DNA of 49,855 nucleotides. It comes from Capsulimonadales bacterium (GTDB taxonomy: Bacteria; Armatimonadota; Armatimonadia; Armatimonadales; Armatimonadaceae). Below are positions 1 to 49,855 of this stretch, piece after piece. Location: NCBI GenBank assembly GCA_033762295.1, contig JANRLW010000040.1, positions 1 to 49,855 on the forward strand, in the 5' to 3' direction. The notes under the pieces were generated by a model. The model made no database searches. It saw only the letters and a list, made by a program, of their open reading frames with translations, and had not been told where the DNA came from. How positions within the stretch are numbered: the stretch's first letter is position 1; every line of letters begins with the position of its first letter. A program made the translations under genes and the position numbers.

Positions 1-2
1 TC

Positions 3-86
3 ACCGATATCGGCCCGTACCAGAATCGGGATGAACTGTGGGGTATCCCGTTCCGCAACGCCGACGGTTCCTGGGGCCGCCGCTAA
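3..86 (+). CDS. 3' end of a gene entering from the left edge (partial, unknown product)
   Basis: Frame 3 is open from the window start: TDIGPYQNRDELWGIPFRNADGSWGRR, TAA at 84-86, with GC-rich third codon positions. Confidence 0.5.
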   Translation, partial: TDIGPYQNRDELWGIPFRNADGSWGRR

Positions 87-265
87 TCCGTTATTCAAGC
101 CACCCATCGGGCGTCCGAACCGCGTGACGAGCGCTTCGGACGCCCGATTCCCGAATGCCCGGTATCGCATGTCGCCCTTTCTTCTCCGCCGGAAGGTCGT
201 CCGGGGATACACGAAGAAAAGGATCGTCAGCAGGACGGTTCGTCCGGCGGACAAGATCGGTTTCG

Positions 266-1870
266 ATGGCGGACAGAAGGCAACTGGGCGCGTTTTATAC
301 CCCGGATATCGTGGCGGACTTCCTGGCCGATCGGATGGTTCGGCAGGACGACGAACGGATCCTGGAACCGAGTTTCGGCGATGGCGCGTTCCTTCGGGCC
401 ATCCTTCGCAGAAGCGCCGCACGACGTCTGTCCCGGGTCCGCCTCTACGGAATCGAGATCGATGAGAGAACGTATGCCGCCACCCCGGAACGAACCGGAG
501 GGGCGGGGACCGAGCTGGACCTCCGCTGTCAGGATTTCCTGAGCCTTGCCCCCTTCCCGGTCGATGCCGCCCTCGGGAACCCGCCGTACGTCCGTCTGCG
601 AAACCTTCCGACCGAACAGCGGGAGCGGGCGGTCGAGGCGGCGCGCGCGGTCCTGGGGACGCCGATGGACCCGAGCGGCAGCGTCTGGATGCCCTTCGTA
701 CTCCACTGCCTGCGCTTCCTGGCCCGCGGCGGACGGATGGCCTTTGTTCTTCCCTACGAAATGACCTATGTTCGATACGCCCGACCCCTGTGGACGATCC
801 TGGGCGAGCGTTTCGGCCGACTGACGGCGCTACGCGTCCGGGAGCGGATCTTTCCGACGATTCTTCAGGAGGTTCTCCTTCTACTGGCCGACGATTACGG
901 AACGTCCGGCGGTTCGGTCGCCTTTCGCGCTTACGACACGGTCCGGGACCTGCTGGCGGAACGCCCGGTGCGTACCGAGGACATACCGACCGGAAAGATC
1001 GCGGAGGGAAGACGGGTCTTCTCGCAAGCCCTGCTCGCACCCGAGTTGCGCGTATTGCTGAACGGGCGTTTACGGGAGAGGACCGAACCGATCCGCCGTC
1101 AGGTGCGTTTTCATACCGGCTATGTCACCGGCGATAAACGGTTCTTTCACCCGTCCGACGACGACATCCGGCAGTTCGATCTTCCCGAGCGTCATCTGTA
1201 TCCGACGCTGACCGAGACCCGTTCGTTAAAAGGCGCGGGATTATCGACATCCACGTTGTCCGAACGGAAACAGGCGCGGCTGTTTCTGCCCGATCCGACG
1301 GACCTGACGGACGGTGAACGGGATTATGTCTCGCTCGGAGAGGAAAACGGCGTTTCCGAACGCTATAAATGCCGGATTCGCGTTCCCTGGTTCGTCGTGC
1401 CGGGCATCCGGGTTCCGGACATCGTGCTGAGCGTCTTCAGCGAACGTCCGGTTCTGATGACGAACAATGCCCGACTGCTGGCATCGAACAGCCTGCTGTG
1501 CGGGTTTCTCCTCGCGGGTAACGGAAACGAACTGGCGGCCCGATGGTATACCAGTCTGACACTGCTCCAGTGCGAGATCGAGGTCCATGCGCTCGGAGGC
1601 GGTGTCCTGGTCCTGATTCCGGGGGAGACCGGGAATATCCGGGTGCCGGCCAGGATCGAATGCGACCCCGTCCACCTGGAAACGATCGATCGCGCTCTGC
1701 GGGCGGGAGCGATCTCTCTGGCCTACGGGGCCGGGGATCGCGCCGTTCTCGAGCGGCAACTCGGGCTGTCACCGGCGGAAACGGACCTGATACGGGAGGG
1801 TGTCGCCACGCTGACCGCCTGGCGAACGGCGTCCCGTACCGGTCGTCGGGACAGCGAAGCCGAAGTTTAA
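266..1870 (+). CDS. N6-adenine DNA methyltransferase (gamma class, Eco57I/TaqI-like)
   Basis: GAFYTP, motif I EPSFGDGAF and motif IV GNPPY in gamma order. Start moved from 155 to ATG 266 (MADRRQLGAFYTP). Confidence 0.9.
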   Translation: MADRRQLGAFYTPDIVADFLADRMVRQDDERILEPSFGDGAFLRAILRRSAARRLSRVRLYGIEIDERTYAATPERTGGAGTELDLRCQDFLSLAPFPVDAALGNPPYVRLRNLPTEQRERAVEAARAVLGTPMDPSGSVWMPFVLHCLRFLARGGRMAFVLPYEMTYVRYARPLWTILGERFGRLTALRVRERIFPTILQEVLLLLADDYGTSGGSVAFRAYDTVRDLLAERPVRTEDIPTGKIAEGRRVFSQALLAPELRVLLNGRLRERTEPIRRQVRFHTGYVTGDKRFFHPSDDDIRQFDLPERHLYPTLTETRSLKGAGLSTSTLSERKQARLFLPDPTDLTDGERDYVSLGEENGVSERYKCRIRVPWFVVPGIRVPDIVLSVFSERPVLMTNNARLLASNSLLCGFLLAGNGNELAARWYTSLTLLQCEIEVHALGGGVLVLIPGETGNIRVPARIECDPVHLETIDRALRAGAISLAYGAGDRAVLERQLGLSPAETDLIREGVATLTAWRTASRTGRRDSEAEV

Positions 1871-1895
1871 ACCGGCGGCCCCGTTCGCGCCCCCG

Positions 1896-3044
1896 TTACC
1901 GTTTCGCCGGTTCCAGGCGGAACGATTGCGTCATGAACCCGTACCACTGTCCGCCGTGTTTCGCCCAGTCCCCCGTGAACAGCAGGGCGCCGCCCAACCC
2001 GTCCGCGTCGATCCACGGGGTCGGGATATGGGGCAGATAGGCCGCGTGGTTCTTGCCGCCCCAGGGCGCTTCATCGTGGAGTAGCTGCCATGGTCCCCAC
2101 GGCGCCGGGCCTTCGTACAACTGGAACTCCGTCGCGACATCCCAGGTTTTTTTGGCCTCTTCGGCGGTGGCGCGGACCCGATGAGGAACCATGTCGCTGA
2201 AAACCGCCAGCCAGAACGCTTTCCGTGCGGGATTATAGCTCATGGTGCTGTGGCCGCAGTGGCCGGGGTCCTTCAGGATCGGTTCCGCCAGTCGCTCCTC
2301 GGAGACCCACCTGGCCTTCCCGCCGTAAAACTCCCACGCCGTTTTTTCGTGCAGGCGTCCGGGCTGGACCCGCGCCAGATAGATCGCGTCCCCGCTCTCC
2401 CAGTTGGAATCGTTGGAGACGGCATACAGATGCTTTTCGAAGCCGCGCGGCGCTCCCTGGCCGCCGGGGCCGAAGGGAAGGAATTGGAGCGCCGTGAACC
2501 TCGGACCGAGGAGATACGGGTCGCCGTCGCGAAAGAGCCGCCCCCAGGTTTTCCCGCCATCGAGGCTTTCCAGCCAGCCGACGAGGCCGCCGTGCGCGGA
2601 ATAGACATCGAGGTTATCGGGAGGGAGTCCGGGGACGCGCCAGGTGTAGTCGTAGACCGAGATCCATAATCGGTCCTCCCAGGCGACGACCCCGCCGACG
2701 TACCGACTGTAACCGCGCTTCCGCACCTCGGTCGTGTAGTGCTCCCCCGGAACGACACCGTCCTTCAGGCCGAGATTATCCAGGACCGCGATCTCCTCGA
2801 CCCGATGCCGGGGCGGCGTTCCCGTGACTTTCAGGACGTGGCCGAAACACCAGGGACCGTCGAAATTCCGGCCATCCTCATCGACGACGATTATCGAGCC
2901 ATCCCTGCGCCAGGCCCACCAGTGCATGTCCGAACCGGTGCCGGGATACCGCGACGGCTCGCTCGTCCATCGCAGGCGGAGAGCCGGGCGAATCGGGGGG
3001 CAGGGGAGCGTTCGACGTCGGGGCGGTTCGTTCTCCGGTTCCAT
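1896..3044 (-). CDS. DUF4185-like beta-propeller protein
   Basis: Motifs IYLARV, WEFY, MSYNP, EGPAPWGPW, YLPHIP, LFTGD; RBS GAAAGGA upstream of the ATG. Confidence 0.65.
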   Translation of the reverse strand: MEPENEPPRRRTLPCPPIRPALRLRWTSEPSRYPGTGSDMHWWAWRRDGSIIVVDEDGRNFDGPWCFGHVLKVTGTPPRHRVEEIAVLDNLGLKDGVVPGEHYTTEVRKRGYSRYVGGVVAWEDRLWISVYDYTWRVPGLPPDNLDVYSAHGGLVGWLESLDGGKTWGRLFRDGDPYLLGPRFTALQFLPFGPGGQGAPRGFEKHLYAVSNDSNWESGDAIYLARVQPGRLHEKTAWEFYGGKARWVSEERLAEPILKDPGHCGHSTMSYNPARKAFWLAVFSDMVPHRVRATAEEAKKTWDVATEFQLYEGPAPWGPWQLLHDEAPWGGKNHAAYLPHIPTPWIDADGLGGALLFTGDWAKHGGQWYGFMTQSFRLEPAKR

Positions 3045-3060
3045 TAAAGGTCCTTTCCGC

Positions 3061-3108
3061 AGCGATCACCGTAGCGATCACCGTAGCGATCACCGTAGTG
3101 ATCGCCGT
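3061..3108. repeat. 12-bp tandem repeat AGCGATCACCGT x3 plus one degenerate copy
   Basis: Read directly; intergenic between divergent genes. Confidence 0.95.
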
Positions 3109-3260
3109 TTCCTGTGAGATGCCGATCTTTCCGACAAACCGCCGAAGATTTCGTCGCCGGTTTTCCTTCGTTCCTGAATTGCCCGTAAACCCGGTACAAT
3201 GCGGGAATAATGGGGTGGGCGACGACAGGTCGGTCCCAATGTCGATGGATCAGGGGGTAC

Positions 3261-3704
3261 GTGCCGTTCGTGCAGGTAAAAATCGCGCAAACCAACGAGG
3301 AAATCGCGGGGTGCTTCCCCGTCATAACGCAATTGCGGCCGCATCTGGTGGCGGAGGAGTTCGTGGACCGGGTGCGCCGGATGCAGAGGAGCGGGTATCT
3401 GCTGGCGTATTTGATCGCGACGGAACGCGGCAAGGAGCGGGTCAAAGCCGTCGCCGGTTACCGTCTGCTCGATCAACTGTTGCGGGGAAACGTCCTGTAT
3501 GTGGATGACCTGGTGACGGACGAAGCAAGCCGTTCTCAGGGATATGGCGACCATCTGTTCGACTGGCTGCTGGCCGAGGCCCGGCGGCAGAACTGCGGGT
3601 TCCTGGAGTTGGATTCCGGAGTGCATCGCGGAGACGCCCACCGCTTCTATTTCCGAAAACGGATGAAGATCGCCTGCTATCATTTTTTTATTCCGGTGGA
3701 GTAG
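3261..3704 (+). CDS. GNAT family acetyltransferase
   Basis: LYVDDLVTDEASRSQGYG (motif A) and LDSGVHRGDAHRFY. The GTG start at 3261 (or 3270) is inferred. Confidence 0.9.
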   Translation: MPFVQVKIAQTNEEIAGCFPVITQLRPHLVAEEFVDRVRRMQRSGYLLAYLIATERGKERVKAVAGYRLLDQLLRGNVLYVDDLVTDEASRSQGYGDHLFDWLLAEARRQNCGFLELDSGVHRGDAHRFYFRKRMKIACYHFFIPVE

Positions 3705-3744
3705 ACTCGCCGGTTGGTCGAAAGGACGCCCGTAAAGAGGACCT

Positions 3745-4434
3745 ATGTTGAAACTATTGCTGACGCTATCGCTGGTTTTAGGAATCGTTGGCACAGTCCG
3801 CGCCCAGGCGGCGGGCGGTAACGCCGCCGCCGGGCCGATCTTCGAAGCGGATACGAGGGAGGTACCGGAACTGCAGCCGTGGGGTCGGGCGGCGGAGGCG
3901 CTCTGTGTCGTCTGGTACCCCAGAATCGTCGCGATCCTGTATGACGGGAACATGCCTGCCCCCCCGTCGTCCGTCCGGCTGTATTTCAAGAAGGAGATGG
4001 ACGGGGTCGCGTTTGCCGACGGCACGAAGATTCAAATCGCCGCTCCCTGGATTCGGAAAAGCCCGAACGATTTCGGAATGGTCATCCACGAACTGACGCA
4101 TATCGTGCAGGCGTACCCGAACTACGACGCTGGCTGGCTGGTCGAGGGGATCGCGGACTACGTCCGGCTGAAATTCTTCGAACCGCAGCTTCCCGCGCCA
4201 AAGATCGACTTTTCAAAGGCGAAATACACCGATTCCTACAAAACCACGGCGGTTTTTCTCATACGGACCGAGGAGAAATACGATGTGAGCCTGGTACGAA
4301 AGTTGAACGCCGCTTTGAAAGCCGGGAAATACGACGATACGCTGTTCAAAACGCTGACCGGAAAGGACCTGCCCACGCTCTGGGCGGAGTTTGCCGCGGA
4401 ATACGGACGGAAGGACGCACCGGTCGGTCCGTGA
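3745..4434 (+). CDS. Secreted basic secretory protein (BSP) family zinc peptidase
   Basis: Signal peptide (VRA-Q); HELTH followed by WLVEGIADYVR. Confidence 0.85.
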   Translation: MLKLLLTLSLVLGIVGTVRAQAAGGNAAAGPIFEADTREVPELQPWGRAAEALCVVWYPRIVAILYDGNMPAPPSSVRLYFKKEMDGVAFADGTKIQIAAPWIRKSPNDFGMVIHELTHIVQAYPNYDAGWLVEGIADYVRLKFFEPQLPAPKIDFSKAKYTDSYKTTAVFLIRTEEKYDVSLVRKLNAALKAGKYDDTLFKTLTGKDLPTLWAEFAAEYGRKDAPVGP

Positions 4435-4445
4435 TTCCGTCCGGG

Positions 4446-5834
4446 CTACCCGCGAAGATGGAGGACGAGCAACCGTTCCTCGGTGATCTCCTCGATGGCG
4501 TAGCGAACTCCCTCGCGACCGACGCCGGAATCGCGAACGCCGCCGTAGGGCATGTTGTCCACCCGGTACTGAGGAACATCGTTGGCGATAACGCCTCCCA
4601 CCTGCAGCGTTTCGAACGCCTGAAAGACCTTTCGCACGTCGTGCGTGAACACTCCCGCCTGGAGACCGAAACGGCTGTCGTTGACCCGCGCCAGCGCTTC
4701 GGAGTAGTCGGCGTAGGGTTCGATCACGACAATCGGCGCGAAAATCTCCTCCCGGCAGACCGCCAGGTCCGGGTTGACGTTGATCAGGACCGTTGGGGTC
4801 AGGAGGGTGGGCGACAGCCGTTTGCCGCGCAGCAGCACGGTCGCGCCGCCGTAAATGGCATCCCGAACATGTCGCTCGGCGGTATCCGCCGCCGCTTCGT
4901 GGATCATCGGGCCGATATCGGTCCGCTCGTCCGACGGATCGCCGACGACCTTTTCCGATACGGCGGACATAAAGCGATCCGTCCATTGGCTGAAGATATC
5001 CTGGTGCAGAAAGATCCGCTGAACCGAGATACACACCTGACCGGCATTGGCGAAACTGCCGGTCACGCACTGGCGGACGGAGTACTCCGGGTCGGCGTCC
5101 GGCTCGACGATCACCCCGGCGTTTCCGCCCAGTTCGAGCAGGACACGCTTCCGGTTCGCCTTCGCCTTCAACTCCCAGCCGACCCTGTCGGACCCGGTGA
5201 AGGAAAAAACCGGCAAACGTTCGTCGGTCGCCAGCATCTCGCCGATCGCCTGCGGCGTTTCCGGTGTCAGGACGGCGAACGCCTCCCGGGGCCAACCGGC
5301 GGCCCAAACCACCTCGGCCAGAAGCAGAGCGGTGAGCGGGGTCTTTTCGGCCGGTTTCAGAACGACCGGACTGCCGACGGCGAGGGCCGGACCGACCTTG
5401 TGCGCCACCAGATTGAGCGGGAAATTGAACGGGGTGATGGCGGCAACCGGGCCGATCGGGAACCGACGCGTCAGACCGACCCGTCCTTCGGAGGCCGGGT
5501 TCAGGTCGAGCGGGAGAAGATCGCCGCCCTGACGTCGGGACTCGTCCGCGGACAGGGAGAGGACCAGCAGCGCACGACCGACTTCGGCGCGCGCGTCCCG
5601 GATCGTCTTCCCGCTCTCGGCGACGATGGTTTGCGCGAACTCCTCCGCACGGTCCGCGATTCCCTCGTGAACGGCGCGAAGGATACGGTAACGCTCGTGC
5701 GCGGGCAGACGCCGGGTGACCGGAAAGGCGCGGGCGGCGGCGTCGATGGCCGCCTCGGCCTCGCTTTCCGTATGAATGGGAACCGTCCCGACCGGGCGTC
5801 GGTCAAACGGGCTGTAGATCGATCTTTCGGCCAT
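4446..5834 (-). CDS. NAD(P)-dependent aldehyde dehydrogenase
   Basis: ITPFNFP, KPAEKTP, FTGS, LELGGN, AGQVCIS, EEIFAP, GREG. Start moved to ATG 5834 (MAERSIYSPF). Confidence 0.95.
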   Translation of the reverse strand: MAERSIYSPFDRRPVGTVPIHTESEAEAAIDAAARAFPVTRRLPAHERYRILRAVHEGIADRAEEFAQTIVAESGKTIRDARAEVGRALLVLSLSADESRRQGGDLLPLDLNPASEGRVGLTRRFPIGPVAAITPFNFPLNLVAHKVGPALAVGSPVVLKPAEKTPLTALLLAEVVWAAGWPREAFAVLTPETPQAIGEMLATDERLPVFSFTGSDRVGWELKAKANRKRVLLELGGNAGVIVEPDADPEYSVRQCVTGSFANAGQVCISVQRIFLHQDIFSQWTDRFMSAVSEKVVGDPSDERTDIGPMIHEAAADTAERHVRDAIYGGATVLLRGKRLSPTLLTPTVLINVNPDLAVCREEIFAPIVVIEPYADYSEALARVNDSRFGLQAGVFTHDVRKVFQAFETLQVGGVIANDVPQYRVDNMPYGGVRDSGVGREGVRYAIEEITEERLLVLHLRG

Positions 5835-5940
5835 ACTTTCAGTGTACCCCGGCGAACCGAATGCGAAAGAGTCGCATTCACGATAAGTATGGATAAAGGG
5901 AACGCCCCGAGGGGCGGTGAATCGAGGCGAACGGGCGGTC

Positions 5941-6498
5941 ATGAATAGTTTCTGGGACTGGCTGGTTTTGGTGGGTGGGATCGGGCAGATCGCGGGCCTG
6001 ATCGCGGTGGCGGTGGCTCTCCTCAAATTGAAGAACGGGCCGGTACGGGAACTGCTCCGGAAGGTGCGGGGCTTTGTCCGAAAAGGCGAGGAACTGGTGT
6101 CGACGTTCGATCGGACATACCAGCGAAGCCTGCCGCGCCTGGTCGGCATGGGAGACCATCTGACGGCGACGGGAAACAGCGTACGTGAGGCGGGCAACGC
6201 CTTTCAATCGGTGACGGCGGAGGGACGCGCCTTGTTGATCCGGTGGGCGGAACTGCGAACCGTGCTGGAAACGCTGCGAACGGGCGCACGAATGCTGCGT
6301 CGGGCCCGCCCCCGAAACGATTCCGCCGACTCCGGAAAGACGAGCGGGAAACGGGCAAGTCGCGCCTCGATAGCGGATCGAATGGGCCTGGTGCCGCCGA
6401 TTGTCGGGAAACTGAGTCGATTCTCGCCCGCCCTGCGGTACGGTCTCGCCGTCTACCGCGAACTGAAACAGCGCGGGCTGATCAAGGGCGTCCGATAG
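5941..6498 (+). CDS. Hypothetical protein with an N-terminal membrane helix
   Basis: Hydrophobic N-terminus, then a helical basic region; fills the gap between neighbouring genes. Confidence 0.7.
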   Translation: MNSFWDWLVLVGGIGQIAGLIAVAVALLKLKNGPVRELLRKVRGFVRKGEELVSTFDRTYQRSLPRLVGMGDHLTATGNSVREAGNAFQSVTAEGRALLIRWAELRTVLETLRTGARMLRRARPRNDSADSGKTSGKRASRASIADRMGLVPPIVGKLSRFSPALRYGLAVYRELKQRGLIKGVR

Positions 6499-7987
6499 GG
6501 CGAACGTCCGGCGCGATCGGGCGGCGGATCGGGCGCGGCGCGTTCTCCGGAAAGACGCCGCGCTCCTGCACCAGTCGTACGATTTCCGCCGCGGCGAAGG
6601 GGCGTCCGATCTCCCGACTGCGTTCGCTCATGGCGGCCAGTTCGTCCGGATGACGGAGCAGATGCTCGATTTGCTGACGCAGTTCGTCCGGGTCCTCGAT
6701 CAGGAGGCCGGCTTTCCGCTCACGCAGAAGGCTGGCGTTATCCTCCTCCTGGCCGGGAATCATCAGCGGGGCGTAGACGACCAGGGGGCGACCGATCGCC
6801 GTCGTTTCGGAGAACGTCAGTCCGCCGGCCTTGGCGACGAACAGATCGCAGGCCCGCAGATGCCGTGCCATCTCGTCCTGATTGAGCGCGCCTTTGACCG
6901 TGAAGCGGGCACGTCCGACCGGGTATTCGGCCACTCGCGCGGAAAGCCGCTGGTACGCGACCTGATTCCGGCCGCAGATCACGATGACCTCACACGCGAC
7001 CGTCAGTTCCGACAGGGCGTCCAGCACCTCCTCGATCGGACCGCCCCCGATCCCCCCGCTCGAAACCAGAAGGATCGGTCGTTCGTCGCTCAGGCGCAGC
7101 TTCTTGCGCGCCTCCTCTTTCGACTCCTTGACCGTAAAGGCTCGATTGATCGGAATGCCGGTGACATGGATCTTTTCGCGCGGAATTCCGTCGCGATACA
7201 GCAGGGTCCGGCTCGTCGTATCGGTCGGGACGCAGAGCAGGTCGGGCGTCCCGCGCGAGAAAACGATATGCGGGTGGACATCGGTGACGACCGAAACGAT
7301 CAGCGTCCCCTTCAGTTCGTCGCGCATCGTGGCGATCTTCGCCAGCGGCAAAGGATGGGTCGCGATGATGACCTTGGGCCGCATGCCCAGAAGGTACTTA
7401 TCGAGCGGGGAGAGCATGGCTGTCTCCAGCTTGGTGACGACCTCGTAAAAGGAGCCTTTGCGGTCCAGCTGGCGGTACATCGCGCCCCAGAGCCCCGGCC
7501 AGTGCTTGACCATCGCCTCGTAGGACGCCTTGCAGAACGATCCGGTCGGTCCGAAACTGAGTAGCAGGGATTCGACGTTACAGATCGTATAGCCGCGGGC
7601 GGCGAACTCCTCCTCGAGCGCCCGCGCCGCGCTGACGTGGCCGTTGCCGAAGTGGGCGGACAGGATCAGGACGTCCGGATGTTCGTTCTCCGAAAGCCGG
7701 GGACTGCGTCGGACACCCTTCGGCAGAAGGAAGACCTTCGGCAAGACCACGCCGCGCCGAAGCGACCGCTTCGACAGAATACGCATCCGGCGATACCAGT
7801 GCGGCTGCTCCGGAAGGGCGGATTCGGTGCCTGCCGGCGAGACCGCCTCCGTCATTTTATCCAGCAATTCATGAAACTGGTCGCTAAGATGCCGGTTCAG
7901 GAGTCCGGAGGTCCGCAGCAGTTTGTTGCGGGCGTTTCCCTTTGGCGCCGCCGGGCGTCGCCTCAGGAAGGAATACCGTCGAGCCAT
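6482..7987 (-). CDS. UgtP/MGDG-synthase-like diacylglycerol glycosyltransferase (GT28)
   Basis: FGNGHVSAARA, IIATHP, VVTD, TGIPI, ICGRN, KAGGLTFSE, IPGQEEDNA; carries an extra basic N-terminal extension. Confidence 0.88.
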   Translation of the reverse strand: MARRYSFLRRRPAAPKGNARNKLLRTSGLLNRHLSDQFHELLDKMTEAVSPAGTESALPEQPHWYRRMRILSKRSLRRGVVLPKVFLLPKGVRRSPRLSENEHPDVLILSAHFGNGHVSAARALEEEFAARGYTICNVESLLLSFGPTGSFCKASYEAMVKHWPGLWGAMYRQLDRKGSFYEVVTKLETAMLSPLDKYLLGMRPKVIIATHPLPLAKIATMRDELKGTLIVSVVTDVHPHIVFSRGTPDLLCVPTDTTSRTLLYRDGIPREKIHVTGIPINRAFTVKESKEEARKKLRLSDERPILLVSSGGIGGGPIEEVLDALSELTVACEVIVICGRNQVAYQRLSARVAEYPVGRARFTVKGALNQDEMARHLRACDLFVAKAGGLTFSETTAIGRPLVVYAPLMIPGQEEDNASLLRERKAGLLIEDPDELRQQIEHLLRHPDELAAMSERSREIGRPFAAAEIVRLVQERGVFPENAPRPIRRPIAPDVRPIGRP

Positions 7988-8072
7988 CGTCTGGTTCTCC
8001 CCTCGTTTCCGTCCGCTTCCGCGGCCATAGCCGGATGATGCCTGAGGAAGGAGCTTTCTTTTCGGAATAGTA

Positions 8073-8837
8073 TCACAAAAGCCGCCGAACCGTTTTGGGC
8101 TTCGAACGCTGTTTCGGCAACTCCGGCGTCACCTTACGCACGGGCGAAATCGGTCGGGGCGACGTCTCCGTCGACGGGGTTGTCTCGCACTCATCCTCGC
8201 CGGTGGAATCCCGAACGATCAGATCGCGATACCGTTCGGCCAGTTTATGCGCGTGCGTCTCGTACAGATCGTTCATGTGACGGATGAACGGGGCGTCCAG
8301 AAGACACCAGCCGAAGATCGGAGAGATCAGCGTCGCCGGAACGTAACGGTTGAGGTTCCATGTCGGTTGCCAGCGATGAATATTCTCCAGTAGATAACCG
8401 GTGAGGCCCATGGAGAGCGCGTTGATCAGAAGGACGCCGATCAGCGAGTGCAGATGGACCATCGCCAGGTCCGTGATCATGGCCTGCAGTTTGCGGAAAC
8501 CGGTGAGATGGCGGCAATGGTAAAGGTCGCGAGAAAGCCACCCCCAGAGGATTTCCAGGCCCACCAGGCCGATCACATTGGCGATCAGAAGGTTGATCAG
8601 AAGGCCGGCTTCGAAACTCCCCGTTTGCGTTTGGACCAGCGCGCCAACCGTAATTCCGGTAATCGTAGCAGGGATCGCAATGGTGGCGGCCAGAAACAAC
8701 CGCTGATGTAGAACCCGGGCGAGATGCTCCTGGCTCGTGAATCGTTGCGGTTGCCCGAACGTCTCGAAGCTTTGCCTCAGCGTGCGGATATCGTGTATCG
8801 CCCGCTTAAAATGATAGACCGGATTATAAAGTCGCAC
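8073..8837 (-). CDS. Hypothetical multi-pass membrane protein
   Basis: About four hydrophobic segments; GTG start with GGAGA upstream. Confidence 0.7.
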   Translation of the reverse strand: MRLYNPVYHFKRAIHDIRTLRQSFETFGQPQRFTSQEHLARVLHQRLFLAATIAIPATITGITVGALVQTQTGSFEAGLLINLLIANVIGLVGLEILWGWLSRDLYHCRHLTGFRKLQAMITDLAMVHLHSLIGVLLINALSMGLTGYLLENIHRWQPTWNLNRYVPATLISPIFGWCLLDAPFIRHMNDLYETHAHKLAERYRDLIVRDSTGEDECETTPSTETSPRPISPVRKVTPELPKQRSKPKTVRRLL

Positions 8838-9068
8838 GGACGCTAATATCTCTCCTGTTCGCTACGTTGCGTGGCGTTTAAATGAGGATTCGTTGTCCCG
8901 GATGGCTGCCTCCCTAGAGTATACAGCATCGCCCGCATTCCAACCTGCTTTCCTCTATACGCAAAAACAAGACGCTTGGCGTTCCCTGTTGGTTGCGAAC
9001 GAAAAGAAAATGCGCCGCAACGGAAAGATGGTATCCGTTGCGGCGCGGAGTTTCCTGTGTCGAAAGTC

Positions 9069-12000
9069 CTATTTCCCGTCGCTGTCGGTCCCGAACTCCA
9101 GTTCGTTCGCCCAGTGCCCCGCCCAGTCGTTATGGAACGTCCAGGGATTGTCCTTGCTCACACTGCGGTCCGCCGCCAGTTCGTATGCCGGCCCCCGGTT
9201 GTCATTCACCCGGTAGGTGAACTTCACCGTCCGACCGGCGGCGAGACGGGCTTTGACTTCGGGCATCTCGGACCAGGGAATCGCACACTCGACGATCCGT
9301 GTGTTGCCATCGCGTCGGATGATCAGCGTCCCCGTTTTGACCGGGCCGCCGTCGCCGGGCGCTTTCGGCTGGCGCGGATAAAAGTGTTTCCGCATCATGC
9401 CGGGCTTTTGCAGGCACCAGATCTCGGTCCCGCCGCCGTATTCCGGCGCGACGGCGTTCAGAGCGAACTCGTAGTCGGTATCCTGGTAGGTGATAAAGCG
9501 CTCCGGCGCTCCGGGCGGGTGCGGCAGCCAGGTCTTCTTCTCCGGAGGAAGCACGTTGAAGGCGATCTGCACGTTATCGGTTCCATTGCCGCTCGGAAGG
9601 TCCGGGTCCTTGCGGTAGGAGAAACGGCGTACTCCGGTCGGCCAGACCAACTCCTCCAGGCCGTCTCCGCCCAGTTTGGGATCGGGCAACTCGCCGACGT
9701 CCCAGGCAAAGTTGATCCGGGCATCGGTCCGGGTGACGACCGGCGAACCGGTGGGCGTACGACCCCGGAAAAGCCGCGCTTCGAACGGTCCCGGCACCGG
9801 CTCTCGTTGCCCGCCGGGCGCGACCCACTCAAGTTTGATGACCCCGGCGCCACCGCCCTGGTAGTAATCCAGTTCGATCTCGGCCGTCTCCCCCTGTTTC
9901 AATTCGACCGTCGCCTCGTTCTCGGTCCCGCCGTGGTCCGTCCAGTTGTCGATGACTCTTTTGCCCTTGATCGTCAGTCGGACGCCGTCATCGCTGGTTG
10001 TGACAAACCGGTAGGCCCCCGTCGCCGGCGCGGTCGGTCGCGCCGTCCAGCGGATCGCGAAATTCCCGCCGCCGGACGTTTTCGCGTACGTTTTCTCGGG
10101 ATAGAAGTAGGCGTCGTCGTCGCGCGTCTCGAAGCGGACGTTGCCGGGGTAGCCGGTGCCGTCGGCGATTTTGGCGGCAAAGTAGAAATTCCGGTCGTCG
10201 CTTGCCAGATAGCCGACGGCCTGACCCCCGTTCACCCCGGTGTCGAAGGTCTTGAACGGCTGGTAGGCGAACTCGGTCAGGGTCGGCCCGCCGCTGCCGG
10301 CGTTCGCGGATTGCGGCAGCGTCCCGTTCCAGTCGGTCAGGTCCCCGTCGACGGTGATCGTCCGTTTCGCGATCACGTTGGCGTGCAGGGTTTCGGTGTG
10401 GCGGGAGAGTCCGTCCCCGCCCGCGTCGAAAACGACCGTACAGGGATATTCGTTCCCGGCATTCGACGCAGGGGCCGGGAGGGAAAGCGTAACGGTTTCA
10501 AACGGCTTCAGGCGGACCGTCGAGAGGCGGGTCGGACCCCGACCGTAATCCACGGTCAGCGTTCCCGCCACGGAGCGGTTCAGAATGTTGTGCAGGGTCA
10601 CACGCGGCGTGCCGCCGGGCGCGGGTCCTGGCGCGGCGGTCAGGTCGTGCAGAACGATCTCGACCGGGGTGTAGCCGTCCACACGTGCCTGACCGATCGC
10701 CTTTGTCAGACGCGCGAACGAGCCCGGCTTCCCGGTCGTGCGGAGAAAGTACCCGAGGCCGTTCAACGGGACGACAATCCTGCCGCCGCTGCCCGGAACC
10801 GGATTGCCGTAGAAATCGTGGAGAACGAACTCGCCGGTCGGGTTGGCCAGGGTCATCGTTGCGCCATCGAGGACGCGGGCGGTTTCCACCGCCGTTTCCG
10901 CTTTCCGTCGTTCCTCATCGGAGGCGGTAGTCGGAAGGGCCGCGAGTTTTTGCTGCGCCGCCTCGATGTTCGCGCGGTTCTTCAGGCCGGTGACGCCGCG
11001 CCACAGAACCCGCCGTCGTTCGTAAACGCCGCCCAGGTCGCCGACCACGACCACGGTACCGTCGTCCGGTCTACCCTGGTTCGAGCCGATGGGAGCGCCG
11101 TCGAAGACGAATACCCAGGGCAGGCCGTTCCGAAACAGGATCTCCCGGAACTGACGCTGACCGATGAACTTCTGCGAGGCGGCGACGGCGGCGGCGGGGG
11201 ACCATGCCTGAATGATGCCGCGCCGCGGGTTGTCCGAAAGCACCTGCGATTCGAAGACGTTGCCGCCGTAGATGCCCGCCGTCCGCTCCTGCCCCTGCGC
11301 CCGCATCGAGGCGATGACGGCGGCGACCCGATCCTCGCTGTTGGCGATCCACGATTCGGTGTCCCAGACACGGACCGGCCCGTTCGGGGATTTGCGCTCC
11401 GCCCAGAGTTTTTCCACCGAGGGATCGGCGGCCAGCGGCTGGTAGTGGATGCTGACGAAGTCAAGGTAGGGCAGAAAGTCGAGCGTTCCGTCGCTGAAGA
11501 GTTTGTCGCGGGTGTTGGAGGAGGAGCAGGCGCCGCCGATCAGGACGTCGACTTTCTGCGCCTGTCGGGCATCGACCACTCCCAGAGCCATGTTTTTGTA
11601 CATGTCCCGGAACCGGATCATATCGGCTCCCCATCCGGAGATGGAAATACCTTCCCACGGCTCGTTCCAGAGCTCGATGGCGTTGACCGGCCCGTTCGGC
11701 CACCCCCATTTCCCGACGATCTGCGCCGTCCACCGGCGAAAATCGGGGTCCAGTTCGGGGAGCCAGGCGTAATCGCTCTTGGTGTCGAGCAGGACGCCCT
11801 TCTCATCGAGCCACGGACGGGGCCTTCCGAGGGGTTGCGGCGCGCCGCCCTCGCCGACGGTCAACATCACCGTGATGTGGTGTTTCCATGCCCATTCCAG
11901 GTGCTGAGCGAACTCACGGTAGCGGGTGTCGAAATCGTTCGCGGTGGTCGGATGGTAGCCCGCGCCAAAACGGCAGCCCTTGATACCGACCCGTTCGAAG

Positions 12001-12623
12001 AAGGTGGCGGACGCCTCGGTCACCTCGTGGGGCCAGCCCAGGTCGAGGGCGTAGGTCGGGTACTGTACGCGTCCGGGATCGGCCTTCGGGGTGCGAACCA
12101 GCGTGGCCGCGAAGGCCCGTCCGGCCGCGCCCAGGTCCGCGACCAGCGCATACCCGCCGAAGCGTGCCGGAATCGGCGGACGGACGGTTACCGTCGCCTC
12201 GCCGTTGGCCGGAAGTGTGACCGTCAGCGGAACGCGGGTCGATTTCCCGAGCGGAAAAACGTTCGGGGTCCAGATATCGCCGACCGGGACACGGGTGCCG
12301 TACGGGATGATTTCCCAGAAGCCGGTCGCCGAAAGGGGGGTCCCCGTCTTGTTGGTGAAGCGAAAGGTGAACGTCGCCGTCTCGCCGGGCCAGAGGACGT
12401 TGGCTCCTTCGCCGGTCGGCGTTTTTACGGCAGTCTCCCGGACGGCGAAAGTCCGTGTCTCCCGGCCGCCGTCCAGACCGAAGACGGTTTTGAATCCGGG
12501 CATACCGGTTCCGGTGACCATCTGCGCGGCCGCCGGACGGGCCGGGCCGAGGAGCGGAACGGTGAGCGATGCCACGCAAATCGCGGCGCGAACGGCGGAT
12601 CGAAAGGTGCGTCGGACGGTCAT
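9069..12623 (-). CDS. Secreted clan-A (GH39-like) glycoside hydrolase with PA14 and CBM9-like domains
   Basis: Signal peptide; ELWNEPW acid/base motif and WDTESW nucleophile-like motif; TVDGDLTDW (CBM9/DOMON-like); PA14 signature FAIRWT...SDDGVRL...IDNWTDH...YYQGGG. Confidence 0.75.
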   Translation of the reverse strand: MTVRRTFRSAVRAAICVASLTVPLLGPARPAAAQMVTGTGMPGFKTVFGLDGGRETRTFAVRETAVKTPTGEGANVLWPGETATFTFRFTNKTGTPLSATGFWEIIPYGTRVPVGDIWTPNVFPLGKSTRVPLTVTLPANGEATVTVRPPIPARFGGYALVADLGAAGRAFAATLVRTPKADPGRVQYPTYALDLGWPHEVTEASATFFERVGIKGCRFGAGYHPTTANDFDTRYREFAQHLEWAWKHHITVMLTVGEGGAPQPLGRPRPWLDEKGVLLDTKSDYAWLPELDPDFRRWTAQIVGKWGWPNGPVNAIELWNEPWEGISISGWGADMIRFRDMYKNMALGVVDARQAQKVDVLIGGACSSSNTRDKLFSDGTLDFLPYLDFVSIHYQPLAADPSVEKLWAERKSPNGPVRVWDTESWIANSEDRVAAVIASMRAQGQERTAGIYGGNVFESQVLSDNPRRGIIQAWSPAAAVAASQKFIGQRQFREILFRNGLPWVFVFDGAPIGSNQGRPDDGTVVVVGDLGGVYERRRVLWRGVTGLKNRANIEAAQQKLAALPTTASDEERRKAETAVETARVLDGATMTLANPTGEFVLHDFYGNPVPGSGGRIVVPLNGLGYFLRTTGKPGSFARLTKAIGQARVDGYTPVEIVLHDLTAAPGPAPGGTPRVTLHNILNRSVAGTLTVDYGRGPTRLSTVRLKPFETVTLSLPAPASNAGNEYPCTVVFDAGGDGLSRHTETLHANVIAKRTITVDGDLTDWNGTLPQSANAGSGGPTLTEFAYQPFKTFDTGVNGGQAVGYLASDDRNFYFAAKIADGTGYPGNVRFETRDDDAYFYPEKTYAKTSGGGNFAIRWTARPTAPATGAYRFVTTSDDGVRLTIKGKRVIDNWTDHGGTENEATVELKQGETAEIELDYYQGGGAGVIKLEWVAPGGQREPVPGPFEARLFRGRTPTGSPVVTRTDARINFAWDVGELPDPKLGGDGLEELVWPTGVRRFSYRKDPDLPSGNGTDNVQIAFNVLPPEKKTWLPHPPGAPERFITYQDTDYEFALNAVAPEYGGGTEIWCLQKPGMMRKHFYPRQPKAPGDGGPVKTGTLIIRRDGNTRIVECAIPWSEMPEVKARLAAGRTVKFTYRVNDNRGPAYELAADRSVSKDNPWTFHNDWAGHWANELEFGTDSDGK

Positions 12624-12649
12624 TTCTGAGTGTCTCCGTGATGGCGAGT

Positions 12650-13714
12650 TCAGGCGGCGGGCAGACAGCGAAGTTCGAGCGATTTCGTCGGCAACAGGTT
12701 GGGCAGAATGCGCCGAACGGGCGGTTCGGGCAGCTGATCCCGGAGCAGCGGCAACAGGAGATCCTCGACCGCGACCTGCCCGATCGAGGCGAAACTGGTA
12801 TCCTCAAAGACGAAGCCGTGTCCGAAGGCCAGATGAAGGAAGGGGGACGCCTGTCCGGCGACCGCGACCTGCCCCGGTTGGTCGCCGATAATCCGACCCT
12901 GGCGAGCCAGAGTCCGCTCGATATGGTGCCAGTCGTTATCGGAGGTTCCGATCGCGATAGCGTCCGGTTGTTCCTCCTCCGGAAGGGTGAACCAGCCCTC
13001 GACGCACCGGTGGACCTCAGCCGGGCCGTTCTCCCCGTAAAGGGCGATCCGATGTTCCGGCGGCGGGGCGTGCAGATGGCGCAGACAGGCATTCCGGAAA
13101 CCGGACTGCAGGTGTTTCTGGTAGACGCCACCCTGGTCGAAACCGATATAGGCGATCCGGCGGCGATTCCGCGCCGCGAACCGGGCGACGACGGTATCCA
13201 TCATTCCTTCGTGGTCGTAGTCGACCTGATACCAGGAGGGAAACCGGCGTTCGTGCCGTCCCTTGACGACGAACGGGATATGATGCTGCTCCAGAAACGC
13301 GCCCTGTTCGGCGGTATCGCTCTCCTGCCCGAACAGGAGGATGGCATCACAGGACTGCCGCCGTACGAGATCGGAAAGACCGACCATCAGCTCCTTCTGA
13401 TCGGGATAGACATGGAGTTTGAGTTCATAGCCGTGCATGCCCAGCCGTCCGGCCATGATCTCGGCGGTCCCGTCGAACGTGCTGAGCGGTCCCAGATAGT
13501 TTTCGTGGAACAGGAAGGCGACCACATAGGTTTTCCCGGTCCGCAGGGCCCGGGCCGCCTGGTTCGGTCGGTAGCCCAGCGCTTCGGCCGCCTCCCGGAT
13601 GCGCTGGCGGGTCTCCGGGGACGCCCAGGTATTGGATCGGTTATTCAAAACGCCCGACACCGTGGAAGGGGAAAGACCACAGCGTTTTGCCACATCGCGT
13701 AAAGTCACTGACAC
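12650..13714 (-). CDS. LacI family transcriptional regulator
   Basis: TLRDVAKRCGLSPSTVSGVLN...LGYRPNQAARALRT; RBS GGAGG. Confidence 0.95.
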   Translation of the reverse strand: MSVTLRDVAKRCGLSPSTVSGVLNNRSNTWASPETRQRIREAAEALGYRPNQAARALRTGKTYVVAFLFHENYLGPLSTFDGTAEIMAGRLGMHGYELKLHVYPDQKELMVGLSDLVRRQSCDAILLFGQESDTAEQGAFLEQHHIPFVVKGRHERRFPSWYQVDYDHEGMMDTVVARFAARNRRRIAYIGFDQGGVYQKHLQSGFRNACLRHLHAPPPEHRIALYGENGPAEVHRCVEGWFTLPEEEQPDAIAIGTSDNDWHHIERTLARQGRIIGDQPGQVAVAGQASPFLHLAFGHGFVFEDTSFASIGQVAVEDLLLPLLRDQLPEPPVRRILPNLLPTKSLELRCLPAA

Positions 13715-13752
13715 CGTCGCCTCCGCAGAACCGGGATCGTAGGTTCTCGCCT

Positions 13753-13782
13753 GTTATACAGTGGGTCACGCAATAAATGCAA
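13753..13782 (-). promoter_or_regulatory. Putative sigma70 promoter for lacI-GH
   Basis: Minus strand TTGCAT-N18-TATAAC, with TG immediately 5' of the -10. Confidence 0.45.
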
Positions 13783-13791
13783 ATTCTTTCT

Positions 13792-13807
13792 TACATAACG
13801 ATTCGTA
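13792..13807. promoter_or_regulatory. Putative LacI operator 1 (TACATAACGATTCGTA)
   Basis: Imperfect palindrome with central CG; 14/16 identical to the site at 13879. Confidence 0.6.
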
Positions 13808-13850
13808 TCCATGAAAAATCGAATTCGTGAAACATAACACAGGTTTTTAC

Positions 13851-13879
13851 TTGACAAAGCCCGTGTCGTACCGTAACAT
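13851..13879 (+). promoter_or_regulatory. sigma70 promoter for the small protein/prepilin/TPR/CRTAC1 operon
   Basis: TTGACA (13851-56)-N17-TAACAT (13874-79). Confidence 0.75.
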
Positions 13880-13894
13880 ACGAAACGATTCGTA
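13879..13894. promoter_or_regulatory. Putative LacI operator 2 (TACGAAACGATTCGTA)
   Basis: Near-perfect palindrome with an AACG core, overlapping the predicted +1. Confidence 0.7.
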
Positions 13895-14203
13895 AAGGAA
13901 AAGGGTACGCGTAGATCCTTCTCCTTGAAATCAGTCCGCAACCGTGGCGACGAAGTCAATCGGTTCGTTTTCCGGAAGAGGATTTCCGTATCGGGATCGA
14001 CAATGAAGCGGCAAGGATCCGGCGAAATATTATGCGTATCAGCCGATCGATGAAGGCAACGGCGTACCCACTCCGAACTCGACCACGGTGCAATCCGCGG
14101 GTCCGACCTTTCTCCGCTCTCCCCCTTCCCGTACGGGTCTCCCCGGTGAACCCGTCCCGAACGTCTTCCCTTCGCCCGGCGGCTACGGAAAGGTAGCACA
14201 CAG

Positions 14204-14464
14204 ATGAGGTTGCGATCCTCCTGGCTTATTCCGACCATCGTCGTTCTCGCACTGGGACAGGGCTGCAATCGCCCCGCCCCCCCTCCCGACCGCCGTACGG
14301 CGGAGCAAAAGGCCGAGTCCGAATGGTTCAACAAAAGGGCGAAAGAATTGAACGGTAATTTCGATGCGCTTACGCCCGAAGAGAAACAACGCGCGATTAA
14401 AGCAAGTAACAATAGCGAGAGTTCCGCTCGTATGGGGTTTGGTTACGCTTCCAAACTCAAATAA
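14204..14464 (+). CDS. Small putative lipoprotein
   Basis: RBS GAAAGG; signal peptide ending ALGQGC. Confidence 0.75.
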   Translation: MRLRSSWLIPTIVVLALGQGCNRPAPPPDRRTAEQKAESEWFNKRAKELNGNFDALTPEEKQRAIKASNNSESSARMGFGYASKLK

Positions 14465-14575
14465 ATTCCTTTTCCCGGGTACCCGATTGTGCTTTCCCCT
14501 GCGGGTAAGGGCAATCCGGTATCAGTGCGCCGCCAGTATCATCCTATTTCTCAATGAAAGGTTCGTTGTCTAACC

Positions 14576-15520
14576 ATGTTGTCATCGCATCGCCGCTCCG
14601 TGTCAGCCTTTACGCTGATCGAACTGCTCGTTGTCATCGCCATCATCGCGATTCTTGCCGCTATCCTGTTCCCGGTCTTCGCCCAGGCCCGCGAAAAGGC
14701 CCGTTCCATCTCCTGCCTCTCGAACGTCAAGCAGCTGGGTCTTGCCATCATGATGTATGTTCAGGACTACGACGAAACCTTCGGGTTCTCGCAGACCACG
14801 TTCAATCCGGCGGCGCCCTATCCGATCGGGCCCGACGGAAACCCGGATTCCACCTGGCGCAACGTTTTGCAGCCCTATATCAAGAACGGAACGGGTCGGG
14901 GAACGATTCAGGCCTGTCCGTCCGATGCTCAACTTCAAGGCGCGACCTCTTCCTATGCCGTTAACGGCGTTCTGTTCGGCATCAATGAACGGAACTTCGA
15001 TCCTGCAAACCCCAACGTTACCGGTCTGGTTCCGTCGCTGGCGCTCGCGGCCATCAACACTCCCTCGGAAACGCTGGCGATGGCGGATGTTTCGCACTGG
15101 GCGGGTGGCGGCACCGGTACCGATATGGTGCGTGTCGGGGATAGAGCCCGAAATCCTAACGCGATTAATGACAACATCGTTGCCCCGCTTGGCTCGCTGG
15201 CGGCCGCAAAGTCCCTGATGGCTATCTTCAAGCAGGCCGACTGCGACTTCACCGACTACAGCGGATTCCCCTGGGAAGGCGGTAGCGGTGTTTGTACGCC
15301 GTCGAACGGCGAACCCGCGATTGCCTGGGCGATGAAGAGCCCCGCCTATCGCCATACCCGCAACGGTCTGGGAACCGGTTTCGCCAACGTCGTCTGGGCG
15401 GACGGTCATGCCAAGACGGTGCGCTTCGGTCGTCTCGGTGCATCCAACTACGATCCGACCCTGCCTGCCAACCTGGCGACGATCTGCGGCCCGAACAACA
15501 CCATCGCCCAGTGCCAGTAA
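14576..15520 (+). CDS. Prepilin-type N-terminal cleavage/methylation protein (DUF1559-like, C-terminal H-X-DG motif)
   Basis: [40 protein letters not shown]...YVQDYDE, CPSD, RH...[11 protein letters not shown]. Confidence 0.95.
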
Positions 15521-15560
15521 GTTTCTCTTGAAACGTTCCGTAGACACGGTCACGTAAATC

Positions 15561-15603
15561 AGAGCGGGCGGGAGGCATCACTCCTGCCTGCTCTTTCCGT
15601 TTC
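15561..15603 (+). terminator. Stem-loop after prepilin 1
   Basis: AGAGCGGGCGGGAG / CTCCTGCCTGCTCT (with G-U pairs), then a short interrupted T tail. Confidence 0.65.
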
Positions 15604-15614
15604 AGGATGGGTCC

Positions 15615-17471
15615 ATGTCCGCTCGTAAACGAAGTCGGGTTCTGATAGTAATCCTCGTTCTGCTCCTGCCCATCGGCGCGTTCACGCTGAACCGGGTGCA
15701 GGCGGAACGACAAAAGTTACAGGCTACCGCAGCACGGGAACTGTCGGCCTCGCTCCACGCCTTTCTGGAACAGGGCAACCTGCCCGAAGCGCGGAAGGTG
15801 GCGAACGAGTGGACAAAACTGCAACCCGAGAATGGTGCGGCATGGCGCGAGGCGGGAACGGTTGCTTTGACGGAAAACGACCTGACAACGGCGAAAAAGG
15901 CGCTGGAAAAGGCCGCCGCCCTCAACCCGAAGGACGAAAAAGCGCAGCAGGCTCTCGGTGATGTTCTGTTTGCCCTGAAAGACCATGCCGGGGCGGAAAC
16001 CGCGTATCGGGCCGCACTGGAAGGAAACCCGGAGAAGTCCGTTCAAGCGGCGGCGAAAATCGGGCTTGCCCGAACCCTTATCGCACGGAAAAAGGATTTT
16101 GTCGAAGCCGAGCGATGGGCCGAAGAAGCGACGCAGACGACCGTGGGAGACGCGGTTGCCTGTTTCGTACTGGCGGAGGCGCGGCTCGCGCAGGGGAAGG
16201 GCAGGGAAGCCCTCCGTGCCGTGCGCCGGGGTCTGGCTCTCGAGCCTGCCAGCGCCGGTGGCCATACCTTGCTCGTTCTGGCGAACCGTCTGACCGGTAA
16301 CGCCGCCGGGGCGAAAAAAGCCGAAGCGACATTGACCGCTCTGCGGGAATACACCCCGAACTCCCCGAACATTCCTGACCCGATCCGTGTCGCTCAGGGG
16401 GCGGCCCTTCTGGAAGAAGGCAGGTATCAGGACGCCCTCGACCAATTCATCACCGTTTTGAAGAAGGATATTTCGAATGCCGGGGCGCTGGAAGGAGCGG
16501 GATTGGCTCTCTGGCAGATGGATCAGAAAAGTATGGGCGGTTCCTATCTGGCGCAGAGTTTGCGCCATGACCCGGAGCGTGTGCGGGCGCGAATGGCTCT
16601 GGGCCTCGCCGCCTACGAACAGAAACAGTACAGCAATGCCGCCACCCATTTTCGCATTGTCACTCAGGTGCAGCCGGGCAACGCCCTGGCCTGGCATGGT
16701 CTTGGTCAGGCGTATGCGGGCGATGTGCTGCATGAGAAGGAGGCCGAAAACGCTTTGCGCCGCGCGGTGGAGTTGGACGGGAACCAGCCCGCGTTCCGGC
16801 TGGATTATGCCGCGATTCTGAACAAGAACAATCAACTCATCGAGGCCGAAACCGCCTACCGCAAAGGGCTAAGCCTGGCATCGGAAGAGCCTTTCGTTCA
16901 GGCGCAAGTCGGGGCGTTCCTTGCCGGCCTTCCGGACCCACAAAAACGCGCCGAGGCGCAGACGCTGCTGGAAAAAGCGTTGCAGGGCGACCCGAAAAAT
17001 GCCTACGCGCAATTTCATCTCGGGCGACTGCTGGTCGAGTCGAACCGACCCGAAGACGCGGTGAAATGGCTGGAAAAGGCGACGCGGGACGGGCAGGCCG
17101 ACACCAAGGATGTGTGGTCGGTTCTGGCGCGGGCGTATCGGCAGCTGGGACAGCGGGACAGGGCCGCCGCCGCCATTGCACGCGCCGAGGAGATCGAGAA
17201 ACGCAACGACCGCTATTTCACGGCGATCGGCTATATCAGCGATCATCTCAATGAACCGGCGGCCCGTCTGGAACTGGCGCGGGCGAGCGCCGGGGTGGGT
17301 GAGACGGTTCGGGCGCTGGCCGAGTACGATACCTACCTGCGGCGTGTGCCCAATGATTCGGCCGTCAAAAAGGAGAAGGACGACTACACCGCTTCCCTGA
17401 AAGCCGCCGGGAAACTCCCCGACATGACCCTGTACAATAGCATTAACACCGCCGCCAGAGAGACCCCCTGA
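15615..17471 (+). CDS. Membrane-anchored TPR protein
   Basis: N-terminal TM helix and many TPR repeats (AAALNPKD, LRHDPE, VELDGN, QGDPKN). Confidence 0.9.
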   Translation: MSARKRSRVLIVILVLLLPIGAFTLNRVQAERQKLQATAARELSASLHAFLEQGNLPEARKVANEWTKLQPENGAAWREAGTVALTENDLTTAKKALEKAAALNPKDEKAQQALGDVLFALKDHAGAETAYRAALEGNPEKSVQAAAKIGLARTLIARKKDFVEAERWAEEATQTTVGDAVACFVLAEARLAQGKGREALRAVRRGLALEPASAGGHTLLVLANRLTGNAAGAKKAEATLTALREYTPNSPNIPDPIRVAQGAALLEEGRYQDALDQFITVLKKDISNAGALEGAGLALWQMDQKSMGGSYLAQSLRHDPERVRARMALGLAAYEQKQYSNAATHFRIVTQVQPGNALAWHGLGQAYAGDVLHEKEAENALRRAVELDGNQPAFRLDYAAILNKNNQLIEAETAYRKGLSLASEEPFVQAQVGAFLAGLPDPQKRAEAQTLLEKALQGDPKNAYAQFHLGRLLVESNRPEDAVKWLEKATRDGQADTKDVWSVLARAYRQLGQRDRAAAAIARAEEIEKRNDRYFTAIGYISDHLNEPAARLELARASAGVGETVRALAEYDTYLRRVPNDSAVKKEKDDYTASLKAAGKLPDMTLYNSINTAARETP

Positions 17472-17472
17472 G

Positions 17473-19119
17473 ATGCCTTGCCTGCCTCGACTTCGGACGA
17501 TCGTTTCGGCGCTCGGACTTCTTGCCGTTTCCGGTTGCGTCACAAAAGCCACCGGCGACGGCGTGAAACCCACCCCGTCCGCCGAAAACCAGGGAATTGC
17601 CTTCCGGGATGTGGCAAAAGAGGCCGGTTTGGATTACGTTTGGAAACTGACTGCCAGACCGACCGGCAACATTCTGGATATGATCGGCAACGGGTGCGGC
17701 TTTCTCGATTTCGACAATGACGGGAACCTCGATATTCTGCTGGTCGGAACACCCCCCGCCCTTTATAAAGGCGACGGTAAAGGCCGGTTTGAGAAAGTAC
17801 CGTTGCCGCCGTTGACCGGGCATTTCCAGGGTTGCGCGACCGGTGACTTCAACAACGATCGCTTTACGGACCTCTACCTGACGGCGCACCGGGGCGGTGC
17901 GTTGCTCCAAAATAACGGCGGCAAAGGCTTTATCGATGTCACGAAAACGTCCGGGGTGGCCTCGATGCCCTGGGCGACCGCCGCCGCGTTCGGCGACCTG
18001 GATGCGGATGGCAACCTGGACCTGTATATTGGCAACTATGTGAAGTTCGGGCCGGAGACAAAGCCGCAACTCTGCCAGCAAAAGGGAATTACGACCGCCT
18101 GCGCCCCCCGACAGTATTCGCCGGAACCCGGGTTCCTCTACAAAGGCAACGGCAAAGGGCAGTTCCGCGACATCACAAAGGCGGCCGGTTTCGATCGGTT
18201 GACCGGCAAGGCGCTCGGTGTGGCCATCGCCGACTACAACGACTCCGGGCGGCTCAGTGTTTCGGTTGCCAACGACGAAATGGCGGGCGACCTGATGAAA
18301 AATCTGGGCAACGGTAAGTTCGAAAATATCGCCAAACTTGCCGGGACCGCCACCGATAACGACGGGAACTACCACGGGGGTATGGGCACCGACTGGGGCG
18401 ATGTGGACGACGACGGACGTCTTGACCTGCTGGTGGCGACCTATCAGAACGAGCCTAAAAACATCTACCACAATCAGGGCGATGACCTCTTCACCGACAA
18501 AGGGGACCGCCTTGGCCTGCTGGGGGCGGTTCCGTATGTGACCTTCGGGGCGCGGTTTGCGGACTTTGACAACGACGGCGTCCCGGATATTGTTCTGGCG
18601 AACGGGCACGTTCAGGACAATATCGAAAAAATCGACAGCCGAACGACATTTTTACAACCGACCGTGTTTTATCGCGGAACGAAGAGCGGGACCGCCACCC
18701 GGTTTACGGAAATCACGGAGTCGCTGGATAAAAGCGTCACCAGGCCGATTATGGGGCGCGGGCTGGCGGCAGGCGACTACGACAACGACGGACGAACGGA
18801 CCTGCTGATTGTGGACAACCAGGGGCCACCGCTGCTTTTGCACAACGAGACAAAAGGGGCCGGGAACTTTATCGGGTTTTCGCTGAAAACCGTTGCCGGA
18901 AAAACCCCCCTCGGCGCGACGATTACGGTCAAGATCGGGGATCGCACGCTGGTTCGGCATTGCCATACCGACGGCTCGTTCATGTCCGCCTCCGACCCGC
19001 GTGTTTTGGTGGGCCTCGGCCCGGCAACCGGAGCCGACAGCGTAACCGTTCGCTGGCCCGGCGGTATCGAGAAGTCGTGGCGGAACCTCGAAGCCAATCG
19101 TTACCACACGCTGGAATAA
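17473..19119 (+). CDS. CRTAC1 / ASPIC-UnbV family FG-GAP repeat lipoprotein
   Basis: Lipobox LAVSGC; repeated DFDNDGxxD motifs; C-terminal GSFMSASDPRVLVGLG...VRWPGG. Confidence 0.92.
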   Translation: MPCLPRLRTIVSALGLLAVSGCVTKATGDGVKPTPSAENQGIAFRDVAKEAGLDYVWKLTARPTGNILDMIGNGCGFLDFDNDGNLDILLVGTPPALYKGDGKGRFEKVPLPPLTGHFQGCATGDFNNDRFTDLYLTAHRGGALLQNNGGKGFIDVTKTSGVASMPWATAAAFGDLDADGNLDLYIGNYVKFGPETKPQLCQQKGITTACAPRQYSPEPGFLYKGNGKGQFRDITKAAGFDRLTGKALGVAIADYNDSGRLSVSVANDEMAGDLMKNLGNGKFENIAKLAGTATDNDGNYHGGMGTDWGDVDDDGRLDLLVATYQNEPKNIYHNQGDDLFTDKGDRLGLLGAVPYVTFGARFADFDNDGVPDIVLANGHVQDNIEKIDSRTTFLQPTVFYRGTKSGTATRFTEITESLDKSVTRPIMGRGLAAGDYDNDGRTDLLIVDNQGPPLLLHNETKGAGNFIGFSLKTVAGKTPLGATITVKIGDRTLVRHCHTDGSFMSASDPRVLVGLGPATGADSVTVRWPGGIEKSWRNLEANRYHTLE

Positions 19120-19273
19120 CACTTTCCCGCCAATGCCGGAATCTGCCGCGTTTTTACGTTTATCGGTCACATCAAACGCTTCGCGTTCGCACCGTTCCAT
19201 CGGTTCCATCGATTTCGTGCGTTTATCGGAACGGCGGCAAACCGGACCGCCGCCAAACGCTTCCTACGGAGTC

Positions 19274-19303
19274 TTGACAAGCAGAAACGGGTTGTGCTAA
19301 CAT
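19274..19303 (+). promoter_or_regulatory. sigma70 promoter for the prepilin 2 operon
   Basis: TTGACA (19274-79)-N18-TAACAT (19298-303) with extended -10 TG. Confidence 0.65.
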
Positions 19304-19614
19304 ATGTATTGATACGCAACAGGCGAAGCCGTGTTTGCTTTCACGTTTTTGAAATCCGTTCAACGAAGGAGTTGCCGGTAATCATGGCGTCGATGACAGA
19401 GGCCGCTCGGGAAAGAACCCGCTCTTCCACAGTGGTAGCAAAAGCCGTTAATGCTACCGAACCATCTTTCCGTCACCGCTTCCGTACGCCCAGGTTTCTC
19501 CCGGCGCATTCCGTTTGTCTTTCATCTCGCTCGCCTGTTACCGGTCCTATCGTCCCGATGGGGTAGTACCCATTGAATCTTGCCGTCGTCGGCATCATTG
19601 GAAAGTGAGTGCAT

Positions 19615-20526
19615 ATGAAGAAGGTCAATGCCTTTACCCTGATCGAATTGCTTGTCGTCATCGCTATCATTGCGATTCTTGCCGCGATCCTGTTCCCGGT
19701 CTTCGCTCAGGCCCGCGAAAAGGCCCGTTCCATCTCCTGCCTCTCGAACGTTAAGCAGCTGGGCCTCGGCGTGTCGATGTACGTCCAGGATTACGATGAG
19801 ACCTTCCCGTTCGCCTGGGGCAACCCGGCCGGGACCTGGTATGAAACCGTCTATCCGTACATTAAAAACGGCCAGGTGAGGGACACTGCCGGCGTCGTCC
19901 TCTGGCGCGCCAGCAACGGCCTCTATCGCTGCCCGTCGGACGGCACACCCTCCACTTCCTACACCGCCAACGCCAACCTCTTCGGCGGCGACAGCGGCGG
20001 GAACGTCAAGCCGGCCAAGACCCTGGCCGCCATGAACCGGCCCGCCGATGTCGTCGCGATTATGGACTCCAACAAGTGGCGCAACGACGGCGCGACCGAC
20101 ACCCCCGGCTACGAGACCCCGACCGACATCATTCGCGTCGGACTCAACATTAACGGCGTCAATGGCAACAACGGCGACGTGCCGCTGGACGAATCGAGCA
20201 ACGCCGCCGCCAAGTGGATGCAGAACTACTTCAAAAACCCGCAGTGTGACATGACCGACTACCACGGCTATCCGTGGTCCGATCTGTCGCCCTGCGCCAC
20301 CTATGGCGGCGCGAACGCGGGCTGGGCCAACAAGTACCCGGCGTTCCGCCACCATCGTACCGGCCTCGGTTCCGGCTTCGCCAACTTCGCCTTCGCGGAC
20401 GGCCATGCCAAGGCGTTCCGCTTCGGCAGTCTGGGCGCGGCCAACTACCTGCCGCTGCTTTCGGACACGACCGCCGCGGTCTGCGGACCCGGCAACACCA
20501 TCGCGCAGTGTGAAACGCTGCCGTAG
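19615..20526 (+). CDS. Prepilin-type DUF1559-like protein, paralogue 2
   Basis: Same N-terminal motif as 14576; CPSD; RHH...[11 protein letters not shown]. Confidence 0.95.
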
Positions 20527-20535
20527 TTGACTGAA

Positions 20536-20571
20536 AGAAACGAGGCAGGAACGGCTTCCTGCCTCGTTTCT
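20536..20571 (+). terminator. Perfect 16-bp stem-loop after prepilin 2
   Basis: AGAAACGAGGCAGGAA-CGGC-TTCCTGCCTCGTTTCT. Confidence 0.75.
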
Positions 20572-20594
20572 CCGTCCCGCTCGATCACTTTTCC

Positions 20595-22940
20595 ATGTCA
20601 CGTGCCGTCGACTATAATCCGGGTTTGCCTCAGAACGCCGATACCGCTCCCTCGAAACCGGTCGTACCCCGATGGCGCGTCTTCGTGCTTCTCTCGCTCC
20701 TTGCTCTGATGGGGGGCGCCGTCTGGCTGCGACTGGCCCTGGCCCCCTCGGAGGACCGGCTCAAAGCCGCGTCGCTCGAAGAACTGGCCCGACGGGCGAC
20801 GTCCGATCCGAACGACGGACGGACTCTGTACTACCTGGGTCTCGCGCAGGAGAAGGCCGGCCGCGATACGGAGGCGTTCGAAACGCTGGCCCGGGCCGCC
20901 GAACGTCAGCCCGACCGGCTCGATATCTGGGAAGCCGCTGCCCGGACCGCCGGAAAGGTCAACGGACCGCGCGGCGCGATCAACATCCTCGATGCCTTCG
21001 TCAAGGCCCACCCGGAGAACGGGCGGGCGCACCTGGCTCTTTCCCGGGTCCTCGCCGAACAGAAAGTGTTCAAGGCCGCCTATGCCGGGGCGAGGAAGGC
21101 ATCGGAACTTCTGCCGCAGTCGGCTGACGCCTGGGACCATCTTTCGCAGGTCGCGGCGGTCGCGGAGGAGGCCGATGACGCCATCCTGGCGGCCCGCCGG
21201 GCCGTCGAATTACAACCGACGGCGGAACGTCATGCCGCGCTCGGCAACGCGCTCTCGCTGAAGCGGCGGTGGACCGAGGCGATTCCGGCTTACGAGGCCT
21301 CCCTGAAAGCGAACCCCGACCAGCCGCTCGTCGCCGCATCGCTCGCACGGGTCCGTCTCTCGGCGACGCCCGACCGGGCGACGGCGGAGGCCGTCCTGCC
21401 CCTGCTGGAGAAAAGCGTCGCGCAGCGGCCGGAGGTCGCGTTCCCCGCGCTGTTTCTCGGAAAGGCGTACACGCTTCTCGAACGCTGGAAGGAGGCCCGA
21501 ACCGCCTTCGCCACCGCTATCCGGCTCGATCCGACGAACAACGAGCAGTATTTCGAGATGGCCCGCGTTTGTGACCGGCTCGGTGACCGCGCCGCCGCCG
21601 GGACCGCCCGCGCCCGACAGGCCGACATTCTGAGGTTTCAGGCACGGCGCAACGATCTGGTCCGCGCGATGAACACGGCGGGAAGCGGAACCCCCGAGGG
21701 GTTGCGCCTGCGGCGTGAACTGGCGCGGGGGTATCGGCGGCAGGGACGCTATGCGGAGGCCGCCGCCGAGTATCGCCGACTGGAGGAGTTGAATCCGAAC
21801 GATCCGGCCGTCGCCGAGGAGCGCCGCGAGGCCGAGGCGCTGGCGACCCCGATGGATCAGTTGCTCGCGGCGGGGGCGCGCGCCCTGGAGGCCGGAAACT
21901 ACGGACCGGCGATCGCCACCTACCTGATCGCACTGAAAAAGGACAGTGGCGACGCCCGTGCCTGGGAGGGGGAGGGACTGGCCCTCGCCAACTCCGGAGA
22001 CCCCGGAAAGGCGATCCCGTTCCTGGCGCAGGCGACCCGACTGGACCCGAAACGGGTCGCCGCCCAGACCGCCCTGGCGCAGGCGAGCCTGCTGCAGGGC
22101 CTGTTGCCCGAGGCGCGACAGCGGATGGAACAGGTGGTGGCCGCACAGCCGGAGAACGCCGCCGCCTGGCACCTGCTCGGAACCATCCGGCGCGATCAGG
22201 GCGACATGGCCCGTTCGGAAACCGCCCTGCGGGAAGCCGTGCATCTCGACCCGAAACAGGCGGCGTTCGCGATGGATCTGGCCGAAGTGCTGCAGGAGAC
22301 GGGTAAAGCGGACGAGGCGGAAACCTTCGGACGGCTCGCCTTGACCCTGCGTCCCGATGATCCGGAGATCAAGTCGCGGGTCGGCGGACTGCTCGTTCGT
22401 CTGCCCGTGACCCCGGCGCGTACGGCGGACGCCGAGAAACTGCTGACCGAGGCGGTGACCCGCCAGCCGGGCGACGATTTCGCACAGTACGGACTGGCGA
22501 AACTCCTGCTGGCGCGCGGGCGGACCACGGAGGCGATACGTCGTATGGAGGAGGTCACCCGCCGTCGTCCGCCCGCCGAGGTGAAAGAGGTCTGGTACAC
22601 ACTCTCCCGCGCCTATGCCGGGGCCGGACAGGCGGAAAAATCGCGTCGGGCGGCGGCGACGGCGACCGAACTGGAACGGGCTTTTCAACAGAGGACGACC
22701 GTACGCGAACGGGTCGCCCTGCATCCGGAGAACAGCGCCTATCGCCTTGCCTATATCGACCTGCTCGAAAAAGAGGGCGATTTGCGGCGGGCGTATCTGG
22801 AAGCCGGACGCGGTCTGCGACGGGACGCCGGAAACCCGGCATTGCGTCGTCGGCAGAATGAACTCCGGCGAAAGTTGACTCAATCCGGAAAAGGCGCGCG
22901 GCTGAGCCTGCTCGACGGATTTATTGCGGCAAATCCCTGA
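20595..22940 (+). CDS. Membrane-anchored TPR protein, paralogue of 15615
   Basis: N-terminal TM helix and TPR repeats; segment LKKDSGDARAWEGEGLAL resembles LKKDISNAGALEGAGLAL. Confidence 0.9.
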   Translation: MSRAVDYNPGLPQNADTAPSKPVVPRWRVFVLLSLLALMGGAVWLRLALAPSEDRLKAASLEELARRATSDPNDGRTLYYLGLAQEKAGRDTEAFETLARAAERQPDRLDIWEAAARTAGKVNGPRGAINILDAFVKAHPENGRAHLALSRVLAEQKVFKAAYAGARKASELLPQSADAWDHLSQVAAVAEEADDAILAARRAVELQPTAERHAALGNALSLKRRWTEAIPAYEASLKANPDQPLVAASLARVRLSATPDRATAEAVLPLLEKSVAQRPEVAFPALFLGKAYTLLERWKEARTAFATAIRLDPTNNEQYFEMARVCDRLGDRAAAGTARARQADILRFQARRNDLVRAMNTAGSGTPEGLRLRRELARGYRRQGRYAEAAAEYRRLEELNPNDPAVAEERREAEALATPMDQLLAAGARALEAGNYGPAIATYLIALKKDSGDARAWEGEGLALANSGDPGKAIPFLAQATRLDPKRVAAQTALAQASLLQGLLPEARQRMEQVVAAQPENAAAWHLLGTIRRDQGDMARSETALREAVHLDPKQAAFAMDLAEVLQETGKADEAETFGRLALTLRPDDPEIKSRVGGLLVRLPVTPARTADAEKLLTEAVTRQPGDDFAQYGLAKLLLARGRTTEAIRRMEEVTRRRPPAEVKEVWYTLSRAYAGAGQAEKSRRAAATATELERAFQQRTTVRERVALHPENSAYRLAYIDLLEKEGDLRRAYLEAGRGLRRDAGNPALRRRQNELRRKLTQSGKGARLSLLDGFIAANP

Positions 22941-22967
22941 AGACGATCATCTTGTGAGGAAACAAAA

Positions 22968-23249
22968 ATGGGCGATAACCGGAATGGAATGTTCATCGGC
23001 GTCGGCGCGATCGTGGTCGCGATCCTCGCCGCCGTCATCTCGTTTAACGTCTTCCTGCCGAAGTCGTCGCCGCCCGTCACGGTGCGGAACCCGAACTCGG
23101 CGATGCTGAAGGAACTGGCGATGAAGTGTCAGGGCGACGCGAGCAGGCTGTCGATGGAGGAGCAGCAGAAGGTGGCGCAGGCGGTCGGCGGTCCGCAGTA
23201 TATCGGTCTGGCGATCAAGGGCGAGTACGCTCGCTGGGCCAAGAAATAG
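22968..23249 (+). CDS. Small membrane-anchored protein
   Basis: RBS GAGGA; N-terminal TM helix; followed by a terminator hairpin. Confidence 0.8.
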   Translation: MGDNRNGMFIGVGAIVVAILAAVISFNVFLPKSSPPVTVRNPNSAMLKELAMKCQGDASRLSMEEQQKVAQAVGGPQYIGLAIKGEYARWAKK

Positions 23250-23254
23250 GCGAC

Positions 23255-23290
23255 CGGTTCTCCCCTTCGGCGTTCCGAAGGGGAGAACCG
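23255..23290. terminator. Hairpin between convergent genes
   Basis: CGGTTCTCCCCTTCGG-CGTT-CCGAAGGGGAGAACCG, a perfect 16-bp stem. Confidence 0.8.
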
Positions 23291-23296
23291 ATGCGA

Positions 23297-24562
23297 CTAT
23301 CGGACGGCCTTTTCGGGAACGGGGAGACGGTACCGCTCCTCGTAGGCTTTGTCGAACGCGCTGAGGCTCGGGGCGATGCTTGCCTCGGCGAACAGATGGT
23401 CCTTGACCGCTTCGGGGGTCTTCAGACCGTTGCCGGTAATCGCGATAACGACGACATCGTCCCGGTCGAACCGGCCCTGTTCGGCCAGTTTCTTCGTCAC
23501 GGAGACGGTCACCCCGCCCGCCGTTTCGGTCCAGATGCCCTCGGTCTCGGCCAGGAGGCGGATACCCGCCACGACCTCCTCCTCGGTGCAGTCCTCGCCG
23601 CCGCCGCCGGTCTTGCGGCAGATATCCGCCGCGTAGTAACCGTCGGCCGGATTGCCGATCGCGATCGATTTGGCGATGGTGTTCGGCCGCTGCGGACGCA
23701 GCACTTCGGCCCCGGTTTTGACCATGGTGACGATTGGGTTACAGCCCGCCGCCTGCGCCGAGTAGACTTTCGTCTTGACCGGTTCGTCCAGCAGACCGAG
23801 TTTTTCCAGTTCGTAGAACGCTTTCGGGATCTTGGTAATCAGCGAGCCGCCCGCGCAGGGGACGATCAGGTGATCCGGCGTCTTCCAGCCAAGCTGCTCG
23901 GCGATCTCGAACCCGTAGGATTTGGAACCGTCGCCGTAGAACGGGCGCAGGTTGATATTGGCGAACGCCCAGCCGTACTTATCGCCGACTTCGGCGCACA
24001 GGCGGTTCACATCGTCGTAGCAGCCGTCGATCTTGATGACGGTCGCGCCGTAGATGAGATTCCCGAGCACCTTGTTCGCTTCGAGGTCGGACGGAATAAA
24101 GACGAAGCACTCGAACGCGCCTTCGGCGGCGTGGGCGGCCACGGAGTTCGCCAGGTTGCCGGTGGAGGCGCAGGCGACGGTGGTGTACCCGAACTCACGC
24201 GCCTTGGACAGGGCGACGGCGACGACACGATCCTTGAAGGAGAGCGTCGGATGGTTGACCGCATCGTTCTTAATGTAGAGATTTCGGAGGCCGAGCCGCT
24301 TGCCCAGGCGTTCGGCCCGGATCAACGGCGTCCATCCCACCTGTTTACCGACCGTCGGTTCGCCGTCGATCGGGAGAAGATCGGCATAACGCCACATGGA
24401 GAACGGCCCGCGTTCGATCTTTTCGCGGGAGACGGACTGTCGGATGGTATCCCAGTCGTAGGCGACTTCGAGAGGTCCGAAGCAGAGTTCGCAGACGTGA
24501 TTCGGAAGTTTTTCGTACTCGGCGCCGCACTCGCGACACCGCATTCCCAGAACATGACCCAT
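23297..24562 (-). CDS. Threonine synthase family PLP enzyme (possibly O-phosphohomoserine sulfhydrylase)
   Basis: N-terminal CRECG..CELC ribbon, HPTLSFKDR, ASTGN, IAIGNP, ITGNGLKT. Symbol withheld because of the Met T-box. Confidence 0.9.
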   Translation of the reverse strand: MGHVLGMRCRECGAEYEKLPNHVCELCFGPLEVAYDWDTIRQSVSREKIERGPFSMWRYADLLPIDGEPTVGKQVGWTPLIRAERLGKRLGLRNLYIKNDAVNHPTLSFKDRVVAVALSKAREFGYTTVACASTGNLANSVAAHAAEGAFECFVFIPSDLEANKVLGNLIYGATVIKIDGCYDDVNRLCAEVGDKYGWAFANINLRPFYGDGSKSYGFEIAEQLGWKTPDHLIVPCAGGSLITKIPKAFYELEKLGLLDEPVKTKVYSAQAAGCNPIVTMVKTGAEVLRPQRPNTIAKSIAIGNPADGYYAADICRKTGGGGEDCTEEEVVAGIRLLAETEGIWTETAGGVTVSVTKKLAEQGRFDRDDVVVIAITGNGLKTPEAVKDHLFAEASIAPSLSAFDKAYEERYRLPVPEKAVR

Positions 24563-24669
24563 GATTTCGCTTACCCCTTAAACGGTATCGCAGCGGGTCA
24601 ACGAACGGTCGTCCGAGGAAGAACGGCCGGTGCCCGCCTCGCCGATAACGGTGTCGATCCGCCGTGAAC

Positions 24670-24990
24670 GGAGCGACCGGTGCAAGGACGAGCGATCTGA
24701 GAAGCTCGTGGTACCACCTTGCTTCGCGCGGCAGATGCCGTCGCCTTTTAGGCTGCCGGAGCGGGAAGCGTGTTAAACCATCCCCGACCGCCCGGTTTTG
24801 ATAACGGGGCCCCACCACCCCGGCGCCGACTACTGACCGAATCTCGTTTCGGCGTTCCCCGGCGCAGCTCGGAAGTCATTTCCGCCGGGCGATCTCCTGC
24901 CGGTTTCCACCCCGAACGACCTGAAACAGGCCATTCTCCCGGCTCTCTGGTCGGAGTCGCTGCGGCGTACTACTCTTCGTCGTCGCTTTT
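24670..24990 (-). ncRNA. T-box riboswitch, specifier codon AUG (Met)
   Basis: Minus strand: GAAG-AGTAGTA-CGCC, AGAGAGCC, GGTGGAA, GGCG-GAA-ATG-A-CTTC (codon at 24879-24877), AGTA and CCGTTA, T-box AAGGTGGTACCACG (24720-24707), antiterminator 3' arm CGTCCTT. Confidence 0.92.
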
Positions 24991-24998
24991 GCTGTGCC

Positions 24999-25027
24999 AT
25001 TCTATACCCGAATGCCGGGCATGTCAA
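24999..25027 (-). promoter_or_regulatory. sigma70 promoter of the T-box leader
   Basis: TTGACA (25027-22)-N17-TAGAAT (25004-24999). Confidence 0.8.
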
Positions 25028-25030
25028 ATG

Positions 25031-25942
25031 TTACGGAGCGTCCGGAGGCGGCATCAGTTCCCTCGCGCCCTGTTCGAGCAGGCGATCGTAGATGCGTTGC
25101 GGCAGGGTCGTATCCGGCAGGGTCACGGTTCCGGCGGCGTAAACCAGACGGGAACCGTTGGGGGCGGCGACCAGACCGGCCATGACCCCGCGATCCCCGG
25201 CAAAGAACGCGTGCCCGGCCACCGGCGCGGTGCAGCCTCCGCCGAGCAGGGCGAGGAATTGCCGCTCTGCCGTCACCGCCAGACGTGTCGGCTCATGGTC
25301 GCAGATTTCCCGCACCTGCTCTATCAGGTCGGTGTCCCCGGCGCGACACTGAACGGCAACACAGCCCTGGCCGACCTGTGGCAGCAGAATCTCCTCGGAG
25401 ATCCGCTCGGAGATGACCGATTCCCGGCCCAGTCGGTCGAGTCCGGCGCAGGCGAGAACCAGGGCGTCCGCCGATCCTTCGTCCAGTTTGCGCAGGCGCG
25501 TGTCCACATTGCCGCGTATCGGGATGGGACGCAGGTCCGGCCGACGATGCAGCAACTGGGCGATACGCCGGGGCGCGGACGTGGCGACGGTCGCGTTCCG
25601 CGGAAGATCGTTGATCGAACGGTAGCGGGAGACCAGGGCATCCCGGGCATCGGCGCGTTCGCAGAACGCCGCCAGCATTAGCCCCGGAACATCGACCGAC
25701 GGCAGGTCCTTGGCGGAGTGAACCGCCAGATCGATGCTCCCGGCCAGCAGTTCCGACTCGATCTCGCGCACGAAGACGCCTTTACCCGCGACCGCTGCCA
25801 GCGGGACATCCGTTCGAGCATCGCCGCTGGTTTGAATGAAGACGACCTCCACCGTATGACCGGCGGAACGGAGTTTGCCGGCGACGAACCCCGCCTGCCA
25901 CCGGGCGAGCGCCGATCCGCGTGTTCCCAGACGCAGTATCAC
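25031..25942 (-). CDS. hemC: Hydroxymethylbilane synthase (porphobilinogen deaminase)
   Basis: LGTRGSALARWQ, GKGVFVREIE, AVHSAKDLP, RGNVDTRL, LGGGCTAP; GTG start with RBS AAAGGA. Confidence 0.97.
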   Translation of the reverse strand: MILRLGTRGSALARWQAGFVAGKLRSAGHTVEVVFIQTSGDARTDVPLAAVAGKGVFVREIESELLAGSIDLAVHSAKDLPSVDVPGLMLAAFCERADARDALVSRYRSINDLPRNATVATSAPRRIAQLLHRRPDLRPIPIRGNVDTRLRKLDEGSADALVLACAGLDRLGRESVISERISEEILLPQVGQGCVAVQCRAGDTDLIEQVREICDHEPTRLAVTAERQFLALLGGGCTAPVAGHAFFAGDRGVMAGLVAAPNGSRLVYAAGTVTLPDTTLPQRIYDRLLEQGARELMPPPDAP

Positions 25943-26139
25943 CGTGTTCCTTTCTGCGATCGCGCATCGTTTACGGTGCACACGTGTGCCGCCCGGCGAG
26001 ATGGCCATCACCGTAATCAATTACCCGATTCAAACAAAAATTCCCACAAGGAATCTCGCAGAATATGCGAAAATCAAAATATTATTACCCTGCGAAAGGA
26101 ACCGGAGAAGGAAAAGCCGTAAAGCCGAGCCTTTTCCTC

Positions 26140-29100
26140 TTATGGGCGGGGGCGCGACCGGTACTTTTCAAAGAGTCGCGTCTGCCGGTTGGTCAAAGGC
26201 GTCGATCGTCCCCGAATCCAGGCGGCTTTGACATCGGTGGTGACTTCGAGGATATCTCCGGTCGTCAGAATGAGGGTCGCCTCCTTGCCGACTTCCAGAC
26301 TTCCCAGCCGTTCCTGGACGCCGAAAAGCTCCGCCGGGTAGACGGTGATCGCCTTCAGGGCATCGTCGGCGGCCATTCCGAACGCGGCGGCCATGGCGGC
26401 ATGCTGCGGGAGCCGTCGGGTCGTCTCGCCGGAACCGGCGGAACCGGCGGTCAGCAGGACCCGGACCCCGGCGCGGGCCAGCAGACCTGGCAGCGCGTAG
26501 AGGTCCTCGTACGGCGAATCCTCGAACCGGGGGAGGTTCAGGACCGGGCCGAACAGGAGGGGAATGTTTTCTGCCACCAGCAGTTCGGCGCAGCGGTCCG
26601 CCTGTTGACCGCCGACGAGCGCCATTTTCAGCCGGTTCGCTTTCGCCCAGGCGACCGCTCGCCGGATATCGGCTTCCCGGTCGGCGCGGACAAAGGCGGG
26701 CAGCTTTCCGTCCAGCACGGGCAGGATCGCTTCCAGTCGGGCGTCCTTCGGGACCGGCGGCAGGGATCGGTCGTTCGCCTGACGCGCGGTGCGGTAACGA
26801 CGGGCGTCCTCCAGCAGCCGATCGAGCGCCATCATCCGGGCGTCACGCTCGGCGTTCGGAGATTCCGTCGGATTCGGGGTGCGCTGAACACCGCCCGCGC
26901 GGAACGACTCCGATTCGTCGTGTTCGGACGGGAGATCATCGCACCGGTGACCGTCGTCGCCCGATCGCCGGAACCCCAGGGTCGGGAAGTTGACATACAG
27001 AGCGGATTCGGCGCGGACGGTCATATCCTCCCAGGTCCAGCCGTCCGTTCGGACCACCGCCCCGGTTCCGCTGATCGTGCCGCCGCGCGGCGCGACCCCG
27101 AGGGTCAGAATACCCGCCTGTCGGGCCACCCCGAACCGTTCGCTATCCGGGTTGATTGCGTGGACGGTCTTGATCTCCGGGTTGAAGTCGCCGATCTCCG
27201 AACGGTCGTCGGTGGCGCTGAGAGAGTCGATTTCGATCAGACCGGTGGTGGAGTCGGCATCGAACAATCCCGGATAGGCGTGCATCCCCGCCCCCTGAAC
27301 GACCGTCGCCCCGCCGGGAACCGGCACCGACGTGCGGGTGCCGATGGCGGTAATCCGGTCGCCCTGGAACAGAAGGACGCCATCGGCAATCGGTGGCCCG
27401 GTGACCGGGTGGATTGTCGCGCCGACGATCGCGGTGACCGGACCGGCGGGCACCGGCAGTGCGGGTTTCGGGGCGTCTCCGGCGAGAACGGGTGTCCCGG
27501 CGGGCGGACGCGCCGGGATCGTCGGCAGCTTAACGGCGGGAGTCGGTGGGACGGGTGTCGTTCCGGGCGGCGTTTCCGCCGCGAGCAGACGCTGTTTTTC
27601 CGCCGCCAGCGCGCCGCGCGCCGCCAGGTCGGCCGCCCGATCGAAAAGTAACTGGCCGTCGACGAAGGTCTTCTCGCAGAGGCTGCGGGCGGACAGCGGT
27701 TCGCCGCTCCAGACGACCAGGTCGGCGTCCTTGCCTGGTTCGACGCTGCCGGTCATTTTATCGATACCCAGCTGTCGGGCCGGATTGATCGTGACCATAT
27801 TCAGAGCCTCGATCGCCGACAGTCCGCCGAAACGGACCACCCGCGCCGCTTCCAGGTTCAGACGGCGAGCCAGTTCGTCGCTGTCGGAGTTGAGGGAGAC
27901 GACGACCCCGCGTTCGGCCATCAACGCGCTGTTGTACGGAATGGCGTCGAAGGCTTCCACTTTGTATCCCCACCAGTCGGAGAACGTGCTGCCGCCGATG
28001 CCGGCCTTCGCGATCTCGTCGGCCACCTTGTAGCCTTCGAGCACATGCTGTAAGGTGGCGATCCGGATGCCGTACTCCTGCGCGAGCCGGATCAGCATCA
28101 GGATCTCGTCCTGCCGATAGCAGTGGCTGTGGATGACCCGTTTGCCTTCGAGCAGTTCGACGATCGTTTCGGTCTGCAGGTCGCGCGGCGGAGCGGCGGA
28201 AATCTTCCCGTTGCGGAAGGCGATTTGGGCGTCCCGATAGTCGCGCGCCCGCTGAAAAGCCTCCCGGATCACCTTCTCCACACCGGAACGGGTGGCGGGA
28301 TAGCGGCGCGGACGGCCCGGCACGGAGAAATTGCTCTGCTTGGGGTTCTCTCCGAGAGCGAACTTGATCCCCGGCAGCGCCCCTTTGATCAGGAGTTCGT
28401 CGGCGGTTTTGCCCCAACGCCACTTGACGACGGCGTTCTGACCGCCGATCGCGTTGGCGGAACCATGGAGTATATTCGCGGCGGTCGTCCCCCCGGCCAG
28501 CTGTCGGTAGATATTGATATCGTCGCTGTCGAGAACATCCTCGATCCGGCATTCGGCGGTAACGATGTTGGTCCCCTCGTTGACCCCGCCATCGATGGCC
28601 GTATGGGAGTGGCAGTCGATCAATCCGGCCGTGATATGCTTTCCTGCGGCGGCGATTTCCGTGGTGCCGCCGGGGACGGTCAGGCGCGGGCCGACTTTCA
28701 CGATCTTACCGGCGCGCACATACACGTCGGCATCGGGGAGAACGCCTGCCGGACCGGACGTCCAGACGGTCGCGCCGCGCAGGACGAAGGCGGCAGGGAC
28801 GGCGGAGGGCAGCGGCGGAACGGGGCCGGAAGCGACCTCGGGCGGCGCGGAGATGGCCCCTTCCTCCTTCGCCGCCGGGGACGTCTGTGCGCCGCCGGCA
28901 CTTTCGCGGGCGGCGGTTCGTGAGGATTTCGGCGGTTCGGCATCGAGGTCGGTACGTTTGCCATCGACAAAAACATACTTCAGCTTGCCTGCCGCGTCGA
29001 ACAGGGAACCGCCGCTGACCGCGACCAGATTGGCGATTTTGCCCGGTTCCAGAGTCCCCAGTTGCCGCGAGACACCGAAAAGGGTGGCGGGGGTCACGGT

Positions 29101-30216
29101 CAGGGCGGCGATCGCCTGCGCTTCGCCCAATCCGGCGGCGATCAGGCGGCGAACGTTTCGCCGGTACTCGGCGGGCGTCTTCAGCCCCTCGGTCGTCAGC
29201 GCAAACGGGATGCCCGCCCGGGCCAGGGCGGCGGCGGTTCGCGGAATGCTCGCCCGGTAGCGAAGCTGTTGCAGTGTGTTGGCGGCCTCCGTGTTCTCCG
29301 CCCCTTCCGTACCGGACGGTTTCGGCGGCTGCGGCAGGTCCAGAGAGAGGAGAACGGCGGCGTTCTGCGCCTTGAGTTCGGTGGTTACCCGGTAGGCTTC
29401 GAGTCCGCCCTCGATCACGGGACGCAGGTTGAATTCGCGGCAGAATTTGAGAACCCGGCGGATCTCCGTCTGGCGGTCGGCATGGAACACGACGGGCAGG
29501 CTACCGTTTACGACCGGGATCAGAGCGGCGATCGACGGTGGGACGCTCGGGCGAGGGCGGCCCTTCGGGTTTCCGGCATAGGCTTTCTGCCGTTCGTGCG
29601 CCTCTTTCGCATCGTAGAACGCCTGCCGTGTCGCGGCGATCCGGCCCATCAGCGAGGCGGGATACTGGCGTCCGGGGTCGGTTCGGGACCAGTCGACATG
29701 CATCGCGACCGGCGTGGCCAGGACGGGACCGGCGGTTCCGGCGTTTTCGAGGGAGAGGAGGGCGCTCGAACCGGCGACGACACCCTCGTTCGGCGCGACG
29801 AGCGCCGCGCCAAACCCGAGTTTTCGGCGGGCTTCCGAAGCGGAGGCGTCGAACGAATACAGCGCATGGACGGCGTTCTCGGCCTGAATCCGGGCGATGC
29901 GATAGGCTTCGCCGCGCGGCGCGGGCCGTTCCGCAGGGGCCGGCATTCCCAGATGGGTGAAGCCGTCGATCAGGCCCGGGTAGAGGGTGCAGCCGCTGCC
30001 GTCCAGGACCGTCGCGTCCGGCGGAACCGGGATACTCGCGCCGAGGGCCGCGATCAAACCGCCGCGCAGGACGATCGTCCCGCGATCGATGACCTTTCCG
30101 TTGCCCGGCAGGATCTTTGCGTTGGTGATGGCGTAGATATCCGGCGCGTTTTGGGCGGAAGCGAGAACGGGCGACAGGAGAACGACGAGAAGCAGGGCGG
30201 AAACTGAGCGATGCAT
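26140..30216 (-). CDS. Secreted protein with three fused amidohydrolase domains
   Basis: Signal peptide (ASA-Q); three PGLID-type starts (PGLIDGFTH, AGLIDCHSH, PGLFDADS) and three G[ST][LV]ExGK ends. Start moved to ATG 30216. Confidence 0.9.
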   Translation of the reverse strand: MHRSVSALLLVVLLSPVLASAQNAPDIYAITNAKILPGNGKVIDRGTIVLRGGLIAALGASIPVPPDATVLDGSGCTLYPGLIDGFTHLGMPAPAERPAPRGEAYRIARIQAENAVHALYSFDASASEARRKLGFGAALVAPNEGVVAGSSALLSLENAGTAGPVLATPVAMHVDWSRTDPGRQYPASLMGRIAATRQAFYDAKEAHERQKAYAGNPKGRPRPSVPPSIAALIPVVNGSLPVVFHADRQTEIRRVLKFCREFNLRPVIEGGLEAYRVTTELKAQNAAVLLSLDLPQPPKPSGTEGAENTEAANTLQQLRYRASIPRTAAALARAGIPFALTTEGLKTPAEYRRNVRRLIAAGLGEAQAIAALTVTPATLFGVSRQLGTLEPGKIANLVAVSGGSLFDAAGKLKYVFVDGKRTDLDAEPPKSSRTAARESAGGAQTSPAAKEEGAISAPPEVASGPVPPLPSAVPAAFVLRGATVWTSGPAGVLPDADVYVRAGKIVKVGPRLTVPGGTTEIAAAGKHITAGLIDCHSHTAIDGGVNEGTNIVTAECRIEDVLDSDDINIYRQLAGGTTAANILHGSANAIGGQNAVVKWRWGKTADELLIKGALPGIKFALGENPKQSNFSVPGRPRRYPATRSGVEKVIREAFQRARDYRDAQIAFRNGKISAAPPRDLQTETIVELLEGKRVIHSHCYRQDEILMLIRLAQEYGIRIATLQHVLEGYKVADEIAKAGIGGSTFSDWWGYKVEAFDAIPYNSALMAERGVVVSLNSDSDELARRLNLEAARVVRFGGLSAIEALNMVTINPARQLGIDKMTGSVEPGKDADLVVWSGEPLSARSLCEKTFVDGQLLFDRAADLAARGALAAEKQRLLAAETPPGTTPVPPTPAVKLPTIPARPPAGTPVLAGDAPKPALPVPAGPVTAIVGATIHPVTGPPIADGVLLFQGDRITAIGTRTSVPVPGGATVVQGAGMHAYPGLFDADSTTGLIEIDSLSATDDRSEIGDFNPEIKTVHAINPDSERFGVARQAGILTLGVAPRGGTISGTGAVVRTDGWTWEDMTVRAESALYVNFPTLGFRRSGDDGHRCDDLPSEHDESESFRAGGVQRTPNPTESPNAERDARMMALDRLLEDARRYRTARQANDRSLPPVPKDARLEAILPVLDGKLPAFVRADREADIRRAVAWAKANRLKMALVGGQQADRCAELLVAENIPLLFGPVLNLPRFEDSPYEDLYALPGLLARAGVRVLLTAGSAGSGETTRRLPQHAAMAAAFGMAADDALKAITVYPAELFGVQERLGSLEVGKEATLILTTGDILEVTTDVKAAWIRGRSTPLTNRQTRLFEKYRSRPRP

Positions 30217-30464
30217 GAACCGTGAGGGTTCCTTTCCGAACGGGCGAAGAGCCTGGCCTATTATACAGCCTCGGACTGGCAAGTAAACATTCGTCGGGGC
30301 CGGAATCCGGGCTTCCCGTCGAAATTGCCGGAAAAAAGCCGTCTCCGCAATCTATGCATACCTATTTTATATCGTCGGCAGGTAAACGCGTTCTTTTCCG
30401 GATTTCAGGTACTATGATCCCAATCGGGCAGGAGGCCAGAGTACCGAGGAACACGAAACAGACC

Positions 30465-30749
30465 ATGCCGAAACCGAAAACGCCGCTTGTGCCGTTCGTC
30501 GGGGACGAGTCGCCCGCGGAAGGGGCGGACGATCTCGACGTCGAAATCCTGTTGCGCTCGGCTCTGGCGCTCTGCGAATCGAGCGAGCCCTGTGTGGAGT
30601 TCAACCTGGGATTGCTGACGCCGGTGGAAAAGCGCGTGCTTCTGGCGTTGCTCTACCAGCGCCTCGGCTTCGTCGGGGATCTGGCGCGCCGTTTCCTTGG
30701 GGGAGCGGGCTGGGAAAGCATCGATCGTGAGATCTTCCACGCCGTCTGA
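30465..30749 (+). CDS. Hypothetical protein
   Basis: ATG preceded by GAGGA; genome-like codon usage. Confidence 0.6.
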   Translation: MPKPKTPLVPFVGDESPAEGADDLDVEILLRSALALCESSEPCVEFNLGLLTPVEKRVLLALLYQRLGFVGDLARRFLGGAGWESIDREIFHAV

Positions 30750-30786
30750 GCGAGTCCGTCCGAAACGGTAGGTAGAAAGAACGCTG

Positions 30787-31047
30787 ATGCCTGCGAAAGT
30801 TTCCCGACCGGCGCCCGCCGCGTCCTCCACGGTGCAAAACGCCCCGGATCAACGTCCGGTCTGGCTGCTGGTCGTGCTGGTGCTGGCGGTAATGGCGCTT
30901 CTGGGATGGTACGCCTTCCTCAGTGCGCCGCCGGTGGCCCGGCCCGGGACCGCTCCGACCGATAAGACCGCCCCGACCGATAAGACCGCTCCGACGAGGG
31001 CGGTTCCCGTCTCCTCACCGGCCCCGGCGCGTCCGACCGTCCCGTGA
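30787..31047 (+). CDS. Small single-pass membrane protein with a Pro/Thr-rich tail
   Basis: TM helix VWLLVVLVLAVMALLGWYAFL; TAPTDK repeats. Confidence 0.65.
   Translation: MPAKVSRPAPAASSTVQNAPDQRPVWLLVVLVLAVMALLGWYAFLSAPPVARPGTAPTDKTAPTDKTAPTRAVPVSSPAPARPTVP
30948..30995 (+). repeat. 18-bp tandem repeat, about 2.7 copies (GACCGCYCCGACCGATAA)
   Basis: Read directly; in frame, encodes TAPTDK. Confidence 0.9.
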
Positions 31048-31091
31048 CGGGTCGGTTACTGCGACCCGGACGGGTCGGTTACTGCGACGCG
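31046..31091. repeat. 23-bp tandem duplication (GACGGGTCGGTTACTGCGACSCG x2)
   Basis: Read directly; duplicates the last codons and stop of the TMEM14 gene. Confidence 0.9.
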
Positions 31092-31417
31092 TTGCGCGCC
31101 GAACCGTTCCAGGCCAGGAGGGTCAGAACGAGAACGATCACGCTGAGAGCGATCGACGGGAAGGCGGGCATCGGTTTTTGCGTCACGGAGTACCGATAGG
31201 CGAAAAAGATGCCTACGGCCACAGCGTCCAGCAAGCCGATAATCAATCCGGCGCGCGGATTGCGCGTGAGAAGCGCTCCGGCAACCACGGCGACGATTCC
31301 GAACGCGAGGCTGCCGAGGAGTGAGGAGGGCTTCTTCGAGACGACCGACCCCATGACTCCGCCCCCGACCAGCGTCGCGGCATAGATATAGTAAACGATT
31401 GGCAGAAACTTTAACAC
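31079..31417 (-). CDS. TMEM14 family small membrane protein
   Basis: YAATLVGGGVMG..SKKPSSLLGS...FAYRYSVTQKPMPA pattern; four TM helices. Confidence 0.8.
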   Translation of the reverse strand: MLKFLPIVYYIYAATLVGGGVMGSVVSKKPSSLLGSLAFGIVAVVAGALLTRNPRAGLIIGLLDAVAVGIFFAYRYSVTQKPMPAFPSIALSVIVLVLTLLAWNGSARNASQ

Positions 31418-31622
31418 GGCGGATCTTCCCGGTACGTCCGTACAAACGACGGCATCACGTACCCGGATTCAGTGTACCGCCCCGAAACGGGATATGGCAC
31501 CTTCCGACCCACGGGTTTTTCATAACGAAGCCCCGGATTTATGACAGGTTAAACCCCCTGGCATTCATGGAAGAACCAGACAAGAAACCTCTATTATCGG
31601 GGAAATGATAGGATTTAAGGGA

Positions 31623-31958
31623 ATGATTCGTGTACAGCCGACTACCGCAAATGGCAACCGATTGCTGATCGGAAGCGATCTGAAAGATGCTGCGGACGCA
31701 CGTCGGGAAGTGGAAGAGTGGATGCACCGGAACCATTGCGTGTTGCCGGCGAACGCACGTCACCTGACCGTTTTCGAGAATGGCGTCGTGGTGCGGGAAT
31801 GGGTGCTTGTCGAGCGCGTACCGGTACCGGTGACCGTGCCGCCGACCACCCCGGACCGACCCTCGACGAACCTGCGCGCCGGTCTTCGCCGACTGACCAC
31901 GCCGGAGTCCGGCCCCACCAACTTCGGTCCGTTGCCGACTCTGCAAAGCGCCGTCTGA
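31623..31958 (+). CDS. Hypothetical protein
   Basis: RBS AAGGGA before ATG 31623; AT-rich promoter-like region upstream. Confidence 0.65.
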   Translation: MIRVQPTTANGNRLLIGSDLKDAADARREVEEWMHRNHCVLPANARHLTVFENGVVVREWVLVERVPVPVTVPPTTPDRPSTNLRAGLRRLTTPESGPTNFGPLPTLQSAV

Positions 31959-32027
31959 TCCGGGAGATAAGGCCGGGAAAGGACTCCTCGTTCCCGCCGC
32001 CGGATCGGACCACGATATAATGATGCC

Positions 32028-32483
32028 GTGGAACCGAAAACGGTCGCGATCGATCTGGTGCTGGTCTCGGATGACCTGATCTTCCCCTCACGGGTACGCG
32101 AGGGCATCCGTCCCCTGAGCGGGCGGGTGCGGGTCGTCAGCACGGCGGAAGCCGCTCTGCAGGCAGCCCGGAACCCACCTCGCCCCCGGGCGATCCTTCT
32201 GAACCTGACGGCGCGCCGGTACGATCCGGTCGCGCTGATCGCCGCTTTCAAAGCGGACCCCGAAACAAAAAACCTCCCTCTGATCGCGTTCGCCGGGCAC
32301 GCCGAAACGGAGAAGCATCGCGCGGCCCGTGAGGCCGGTGCGGATCGTACCGTCGCCAACTCCTCCGTCGCGCTGCATCTTCCGCAGGTGCTCCGTCGCC
32401 TTCTGCCGGACGACGGGACGGCCCTTCCCCCGGATCGGGCCGACGATATCCTGGAGATCGACGAGGCGTCCGATGAGCGCTGA
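32028..32483 (+). CDS. Atypical response-regulator receiver-like protein
   Basis: LVSDD...PRAILLNL...DPETKNLPLIAFAGH...AREAGAD (CheY-like pattern). Confidence 0.75.
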   Translation: MEPKTVAIDLVLVSDDLIFPSRVREGIRPLSGRVRVVSTAEAALQAARNPPRPRAILLNLTARRYDPVALIAAFKADPETKNLPLIAFAGHAETEKHRAAREAGADRTVANSSVALHLPQVLRRLLPDDGTALPPDRADDILEIDEASDER

Positions 32484-32982
32484 CCGTGCGACGAGCGGAA
32501 CCCTGCCGGACGTCCGGGCGGCGCAATCGGAACTGGGCCGACGTTACCTGCGCGCCGTTCTCTCATTGCTGATCCGGATCGTGGCACTGGCGCTTCTGGA
32601 GGCGATCGTTTTCGCGCAGTTCCCCGGACTGAGTCCGTTGCGCTGGCTGGCCGATATGGTCGCCGGCGTTCTCGCGCTCTGGCCGTTCTTCCTATCCGTG
32701 GGTCGTCTTTACGGGCATCGGATCGCTCTCGGGACGCGCTTCTCGGAGGCCGGTCGCCCTGCCGAGGCCGCGCGCCTGCTGGCCCCGGTGGATGGCTGGA
32801 GGGCGCGTTTCTTCGATCCGACGGGGGAGGGATTGTACCGCCGGGGCATGGCGCTGGACGAGATGGGGGAAACCTCGGAGGCGGTTCGGGTGCTCGAACA
32901 GGCGGCGGGGACGGCGGGACCCTGGGGGGAGAAAGCGCGAGCGCGTCTGTCGGAGCGGGATGGAAAGAGGGCGGAAATTTGA
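32473..32982 (+). CDS. Membrane protein with a C-terminal TPR-like region
   Basis: Two TM helices; GEGLYRRGMALDEMGETSEA; overlaps the upstream stop. Confidence 0.7.
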   Translation: MSADRATSGTLPDVRAAQSELGRRYLRAVLSLLIRIVALALLEAIVFAQFPGLSPLRWLADMVAGVLALWPFFLSVGRLYGHRIALGTRFSEAGRPAEAARLLAPVDGWRARFFDPTGEGLYRRGMALDEMGETSEAVRVLEQAAGTAGPWGEKARARLSERDGKRAEI

Positions 32983-33227
32983 TGCGGGAGAACGGAAACG
33001 GCAGCGGGGATGAAACGGGCCGGCGGTGGAGCTTTCGCGCCAAAGCGGTTCTGTGGAGCGTAATCTCGATCGTGGCGGGGGCGCTCGGGGGATGGATCGG
33101 GCAGTCTCTGTCCGCGCCGTTCTATTTCGGGTTTTTCTTTACGTGGGTGCTGGTCGGACTGATCGGTATGTTCGCCCTGGCCGTGCATGTCACGCAGGAG
33201 CAGGAGCGTCGGAGCGGAAAACGATGA
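32982..33227 (+). CDS. Small two-TM membrane protein
   Basis: Translationally coupled (TGATG upstream, ATGA downstream); two hydrophobic helices. Confidence 0.7.
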   Translation: MRENGNGSGDETGRRWSFRAKAVLWSVISIVAGALGGWIGQSLSAPFYFGFFFTWVLVGLIGMFALAVHVTQEQERRSGKR

Positions 33228-34192
33228 ACGGTCTCTATCCCGACATCGAGCCGCTGGAAACGGGCCAACTCGCGGTCGGCGACGGGCATCGGCTGTACTG
33301 GGAGGTCTGCGGGCATCCGGCCGGAAAGCCGGTGGTCGTTCTCCACGGGGGGCCGGGTTCCGGATGTACGCCCGGTCACCGTCGTTTTTTCGATCCGTCG
33401 GCCTATCGGATCGTTCTGTTCGACCAGCGCGGCTGCGGACGGAGTGTGCCGCAGGCGGGCGATTTTTCCGTCGACCTGTCGAGCAACACGACACATCATC
33501 TGATTGCCGACCTCGAGCGGTTACGGACGCATCTGGGGATCGACCGCTGGATGGTGTTCGGCGGCTCGTGGGGTTCGACGCTCGGTCTGGCGTATGCGCA
33601 ACGGTATCCGGAACGGGTGACGGAGATGGTGCTGGCGGGCGTGACGATGACGCGCCCGTCGGAGATCCGCTGGCTGTACCGGACGGTCGCGCCGCTGTTT
33701 CCGGAGGCCTGGGCGCGTTTCCGGGCGGGGGTGCCGGAAGCGGAGCGGGACGGCGACCTGGTGGAGGCGTACTATCGGCTCCTGCGGCATCCGGACGCGG
33801 CGGTTCGGGAGCGAGCGGTACAGGACTGGTGCGACTGGGAGACTTCGCTGGAATCGGTCGATCCGAACCATCGGGCGAGCGCGCGTCGGCTGACCCCGGA
33901 GTTCCGAAGGACATTCGCGCGTCTGGTAACGCACTACTTTTACCATCGCGCCTGGCTGGAGGACGGAGAGTTGTTGCGGAACGCGCACCGTCTGGCGGGG
34001 ATTCCGGGCATACTGGTGCAGGGGCGTCTGGACCTGGCCGGTCCGCTGGTGACGGCATGGGAACTGGCCCGGGCATGGCCGGACGCGGAACTGGTGATCG
34101 TCCGTAACGCCGGGCATACGACGAGCGATCCGGGGATGCCGGAATCGATCATCGCGGCGACGGACCGTTTCGCGCACTCCGGAACCGGGTGA
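33224..34192 (+). CDS. pip: Proline iminopeptidase
   Basis: LYPDIEP, LHGGPGSG, FDQRGCGRS, GGSWGSTL, QGRLD, AGH; ATG at 33224. Confidence 0.95.
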   Translation: MNGLYPDIEPLETGQLAVGDGHRLYWEVCGHPAGKPVVVLHGGPGSGCTPGHRRFFDPSAYRIVLFDQRGCGRSVPQAGDFSVDLSSNTTHHLIADLERLRTHLGIDRWMVFGGSWGSTLGLAYAQRYPERVTEMVLAGVTMTRPSEIRWLYRTVAPLFPEAWARFRAGVPEAERDGDLVEAYYRLLRHPDAAVRERAVQDWCDWETSLESVDPNHRASARRLTPEFRRTFARLVTHYFYHRAWLEDGELLRNAHRLAGIPGILVQGRLDLAGPLVTAWELARAWPDAELVIVRNAGHTTSDPGMPESIIAATDRFAHSGTG

Positions 34193-34238
34193 AAAATCCG
34201 GAAAATCATGGTAGAGTAGAGCGTCTTTTTCCCCTTTT

Positions 34239-34310
34239 GCCGGTGTAGCTCAGTGGTAGAGCGGCTGTTTTGTAAACAGCGGGTCGCGGGTTCGAGTCCT
34301 GTCGCCGGCT
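34239..34310 (+). tRNA. tRNA-Thr(TGT)
   Basis: Acceptor stem GCCGGTG/CGCCGGC, D-arm GCTCAGTGGTAGAGC, anticodon arm GCTGT-TTTGTAA-ACAGC, GGTTCGAGTCC; CCA not encoded. Confidence 0.97.
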
Positions 34311-34339
34311 TTCCTCCAGCCAGAGCGTTAATCCTAGCG

Positions 34340-34613
34340 GACCGGGAGAGCCTGACCTTCCGCTTCGGTGCCCTTCTCGTGCAGTGGGCACGGGACGAAG
34401 CCGCCCGCCGCCGGCGAACCGTGACCTTGCAGCAGGGGATGCTCTCCTTTCGTACGGTTCCTGCTTCTCTGAAAGTCGGGGACCTGACCGACGCGATCAA
34501 CACCGCGCGCCGCCTGCCCGGACGCGGTCCACACCGTGGAGGAACTCGACCGCAAAGCGTCCCTCGATGACGCATCGCGCCTGTTTGACGAAACCGGAGA
34601 CCGGCGCGAGTAA
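34340..34613 (+). pseudogene. 5'-truncated, frameshifted Gam/Gp157-like phage protein remnant
   Basis: DRESLTFRFGALLVQWARDEAARRRRTVTLQQGMLSFRTVPASLKV..., +1 shift near 34511, then ACPDAVHTVEELDRKASL...ETG. No start codon. Confidence 0.5.
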
Positions 34614-34675
34614 CGCCGGTCAACCGGGGCGGCGACATGAAGGAGTTCGCCCGGTCGCCGGCGAACCTTGTAACC

Positions 34676-35917
34676 ATGGAATCCCGCCCTTTTTTCTACC
34701 GATACCGCCATCTGGCGGCGTTACTCTGCCTGGCGGCGTGCGGCGGCTTCCTCTTCGGGACGTTCCGCGAACGCCTCGCGACCCACGCCCCCGCTGCGCC
34801 GCCTTTGACGCTTTCGCCCTCACCTGCCCCACCGGTCCCGTCGGCCGGGGATGACCTGGAGCGCGAACTGGGGCGATACCGGGCGGATCTGGCCGACGCG
34901 GAGACGGACGAACAGCGGACCGCGCTGGCGGACAGGTTCTGGGACCTGGGGATGCGGGCGCACTTCCGGGACAAGGGGCAGGGGCGCGTCACGGTGGCGG
35001 CGCTCGAGGAAGCGGTGCGCCTGTTTGACCACTTGGGTGACGCGCCCAAGCGGGCGGAGTGCCGCATCGTTCTCGCCGACGCAGTGCATTTGCGCGGCAA
35101 CCCGGACCGGGCGCGCGCCCTCTGGTCCGAGGCACTGCCCGACATCCGCGCCGAGGCCGACCCTGTGCGGGTGGCAGCGGGTCTGTCCCGGGGCGGCGAC
35201 TTTTGCCGGTCGATGGGCGACTACGATGCCGCCCGGAAACTGCTGAACGAGGCGCTGGCCCGGCTCGGCCCGAACGGCGACCGCAAGGAGACCGCCCACG
35301 CCCTCCGGTACCTGGCCCTGGTGGAGTCGGATCAGGGGCATTACCGGGAAGCCGAATCCTGCGCCCGGCGGTCGCTCGATCTGCTGGCAAAGCTCGGCGA
35401 GACCGAGACCGGCGCGGCGGTGCGGGGCATCCTCGGCGATGTTTACCTTCGGCTGGGACGATTCGAGGAAGCGGACCGGGAGTACCGCCGGGGTCTGTCG
35501 GTCTGGCAGGAGCGGAAGCAGGGGTACTGGACGGCGGCCTTTCTGGCACGGCGGGCGCGGGTAGCAGTTTACCGGGGCGACGGGGACACGGCGGCGCGGC
35601 TGGCCTCGGAAAGCCTTTCTCTTTATGAGATGTCCAATGGGGCGGCACAGCGCTTCCAAGCTCTGGACGTTCTGGGCAAGGCGGCGGCGATGCGGGGCGA
35701 TGCCCGTGAGGCGGTCACCCTGCACCGTGATGCGCTGGCATTGCGCCGGAAGACGCACAACCCGCGCGTGATCGCCGAGGGGCTGGAATCGCTGGCGGCG
35801 TCCCTGGCGAATTTGGTGGCGGCAAGCGGCGAGGCGGCCTCCCTGCGGGCCGAGGCGAAACAACTGCGCCAGGCGGCAGGAACCCCCGTGCCACTTGCGG
35901 ATCGTCCGGCGCGTTAA
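34676..35917 (+). CDS. Membrane-anchored TPR (MalT/AfsR-type) protein
   Basis: N-terminal hydrophobic helix, Pro-rich linker and long TPR repeats; start is 34676 or 34637. Confidence 0.85.
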   Translation: MESRPFFYRYRHLAALLCLAACGGFLFGTFRERLATHAPAAPPLTLSPSPAPPVPSAGDDLERELGRYRADLADAETDEQRTALADRFWDLGMRAHFRDKGQGRVTVAALEEAVRLFDHLGDAPKRAECRIVLADAVHLRGNPDRARALWSEALPDIRAEADPVRVAAGLSRGGDFCRSMGDYDAARKLLNEALARLGPNGDRKETAHALRYLALVESDQGHYREAESCARRSLDLLAKLGETETGAAVRGILGDVYLRLGRFEEADREYRRGLSVWQERKQGYWTAAFLARRARVAVYRGDGDTAARLASESLSLYEMSNGAAQRFQALDVLGKAAAMRGDAREAVTLHRDALALRRKTHNPRVIAEGLESLAASLANLVAASGEAASLRAEAKQLRQAAGTPVPLADRPAR

Positions 35918-35976
35918 GCCTTCTACCGTTTCTTTTTCCAAACCGGGAAAAATAGGTGGTGTTTATTGGCATAACA

Positions 35977-36051
35977 GAGCCGGGGACACGTGCCCTTCTC
36001 GACCTTGTCGGTCTGCCGCTTGTGGCGAGCCGAGCGAGACGACCGAAGTAG
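35977..36051 (+). pseudogene. Orphan, decayed PEP-CTERM tail
   Basis: EPGTRALLDLVGLPLVASRARRPK*; 24 bp (36003-36026) are identical to 37841-37864. Confidence 0.75.
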
Positions 36052-36150
36052 CTCCCTTCTCCCCTTTGGCAAGGGGAAGAGACCGAAAAATAGGGCATGG
36101 GACAACGACGCTGCTACCGCGATATACTGCCAGTGAAGGACACAATACCC

Positions 36151-36354
36151 GTGCAAACCACAACCACACCAACCAATACCGTTGCTGACAAAGAGGAATT
36201 GAAGCAGATTCTTCAAGGCGTTTATGCGCGTCTTGGCATTGCTTATGATAAAACGGCGACCGCGCAACAAGCCCGTGAACTCATGCTCAAAGACGGAGTG
36301 CGACCCGAAGACAACAGCCTCTCCTGCGCGATTGTTGCCGCACGGAACGAATAG
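36151..36354 (+). CDS. Putative antitoxin
   Basis: 67-aa ORF with RBS GAAGGA, ending 6 bp before a PIN toxin gene. Confidence 0.7.
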   Translation: MQTTTTPTNTVADKEELKQILQGVYARLGIAYDKTATAQQARELMLKDGVRPEDNSLSCAIVAARNE

Positions 36355-36360
36355 TCGTCC

Positions 36361-36858
36361 ATGACCACCGTCCACCTTCTCTGGGATGCCAGCGCAGTGG
36401 CAAAACGGTATGCGCCCGAAGTTGGCAGTGACGTGGTGGAGGAATTGTTCCAGGCGGCTCCGCTGCTGCGCCCTGTCCTGACCGTTCCTGGCTATGCTGA
36501 AATTGTCGCGCTTCTGCAACGCAAGAAAAATGCCGGTGCGATTTCTGTAACTACCTTCCAAACGGCGGTTTCCTCATTGCAGAGTGACTTTTTGATGAAC
36601 CCGGACGCGGTTTTGCTCACCGTCACCGACGCCATTATCTTTGCCAGTATCCCGTTTATCGAACAGTACAACGTTAACTCGTCGGATGCGGCGATTCTGA
36701 CCTCTTTCAACAACTATCGCCTGACGGTGGCGGAAAAAACCTTACTTGTTGTCTCAGACAAACGCCTCCTGCGTGCCGCACAGACGGAAGGCCTTGCCAC
36801 GCTCGACCCGGAGCAGGTTTCCGTATCTGACATCACCTCACTTCTGACAAACCTTTAA
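36361..36858 (+). CDS. vapC: PIN-domain (VapC-like) toxin
   Basis: WDASAVAKRYAPEVGS, YAEI, NSSDAAIL, VSDKRLLRAAQTEGL. Confidence 0.88.
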   Translation: MTTVHLLWDASAVAKRYAPEVGSDVVEELFQAAPLLRPVLTVPGYAEIVALLQRKKNAGAISVTTFQTAVSSLQSDFLMNPDAVLLTVTDAIIFASIPFIEQYNVNSSDAAILTSFNNYRLTVAEKTLLVVSDKRLLRAAQTEGLATLDPEQVSVSDITSLLTNL

Positions 36859-36983
36859 CCTGCCGCGCCGGAACCGGGGACGGTTTCATGGGTGCGCCGT
36901 TTCGTGGCGTGCCTTACCGGTCGGCCAGTGTGTCAGGGTCTTTCCGACGAACTTTTTTTCGGACCGGCATTATAGGCAGGTCT

Positions 36984-37017
36984 TGTGGCAGTCCTGTGGC
37001 AGTCGGACGGTTACAAT
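36984..37017 (+). promoter_or_regulatory. SARP-type promoter 1
   Basis: TGTGGCAGT at 36984 and 36995 (11-bp period), 8-bp gap, TACAAT at 37012. Confidence 0.75.
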
Positions 37018-37154
37018 GGACGCGATAACCTGTCCCCACCCGATTCGCAACAAGGAAAGCGGACGCGAGTACCCGATGGGTCTTGGAAACGGGCGGTTCC
37101 TGACCAGGGGCCAGGGGTTGTGGTTGCCTATAACTTTCAAGGAGTACCAAACTC

Positions 37155-37886
37155 ATGTTTTCTTTTTCCTGCGCAATCTCGCCGTCCGTCCGACGCTCCG
37201 ACACTATTAAGCGTGTAGTCGTTCGAAATGCTGTCCAGGCAGTCGCCGCACTTTCGATAGGAATCTTTTCTGTGCTTTCTCCTGCTAACGCACAAAACCT
37301 CATTACGAACGGTGATTTTGAAGGTGGCAACTTCGCGTTTGATTCGGATTACCTGTTTGTACCGTCTCCTAACACAAGCATTACCCCGGGCACGTTTGCA
37401 ATTCGGACAAATCCTCGGTCATTCAATCCTCTGCTCGCTTCCTTTGGCGACCATACAACAGGCTCAGGCAACATGATGCTCGTGGACGGGGGAGGAAGTA
37501 ACCGGACTATTTGGAGCGCAACTATAAATGTTGTTCCCAACGAAGACTATAGCCTAACCGCCTTCGCGGCAACAACCGCAAGTACAAATTTTCCGTTACT
37601 ACGCTTCCTTATCAACAATGTGCAAGTAGGTACGGATCTATCTTTGTCCTCTGCTGTTGGAACATGGCAACAATTTTCCGCGATTTGGAATGCCGGTTTT
37701 AACAATACTGCCACCATCCGAATTGTTGATACTAACGCTAATCCGTCTATACCGGGCGACGATTCAGCCATAGATGATTTGTCATTTGTCGGCCCAGCCG
37801 TTTCTGTTGCGCCGGAGCCGGGGACGTTTGCGCTTCTTAGCCTTGTCGGTCTGCCGCTTGTGGCAGGTCTTGCGCGTCGGAAGTAA
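37155..37886 (+). CDS. PEP-CTERM sorted exported protein with a beta-sandwich (CBM-like) domain
   Basis: RBS AAGGAG; signal peptide (ANA-Q); NLITNGDFE...IDDLSF; APEPGTFALLSLVGLPLVAGLARRK. Confidence 0.92.
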   Translation: MFSFSCAISPSVRRSDTIKRVVVRNAVQAVAALSIGIFSVLSPANAQNLITNGDFEGGNFAFDSDYLFVPSPNTSITPGTFAIRTNPRSFNPLLASFGDHTTGSGNMMLVDGGGSNRTIWSATINVVPNEDYSLTAFAATTASTNFPLLRFLINNVQVGTDLSLSSAVGTWQQFSAIWNAGFNNTATIRIVDTNANPSIPGDDSAIDDLSFVGPAVSVAPEPGTFALLSLVGLPLVAGLARRK

Positions 37887-37949
37887 GGTGTTGCTGAAGG
37901 ATTCGTCGGTGAGGATCGCTGTGCCGTTCGCGGTCTTCGGGAAAGCGGA

Positions 37950-40415
37950 TCAGAAGGTGGCGTTTTCTTCGATGGGTGGGAGCGGGGTGCCCATCCGCTG
38001 GCGCAGTCGGGTCGCTTCCTCGTGGTGCGAGATGGCGGACGGGTCGCCGAGGTGTGTCAGCAGGGCGGCGAGGGCCTCGTGCGTCCGGGCGACGCCGAGC
38101 GGGTAGCGGCAGGCTTCCCAGAGGGAGAGGGCTTCCCGGAGGTGGGCGCGGGCGGCGTCCGTTTTACCCAGGCGGGTGAGGATACGCCCCTGCGCGTAAC
38201 GGCAGACCGCCACCCGGCGGCGCGACCCGGACGCCCGGCAGACCGGCTCCGCCTCGTCCGCCAGCCCCTGCGCCACCCGGGACCGGCCCCGGTGCAGCGT
38301 GTTGAGCGCCAGCCGCGCCAGGAACAGCCCGGTCCAGCCCTTGTGCCCGCGTTCCCGCCACTCGGCCAGCCCCTCCCGGTAGAGCGCCTCCGCCCGGTCG
38401 GGGTCGCCCTGCCCCTGCGCGATGTCCCCCAGATGCCCCAGCACCGCCGCCCGCGTGTTGAGTTCCCCGACCGCCGCCAACCGCAGAGCTTCCTCGGTCA
38501 GCCGGTGTTCCGCCTCCGCATAGTGTCCCTGTTCGGCCTGCAACAGCGCGAGGATTCGCAGACTCGAAGAGATCGCCCCCGGATCACCGTACTGTCGGGC
38601 TGCGGCCAGGCATTGGTTGGCATAGCGGCGGGCCGCCCCGTAGTCGCCGAGGCAGTGGTGCAGGGTGGCTAATTGCCGACCAACGTGTATCCGGTCGATG
38701 AGTTCCCCTACCGCAGGGAGTTCGCCTTCGGAAATACTCTGCATCTCCTGGTACAGGCGAATGGCTTCGTCGGTGCGGCCCACATACAGCAGGTTCTCCG
38801 CCCACCCCTGTAGGGCTCCCCGGACCCCCCGGTGCGGAATCTGTCGATAGAGATCAACGGCCTGAGAATAGAGTGACGGGACCCGCTCATGTTCCTCCGC
38901 GTGATGCGCCTCGAGCCCCAGCCGGGCGAAGATGCTGGCGAGGTACTCTGTCTCGCTTCTGGTCTGCTCCGGCATCTGTTTGTAAAAGGCCGCGGCCTGG
39001 TACAGGTACTGTATCCGCTCCTCGTAGGGGAGCGCGCGGAAGTGATGGTACGCCAGCAGGTGGGCGCGCGCCCGCCACTCGAGGGGCAGCGGCCGGGCGA
39101 GCGCCCGCTCGATGAACGGTGTCGTGTCCGCGACGAGGTTCAGGCGGTCGGCCAGGGCATGGTCCGCCACGATGACGAGATGGACTACCTTTTCCGCCTC
39201 GGCCACCAGTTCCAGGGCTTGCTCTATCGCCTGGAGGATGTTGGGCCAATCGGGGAGCAGAAGTTTGGGGTTTTCGCCGGACTCGAACGCGCCCCAGAGG
39301 TGGTCGAGCCAGTAGTCGCGGTGGCGGCGGATCAGCGTCTTCCGCTCCGACGCCTCCAATCGGGCAAGCGCAGAGCGGCGCAGGGCATGGAGCATCCGGT
39401 ACCGCCCGTTGCCCTCGGATACCAGCAGGCGTTCCCGGCGTAGCTCCTCCAGCAGGTTCGCGGCATCCTTGACCTGGCAGACCCCGGTCACCAGCGCAGG
39501 CGTGAACGAGTGCTCGAAGAACGAAAGCTGGATATAGAGCCGTTGCCGGGAAGGGTTCATCCGGGAAATCGTCTCCTCGAGGACTTGGGTAAGGGACGGG
39601 CGCAGCCGCTCCGCCTGAGCCGCTTCGTCCTCTGCTTCCTCCCCTGTATCATCCTTTCGTTCAGCCTGCCAGCCCTGCCAGCGCTCCCGTAGCAACGGGA
39701 ACAGCCGCTCTTCCTCATCCACATCTCCCACCGAGGGCGGCAGAGAGGCAGTTGGCATCCCGGCGGCACGGTGGAGTTCCAGCGCCCGCCGCCGCAGGGC
39801 CGGGTCGTCGCCGGAGCGGGCAAGCACCTCCCCCAGCAGGTCCAGCGCTGCCGCCCCTGCGCCTTCCACGACCAGAATCTCGGAGAGTTCGGTCACCGCA
39901 TCGGCATAGGTGCGGAGATGGCGTTCCCGCAGCGGTTTCAGAAAGGCCGCCTCGATTCCCGGCAACAGCGGCGACCAGAGGGTAATCGCCTCCTGCAGCA
40001 GAGCCTTGCGGCTATCCAGATCGTCGGTTCTGCGTGCTTGCCGGAGCCGACTTTGGAACACTGCCACATCGGCGGTAAACGCTTCGGGCATAAAACCGAC
40101 CGTTTCGCGCTCCACGGTCAGTAGCGGGGGGGCATCGGCGGGGGCAATGGCTTCCAGCCGTTTTCGGAGGTCGCTGACCTCCATGGTCAGGCTTTTTCGG
40201 GCGGCGGCGGGCTCGGCTTCGCGCCAGAGGCGGGCAGCCAGCAGGTGCCGCTCCTGCGGGCCGGGATGGAGGGCCAGATAGGCGACCAGTGCCACGCCTT
40301 TTTTGGTGCGAAAGGCCGTGACCGCAGGCAGGGGGCCGTCCGTTTTGGGTTCTTGCCGGATAGGGGCTTCCAGCGTGAGCGACTGCATCAGCCGCACCCG
40401 CCAGAGAGGAGTCAC
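37950..40415 (-). CDS. AfsR/SARP family transcriptional activator (wHTH + BTAD + TPR, no NB-ARC P-loop)
   Basis: WRVRLMQSL...FRTKKGVALVAYLALHPGPQERHLLAARLW...ARKSLTMEVSDLRKRL, DVAVF...AITLWSPLLPG, YRMLHALR, C-terminal TPRs. The GTG start at 40415 is inferred. Confidence 0.85.
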   Translation of the reverse strand: MTPLWRVRLMQSLTLEAPIRQEPKTDGPLPAVTAFRTKKGVALVAYLALHPGPQERHLLAARLWREAEPAAARKSLTMEVSDLRKRLEAIAPADAPPLLTVERETVGFMPEAFTADVAVFQSRLRQARRTDDLDSRKALLQEAITLWSPLLPGIEAAFLKPLRERHLRTYADAVTELSEILVVEGAGAAALDLLGEVLARSGDDPALRRRALELHRAAGMPTASLPPSVGDVDEEERLFPLLRERWQGWQAERKDDTGEEAEDEAAQAERLRPSLTQVLEETISRMNPSRQRLYIQLSFFEHSFTPALVTGVCQVKDAANLLEELRRERLLVSEGNGRYRMLHALRRSALARLEASERKTLIRRHRDYWLDHLWGAFESGENPKLLLPDWPNILQAIEQALELVAEAEKVVHLVIVADHALADRLNLVADTTPFIERALARPLPLEWRARAHLLAYHHFRALPYEERIQYLYQAAAFYKQMPEQTRSETEYLASIFARLGLEAHHAEEHERVPSLYSQAVDLYRQIPHRGVRGALQGWAENLLYVGRTDEAIRLYQEMQSISEGELPAVGELIDRIHVGRQLATLHHCLGDYGAARRYANQCLAAARQYGDPGAISSSLRILALLQAEQGHYAEAEHRLTEEALRLAAVGELNTRAAVLGHLGDIAQGQGDPDRAEALYREGLAEWRERGHKGWTGLFLARLALNTLHRGRSRVAQGLADEAEPVCRASGSRRRVAVCRYAQGRILTRLGKTDAARAHLREALSLWEACRYPLGVARTHEALAALLTHLGDPSAISHHEEATRLRQRMGTPLPPIEENATF

Positions 40416-40492
40416 GGAAAGCGCAAACGGGTCCTTCACCAATTCCCGGATTCGCCACAACCCGACCGGCTTCCTTTTTCTCAAATCCCAAA

Positions 40493-40527
40493 ATTGGCAG
40501 GTTTTGTGGCAGTCCAATCTTTACAAT
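40493..40527 (+). promoter_or_regulatory. SARP-type promoter 2 (divergent from the regulator)
   Basis: Degenerate ATTGGCAGG at 40493, TGTGGCAGT at 40505, 8-bp gap, TACAAT at 40522. Confidence 0.7.
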
Positions 40528-40612
40528 GAGCGCAGTTTCGTCAGGTTCGATTAACGACGAAGGTCATGAGCCTTCTCTGACACATTAATTAACTGCTCCT
40601 GAAAGGAGTTCT

Positions 40613-40755
40613 ATGCCACGCGCTCTTTGTTTTGCCGGAATCAACCTCTGCCCCGGCTTCCACTGCGGGTCTTGGTGGTCCGGTTACTGCTGGGGCTCTT
40701 CGGGGTGTTCGTGGCACTCCCGGCCCGGGCTCAGCTTGCGCTGACCTTTACTAGC
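40613..40755 (+). pseudogene. Frameshifted stub of an exported protein (signal peptide plus first residues)
   Basis: Strong RBS GAAAGGAG and ATG 40613 are out of frame with a clear signal peptide RVLVVRLLLGLFGVFVALPARA-QLALTF, which then runs into promoter 3. Confidence 0.55.
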
Positions 40756-40805
40756 GAACCTGAAATGCCCGAGAAATTTTCAAAACCCGCAAAACAAACG
40801 GGTTT

Positions 40806-40839
40806 TGTGGCAGTCTTGTGGCAGTTGGACGTTTACAAT
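40806..40839 (+). promoter_or_regulatory. SARP-type promoter 3
   Basis: TGTGGCAGT at 40806 and 40817 (11-bp period), 8-bp gap, TACAAT at 40834. Confidence 0.75.
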
Positions 40840-40894
40840 GGAGCCAGCAATTTTTCGGCTCAAACCCACGCCACGAGCGGAGGAGGTTTCAGAA

Positions 40895-43800
40895 GTGCAT
40901 CACCGTTATTTGAACCAGGCACGCAAGCACCTAGCTTTTCAGCACGGATCCGTTTTAGGATGTCGTCTTAAAGCCATCATTGCAATTTTGCTGATGTGTT
41001 TCTGCTTGCAGGTAGCCGCTTTCGCACAGATCACCATTGTCAGTAACACCACCGTCAACGCCGGGGACATGTCTCTGGAAAACCAGGATGTTATCGTCAG
41101 AGGTGCGACCCTGACCGTGAACGGCCCCCATACGTTCAATAGCCTCCGGATTACGAGCAACGGAGCGGTAACCCATTCCCCCAAAGGAGACCCGAATTTT
41201 GTCAATGGGCTTGAGTTAACGGTGATTGGCGACATGACGGTTGATCTGGGATCTAAGGTTGATGTCACCGGGCGTGGTTTCGGACCGGGGCAGGGACCGG
41301 GCCGTGGTTACAACAATCCTTTCGACGGCGGTGGTGGTGCGGCCTATGGTGGTGAAGGAACTGTTTATAACGGGACTAGTGGATCGATTTATGGTGATAT
41401 CCGTACGCTGATCGACCAGGGAAACGGAGAGAACTTGGGGAGTGGTGGAGGTTATGGGTATGCGGGTAGTAATCCGGGAAGCAGTGGTGGTGGTGCTGTT
41501 CGCCTGACGGTCGGGGGGACGCTCACCCTAAACGGAATCTTTCTGGCTAACGGAATGAATAGTCCTGCCCATGGTGGGGCAGGTTCAGGAGGAAGCATTT
41601 TTGTTACGACACAGGTGCTCACCGGTGGCGGAATCATGAATGCCAATGGGGGGTACGGCAACAACCGGGGTGGTGGTGGGGGCGGCGGACGAATTGCCGT
41701 TCACTTTGGGTCAAACACAGCCTTTTTCGGAACCATTCAAGCATTGGGAAATCGCTCGAACGATTGGGGTACACGTGCCGGAGCGGGAACCGTTTTTGTA
41801 AAGCAACTGGGCGAAGAGGAAGGGGATCTTTGGATCGACAACGCCGGAAACGGCGGTTGGGGGACGGTCCTGGTAAAGGAGGAAACCTTCCGTAACGTAC
41901 TAATCCACTCCCAGGGTTCCTTAAACCCTCCCTACGGTCAGGTTTTACGGCTCAATGTTCTTAATGACCTTACAATCTATGCCACCGGTCGAATCAGCGC
42001 CGACGGCCGGGGACATCGCTCCTCCTCAGGTCCGGGTAGGGGCTATGATAATGCCAGCGATGGGGGTGGTGGAGCCGCTTACGGAGGGGAAGGCACTGTC
42101 TATCAAGGCGGTAGCGGACAGCCAAATGGAAATCTCCGTGACCCCAATGAAACGGAGGATGGCACCCATCTGGGCAGCGGTGGAGGTTATGGATATGGCG
42201 GTAACAACCCCGGAAGCAGCGGCGGTGGAGCTCTCCGGATTACGGTTGGTGGAACCCTCACCGTAGATGGCAACATATCCGCCAACGGTGACCGTAGCCC
42301 CGCTCATGGTGGCGCAGGCTCCGGAGGGAGTATCTACTTGCGCGTCAAAAGGCTGAAAGGCATTGGTATTGTCCGTGCCAATGGTGGTTACGGCAACAAT
42401 CGCGGCGGTGGTGGTGGTGGTGGGCGGATCGCCATTTATTACGATAGTCGGGATACCGACGTAAAACTCCAGGCATTCGGTGACCGCTCTAACGATTGGG
42501 GTACATTTGCCGGTGCTGGTACGATCTTCCTGCAACAAAATCAACAAACCAACGGCGATTTGCATATCAATAACAACGGTAACGGAGGTTTGCGAACCTA
42601 TTTCTTCTCCCCGGAAACGTTTGATAACGTTTACGTCACAGGGCAAGGGGTTCTCTCGCCTGCATACCTCACTCAACTGGATTTCACTGTCATCGGCAAC
42701 TTTACCGTCAGTGAAGCATTTGTTTCAGCAGGAGGACTAGGATATGGTGCCGGTGCGGGACCCGGTAAGGGGTACAACGGGGCAGGTGATGGCGGCCAAG
42801 GTGGCGGATACGGAGGACGTGGAGCCGACCTGAACGGTAATCTTGGCCCTGCAACCTATGGTAGCAAGGAACTTCCAACCGATTTCGGCAGTGGGGGCGG
42901 TTGGGGGTATGGCAACCCAAACAGTTACCGGGGCGGAGTAGGTGGCGGTGCGCTTTACATAAAGGTGAACGGCACCCTTGAAAATAATGGGACGATTGAT
43001 GCCAATGGGTCGTCCGGTGGTGCCCATGGCGGCGGTGGATCGGGAGGTAGCGTACTGTTGCGGGTGGGCCAACTGTCCGGGAATGGTTATATACGGGCGA
43101 TCGGAGGTTATGGTAACAATCGAGGCGGTGGCGGTGGTGGCGGACGGATCGCACTCTATTACACTACGAAAGCCGCCTATACCGGAACGCTAGAAGCCGC
43201 TGGCAACCGATGTAACGACACCGGCCGATTCGCTGAGAACGGGACGATTTATCAGGAGCAAGCAGGAAGTAGCCTCGTTCCCACATTGACGCTTTCAACA
43301 CAGGTTCTTGCCGGGGGGCTCAGCGTTGCCGGGACCGTAGCGATCTCCGGTCCTGCCCCGGAAGGGGGACTATCCGTCGCCCTCCAAAACTCCGATCCTG
43401 CTGCCATTACGGCACCGCCATCCGTGCTGATTCCGGAGGGAGAAACATCGGTAACCTTTACGATTTCGGCTAACTCCGTTTCCGCCGATCGAATGGTTAC
43501 GTTAGGGGCACGACTCTGGGACGGACTTTCCAAAGTCGATATCACGGTAAAGCCATGGCTTACCTCCCTCACCATGAGTCCCTCAAGCGTCAATGGCGGG
43601 CAGAATACCACTGGCCTTCTGAGACTGAACGTACCCGCACCGGCCGGTGGGCTGACGGTCAGTCTGAACTCCTCCGATCCTGCGGTCGTTGTTCCCGCGA
43701 CGGTGACCGTTCCGGGCGGAGCGACCGGCAGAACGTTCGATATTTCGACGACCGCGGTAACGGCAACAAAACGGGTCGTCATTACCCTGACTTATCTCGG

Positions 43801-44407
43801 CGAATCACGCACCGGTCAGATCATCGTCAACCCGGGCAATCTCACCGTGCAGTCGTTGACCTTCGCTCCGGCGTCCGTCCTCGGCGGACAACGGGCGACG
43901 GGAATCATCTCCCTGTCCGGAAAAGCCCCGACGGGTGGCGTGACCATCGCTCTCCATTCGGGTGATTCGGCCACCGTCCCCGTTCCCGCGACGGTCACCA
44001 TACCGGCCGGTCGAAGCAGCGCTTCCTTCGCCTCGGTGACCGCTAAGGTAACCACCGACAAGGCGGTTCCGGTCACGGCGGCGCTCGGATCGAGCAACGT
44101 GGTCCGCGTCCTGACCGTCGGCGTTCCCAAGATCGCGTCGCTCGAACTGGTGCCGAGCACGGTCTTTGGTGGTGAGACCGCGATCGGAGTCGTCACTCTG
44201 AACAGTCCGACCCCCGTTCCGGTCACCGTCACGATCTCCAGCGACGATAACGCGGCGTTCCCGGAAATGACCCTGATTATCCCTGCCGGTCAACAGGTCG
44301 GCGCATTCTTCATCGATACGAACACGGTAACCGCGACCACGACAGCCACCATAACCGTCGCTGCCAACGGTTCCGCCAAATCGAAGATGCTCACGATCAC
44401 CCCGTAG
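40895..44407 (+). CDS. Large exported protein: three glycine-rich repeats plus about four Ig-like beta-sandwich repeats
   Basis: RBS GGAGG before GTG 40895; signal peptide (AFA-Q); three units containing GGYGNNRGGGGGGGRIA; C-terminal PAPxGGLxVxL repeats. Confidence 0.85.
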   Translation: MHHRYLNQARKHLAFQHGSVLGCRLKAIIAILLMCFCLQVAAFAQITIVSNTTVNAGDMSLENQDVIVRGATLTVNGPHTFNSLRITSNGAVTHSPKGDPNFVNGLELTVIGDMTVDLGSKVDVTGRGFGPGQGPGRGYNNPFDGGGGAAYGGEGTVYNGTSGSIYGDIRTLIDQGNGENLGSGGGYGYAGSNPGSSGGGAVRLTVGGTLTLNGIFLANGMNSPAHGGAGSGGSIFVTTQVLTGGGIMNANGGYGNNRGGGGGGGRIAVHFGSNTAFFGTIQALGNRSNDWGTRAGAGTVFVKQLGEEEGDLWIDNAGNGGWGTVLVKEETFRNVLIHSQGSLNPPYGQVLRLNVLNDLTIYATGRISADGRGHRSSSGPGRGYDNASDGGGGAAYGGEGTVYQGGSGQPNGNLRDPNETEDGTHLGSGGGYGYGGNNPGSSGGGALRITVGGTLTVDGNISANGDRSPAHGGAGSGGSIYLRVKRLKGIGIVRANGGYGNNRGGGGGGGRIAIYYDSRDTDVKLQAFGDRSNDWGTFAGAGTIFLQQNQQTNGDLHINNNGNGGLRTYFFSPETFDNVYVTGQGVLSPAYLTQLDFTVIGNFTVSEAFVSAGGLGYGAGAGPGKGYNGAGDGGQGGGYGGRGADLNGNLGPATYGSKELPTDFGSGGGWGYGNPNSYRGGVGGGALYIKVNGTLENNGTIDANGSSGGAHGGGGSGGSVLLRVGQLSGNGYIRAIGGYGNNRGGGGGGGRIALYYTTKAAYTGTLEAAGNRCNDTGRFAENGTIYQEQAGSSLVPTLTLSTQVLAGGLSVAGTVAISGPAPEGGLSVALQNSDPAAITAPPSVLIPEGETSVTFTISANSVSADRMVTLGARLWDGLSKVDITVKPWLTSLTMSPSSVNGGQNTTGLLRLNVPAPAGGLTVSLNSSDPAVVVPATVTVPGGATGRTFDISTTAVTATKRVVITLTYLGESRTGQIIVNPGNLTVQSLTFAPASVLGGQRATGIISLSGKAPTGGVTIALHSGDSATVPVPATVTIPAGRSSASFASVTAKVTTDKAVPVTAALGSSNVVRVLTVGVPKIASLELVPSTVFGGETAIGVVTLNSPTPVPVTVTISSDDNAAFPEMTLIIPAGQQVGAFFIDTNTVTATTTATITVAANGSAKSKMLTITP

Positions 44408-44491
44408 ACCAATCAGGAAGACCAACGGAACCAAAACCATGAACCGATGGAGTGATCGAGGAGTCACAACACGCCGGAAAGGGGGCGTTCG

Positions 44492-47287
44492 ATGAAACGA
44501 CCCCTTTCAGACGCGATCCGTTCGCTCGCGATTTCGGTGCTGCTTTTCGGCACCGCGGCCTTCGCGCAAACGGATCTGCTCGTAACGAATACCGAGGACG
44601 AGGGGCCGGGTTCATTACGGGAGGCGATCCTTCAGGCGAATGTCACTCCCGGAGCGGACACCATACGGTTTGCGATCCCCGGGCAACCGCTGGTCGGCGC
44701 GCATATTATTGCGCCGCTGTCACCGCTTCCCACCATTACCGAACGGGTTACCATCGACGGCACCACCCAACCCGGCTATTCCGCATCCGATGGTTTCCCA
44801 CGGATCCAGATCATCGGTACGGAAACCTTGACCTCGGAATTCAACGGGCTAACACTCTCCGCACCGAATAGCCTGGTCCGTGGCCTTGCCTTGAACCGTT
44901 GCGGAAACGCCGGCATCCGTCTCACCGCGAGCGCTCGTGGCTCGATTATCGAACGTTGCTTTATCGGAACCGACTACACCGGCGAAAACGCCCGGGCGAA
45001 CGCGGTCGGCATTCGGATCGAGGAGACGCAGGAGGCGATCGTACGGCATTGTCTGATCTCGGGTAACGATACGGGCGTTCTCCTTTCCGGAGAGGTGACC
45101 GGAACGGTCCTGCGCGACTGTTTGATCGGCACGGACCTCTTCGGCTACTACCCCGTCGGAAACACCTTAGGTATCGTCTTCCAGGACACCCATGGCGGTC
45201 GCGTCGAAAACTGTACCGTCGCAGCGAACGAACTCGGGGGAATTTTCCTTGGCCCCAACCTGACCCGGCGCGCGTTCATCTCCGATTGCCGGTTCGGCAT
45301 CGGGAACTTCGATGCGTTCCTTCCGAACGGTGGCGACGCAATCGCGCTCGGCAATGCGCAGCAGTGCGTCGTAGAACGGAATCGAATCACGTCCTCGTTT
45401 GGTGCAGGCATCTCGGTCGGCGGGCCGTCGGCTAGTGCCAACGATTTTGCTGACAATTTCATCGCCGGAAATGTCAACGGCATCGTCCTCTACGATCGTG
45501 CGACGAACAATCTGGTCCATACGTTCGGTGGCGGTAACGATTATGCCCGGATCCAGAGCAATTACGGACACGGCATTGTCCTCACGGCGAACGCAGGAAG
45601 CGGCAACCGAGCGGAATCCCTCATCGTGGAAAACAATCTGGGAAACGGAATCGCCGCGTTCGCCAGTGGCTTTACCGTCTCCGGCTGTTTTTTGAACGAC
45701 AATGGCCTCAACGGAGTTCTGGTTTCGCGTGAGGAGCCGAGCAAACCGTATGCCGAACGGGTACGGATCACCGGCACGACCTTCAAAAACAACGGTAACT
45801 TCGGAATCCGTCTGGAGGGGAATAAATCCGCCGGACAGGGTGGAAATCGCCTGCAGCCCGTGCCCCGCCTTTCGCAGGCGCTGGGAGGTGACGGTAGTCC
45901 GACAATCGCCGTAGGATCGCTCTCCGCCGCACCGAACAAACCGTTCGCCCTGGAGTTCTTCGCGGTGGAAGAGCCGGATCCTTCCGGCTTCGGCGAAGGC
46001 GAGGTCCTCCTGGGCAGCGGTACGGTCACGACCGACGCCGCAGGCAATGCGTCGTTTCTCATCGGAGGGCTGACCGCCGTGCCGAAGGGTATGTGGGTGA
46101 CCGCAACGGCGACCGATCCCGATGGCAATACGTCGGAGTTCTCCCTGGCCGTGGTCACCGAGCGGAACCCGGCACCGATCCTGGAATCCATTAGCCCGGA
46201 TACCCGAATCGCCGGTAGTCCCGCGTTCACCCTGGTCGTACGAGGGAAGGACTTCCAATCCGTCAGCAAAATCCAGTGGGACGGGCAGCAGAGGACCACC
46301 GTCTATATCAATTCGACCGAACTGCGCACCGACATCAGCGCCGATGACATCGCCACACCCCGAACTCTGGCGGTTTCGGTATACACTCCCGCGCCCGGCG
46401 GCGGTGTCTCCGCACCGCTGACCTTCACCGTTGCCAACCCGGTCCCGATTCTCACGACAATCACGCCAAATACCGTCCTTGCCGGAAGCGGGGCGGTAAC
46501 CGTGACCGTGACAGGGAGTAACTTTGTCGCAAGTTCGGTCGTGCGCCTGAACGGTACCGACCGACCGACGACGTTTGTCTCTGCGACCGAGTTGAAGGTG
46601 GTTCTGCCCGGTTCGGATACGGCGCTCGCAGGACTCAACACGATCACGGTCGTGACACCGGGGCCGGGGGGCGGGGAGAGCGGCGGACGCACGTTCACCG
46701 TGGAAAATCCGGTTCCGACGGTGACGGGAATCGACCCTGCCTTCGTCTTCGCCGGAAGCAGTGCCTTGACGGTGACCATCGACGGTACCGGCTACACCGC
46801 CGGTTCGGTCGTCCTCTGGAACGGTTCGCCGCGGACAACCTTCTTTGTGACCGGTACCCGGGTCCGTGTCAACCTCACCCGCGAGGACCTCGCGGTCGTC
46901 GGAGCGCATACCCTGACCGTGAAAACCCCCGGTCCCGGTGGCGGCGATTCCAATCCGGGCCGCTTTACCGTCATCGGCGTGCCACTGCTCGCCCTTGCGT
47001 CGGCGACGGCGGAACGGATCGGGGGCGAAACGCGGGTCACCTTCACCCTCCGCAATGTCGGCACGGCGACGGCGACCGGATTATCGGTCAAGTCTTCCAA
47101 ACTCGGCACGGCAGCGATTTTGGACCCGCTCACGCAATCCTACGGCAATCTGGCGGCAGGAGCGACCTCCGTACCGATTACCCTGCGCTTCACCGGCGAT
47201 GTCCCGGCGGGCGCGAATATCTTCCAGGTCACGGTGAAAGCCAGCGGAAAACTGTTCTCCGCCTCCCGCCGCGTCACCGTGCCCTGA
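44492..47287 (+). CDS. Exported CSLREA-type right-handed beta-helix protein with IPT/TIG repeats
   Basis: Signal peptide (AFA-Q); VTNTEDEGPGSLREAILQAN; ATATDPDGNTSEFS; three NPxP...PGGG repeats. Confidence 0.88.
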   Translation: MKRPLSDAIRSLAISVLLFGTAAFAQTDLLVTNTEDEGPGSLREAILQANVTPGADTIRFAIPGQPLVGAHIIAPLSPLPTITERVTIDGTTQPGYSASDGFPRIQIIGTETLTSEFNGLTLSAPNSLVRGLALNRCGNAGIRLTASARGSIIERCFIGTDYTGENARANAVGIRIEETQEAIVRHCLISGNDTGVLLSGEVTGTVLRDCLIGTDLFGYYPVGNTLGIVFQDTHGGRVENCTVAANELGGIFLGPNLTRRAFISDCRFGIGNFDAFLPNGGDAIALGNAQQCVVERNRITSSFGAGISVGGPSASANDFADNFIAGNVNGIVLYDRATNNLVHTFGGGNDYARIQSNYGHGIVLTANAGSGNRAESLIVENNLGNGIAAFASGFTVSGCFLNDNGLNGVLVSREEPSKPYAERVRITGTTFKNNGNFGIRLEGNKSAGQGGNRLQPVPRLSQALGGDGSPTIAVGSLSAAPNKPFALEFFAVEEPDPSGFGEGEVLLGSGTVTTDAAGNASFLIGGLTAVPKGMWVTATATDPDGNTSEFSLAVVTERNPAPILESISPDTRIAGSPAFTLVVRGKDFQSVSKIQWDGQQRTTVYINSTELRTDISADDIATPRTLAVSVYTPAPGGGVSAPLTFTVANPVPILTTITPNTVLAGSGAVTVTVTGSNFVASSVVRLNGTDRPTTFVSATELKVVLPGSDTALAGLNTITVVTPGPGGGESGGRTFTVENPVPTVTGIDPAFVFAGSSALTVTIDGTGYTAGSVVLWNGSPRTTFFVTGTRVRVNLTREDLAVVGAHTLTVKTPGPGGGDSNPGRFTVIGVPLLALASATAERIGGETRVTFTLRNVGTATATGLSVKSSKLGTAAILDPLTQSYGNLAAGATSVPITLRFTGDVPAGANIFQVTVKASGKLFSASRRVTVP

Positions 47288-47307
47288 CTTACAGCGATTT
47301 TGAAAAG

Positions 47308-49855
47308 ATGATGAACACAACCTGGGAAACGATGGAAACGATGGAAACGATGGAAACGACGGACAGGAACGCGATATCAAGGGCAAAAACGCGAAGCGGT
47401 ACGTTGCTGCGCCCCGCACGAATCGGCTTTACGGTCGTTTTGCTGGCCTGTCTCCTATTGTTTTCCTCGTCTGCCGCCCGGGCTGCGCTCGAACTCACGC
47501 TTTCGCCGGCGAAAGGAACCGTCACCCAGGGAGGGACAGCCACTTTCCGGGCAACCGTGACGAACACCGGGACCACCGCGATCCGTCTCAACCAGATTTC
47601 CGTCGCCTTCGATAACGGCGATCAGGCCGACATCGACCCTTCCGCTTTTTACGACGGCTTTGAGGGCGAGTTAGCGGCGGGCGCCTCAATCTCCTTCCGC
47701 ACCCTGTTCACCGTGACTGCCGAACCCACCGCCGCTCCCGCCACGTACAACGGCACCGTCCAAATCCTGGGTGGTGCGACTATGGACTCGCTCGACAACC
47801 TTGCCCAGAGGGATTTCTCGCTAACCATCGAAAGAAACACTAAGCCTCCTGTAATTGCACCAATTTCGGATGTCAGTGCTTCGGAAGGAGGCACCTTCAC
47901 CGGACCAACACCTTCTTTGACCGAAGGAGCGCTCCCTGTTTCCTGGACGCTAAGTTCCGCTCCTGCCGGTATGACCATTGATCAGCAGACGGGTATCGTT
48001 TCGTGGAGTCCCGTTTCCGCAAACCCGGAAGGACACCTTATTTCAATTAGGGCAACCAATGAATTCGGCAGTGACACCGCTTCATTCAGACTTTTTGTCG
48101 CTGCCGGTTATGTGGTAACCATCCGTACGGAGACCACTGAGGTTTCCGCTGGTATGCCAATCGTTTTGGTCGGTCGTGCCCAATACGTTGCTGATGGCAC
48201 ACCCGCCGCTAATGTGAATGTCGCGATTCGTTTCCGAGTGCGTGGTTTCATTAACGAACAAATTACGACAACTAATGCCTCCGGAAATTTTGGTTTTACC
48301 TATATTCCTCGGATCTATGAAGCAGGTATCACCGGCGTCGGTGCCAGCCATCCTGCGGTGACCGGCTTTTCGGAGCAAGATTCCTTTAAGGTGTTCGGAA
48401 TCGGACCAAAACCGGAAAAGGCCAGCGTTACGGTCATTCCCGATATTCCACTTCCCTTTGAGGTGACTTTTAAAAATTACGGAGATATGCCGTTACATGA
48501 CCTAACAGCGACTTTAAAGGATACCTTACCAGAGGTCATTAGCGGGACGCTCGAGGCTGTCCCGAATACTATCGCCGGAGAAACTACCTTTACCGTTCGA
48601 GGTACATTAAACGCACCTCCGACACAGACGACCGACTTCACACGGACCTTACAGGTTGAAATTCGAACCCGGGAGGGAGCGATTGCTGCTCTCCCACTCA
48701 ATGTCACCATTAAGCCACCAAAGCCTGAACTCCAATTTGATCCTGCCAAATTAGTTGCAAACCCGGTGCGGGGCCAACAAACGCTCGTTGAAATGGTAGT
48801 GAAAAACACGGGAGGAAAGATATCAAGTCCCCTCGATATTGCCCTGCCAAGACTTGATTGGTTGTCTACGGTAACTCCAAATCCTACCGAGCCACTGCCA
48901 CCGGGGGGTGTACTAAAGTTAGGTTTCGCACTAAAGCCACCGGGGGCAACGCCGTTGATTCCGGTCGAAGGAAATATTGCAGTCGCAAATAATCTGGCCT
49001 ATGGTCGACTAATTCCATTTCGGTTAACACCGATCTCAACCACAAAGGGCAAACTAACGGTTTCCGTAGTTGATGAAACTACTTTCTATTCTTCCGGAGA
49101 ATATCAACCGGTAGGTGGGCCACTATTAGTCGGTGCAAATATTCGTCTGATTAATCCGTTTGAGAATAACGCTGTAGTGGTTGAGGCCACTTCATCGTCC
49201 CCGGGCCAACCAACGGTTCTCAGCGACATACCGGAAGGCTCGTATCTTTTGGAGGTAATTGCGGATAACCACTCCAAGTTCACTTCACCGGTCGAAGTAA
49301 AGGCTGACGAACCCAATCCGGTCATTGCCTTCTTGTCCCGTGAGTCATTACGTTATACATGGCAAGTAACTCCCACGGAAATACCTGACGTTACAGTCAC
49401 GACACTCGAAGCCGTTTTTGAGACGAACGTCCCAAGGCCGGTAGTCACCGTGAGTCCTCCCCTTATTGACCTTGCGAAAATCCAAGGGTGTGTAACCCAA
49501 GTTTACTTGACTGTTACGAATCATGGCTTGATTGCAGCGCAGAATGCTCGCCTTAATCTGCCCTCTCATCCGAATTGGAAATTTACTCCACTGGTCGATT
49601 CCCTTGGCGATATACCAGCCCTAGGAACACGCCTTGTTCCCGTATTGATTGAACGCTTAGACTGCGATTTGGATGGTTCCCCGAAAGGTCCGCCCATTGC
49701 AAACGCAGCCAATGGTCCCTGTGAGTTAACATGGGATCTAACTTATGAATTGATCTGTGTTGGAACGAATCTCTATCGCGTTCCCGTGATGGTGCTCAAT
49801 GCCTCAGGAGACTGCAATAGTCCAGGGTTGCCTGGCGGTGGTGGCGGTGGTGGCG
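47308..49855 (+). CDS. Large exported multi-Ig-domain protein (partial, runs off the window; absent from the ORF track)
   Basis: Frame 1 appears open from ATG 47308 to the end by manual reading; signal peptide IGFTVVLLACLLLFSSSAARA; putative Ig motif APAGMTIDQQTGIVSW; LRYTWQVTPTEI...FETNVPRPVV. Confidence 0.88.
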   Translation, partial: MMNTTWETMETMETMETTDRNAISRAKTRSGTLLRPARIGFTVVLLACLLLFSSSAARAALELTLSPAKGTVTQGGTATFRATVTNTGTTAIRLNQISVAFDNGDQADIDPSAFYDGFEGELAAGASISFRTLFTVTAEPTAAPATYNGTVQILGGATMDSLDNLAQRDFSLTIERNTKPPVIAPISDVSASEGGTFTGPTPSLTEGALPVSWTLSSAPAGMTIDQQTGIVSWSPVSANPEGHLISIRATNEFGSDTASFRLFVAAGYVVTIRTETTEVSAGMPIVLVGRAQYVADGTPAANVNVAIRFRVRGFINEQITTTNASGNFGFTYIPRIYEAGITGVGASHPAVTGFSEQDSFKVFGIGPKPEKASVTVIPDIPLPFEVTFKNYGDMPLHDLTATLKDTLPEVISGTLEAVPNTIAGETTFTVRGTLNAPPTQTTDFTRTLQVEIRTREGAIAALPLNVTIKPPKPELQFDPAKLVANPVRGQQTLVEMVVKNTGGKISSPLDIALPRLDWLSTVTPNPTEPLPPGGVLKLGFALKPPGATPLIPVEGNIAVANNLAYGRLIPFRLTPISTTKGKLTVSVVDETTFYSSGEYQPVGGPLLVGANIRLINPFENNAVVVEATSSSPGQPTVLSDIPEGSYLLEVIADNHSKFTSPVEVKADEPNPVIAFLSRESLRYTWQVTPTEIPDVTVTTLEAVFETNVPRPVVTVSPPLIDLAKIQGCVTQVYLTVTNHGLIAAQNARLNLPSHPNWKFTPLVDSLGDIPALGTRLVPVLIERLDCDLDGSPKGPPIANAANGPCELTWDLTYELICVGTNLYRVPVMVLNASGDCNSPGLPGGGGGGG
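47325..47360 (+). repeat. 9-bp tandem repeat GGAAACGAT x4 (last copy GGAAACGAC)
   Basis: Read directly; in frame, encodes ETMETMETMETT. Confidence 0.95.

Follow-up and report, generated by a model that had tools for sequence, protein, structure and literature searches.

Organization of the locus

The window analyzed here, the whole 49,855 nt stretch of DNA, carries on its minus strand a gene (23297..24562) for P0001, a 421 amino acid ThrC-like PLP enzyme, preceded by a T-box leader (24681..24992, minus strand). From profile matches, the organization of orthologous loci, a phylogenetic tree, a complex model and its distribution among genomes, P0001 is proposed to be a MetM-type homocysteine synthase. 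Directly 5' of the leader, past the hemC stop codon, lies a sigma-70-like promoter, TTGACA-17-TAGAAT (24999..25027, minus strand), called by its match to the consensus at 11 of 12 positions; it was the sole such site in the region 23150-25150, for which shuffled sequences averaged 0.4. On the 3' side of the gene a GC-rich hairpin, read from the sequence (23258..23291), is followed by a convergent ORF of 93 amino acids without a Pfam match. A consensus terminator scan did not call this hairpin; because it separates the convergent gene ends, we regard the P0001 unit as monocistronic. With just the hairpin and the convergent ORF downstream, an earlier reading of the locus made from the sequence alone (the sequence-only reading) was right in stating that no sulfur carrier gene follows P0001.

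The neighbors of P0001 are hemC (identified by Pfam), a TPR protein and a small ORF. Neither linkage to hom or thrB nor threonine-responsive control, either of which would place the gene in a threonine pathway context, was found for P0001. Conserved adjacency to hemC was considered and rejected: among the loci compared hemC was seen at this locus only, and the adjacency is therefore treated as coincidence.

Identification of the T-box leader

At the Rfam gathering score for RF00230, which is 93 bits, a scan of the window reported no T-box. The leader was found by a permissive cmscan search of 24400-25200, in which it matched positions 1-219 of the model at 65.3 bits (E value 8.3e-14), below the gathering score. 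A T-box scan of the whole genome (5.16 Mb) returned three matches, the leader of P0001 being the best of them (E value 1.2e-13). The leaders of orthologous genes scored from 43 to 97 bits, with three of the 13 lying above 93 bits (L115, 97.1; L108, 94.5; L111, 93.2) and the remaining 10 between 43 and 90 bits.

As aligned by cmscan, the specifier loop has G-A-A-(gap)-A-U-G-A on its 3' side, flanked by the GCCCGGCG and CUUC arms of the helices, with the GAA at 24882-24880, the AUG at 24879-24877 and the final A at 24876. This alignment bears out the earlier description of a GAA-AUG-A loop whose codon (24877..24879, minus strand) specifies Met and not ACN. The AUG specifier is invariant in all 14 aligned Armatimonadota T-boxes that precede the orthologous gene, and both CAGAGAG and GAA-AUG-A, present in this leader, are likewise unchanged across the 14. 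The codon was read in the register that the available text of PMC7778990 gives for TBDB, counting 2-4 nt back from the 3' boundary of the loop. Applied to the T-box before valS in the same genome, this rule returned GUC, which calibrates the reading. Toward the 3' end of the leader, the T-box sequence AAGGUGGUACCACG is present together with both flanking antiterminator helices; its UGGU bulge (24713..24716, minus strand), assigned from cmscan and the sequence, matches the UGGN form and would pair with a tRNA 3' end ACCA bearing discriminator A73. The antiterminator (24682..24722, minus strand) consists of the helix GCAAGG/CCUUGC, the bulge and the helix ACGAGC/GCUCGU, as given by the cmscan consensus structure and a constrained fold. 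All of the defining elements (GAA-AUG-A, AGAGA, AGUA, the UGGU bulge and both antiterminator helices) are intact, confirming that a real, full-length T-box with an AUG specifier lies before P0001.

Methionine-specific T-box leaders are known in Firmicutes, where one precedes, for instance, the Staphylococcus aureus operon for met biosynthesis. The leader described here shares with them the stem I containing GAA-AUG-purine, the AGAGA and AGUA elements, the UGGN bulge and the antiterminator; their terminator with a U-run is matched in 9 of 13 relatives, whereas the expression platform of this leader is non-canonical. It differs further in scoring under the Rfam gathering score and in having a proposed metM as its target gene.

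Identity of the cognate tRNA

The elongator-type tRNA-Met of this genome (contig C84) has A73, while all four tRNA-Thr genes have U73. The sequence-only reading had anticipated that UGGU would pair with an A discriminator, and the bulge does fit the A73 of tRNA-Met. Taken with the AUG found in 14 of 14 leaders, these data support the earlier proposal that the leader of P0001 is a methionine-specific T-box. We also considered discriminator covariation as a test of tRNA identity across the relatives. Six of the 14 leaders have UGGA or UGGG at the bulge, and among the five genomes with such bulges that were searched, three, all belonging to family f8, have a tRNA-Met with A73; of the other two, one gave only tRNA-Phe and one gave no match. 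The test thus failed, and since A73 occurs beside UGGA or UGGG bulges in the three family f8 genomes, the discriminator rule does not hold clade-wide.

Expression platform

A terminator scan called no textbook terminator (stem plus U-run) in the leader of P0001. The MFE folds suggest in its place a competitor helix, the 3' arm of which (24632..24642, minus strand) would pair with the antiterminator 3' strand (24682-24693); no U-run follows this arm. The MFE was -64.5 kcal/mol versus -60.3 kcal/mol with the antiterminator forced, and in comparisons with shuffled sequences the folding of the leader did not stand out (z scores of -0.84 and -0.67). A second hairpin, UUCGUU.ACCC...GGGU.AGCGAA (24566..24605, minus strand), buries the Shine-Dalgarno sequence AAGGGG, located 5 nt before the AUG, in an MFE fold that did not stand out statistically; it may serve to control translation. 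Translational T-boxes that have no terminator are known in Actinobacteria, according to the available text of PMC7778990. Among the 13 relatives' leaders, nine have a stem with at least five U residues downstream. The three family f1 leaders are the lowest scoring (65, 46 and 43 bits) and do not have the stem-plus-U-run, which was seen in nine of the other 11.

These observations raise the question of whether the T-box of this genome is decaying and no longer regulatory, which would leave the gene constitutively expressed from its strong promoter. The low scores and absent stem-plus-U-run of the three family f1 leaders, a folding energy that does not surpass that of shuffles, and the breaking up of the operon in family f1 all fit such a decay. 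We nevertheless consider it unlikely, as every defining T-box sequence element is intact, the MFE fold contains both a competitor for the antiterminator 3' strand and a hairpin sequestering the Shine-Dalgarno sequence, and translational T-boxes lacking a terminator occur in Actinobacteria.

Relationship of P0001 to threonine synthase

P0001 scored 281.2 bits against TIGR00260, the NCBIfam thrC equivalog (cut-off 167.1), and contains a PALP domain (221 bits). Because it passes this equivalog it would be annotated as a threonine synthase, and threonine synthase is indeed the name on every named homologue of P0001 seen in the database rows, as expected from the prediction that the gene would be misannotated as thrC. 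Evidently TIGR00260 does not separate the MetM-like clade, and since P0001 passes and bears that name, automated pathway reconstructions would count a pair of ThrC enzymes in this genome and overlook a route to homocysteine. The best solved relatives are also threonine synthases, at up to 167 bits, while models of cysteate synthase matched P0001 weakly.

On contig C43 the gene immediately following hom is a second match to the thrC model (300.5 bits). A check for a second thrC had been proposed with the sequence-only reading, and this canonical hom-thrC pair means that P0001 is not the sole thrC of the genome. The C43 ThrC is 37% identical to P0001 and has no zinc ribbon. By comparison, P0001 has an extra N-terminal ribbon of the form CxxC...CxxC (Cys 9, 12, 24 and 27; 24482..24538, minus strand), identified from alignments; the four cysteines are invariant in a 10-row alignment, and in a wider alignment of 33 rows no change is seen at C24, with C9 and C12 each at least 90% conserved. 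The two proteins also differ in that the IRGNFDE stretch of the own ThrC is IDGCYDD in P0001, and in methionine rather than threonine control. Lys110 (codon 24233..24235, minus strand) is conserved in all 33 rows and lines up with the SFKDR motif of the own ThrC, and from general knowledge of fold-type II PLP enzymes we take it to be the PLP Schiff-base lysine. The STGN motif is kept as well. The fold, SFKDR and the STGN loop are thus common to P0001 and canonical ThrC (TIGR00260; 2zsj, 6cgq, 1uim and 2d1f), and the substrate, O-phosphohomoserine, is probably the same.

In a FastTree phylogeny of 140 rows, P0001 fell in a clade of 110 rows with a support of 98, consisting of P0001 itself and every one of the 109 locus-derived homologues. 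The own ThrC lay outside this clade, beyond a branch with a support of 100 in this FastTree analysis. The proposed phylogenetic comparison with ThrC therefore sets the two apart, and P0001 can be described as a ThrC-like fold-type II PLP enzyme of a clade separate from canonical ThrC.

A protein with these properties could in principle be a true threonine synthase, the second in the genome, that has come under methionine control so that flux is balanced where the pathways diverge at O-phosphohomoserine. The TIGR00260 score, the solved relatives and the retained SFKDR and STGN motifs would all be expected of such an enzyme, and a Microcystis homologue is described in the available text of PMC12172450 as having made threonine in vitro. 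Against this, the regulatory logic would be backwards, in that a ThrC induced by uncharged tRNA-Met would consume the precursor needed for methionine; the genome already encodes a canonical hom-thrC pair; and the tree parts P0001 from the own ThrC. The orthologous loci described below weigh against it further.

Orthologous loci and distribution of the gene

Related loci were gathered with the 10-row alignment. Of 80 orthologous loci from other phyla, 67 have a ThiS-like gene downstream in the same orientation, at a distance of no more than 350 nt in 59 of them; among 29 Armatimonadota loci, a carrier gene adjoins the orthologue in 18. In orthologous loci a conserved NIL protein also accompanies the carrier and synthase. 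T-boxes were found at the loci of 13 of the 29 Armatimonadota relatives. Of 16 diverse loci scanned, 10 have an upstream SAM-I riboswitch and one more has SAM-II, and one locus from Chloroflexota (L073) has a SAM-I riboswitch in tandem with a T-box with an AUG specifier. Regulation responsive to methionine or SAM is thus found both here, as the AUG T-box, and at 11 of 16 orthologous loci. The T-box is independent evidence, at the level of regulation, of a family that serves methionine, and it agrees with the SAM riboswitches before orthologues in other phyla.

We cross-tabulated MetY with the P0001-type gene in 121 Armatimonadota genomes. Among the 47 genomes that have the gene, MetY exceeded its cut-off in 8; among the 74 that do not, it did so in 50. 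The resulting 2x2 table overstates the evidence because related genomes are not independent, and MetY was the one homocysteine route scored in the 47 gene-carrying genomes. This complementary distribution suggests that, for many Armatimonadota with the gene, MetM may be the chief homocysteine synthase or the sole one.

The association with a sulfur carrier (67/80), the SAM riboswitches (11/16) and the complementarity to MetY make a second threonine synthase a very remote prospect. Together with the separate hom-thrC pair they also agree with the claim of the sequence-only reading that the gene works in methionine synthesis. We conclude that P0001 is quite probably a MetM-type homocysteine synthase and not a housekeeping threonine synthase.

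Other pathway components in the genome

The MetM/MetO system of Streptomyces albulus, which works with Mec and MoeZ, was described by Hasebe et al. (2024; Appl Environ Microbiol 90:e01247-24; S. albulus MetM is UniProt A0A059WBP2) and is known to us through the accounts in GapMind (2026; PMC13759103) and PMC12172450, whose available text presents MetM as a homologue of ThrC that is frequently misannotated and that in S. albulus has a SAM riboswitch. As judged from those descriptions, the likeness to the present genome extends to a ThrC homologue usually named threonine synthase, a genome-encoded ThiS/MoaD-type carrier, JAMM hydrolase and MoeZ-type E1, methionine-responsive control, and a coexisting canonical ThrC. 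The differences, on the same descriptions, are that control here is by a tRNA-Met T-box and in S. albulus by a SAM riboswitch, that the carrier here is unlinked and NIL-fused, and that the host belongs to Armatimonadota. A homologue search begun from an actinobacterial orthologue (L076) had no Streptomyces among the 120 matches listed. The available text of PMC12172450 reports a Microcystis ThrC to be 51.6% identical to MetM; a Microcystis homologue in our set (L023), not necessarily the same protein, is 58% identical to P0001.

No carrier gene adjoins P0001 in the manner of MetO. When four orthologue-linked carriers and two NIL proteins were used as tblastn queries, the only match in this genome was a ThiS-NIL fusion on contig C79. 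The earlier remark on the sulfur carrier was therefore correct for the immediate surroundings of P0001, yet a carrier is encoded elsewhere in the genome. A MoeZ-like gene encoding 402 amino acids with ThiF and rhodanese domains scored 535 bits against the MoeZ model, under its cut-off, and its start is overlapped by a JAMM gene (84.9 bits); counterparts of both Mec and MoeZ are thus present. ThrB and MetH are encoded as well, as is a MoaD gene. The sequence-only reading had suggested a search for missing metA, metX, metY or metB. This expectation was largely not borne out: MetX (450.7 bits, cut-off 331) and MetY (642.9 bits, cut-off 495.1) are present, and just MetA/HTS was not found in this genome, which is 94.5% complete. 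With both MetX and MetY present, a MetM-type route would be redundant here. Searches near metY, metX, thrB, both ThiS-family genes and hom-thrC found no methionine-responsive RNA at an E value of 0.001 or below, and the surroundings of the carrier and JAMM/MoeZ genes yielded neither a T-box nor a riboswitch, the genome having three T-boxes in all.

The complex of P0001 with the carrier domain was modeled, giving a score of 0.65 versus 0.00 for the best control. Of 157 solved complexes 116 attained that score, as did two of 215 mismatched pairs. The runs had at least 87% of contacts in common, with a partner pLDDT of at least 86, and the predicted carrier interface takes in the conserved zinc ribbon, with residues 11 and 21-30 of P0001. 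The model supports binding of the ThiS carrier domain by P0001. The fused carrier is also kept, at 65-68% identity, in both same-family relatives carrying the gene (G040 and G079).

These results bear on the possibility that P0001 is a MetM-like synthase using free sulfide with no carrier, the ThiS-NIL, JAMM and MoeZ proteins serving, for example, molybdopterin synthesis. Such an arrangement would suit a monocistronic P0001 gene with the carrier on another contig, and carrier, JAMM and MoeZ genes that have no methionine-responsive RNA element; MoeZ-type enzymes also serve MoaD, a gene for which is present. However, the ThiS-NIL fusion is the sole match in the genome to the orthologue-linked carriers, it is retained in both relatives, the complex model separates clearly from its control, and the conserved zinc ribbon lies within the predicted interface. 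For these reasons we regard a carrier-free synthase as quite unlikely.

Proposed pathway and its regulation

A comparable use of carrier-bound sulfur is seen in CysM/CysO/Mec of Mycobacterium tuberculosis, a cysteine route in which the sulfur comes from a carrier thiocarboxylate and the substrate is O-phosphoserine. That system and the one proposed here would have in common a PLP enzyme, a carrier thiocarboxylate, a phosphorylated hydroxy-amino acid, a JAMM protein and a MoeZ-type activator. The enzymes themselves differ, P0001 belonging to the ThrC clade, having a zinc ribbon and using, as proposed, O-phosphohomoserine, and CysM being of the CysK/CysM type and using O-phosphoserine.

By analogy with Streptomyces MetM/MetO and with CysM/CysO, ThrB would supply O-phosphohomoserine, from which the PLP enzyme P0001 would eliminate the gamma-phosphate. 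The C-terminal thiocarboxylate of the ThiS-like carrier would then add at the gamma carbon to give homocysteine, and methylation by MetH would yield methionine. The ThiS-NIL fusion would first need to be cleaved behind its Gly-Gly, a step presumably carried out by the JAMM protease, and the cut carrier would be adenylated and sulfurated by the MoeZ-like E1-rhodanese encoded next to it. Under methionine shortage the anticodon of uncharged tRNA-Met would pair with the AUG specifier and its free ACCA end with UGGU, and the antiterminator stabilized in this way would turn the P0001 gene on; in this genome the read-out may be at the level of either transcription or translation.

The chemistry of P0001 might instead be another gamma-replacement or elimination on O-phosphohomoserine or a related substrate, giving a product other than homocysteine for methionine or SAM metabolism. 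Cystathionine and a thio-amino acid for a cofactor are products that can be named. That the reaction is proposed by analogy leaves room for this, as do the diversification of ThrC-fold enzymes, with cysteate synthase models matching weakly, and the conserved NIL protein of unknown role that travels with the system. But the only characterized pair of a ThrC homologue and a ThiS-type carrier, as far as the available accounts of it go, is reported to make homocysteine, and complementarity specifically with MetY fits a homocysteine synthase, so that a different product seems highly improbable. Most likely, therefore, P0001 is a new example of a known pathway, MetM/MetO, under a known kind of switch.

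The NIL domain and T-boxes in Armatimonadota

NIL is known as the methionine-binding regulatory module of the MetN importer. It is tempting to speculate that NIL is a third functional part of MetM/MetO, capping the carrier as a pro-protein in this lineage, and that the T-boxes are native to a clade within Armatimonadota, although we think this combined idea rather improbable. The Gly-Gly end of the carrier would be blocked until the JAMM protease removed the NIL domain, and because NIL binds methionine in MetN, it could make maturation or loading of the carrier methionine-sensitive. If true, this would provide product feedback at the protein level, beyond the tRNA-Met T-box on the synthase gene.

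T-boxes have so far been listed for Firmicutes, Actinobacteria, Chloroflexi, Deinococcus-Thermus and Geobacter, and Armatimonadota is not among the phyla given for them in the available text of PMC3766115. A search of the available literature found no report of a T-box in Armatimonadota (Armatimonadetes); this search covered papers outside the TBDB supplements, which may list such leaders. An ordinary thrC T-box is listed in a review of C. difficile. Among cultured relatives, Chthonomonas calidirosea has a homologue 72% identical to P0001, which makes the predictions given here testable at the bench.

The T-box leader and its specifier codon

The 421-aa ThrC-like protein P0001, a proposed MetM-type homocysteine synthase, is encoded at 23297-24562 on the minus strand. 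A permissive Rfam scan of 24400-25200 detected a T-box leader (RF00230) on the same strand at 24681-24992, about 120 nt 5' of the start codon. The match scores 65.3 bits (E 8.3e-14) over the full 219-position model, and the leader has a near-consensus promoter (TTGACA-17-TAGAAT, 25027-24999, minus strand) immediately 5' of it. When the whole window was searched at the gathering score (93 bits for RF00230), the T-box was not reported and the only Rfam match was tRNA-Thr(UGU), whose discriminator is U73 (34239-34310, plus strand). The hemC gene lies upstream of the leader on the same strand, and the P0001 gene is followed by a hairpin, a convergent 93-aa ORF without a Pfam match and then a TPR protein; given these neighbors the unit is monocistronic, in keeping with the sequence-only reading that no sulfur-carrier gene follows.

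A search of the own genome (5.16 Mb, 132 contigs) for T-boxes gave three matches, the window T-box scoring highest. The only two others are L006:1501-1730 (contig C11) and L007:1501-1755 (contig C127), of which one precedes valS and the other (35.9 bits) precedes ilvB, with an uncertain specifier call.

The cmscan alignment gave the specifier loop as GAA-AUG-A, the methionine codon originally proposed, with AUG at 24879-24877 (minus strand); the same register applied to the valS T-box yields GUC. The homologous gene is present in 47 of 121 Armatimonadota genomes (E up to 1e-80), and among the loci of the 29 best relatives an upstream T-box was found in 13 and was absent from 16. These T-boxes score between 43 and 97 bits, three of them above the gathering score. 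Across the 14 aligned leaders (the window and 13 relatives) the specifier ATG is invariant and is followed by A or G, while alternative frames vary, with UGA in the window versus UGG elsewhere.

The T-box bulge UGGU (24716-24713) is complementary to an A73-CCA end, as had been predicted for an A discriminator. ARAGORN found three CAU tRNAs in the own genome, which we take, by resemblance to E. coli and B. subtilis sequences, to be an initiator, a tRNA-Ile2-like and an elongator tRNA-Met-like species (contig C84); the latter two genes have A73, and all four tRNA-Thr genes of the genome have U73. Since the specifier is AUG, the bulge matches A73 and the tRNA-Thr genes carry U73, codon and discriminator both indicate tRNA-Met and not tRNA-Thr as the ligand. 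The bulge reads UGGA in five of the 14 leaders and UGGG in one (L106-L109, L112, L114). Five of these six genomes were searched with the own tRNA-Met and three yielded an orthologous tRNA-Met (L140-L142), each with A73 and also a G1-U72 pair, so that in this family an A:A or G:A mismatch is expected at the discriminator contact.

The window leader may act on transcription or on translation, or may be decaying. Nine of the 13 relatives' leaders have the usual stem with a run of five or more U residues after it, which is lacking in the window leader and its two closest relatives; a terminator scan of the window leader called none. In the minimum free energy fold the antiterminator 3' strand (24693-24682) pairs with 24642-24632, and a hairpin at 24605-24566 sequesters the Shine-Dalgarno sequence. 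Folding energies of the leader were not better than those of shuffles (z -0.84 and -0.67).

The ThrC-like protein and its orthologous loci

A CxxC...CxxC ribbon at the N-terminus and a PALP domain (221 bits) make up the recognizable parts of P0001. The protein scores above the cut-off of the thrC equivalog TIGR00260 (281 vs 167 bits), its named homologues are all labeled threonine synthase, and its best solved-structure relatives are ThrCs (up to 167 bits). The search for a second thrC that had been proposed found one (300.5 bits) on contig C43, immediately 3' of the homoserine dehydrogenase gene; its product is 37% identical to P0001 and is without the ribbon.

A 10-row alignment retrieved 80 orthologous loci (52-64% identity) from Cyanobacteria, Nitrospinota, Planctomycetota, Verrucomicrobiota, Acidobacteriota, Chloroflexota, Actinomycetota and others. 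Sixty-seven of these have a ThiS-like gene 3' of the orthologue in the same orientation, within 350 nt in 59; of the 13 without a carrier call, downstream sequence is missing altogether from two and limited to about 850 nt in a third. Eighteen loci have a separate NIL-domain gene and two a ThiS-NIL fusion. In a riboswitch scan of 16 of the 80 loci, picked for diversity with cyanobacteria left out, a SAM-I riboswitch was found upstream on the gene's strand in 10 and SAM-II in one. At eight sites SAM-I lies at most about 260 nt from the start codon, and in L067 and L045 the riboswitch is 0.8-1.2 kb upstream. L073, a Chloroflexota MAG, has a SAM-I riboswitch (75.8 bits) 414 nt upstream of the gene, followed by a T-box (83.6 bits; both within 2545-3026) with specifier AUG and bulge UGGU, ahead of the metM-like gene and a carrier gene. 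Two methionine-status sensors thus appear to stand in tandem before one operon.

A 140-row tree was built with FastTree, a quick method, and has several representatives on long branches; in it P0001 and all 109 loci-derived homologues formed a 110-row clade (support 98), separated from the own ThrC by a 100-supported branch. The cyanobacterial homologues L019 (Crocosphaera) and L023 (Microcystis) have lost the first ribbon CxxC (LVSKEGG vs LKCRECG) and still have a carrier gene downstream.

Hasebe et al. 2024 reportedly described MetM, MetO, Mec and MoeZ in S. albulus. Compared with that system, the P0001 gene has a T-box instead of a SAM riboswitch, its host phylum is Armatimonadota, and its carrier would be an unlinked ThiS-NIL pro-carrier. 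Neither the enzyme family to which the P0001 gene adds a member nor the type of riboswitch before it is new. The methionine T-box before it is confirmed, and the proposal that the gene works in methionine synthesis and is misannotated as thrC is quite probably right; the enzyme chemistry and carrier processing would be analogous to those of MetM and MetO. GapMind 2026 includes these four steps and states that MetM is frequently misannotated as threonine synthase (PMC13759103). Another paper places a SAM riboswitch upstream of metM and metM homologues in cyanobacteria, and reports that a Microcystis ThrC 51.6% identical to MetM produces threonine in vitro (PMC12172450). The T-box taxa named in a further paper are Firmicutes, Actinobacteria, Chloroflexi, Deinococcus-Thermus and Geobacter (PMC3766115), and none of the papers searched mentions a T-box together with Armatimonadetes or Armatimonadota.

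The classical route and MetY distribution

The classical route, expected to be absent, is encoded in the own genome, with MetX at 450.7 bits and MetY at 642.9 bits, above their respective cut-offs of 331 and 495.1; MetA was sought there and not found. MetY is above cut-off in 58 of the 121 Armatimonadota genomes, comprising eight of the 47 with the ThrC-like gene versus 50 of the 74 that lack the gene. The family to which the window belongs shows the same split: G012, G026 and G091 have MetY and not the gene, and in G040 and G079, which do have it, MetY went unmatched at E up to 1e-40. This complementary distribution is suggestive rather than a test, since related genomes are not independent and many carry weaker PF01053-family matches.

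The carrier and the operon in Armatimonadota

The own genome encodes ThrB, MetH and two ThiS-family proteins, an 84-aa MoaD and a 197-aa ThiS-NIL fusion on contig C79 (ThiS residues 14-100, ending AIAGG; NIL residues 108-173). For four orthologue-adjacent carriers (two from Armatimonadota, one each from Microcystis and an actinobacterium) the C79 gene was the only match in the own genome, at 43-60% identity, and two NIL proteins of Armatimonadota operons match the C-terminal half of its product. On contig C106 (L137:3859-5609) a JAMM gene and the start of a ThiF-plus-rhodanese gene overlap by 4 nt; the latter encodes 402 aa and scores best to MoeB and MoeZ models. The overlap suggests that processing and activation of the carrier are translationally coupled.

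When P0001 was modeled in complex with the ThiS domain the score was 0.65 (best control 0.00). Of 157 solved complexes 116 attain this mark, as against two of 215 mismatched pairs, a calibration that holds only roughly because custom alignments were supplied. The runs had at least 87% of contacts in common, with partner pLDDT of at least 86, and placed ribbon residues 11 and 21-30 against carrier residues 84-91. The modeling supports, but is no proof of, binding of the carrier by P0001.

Carrier and NIL genes lie downstream in 18 of the 29 Armatimonadota relatives' loci, including the T-box-controlled L106-L109, L111, L112 and L114, and about 1.4-3.6 kb downstream in three more T-box genomes. 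Since relatives retain the linked operon, and G040 and G079 have, like the own genome, a fused ThiS-NIL on a separate contig, a T-box-metM-metO-NIL operon has been rearranged at the level of the family to give the solitary gene and the fusion.

In four genomes of the same order the T-box-controlled operon has a chlorite-dismutase/HemQ-like gene separating metM from metO (e.g. L111:2908-3738), and such a gene is immediately 5' of the ThiS-NIL gene in the own genome (L101:2036-3256, contig C79) and in G040 (L148:487-1194); possibly this is just a hitch-hiking heme gene of the ordinary kind. A 79-aa Cys-rich ORF (CC..C, C...C; L101:1793-2032, contig C79, minus strand) overlaps the ThiS-NIL gene start by 8 nt, has no Pfam match and has a homologue at the same position in G040 (L148). 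Elsewhere in the genomes G103, G112 and G037, a second ThiS-like domain lies within open frames of 457-497 aa (L152, L153 and L154, respectively) and may represent a carrier joined to a larger enzyme.
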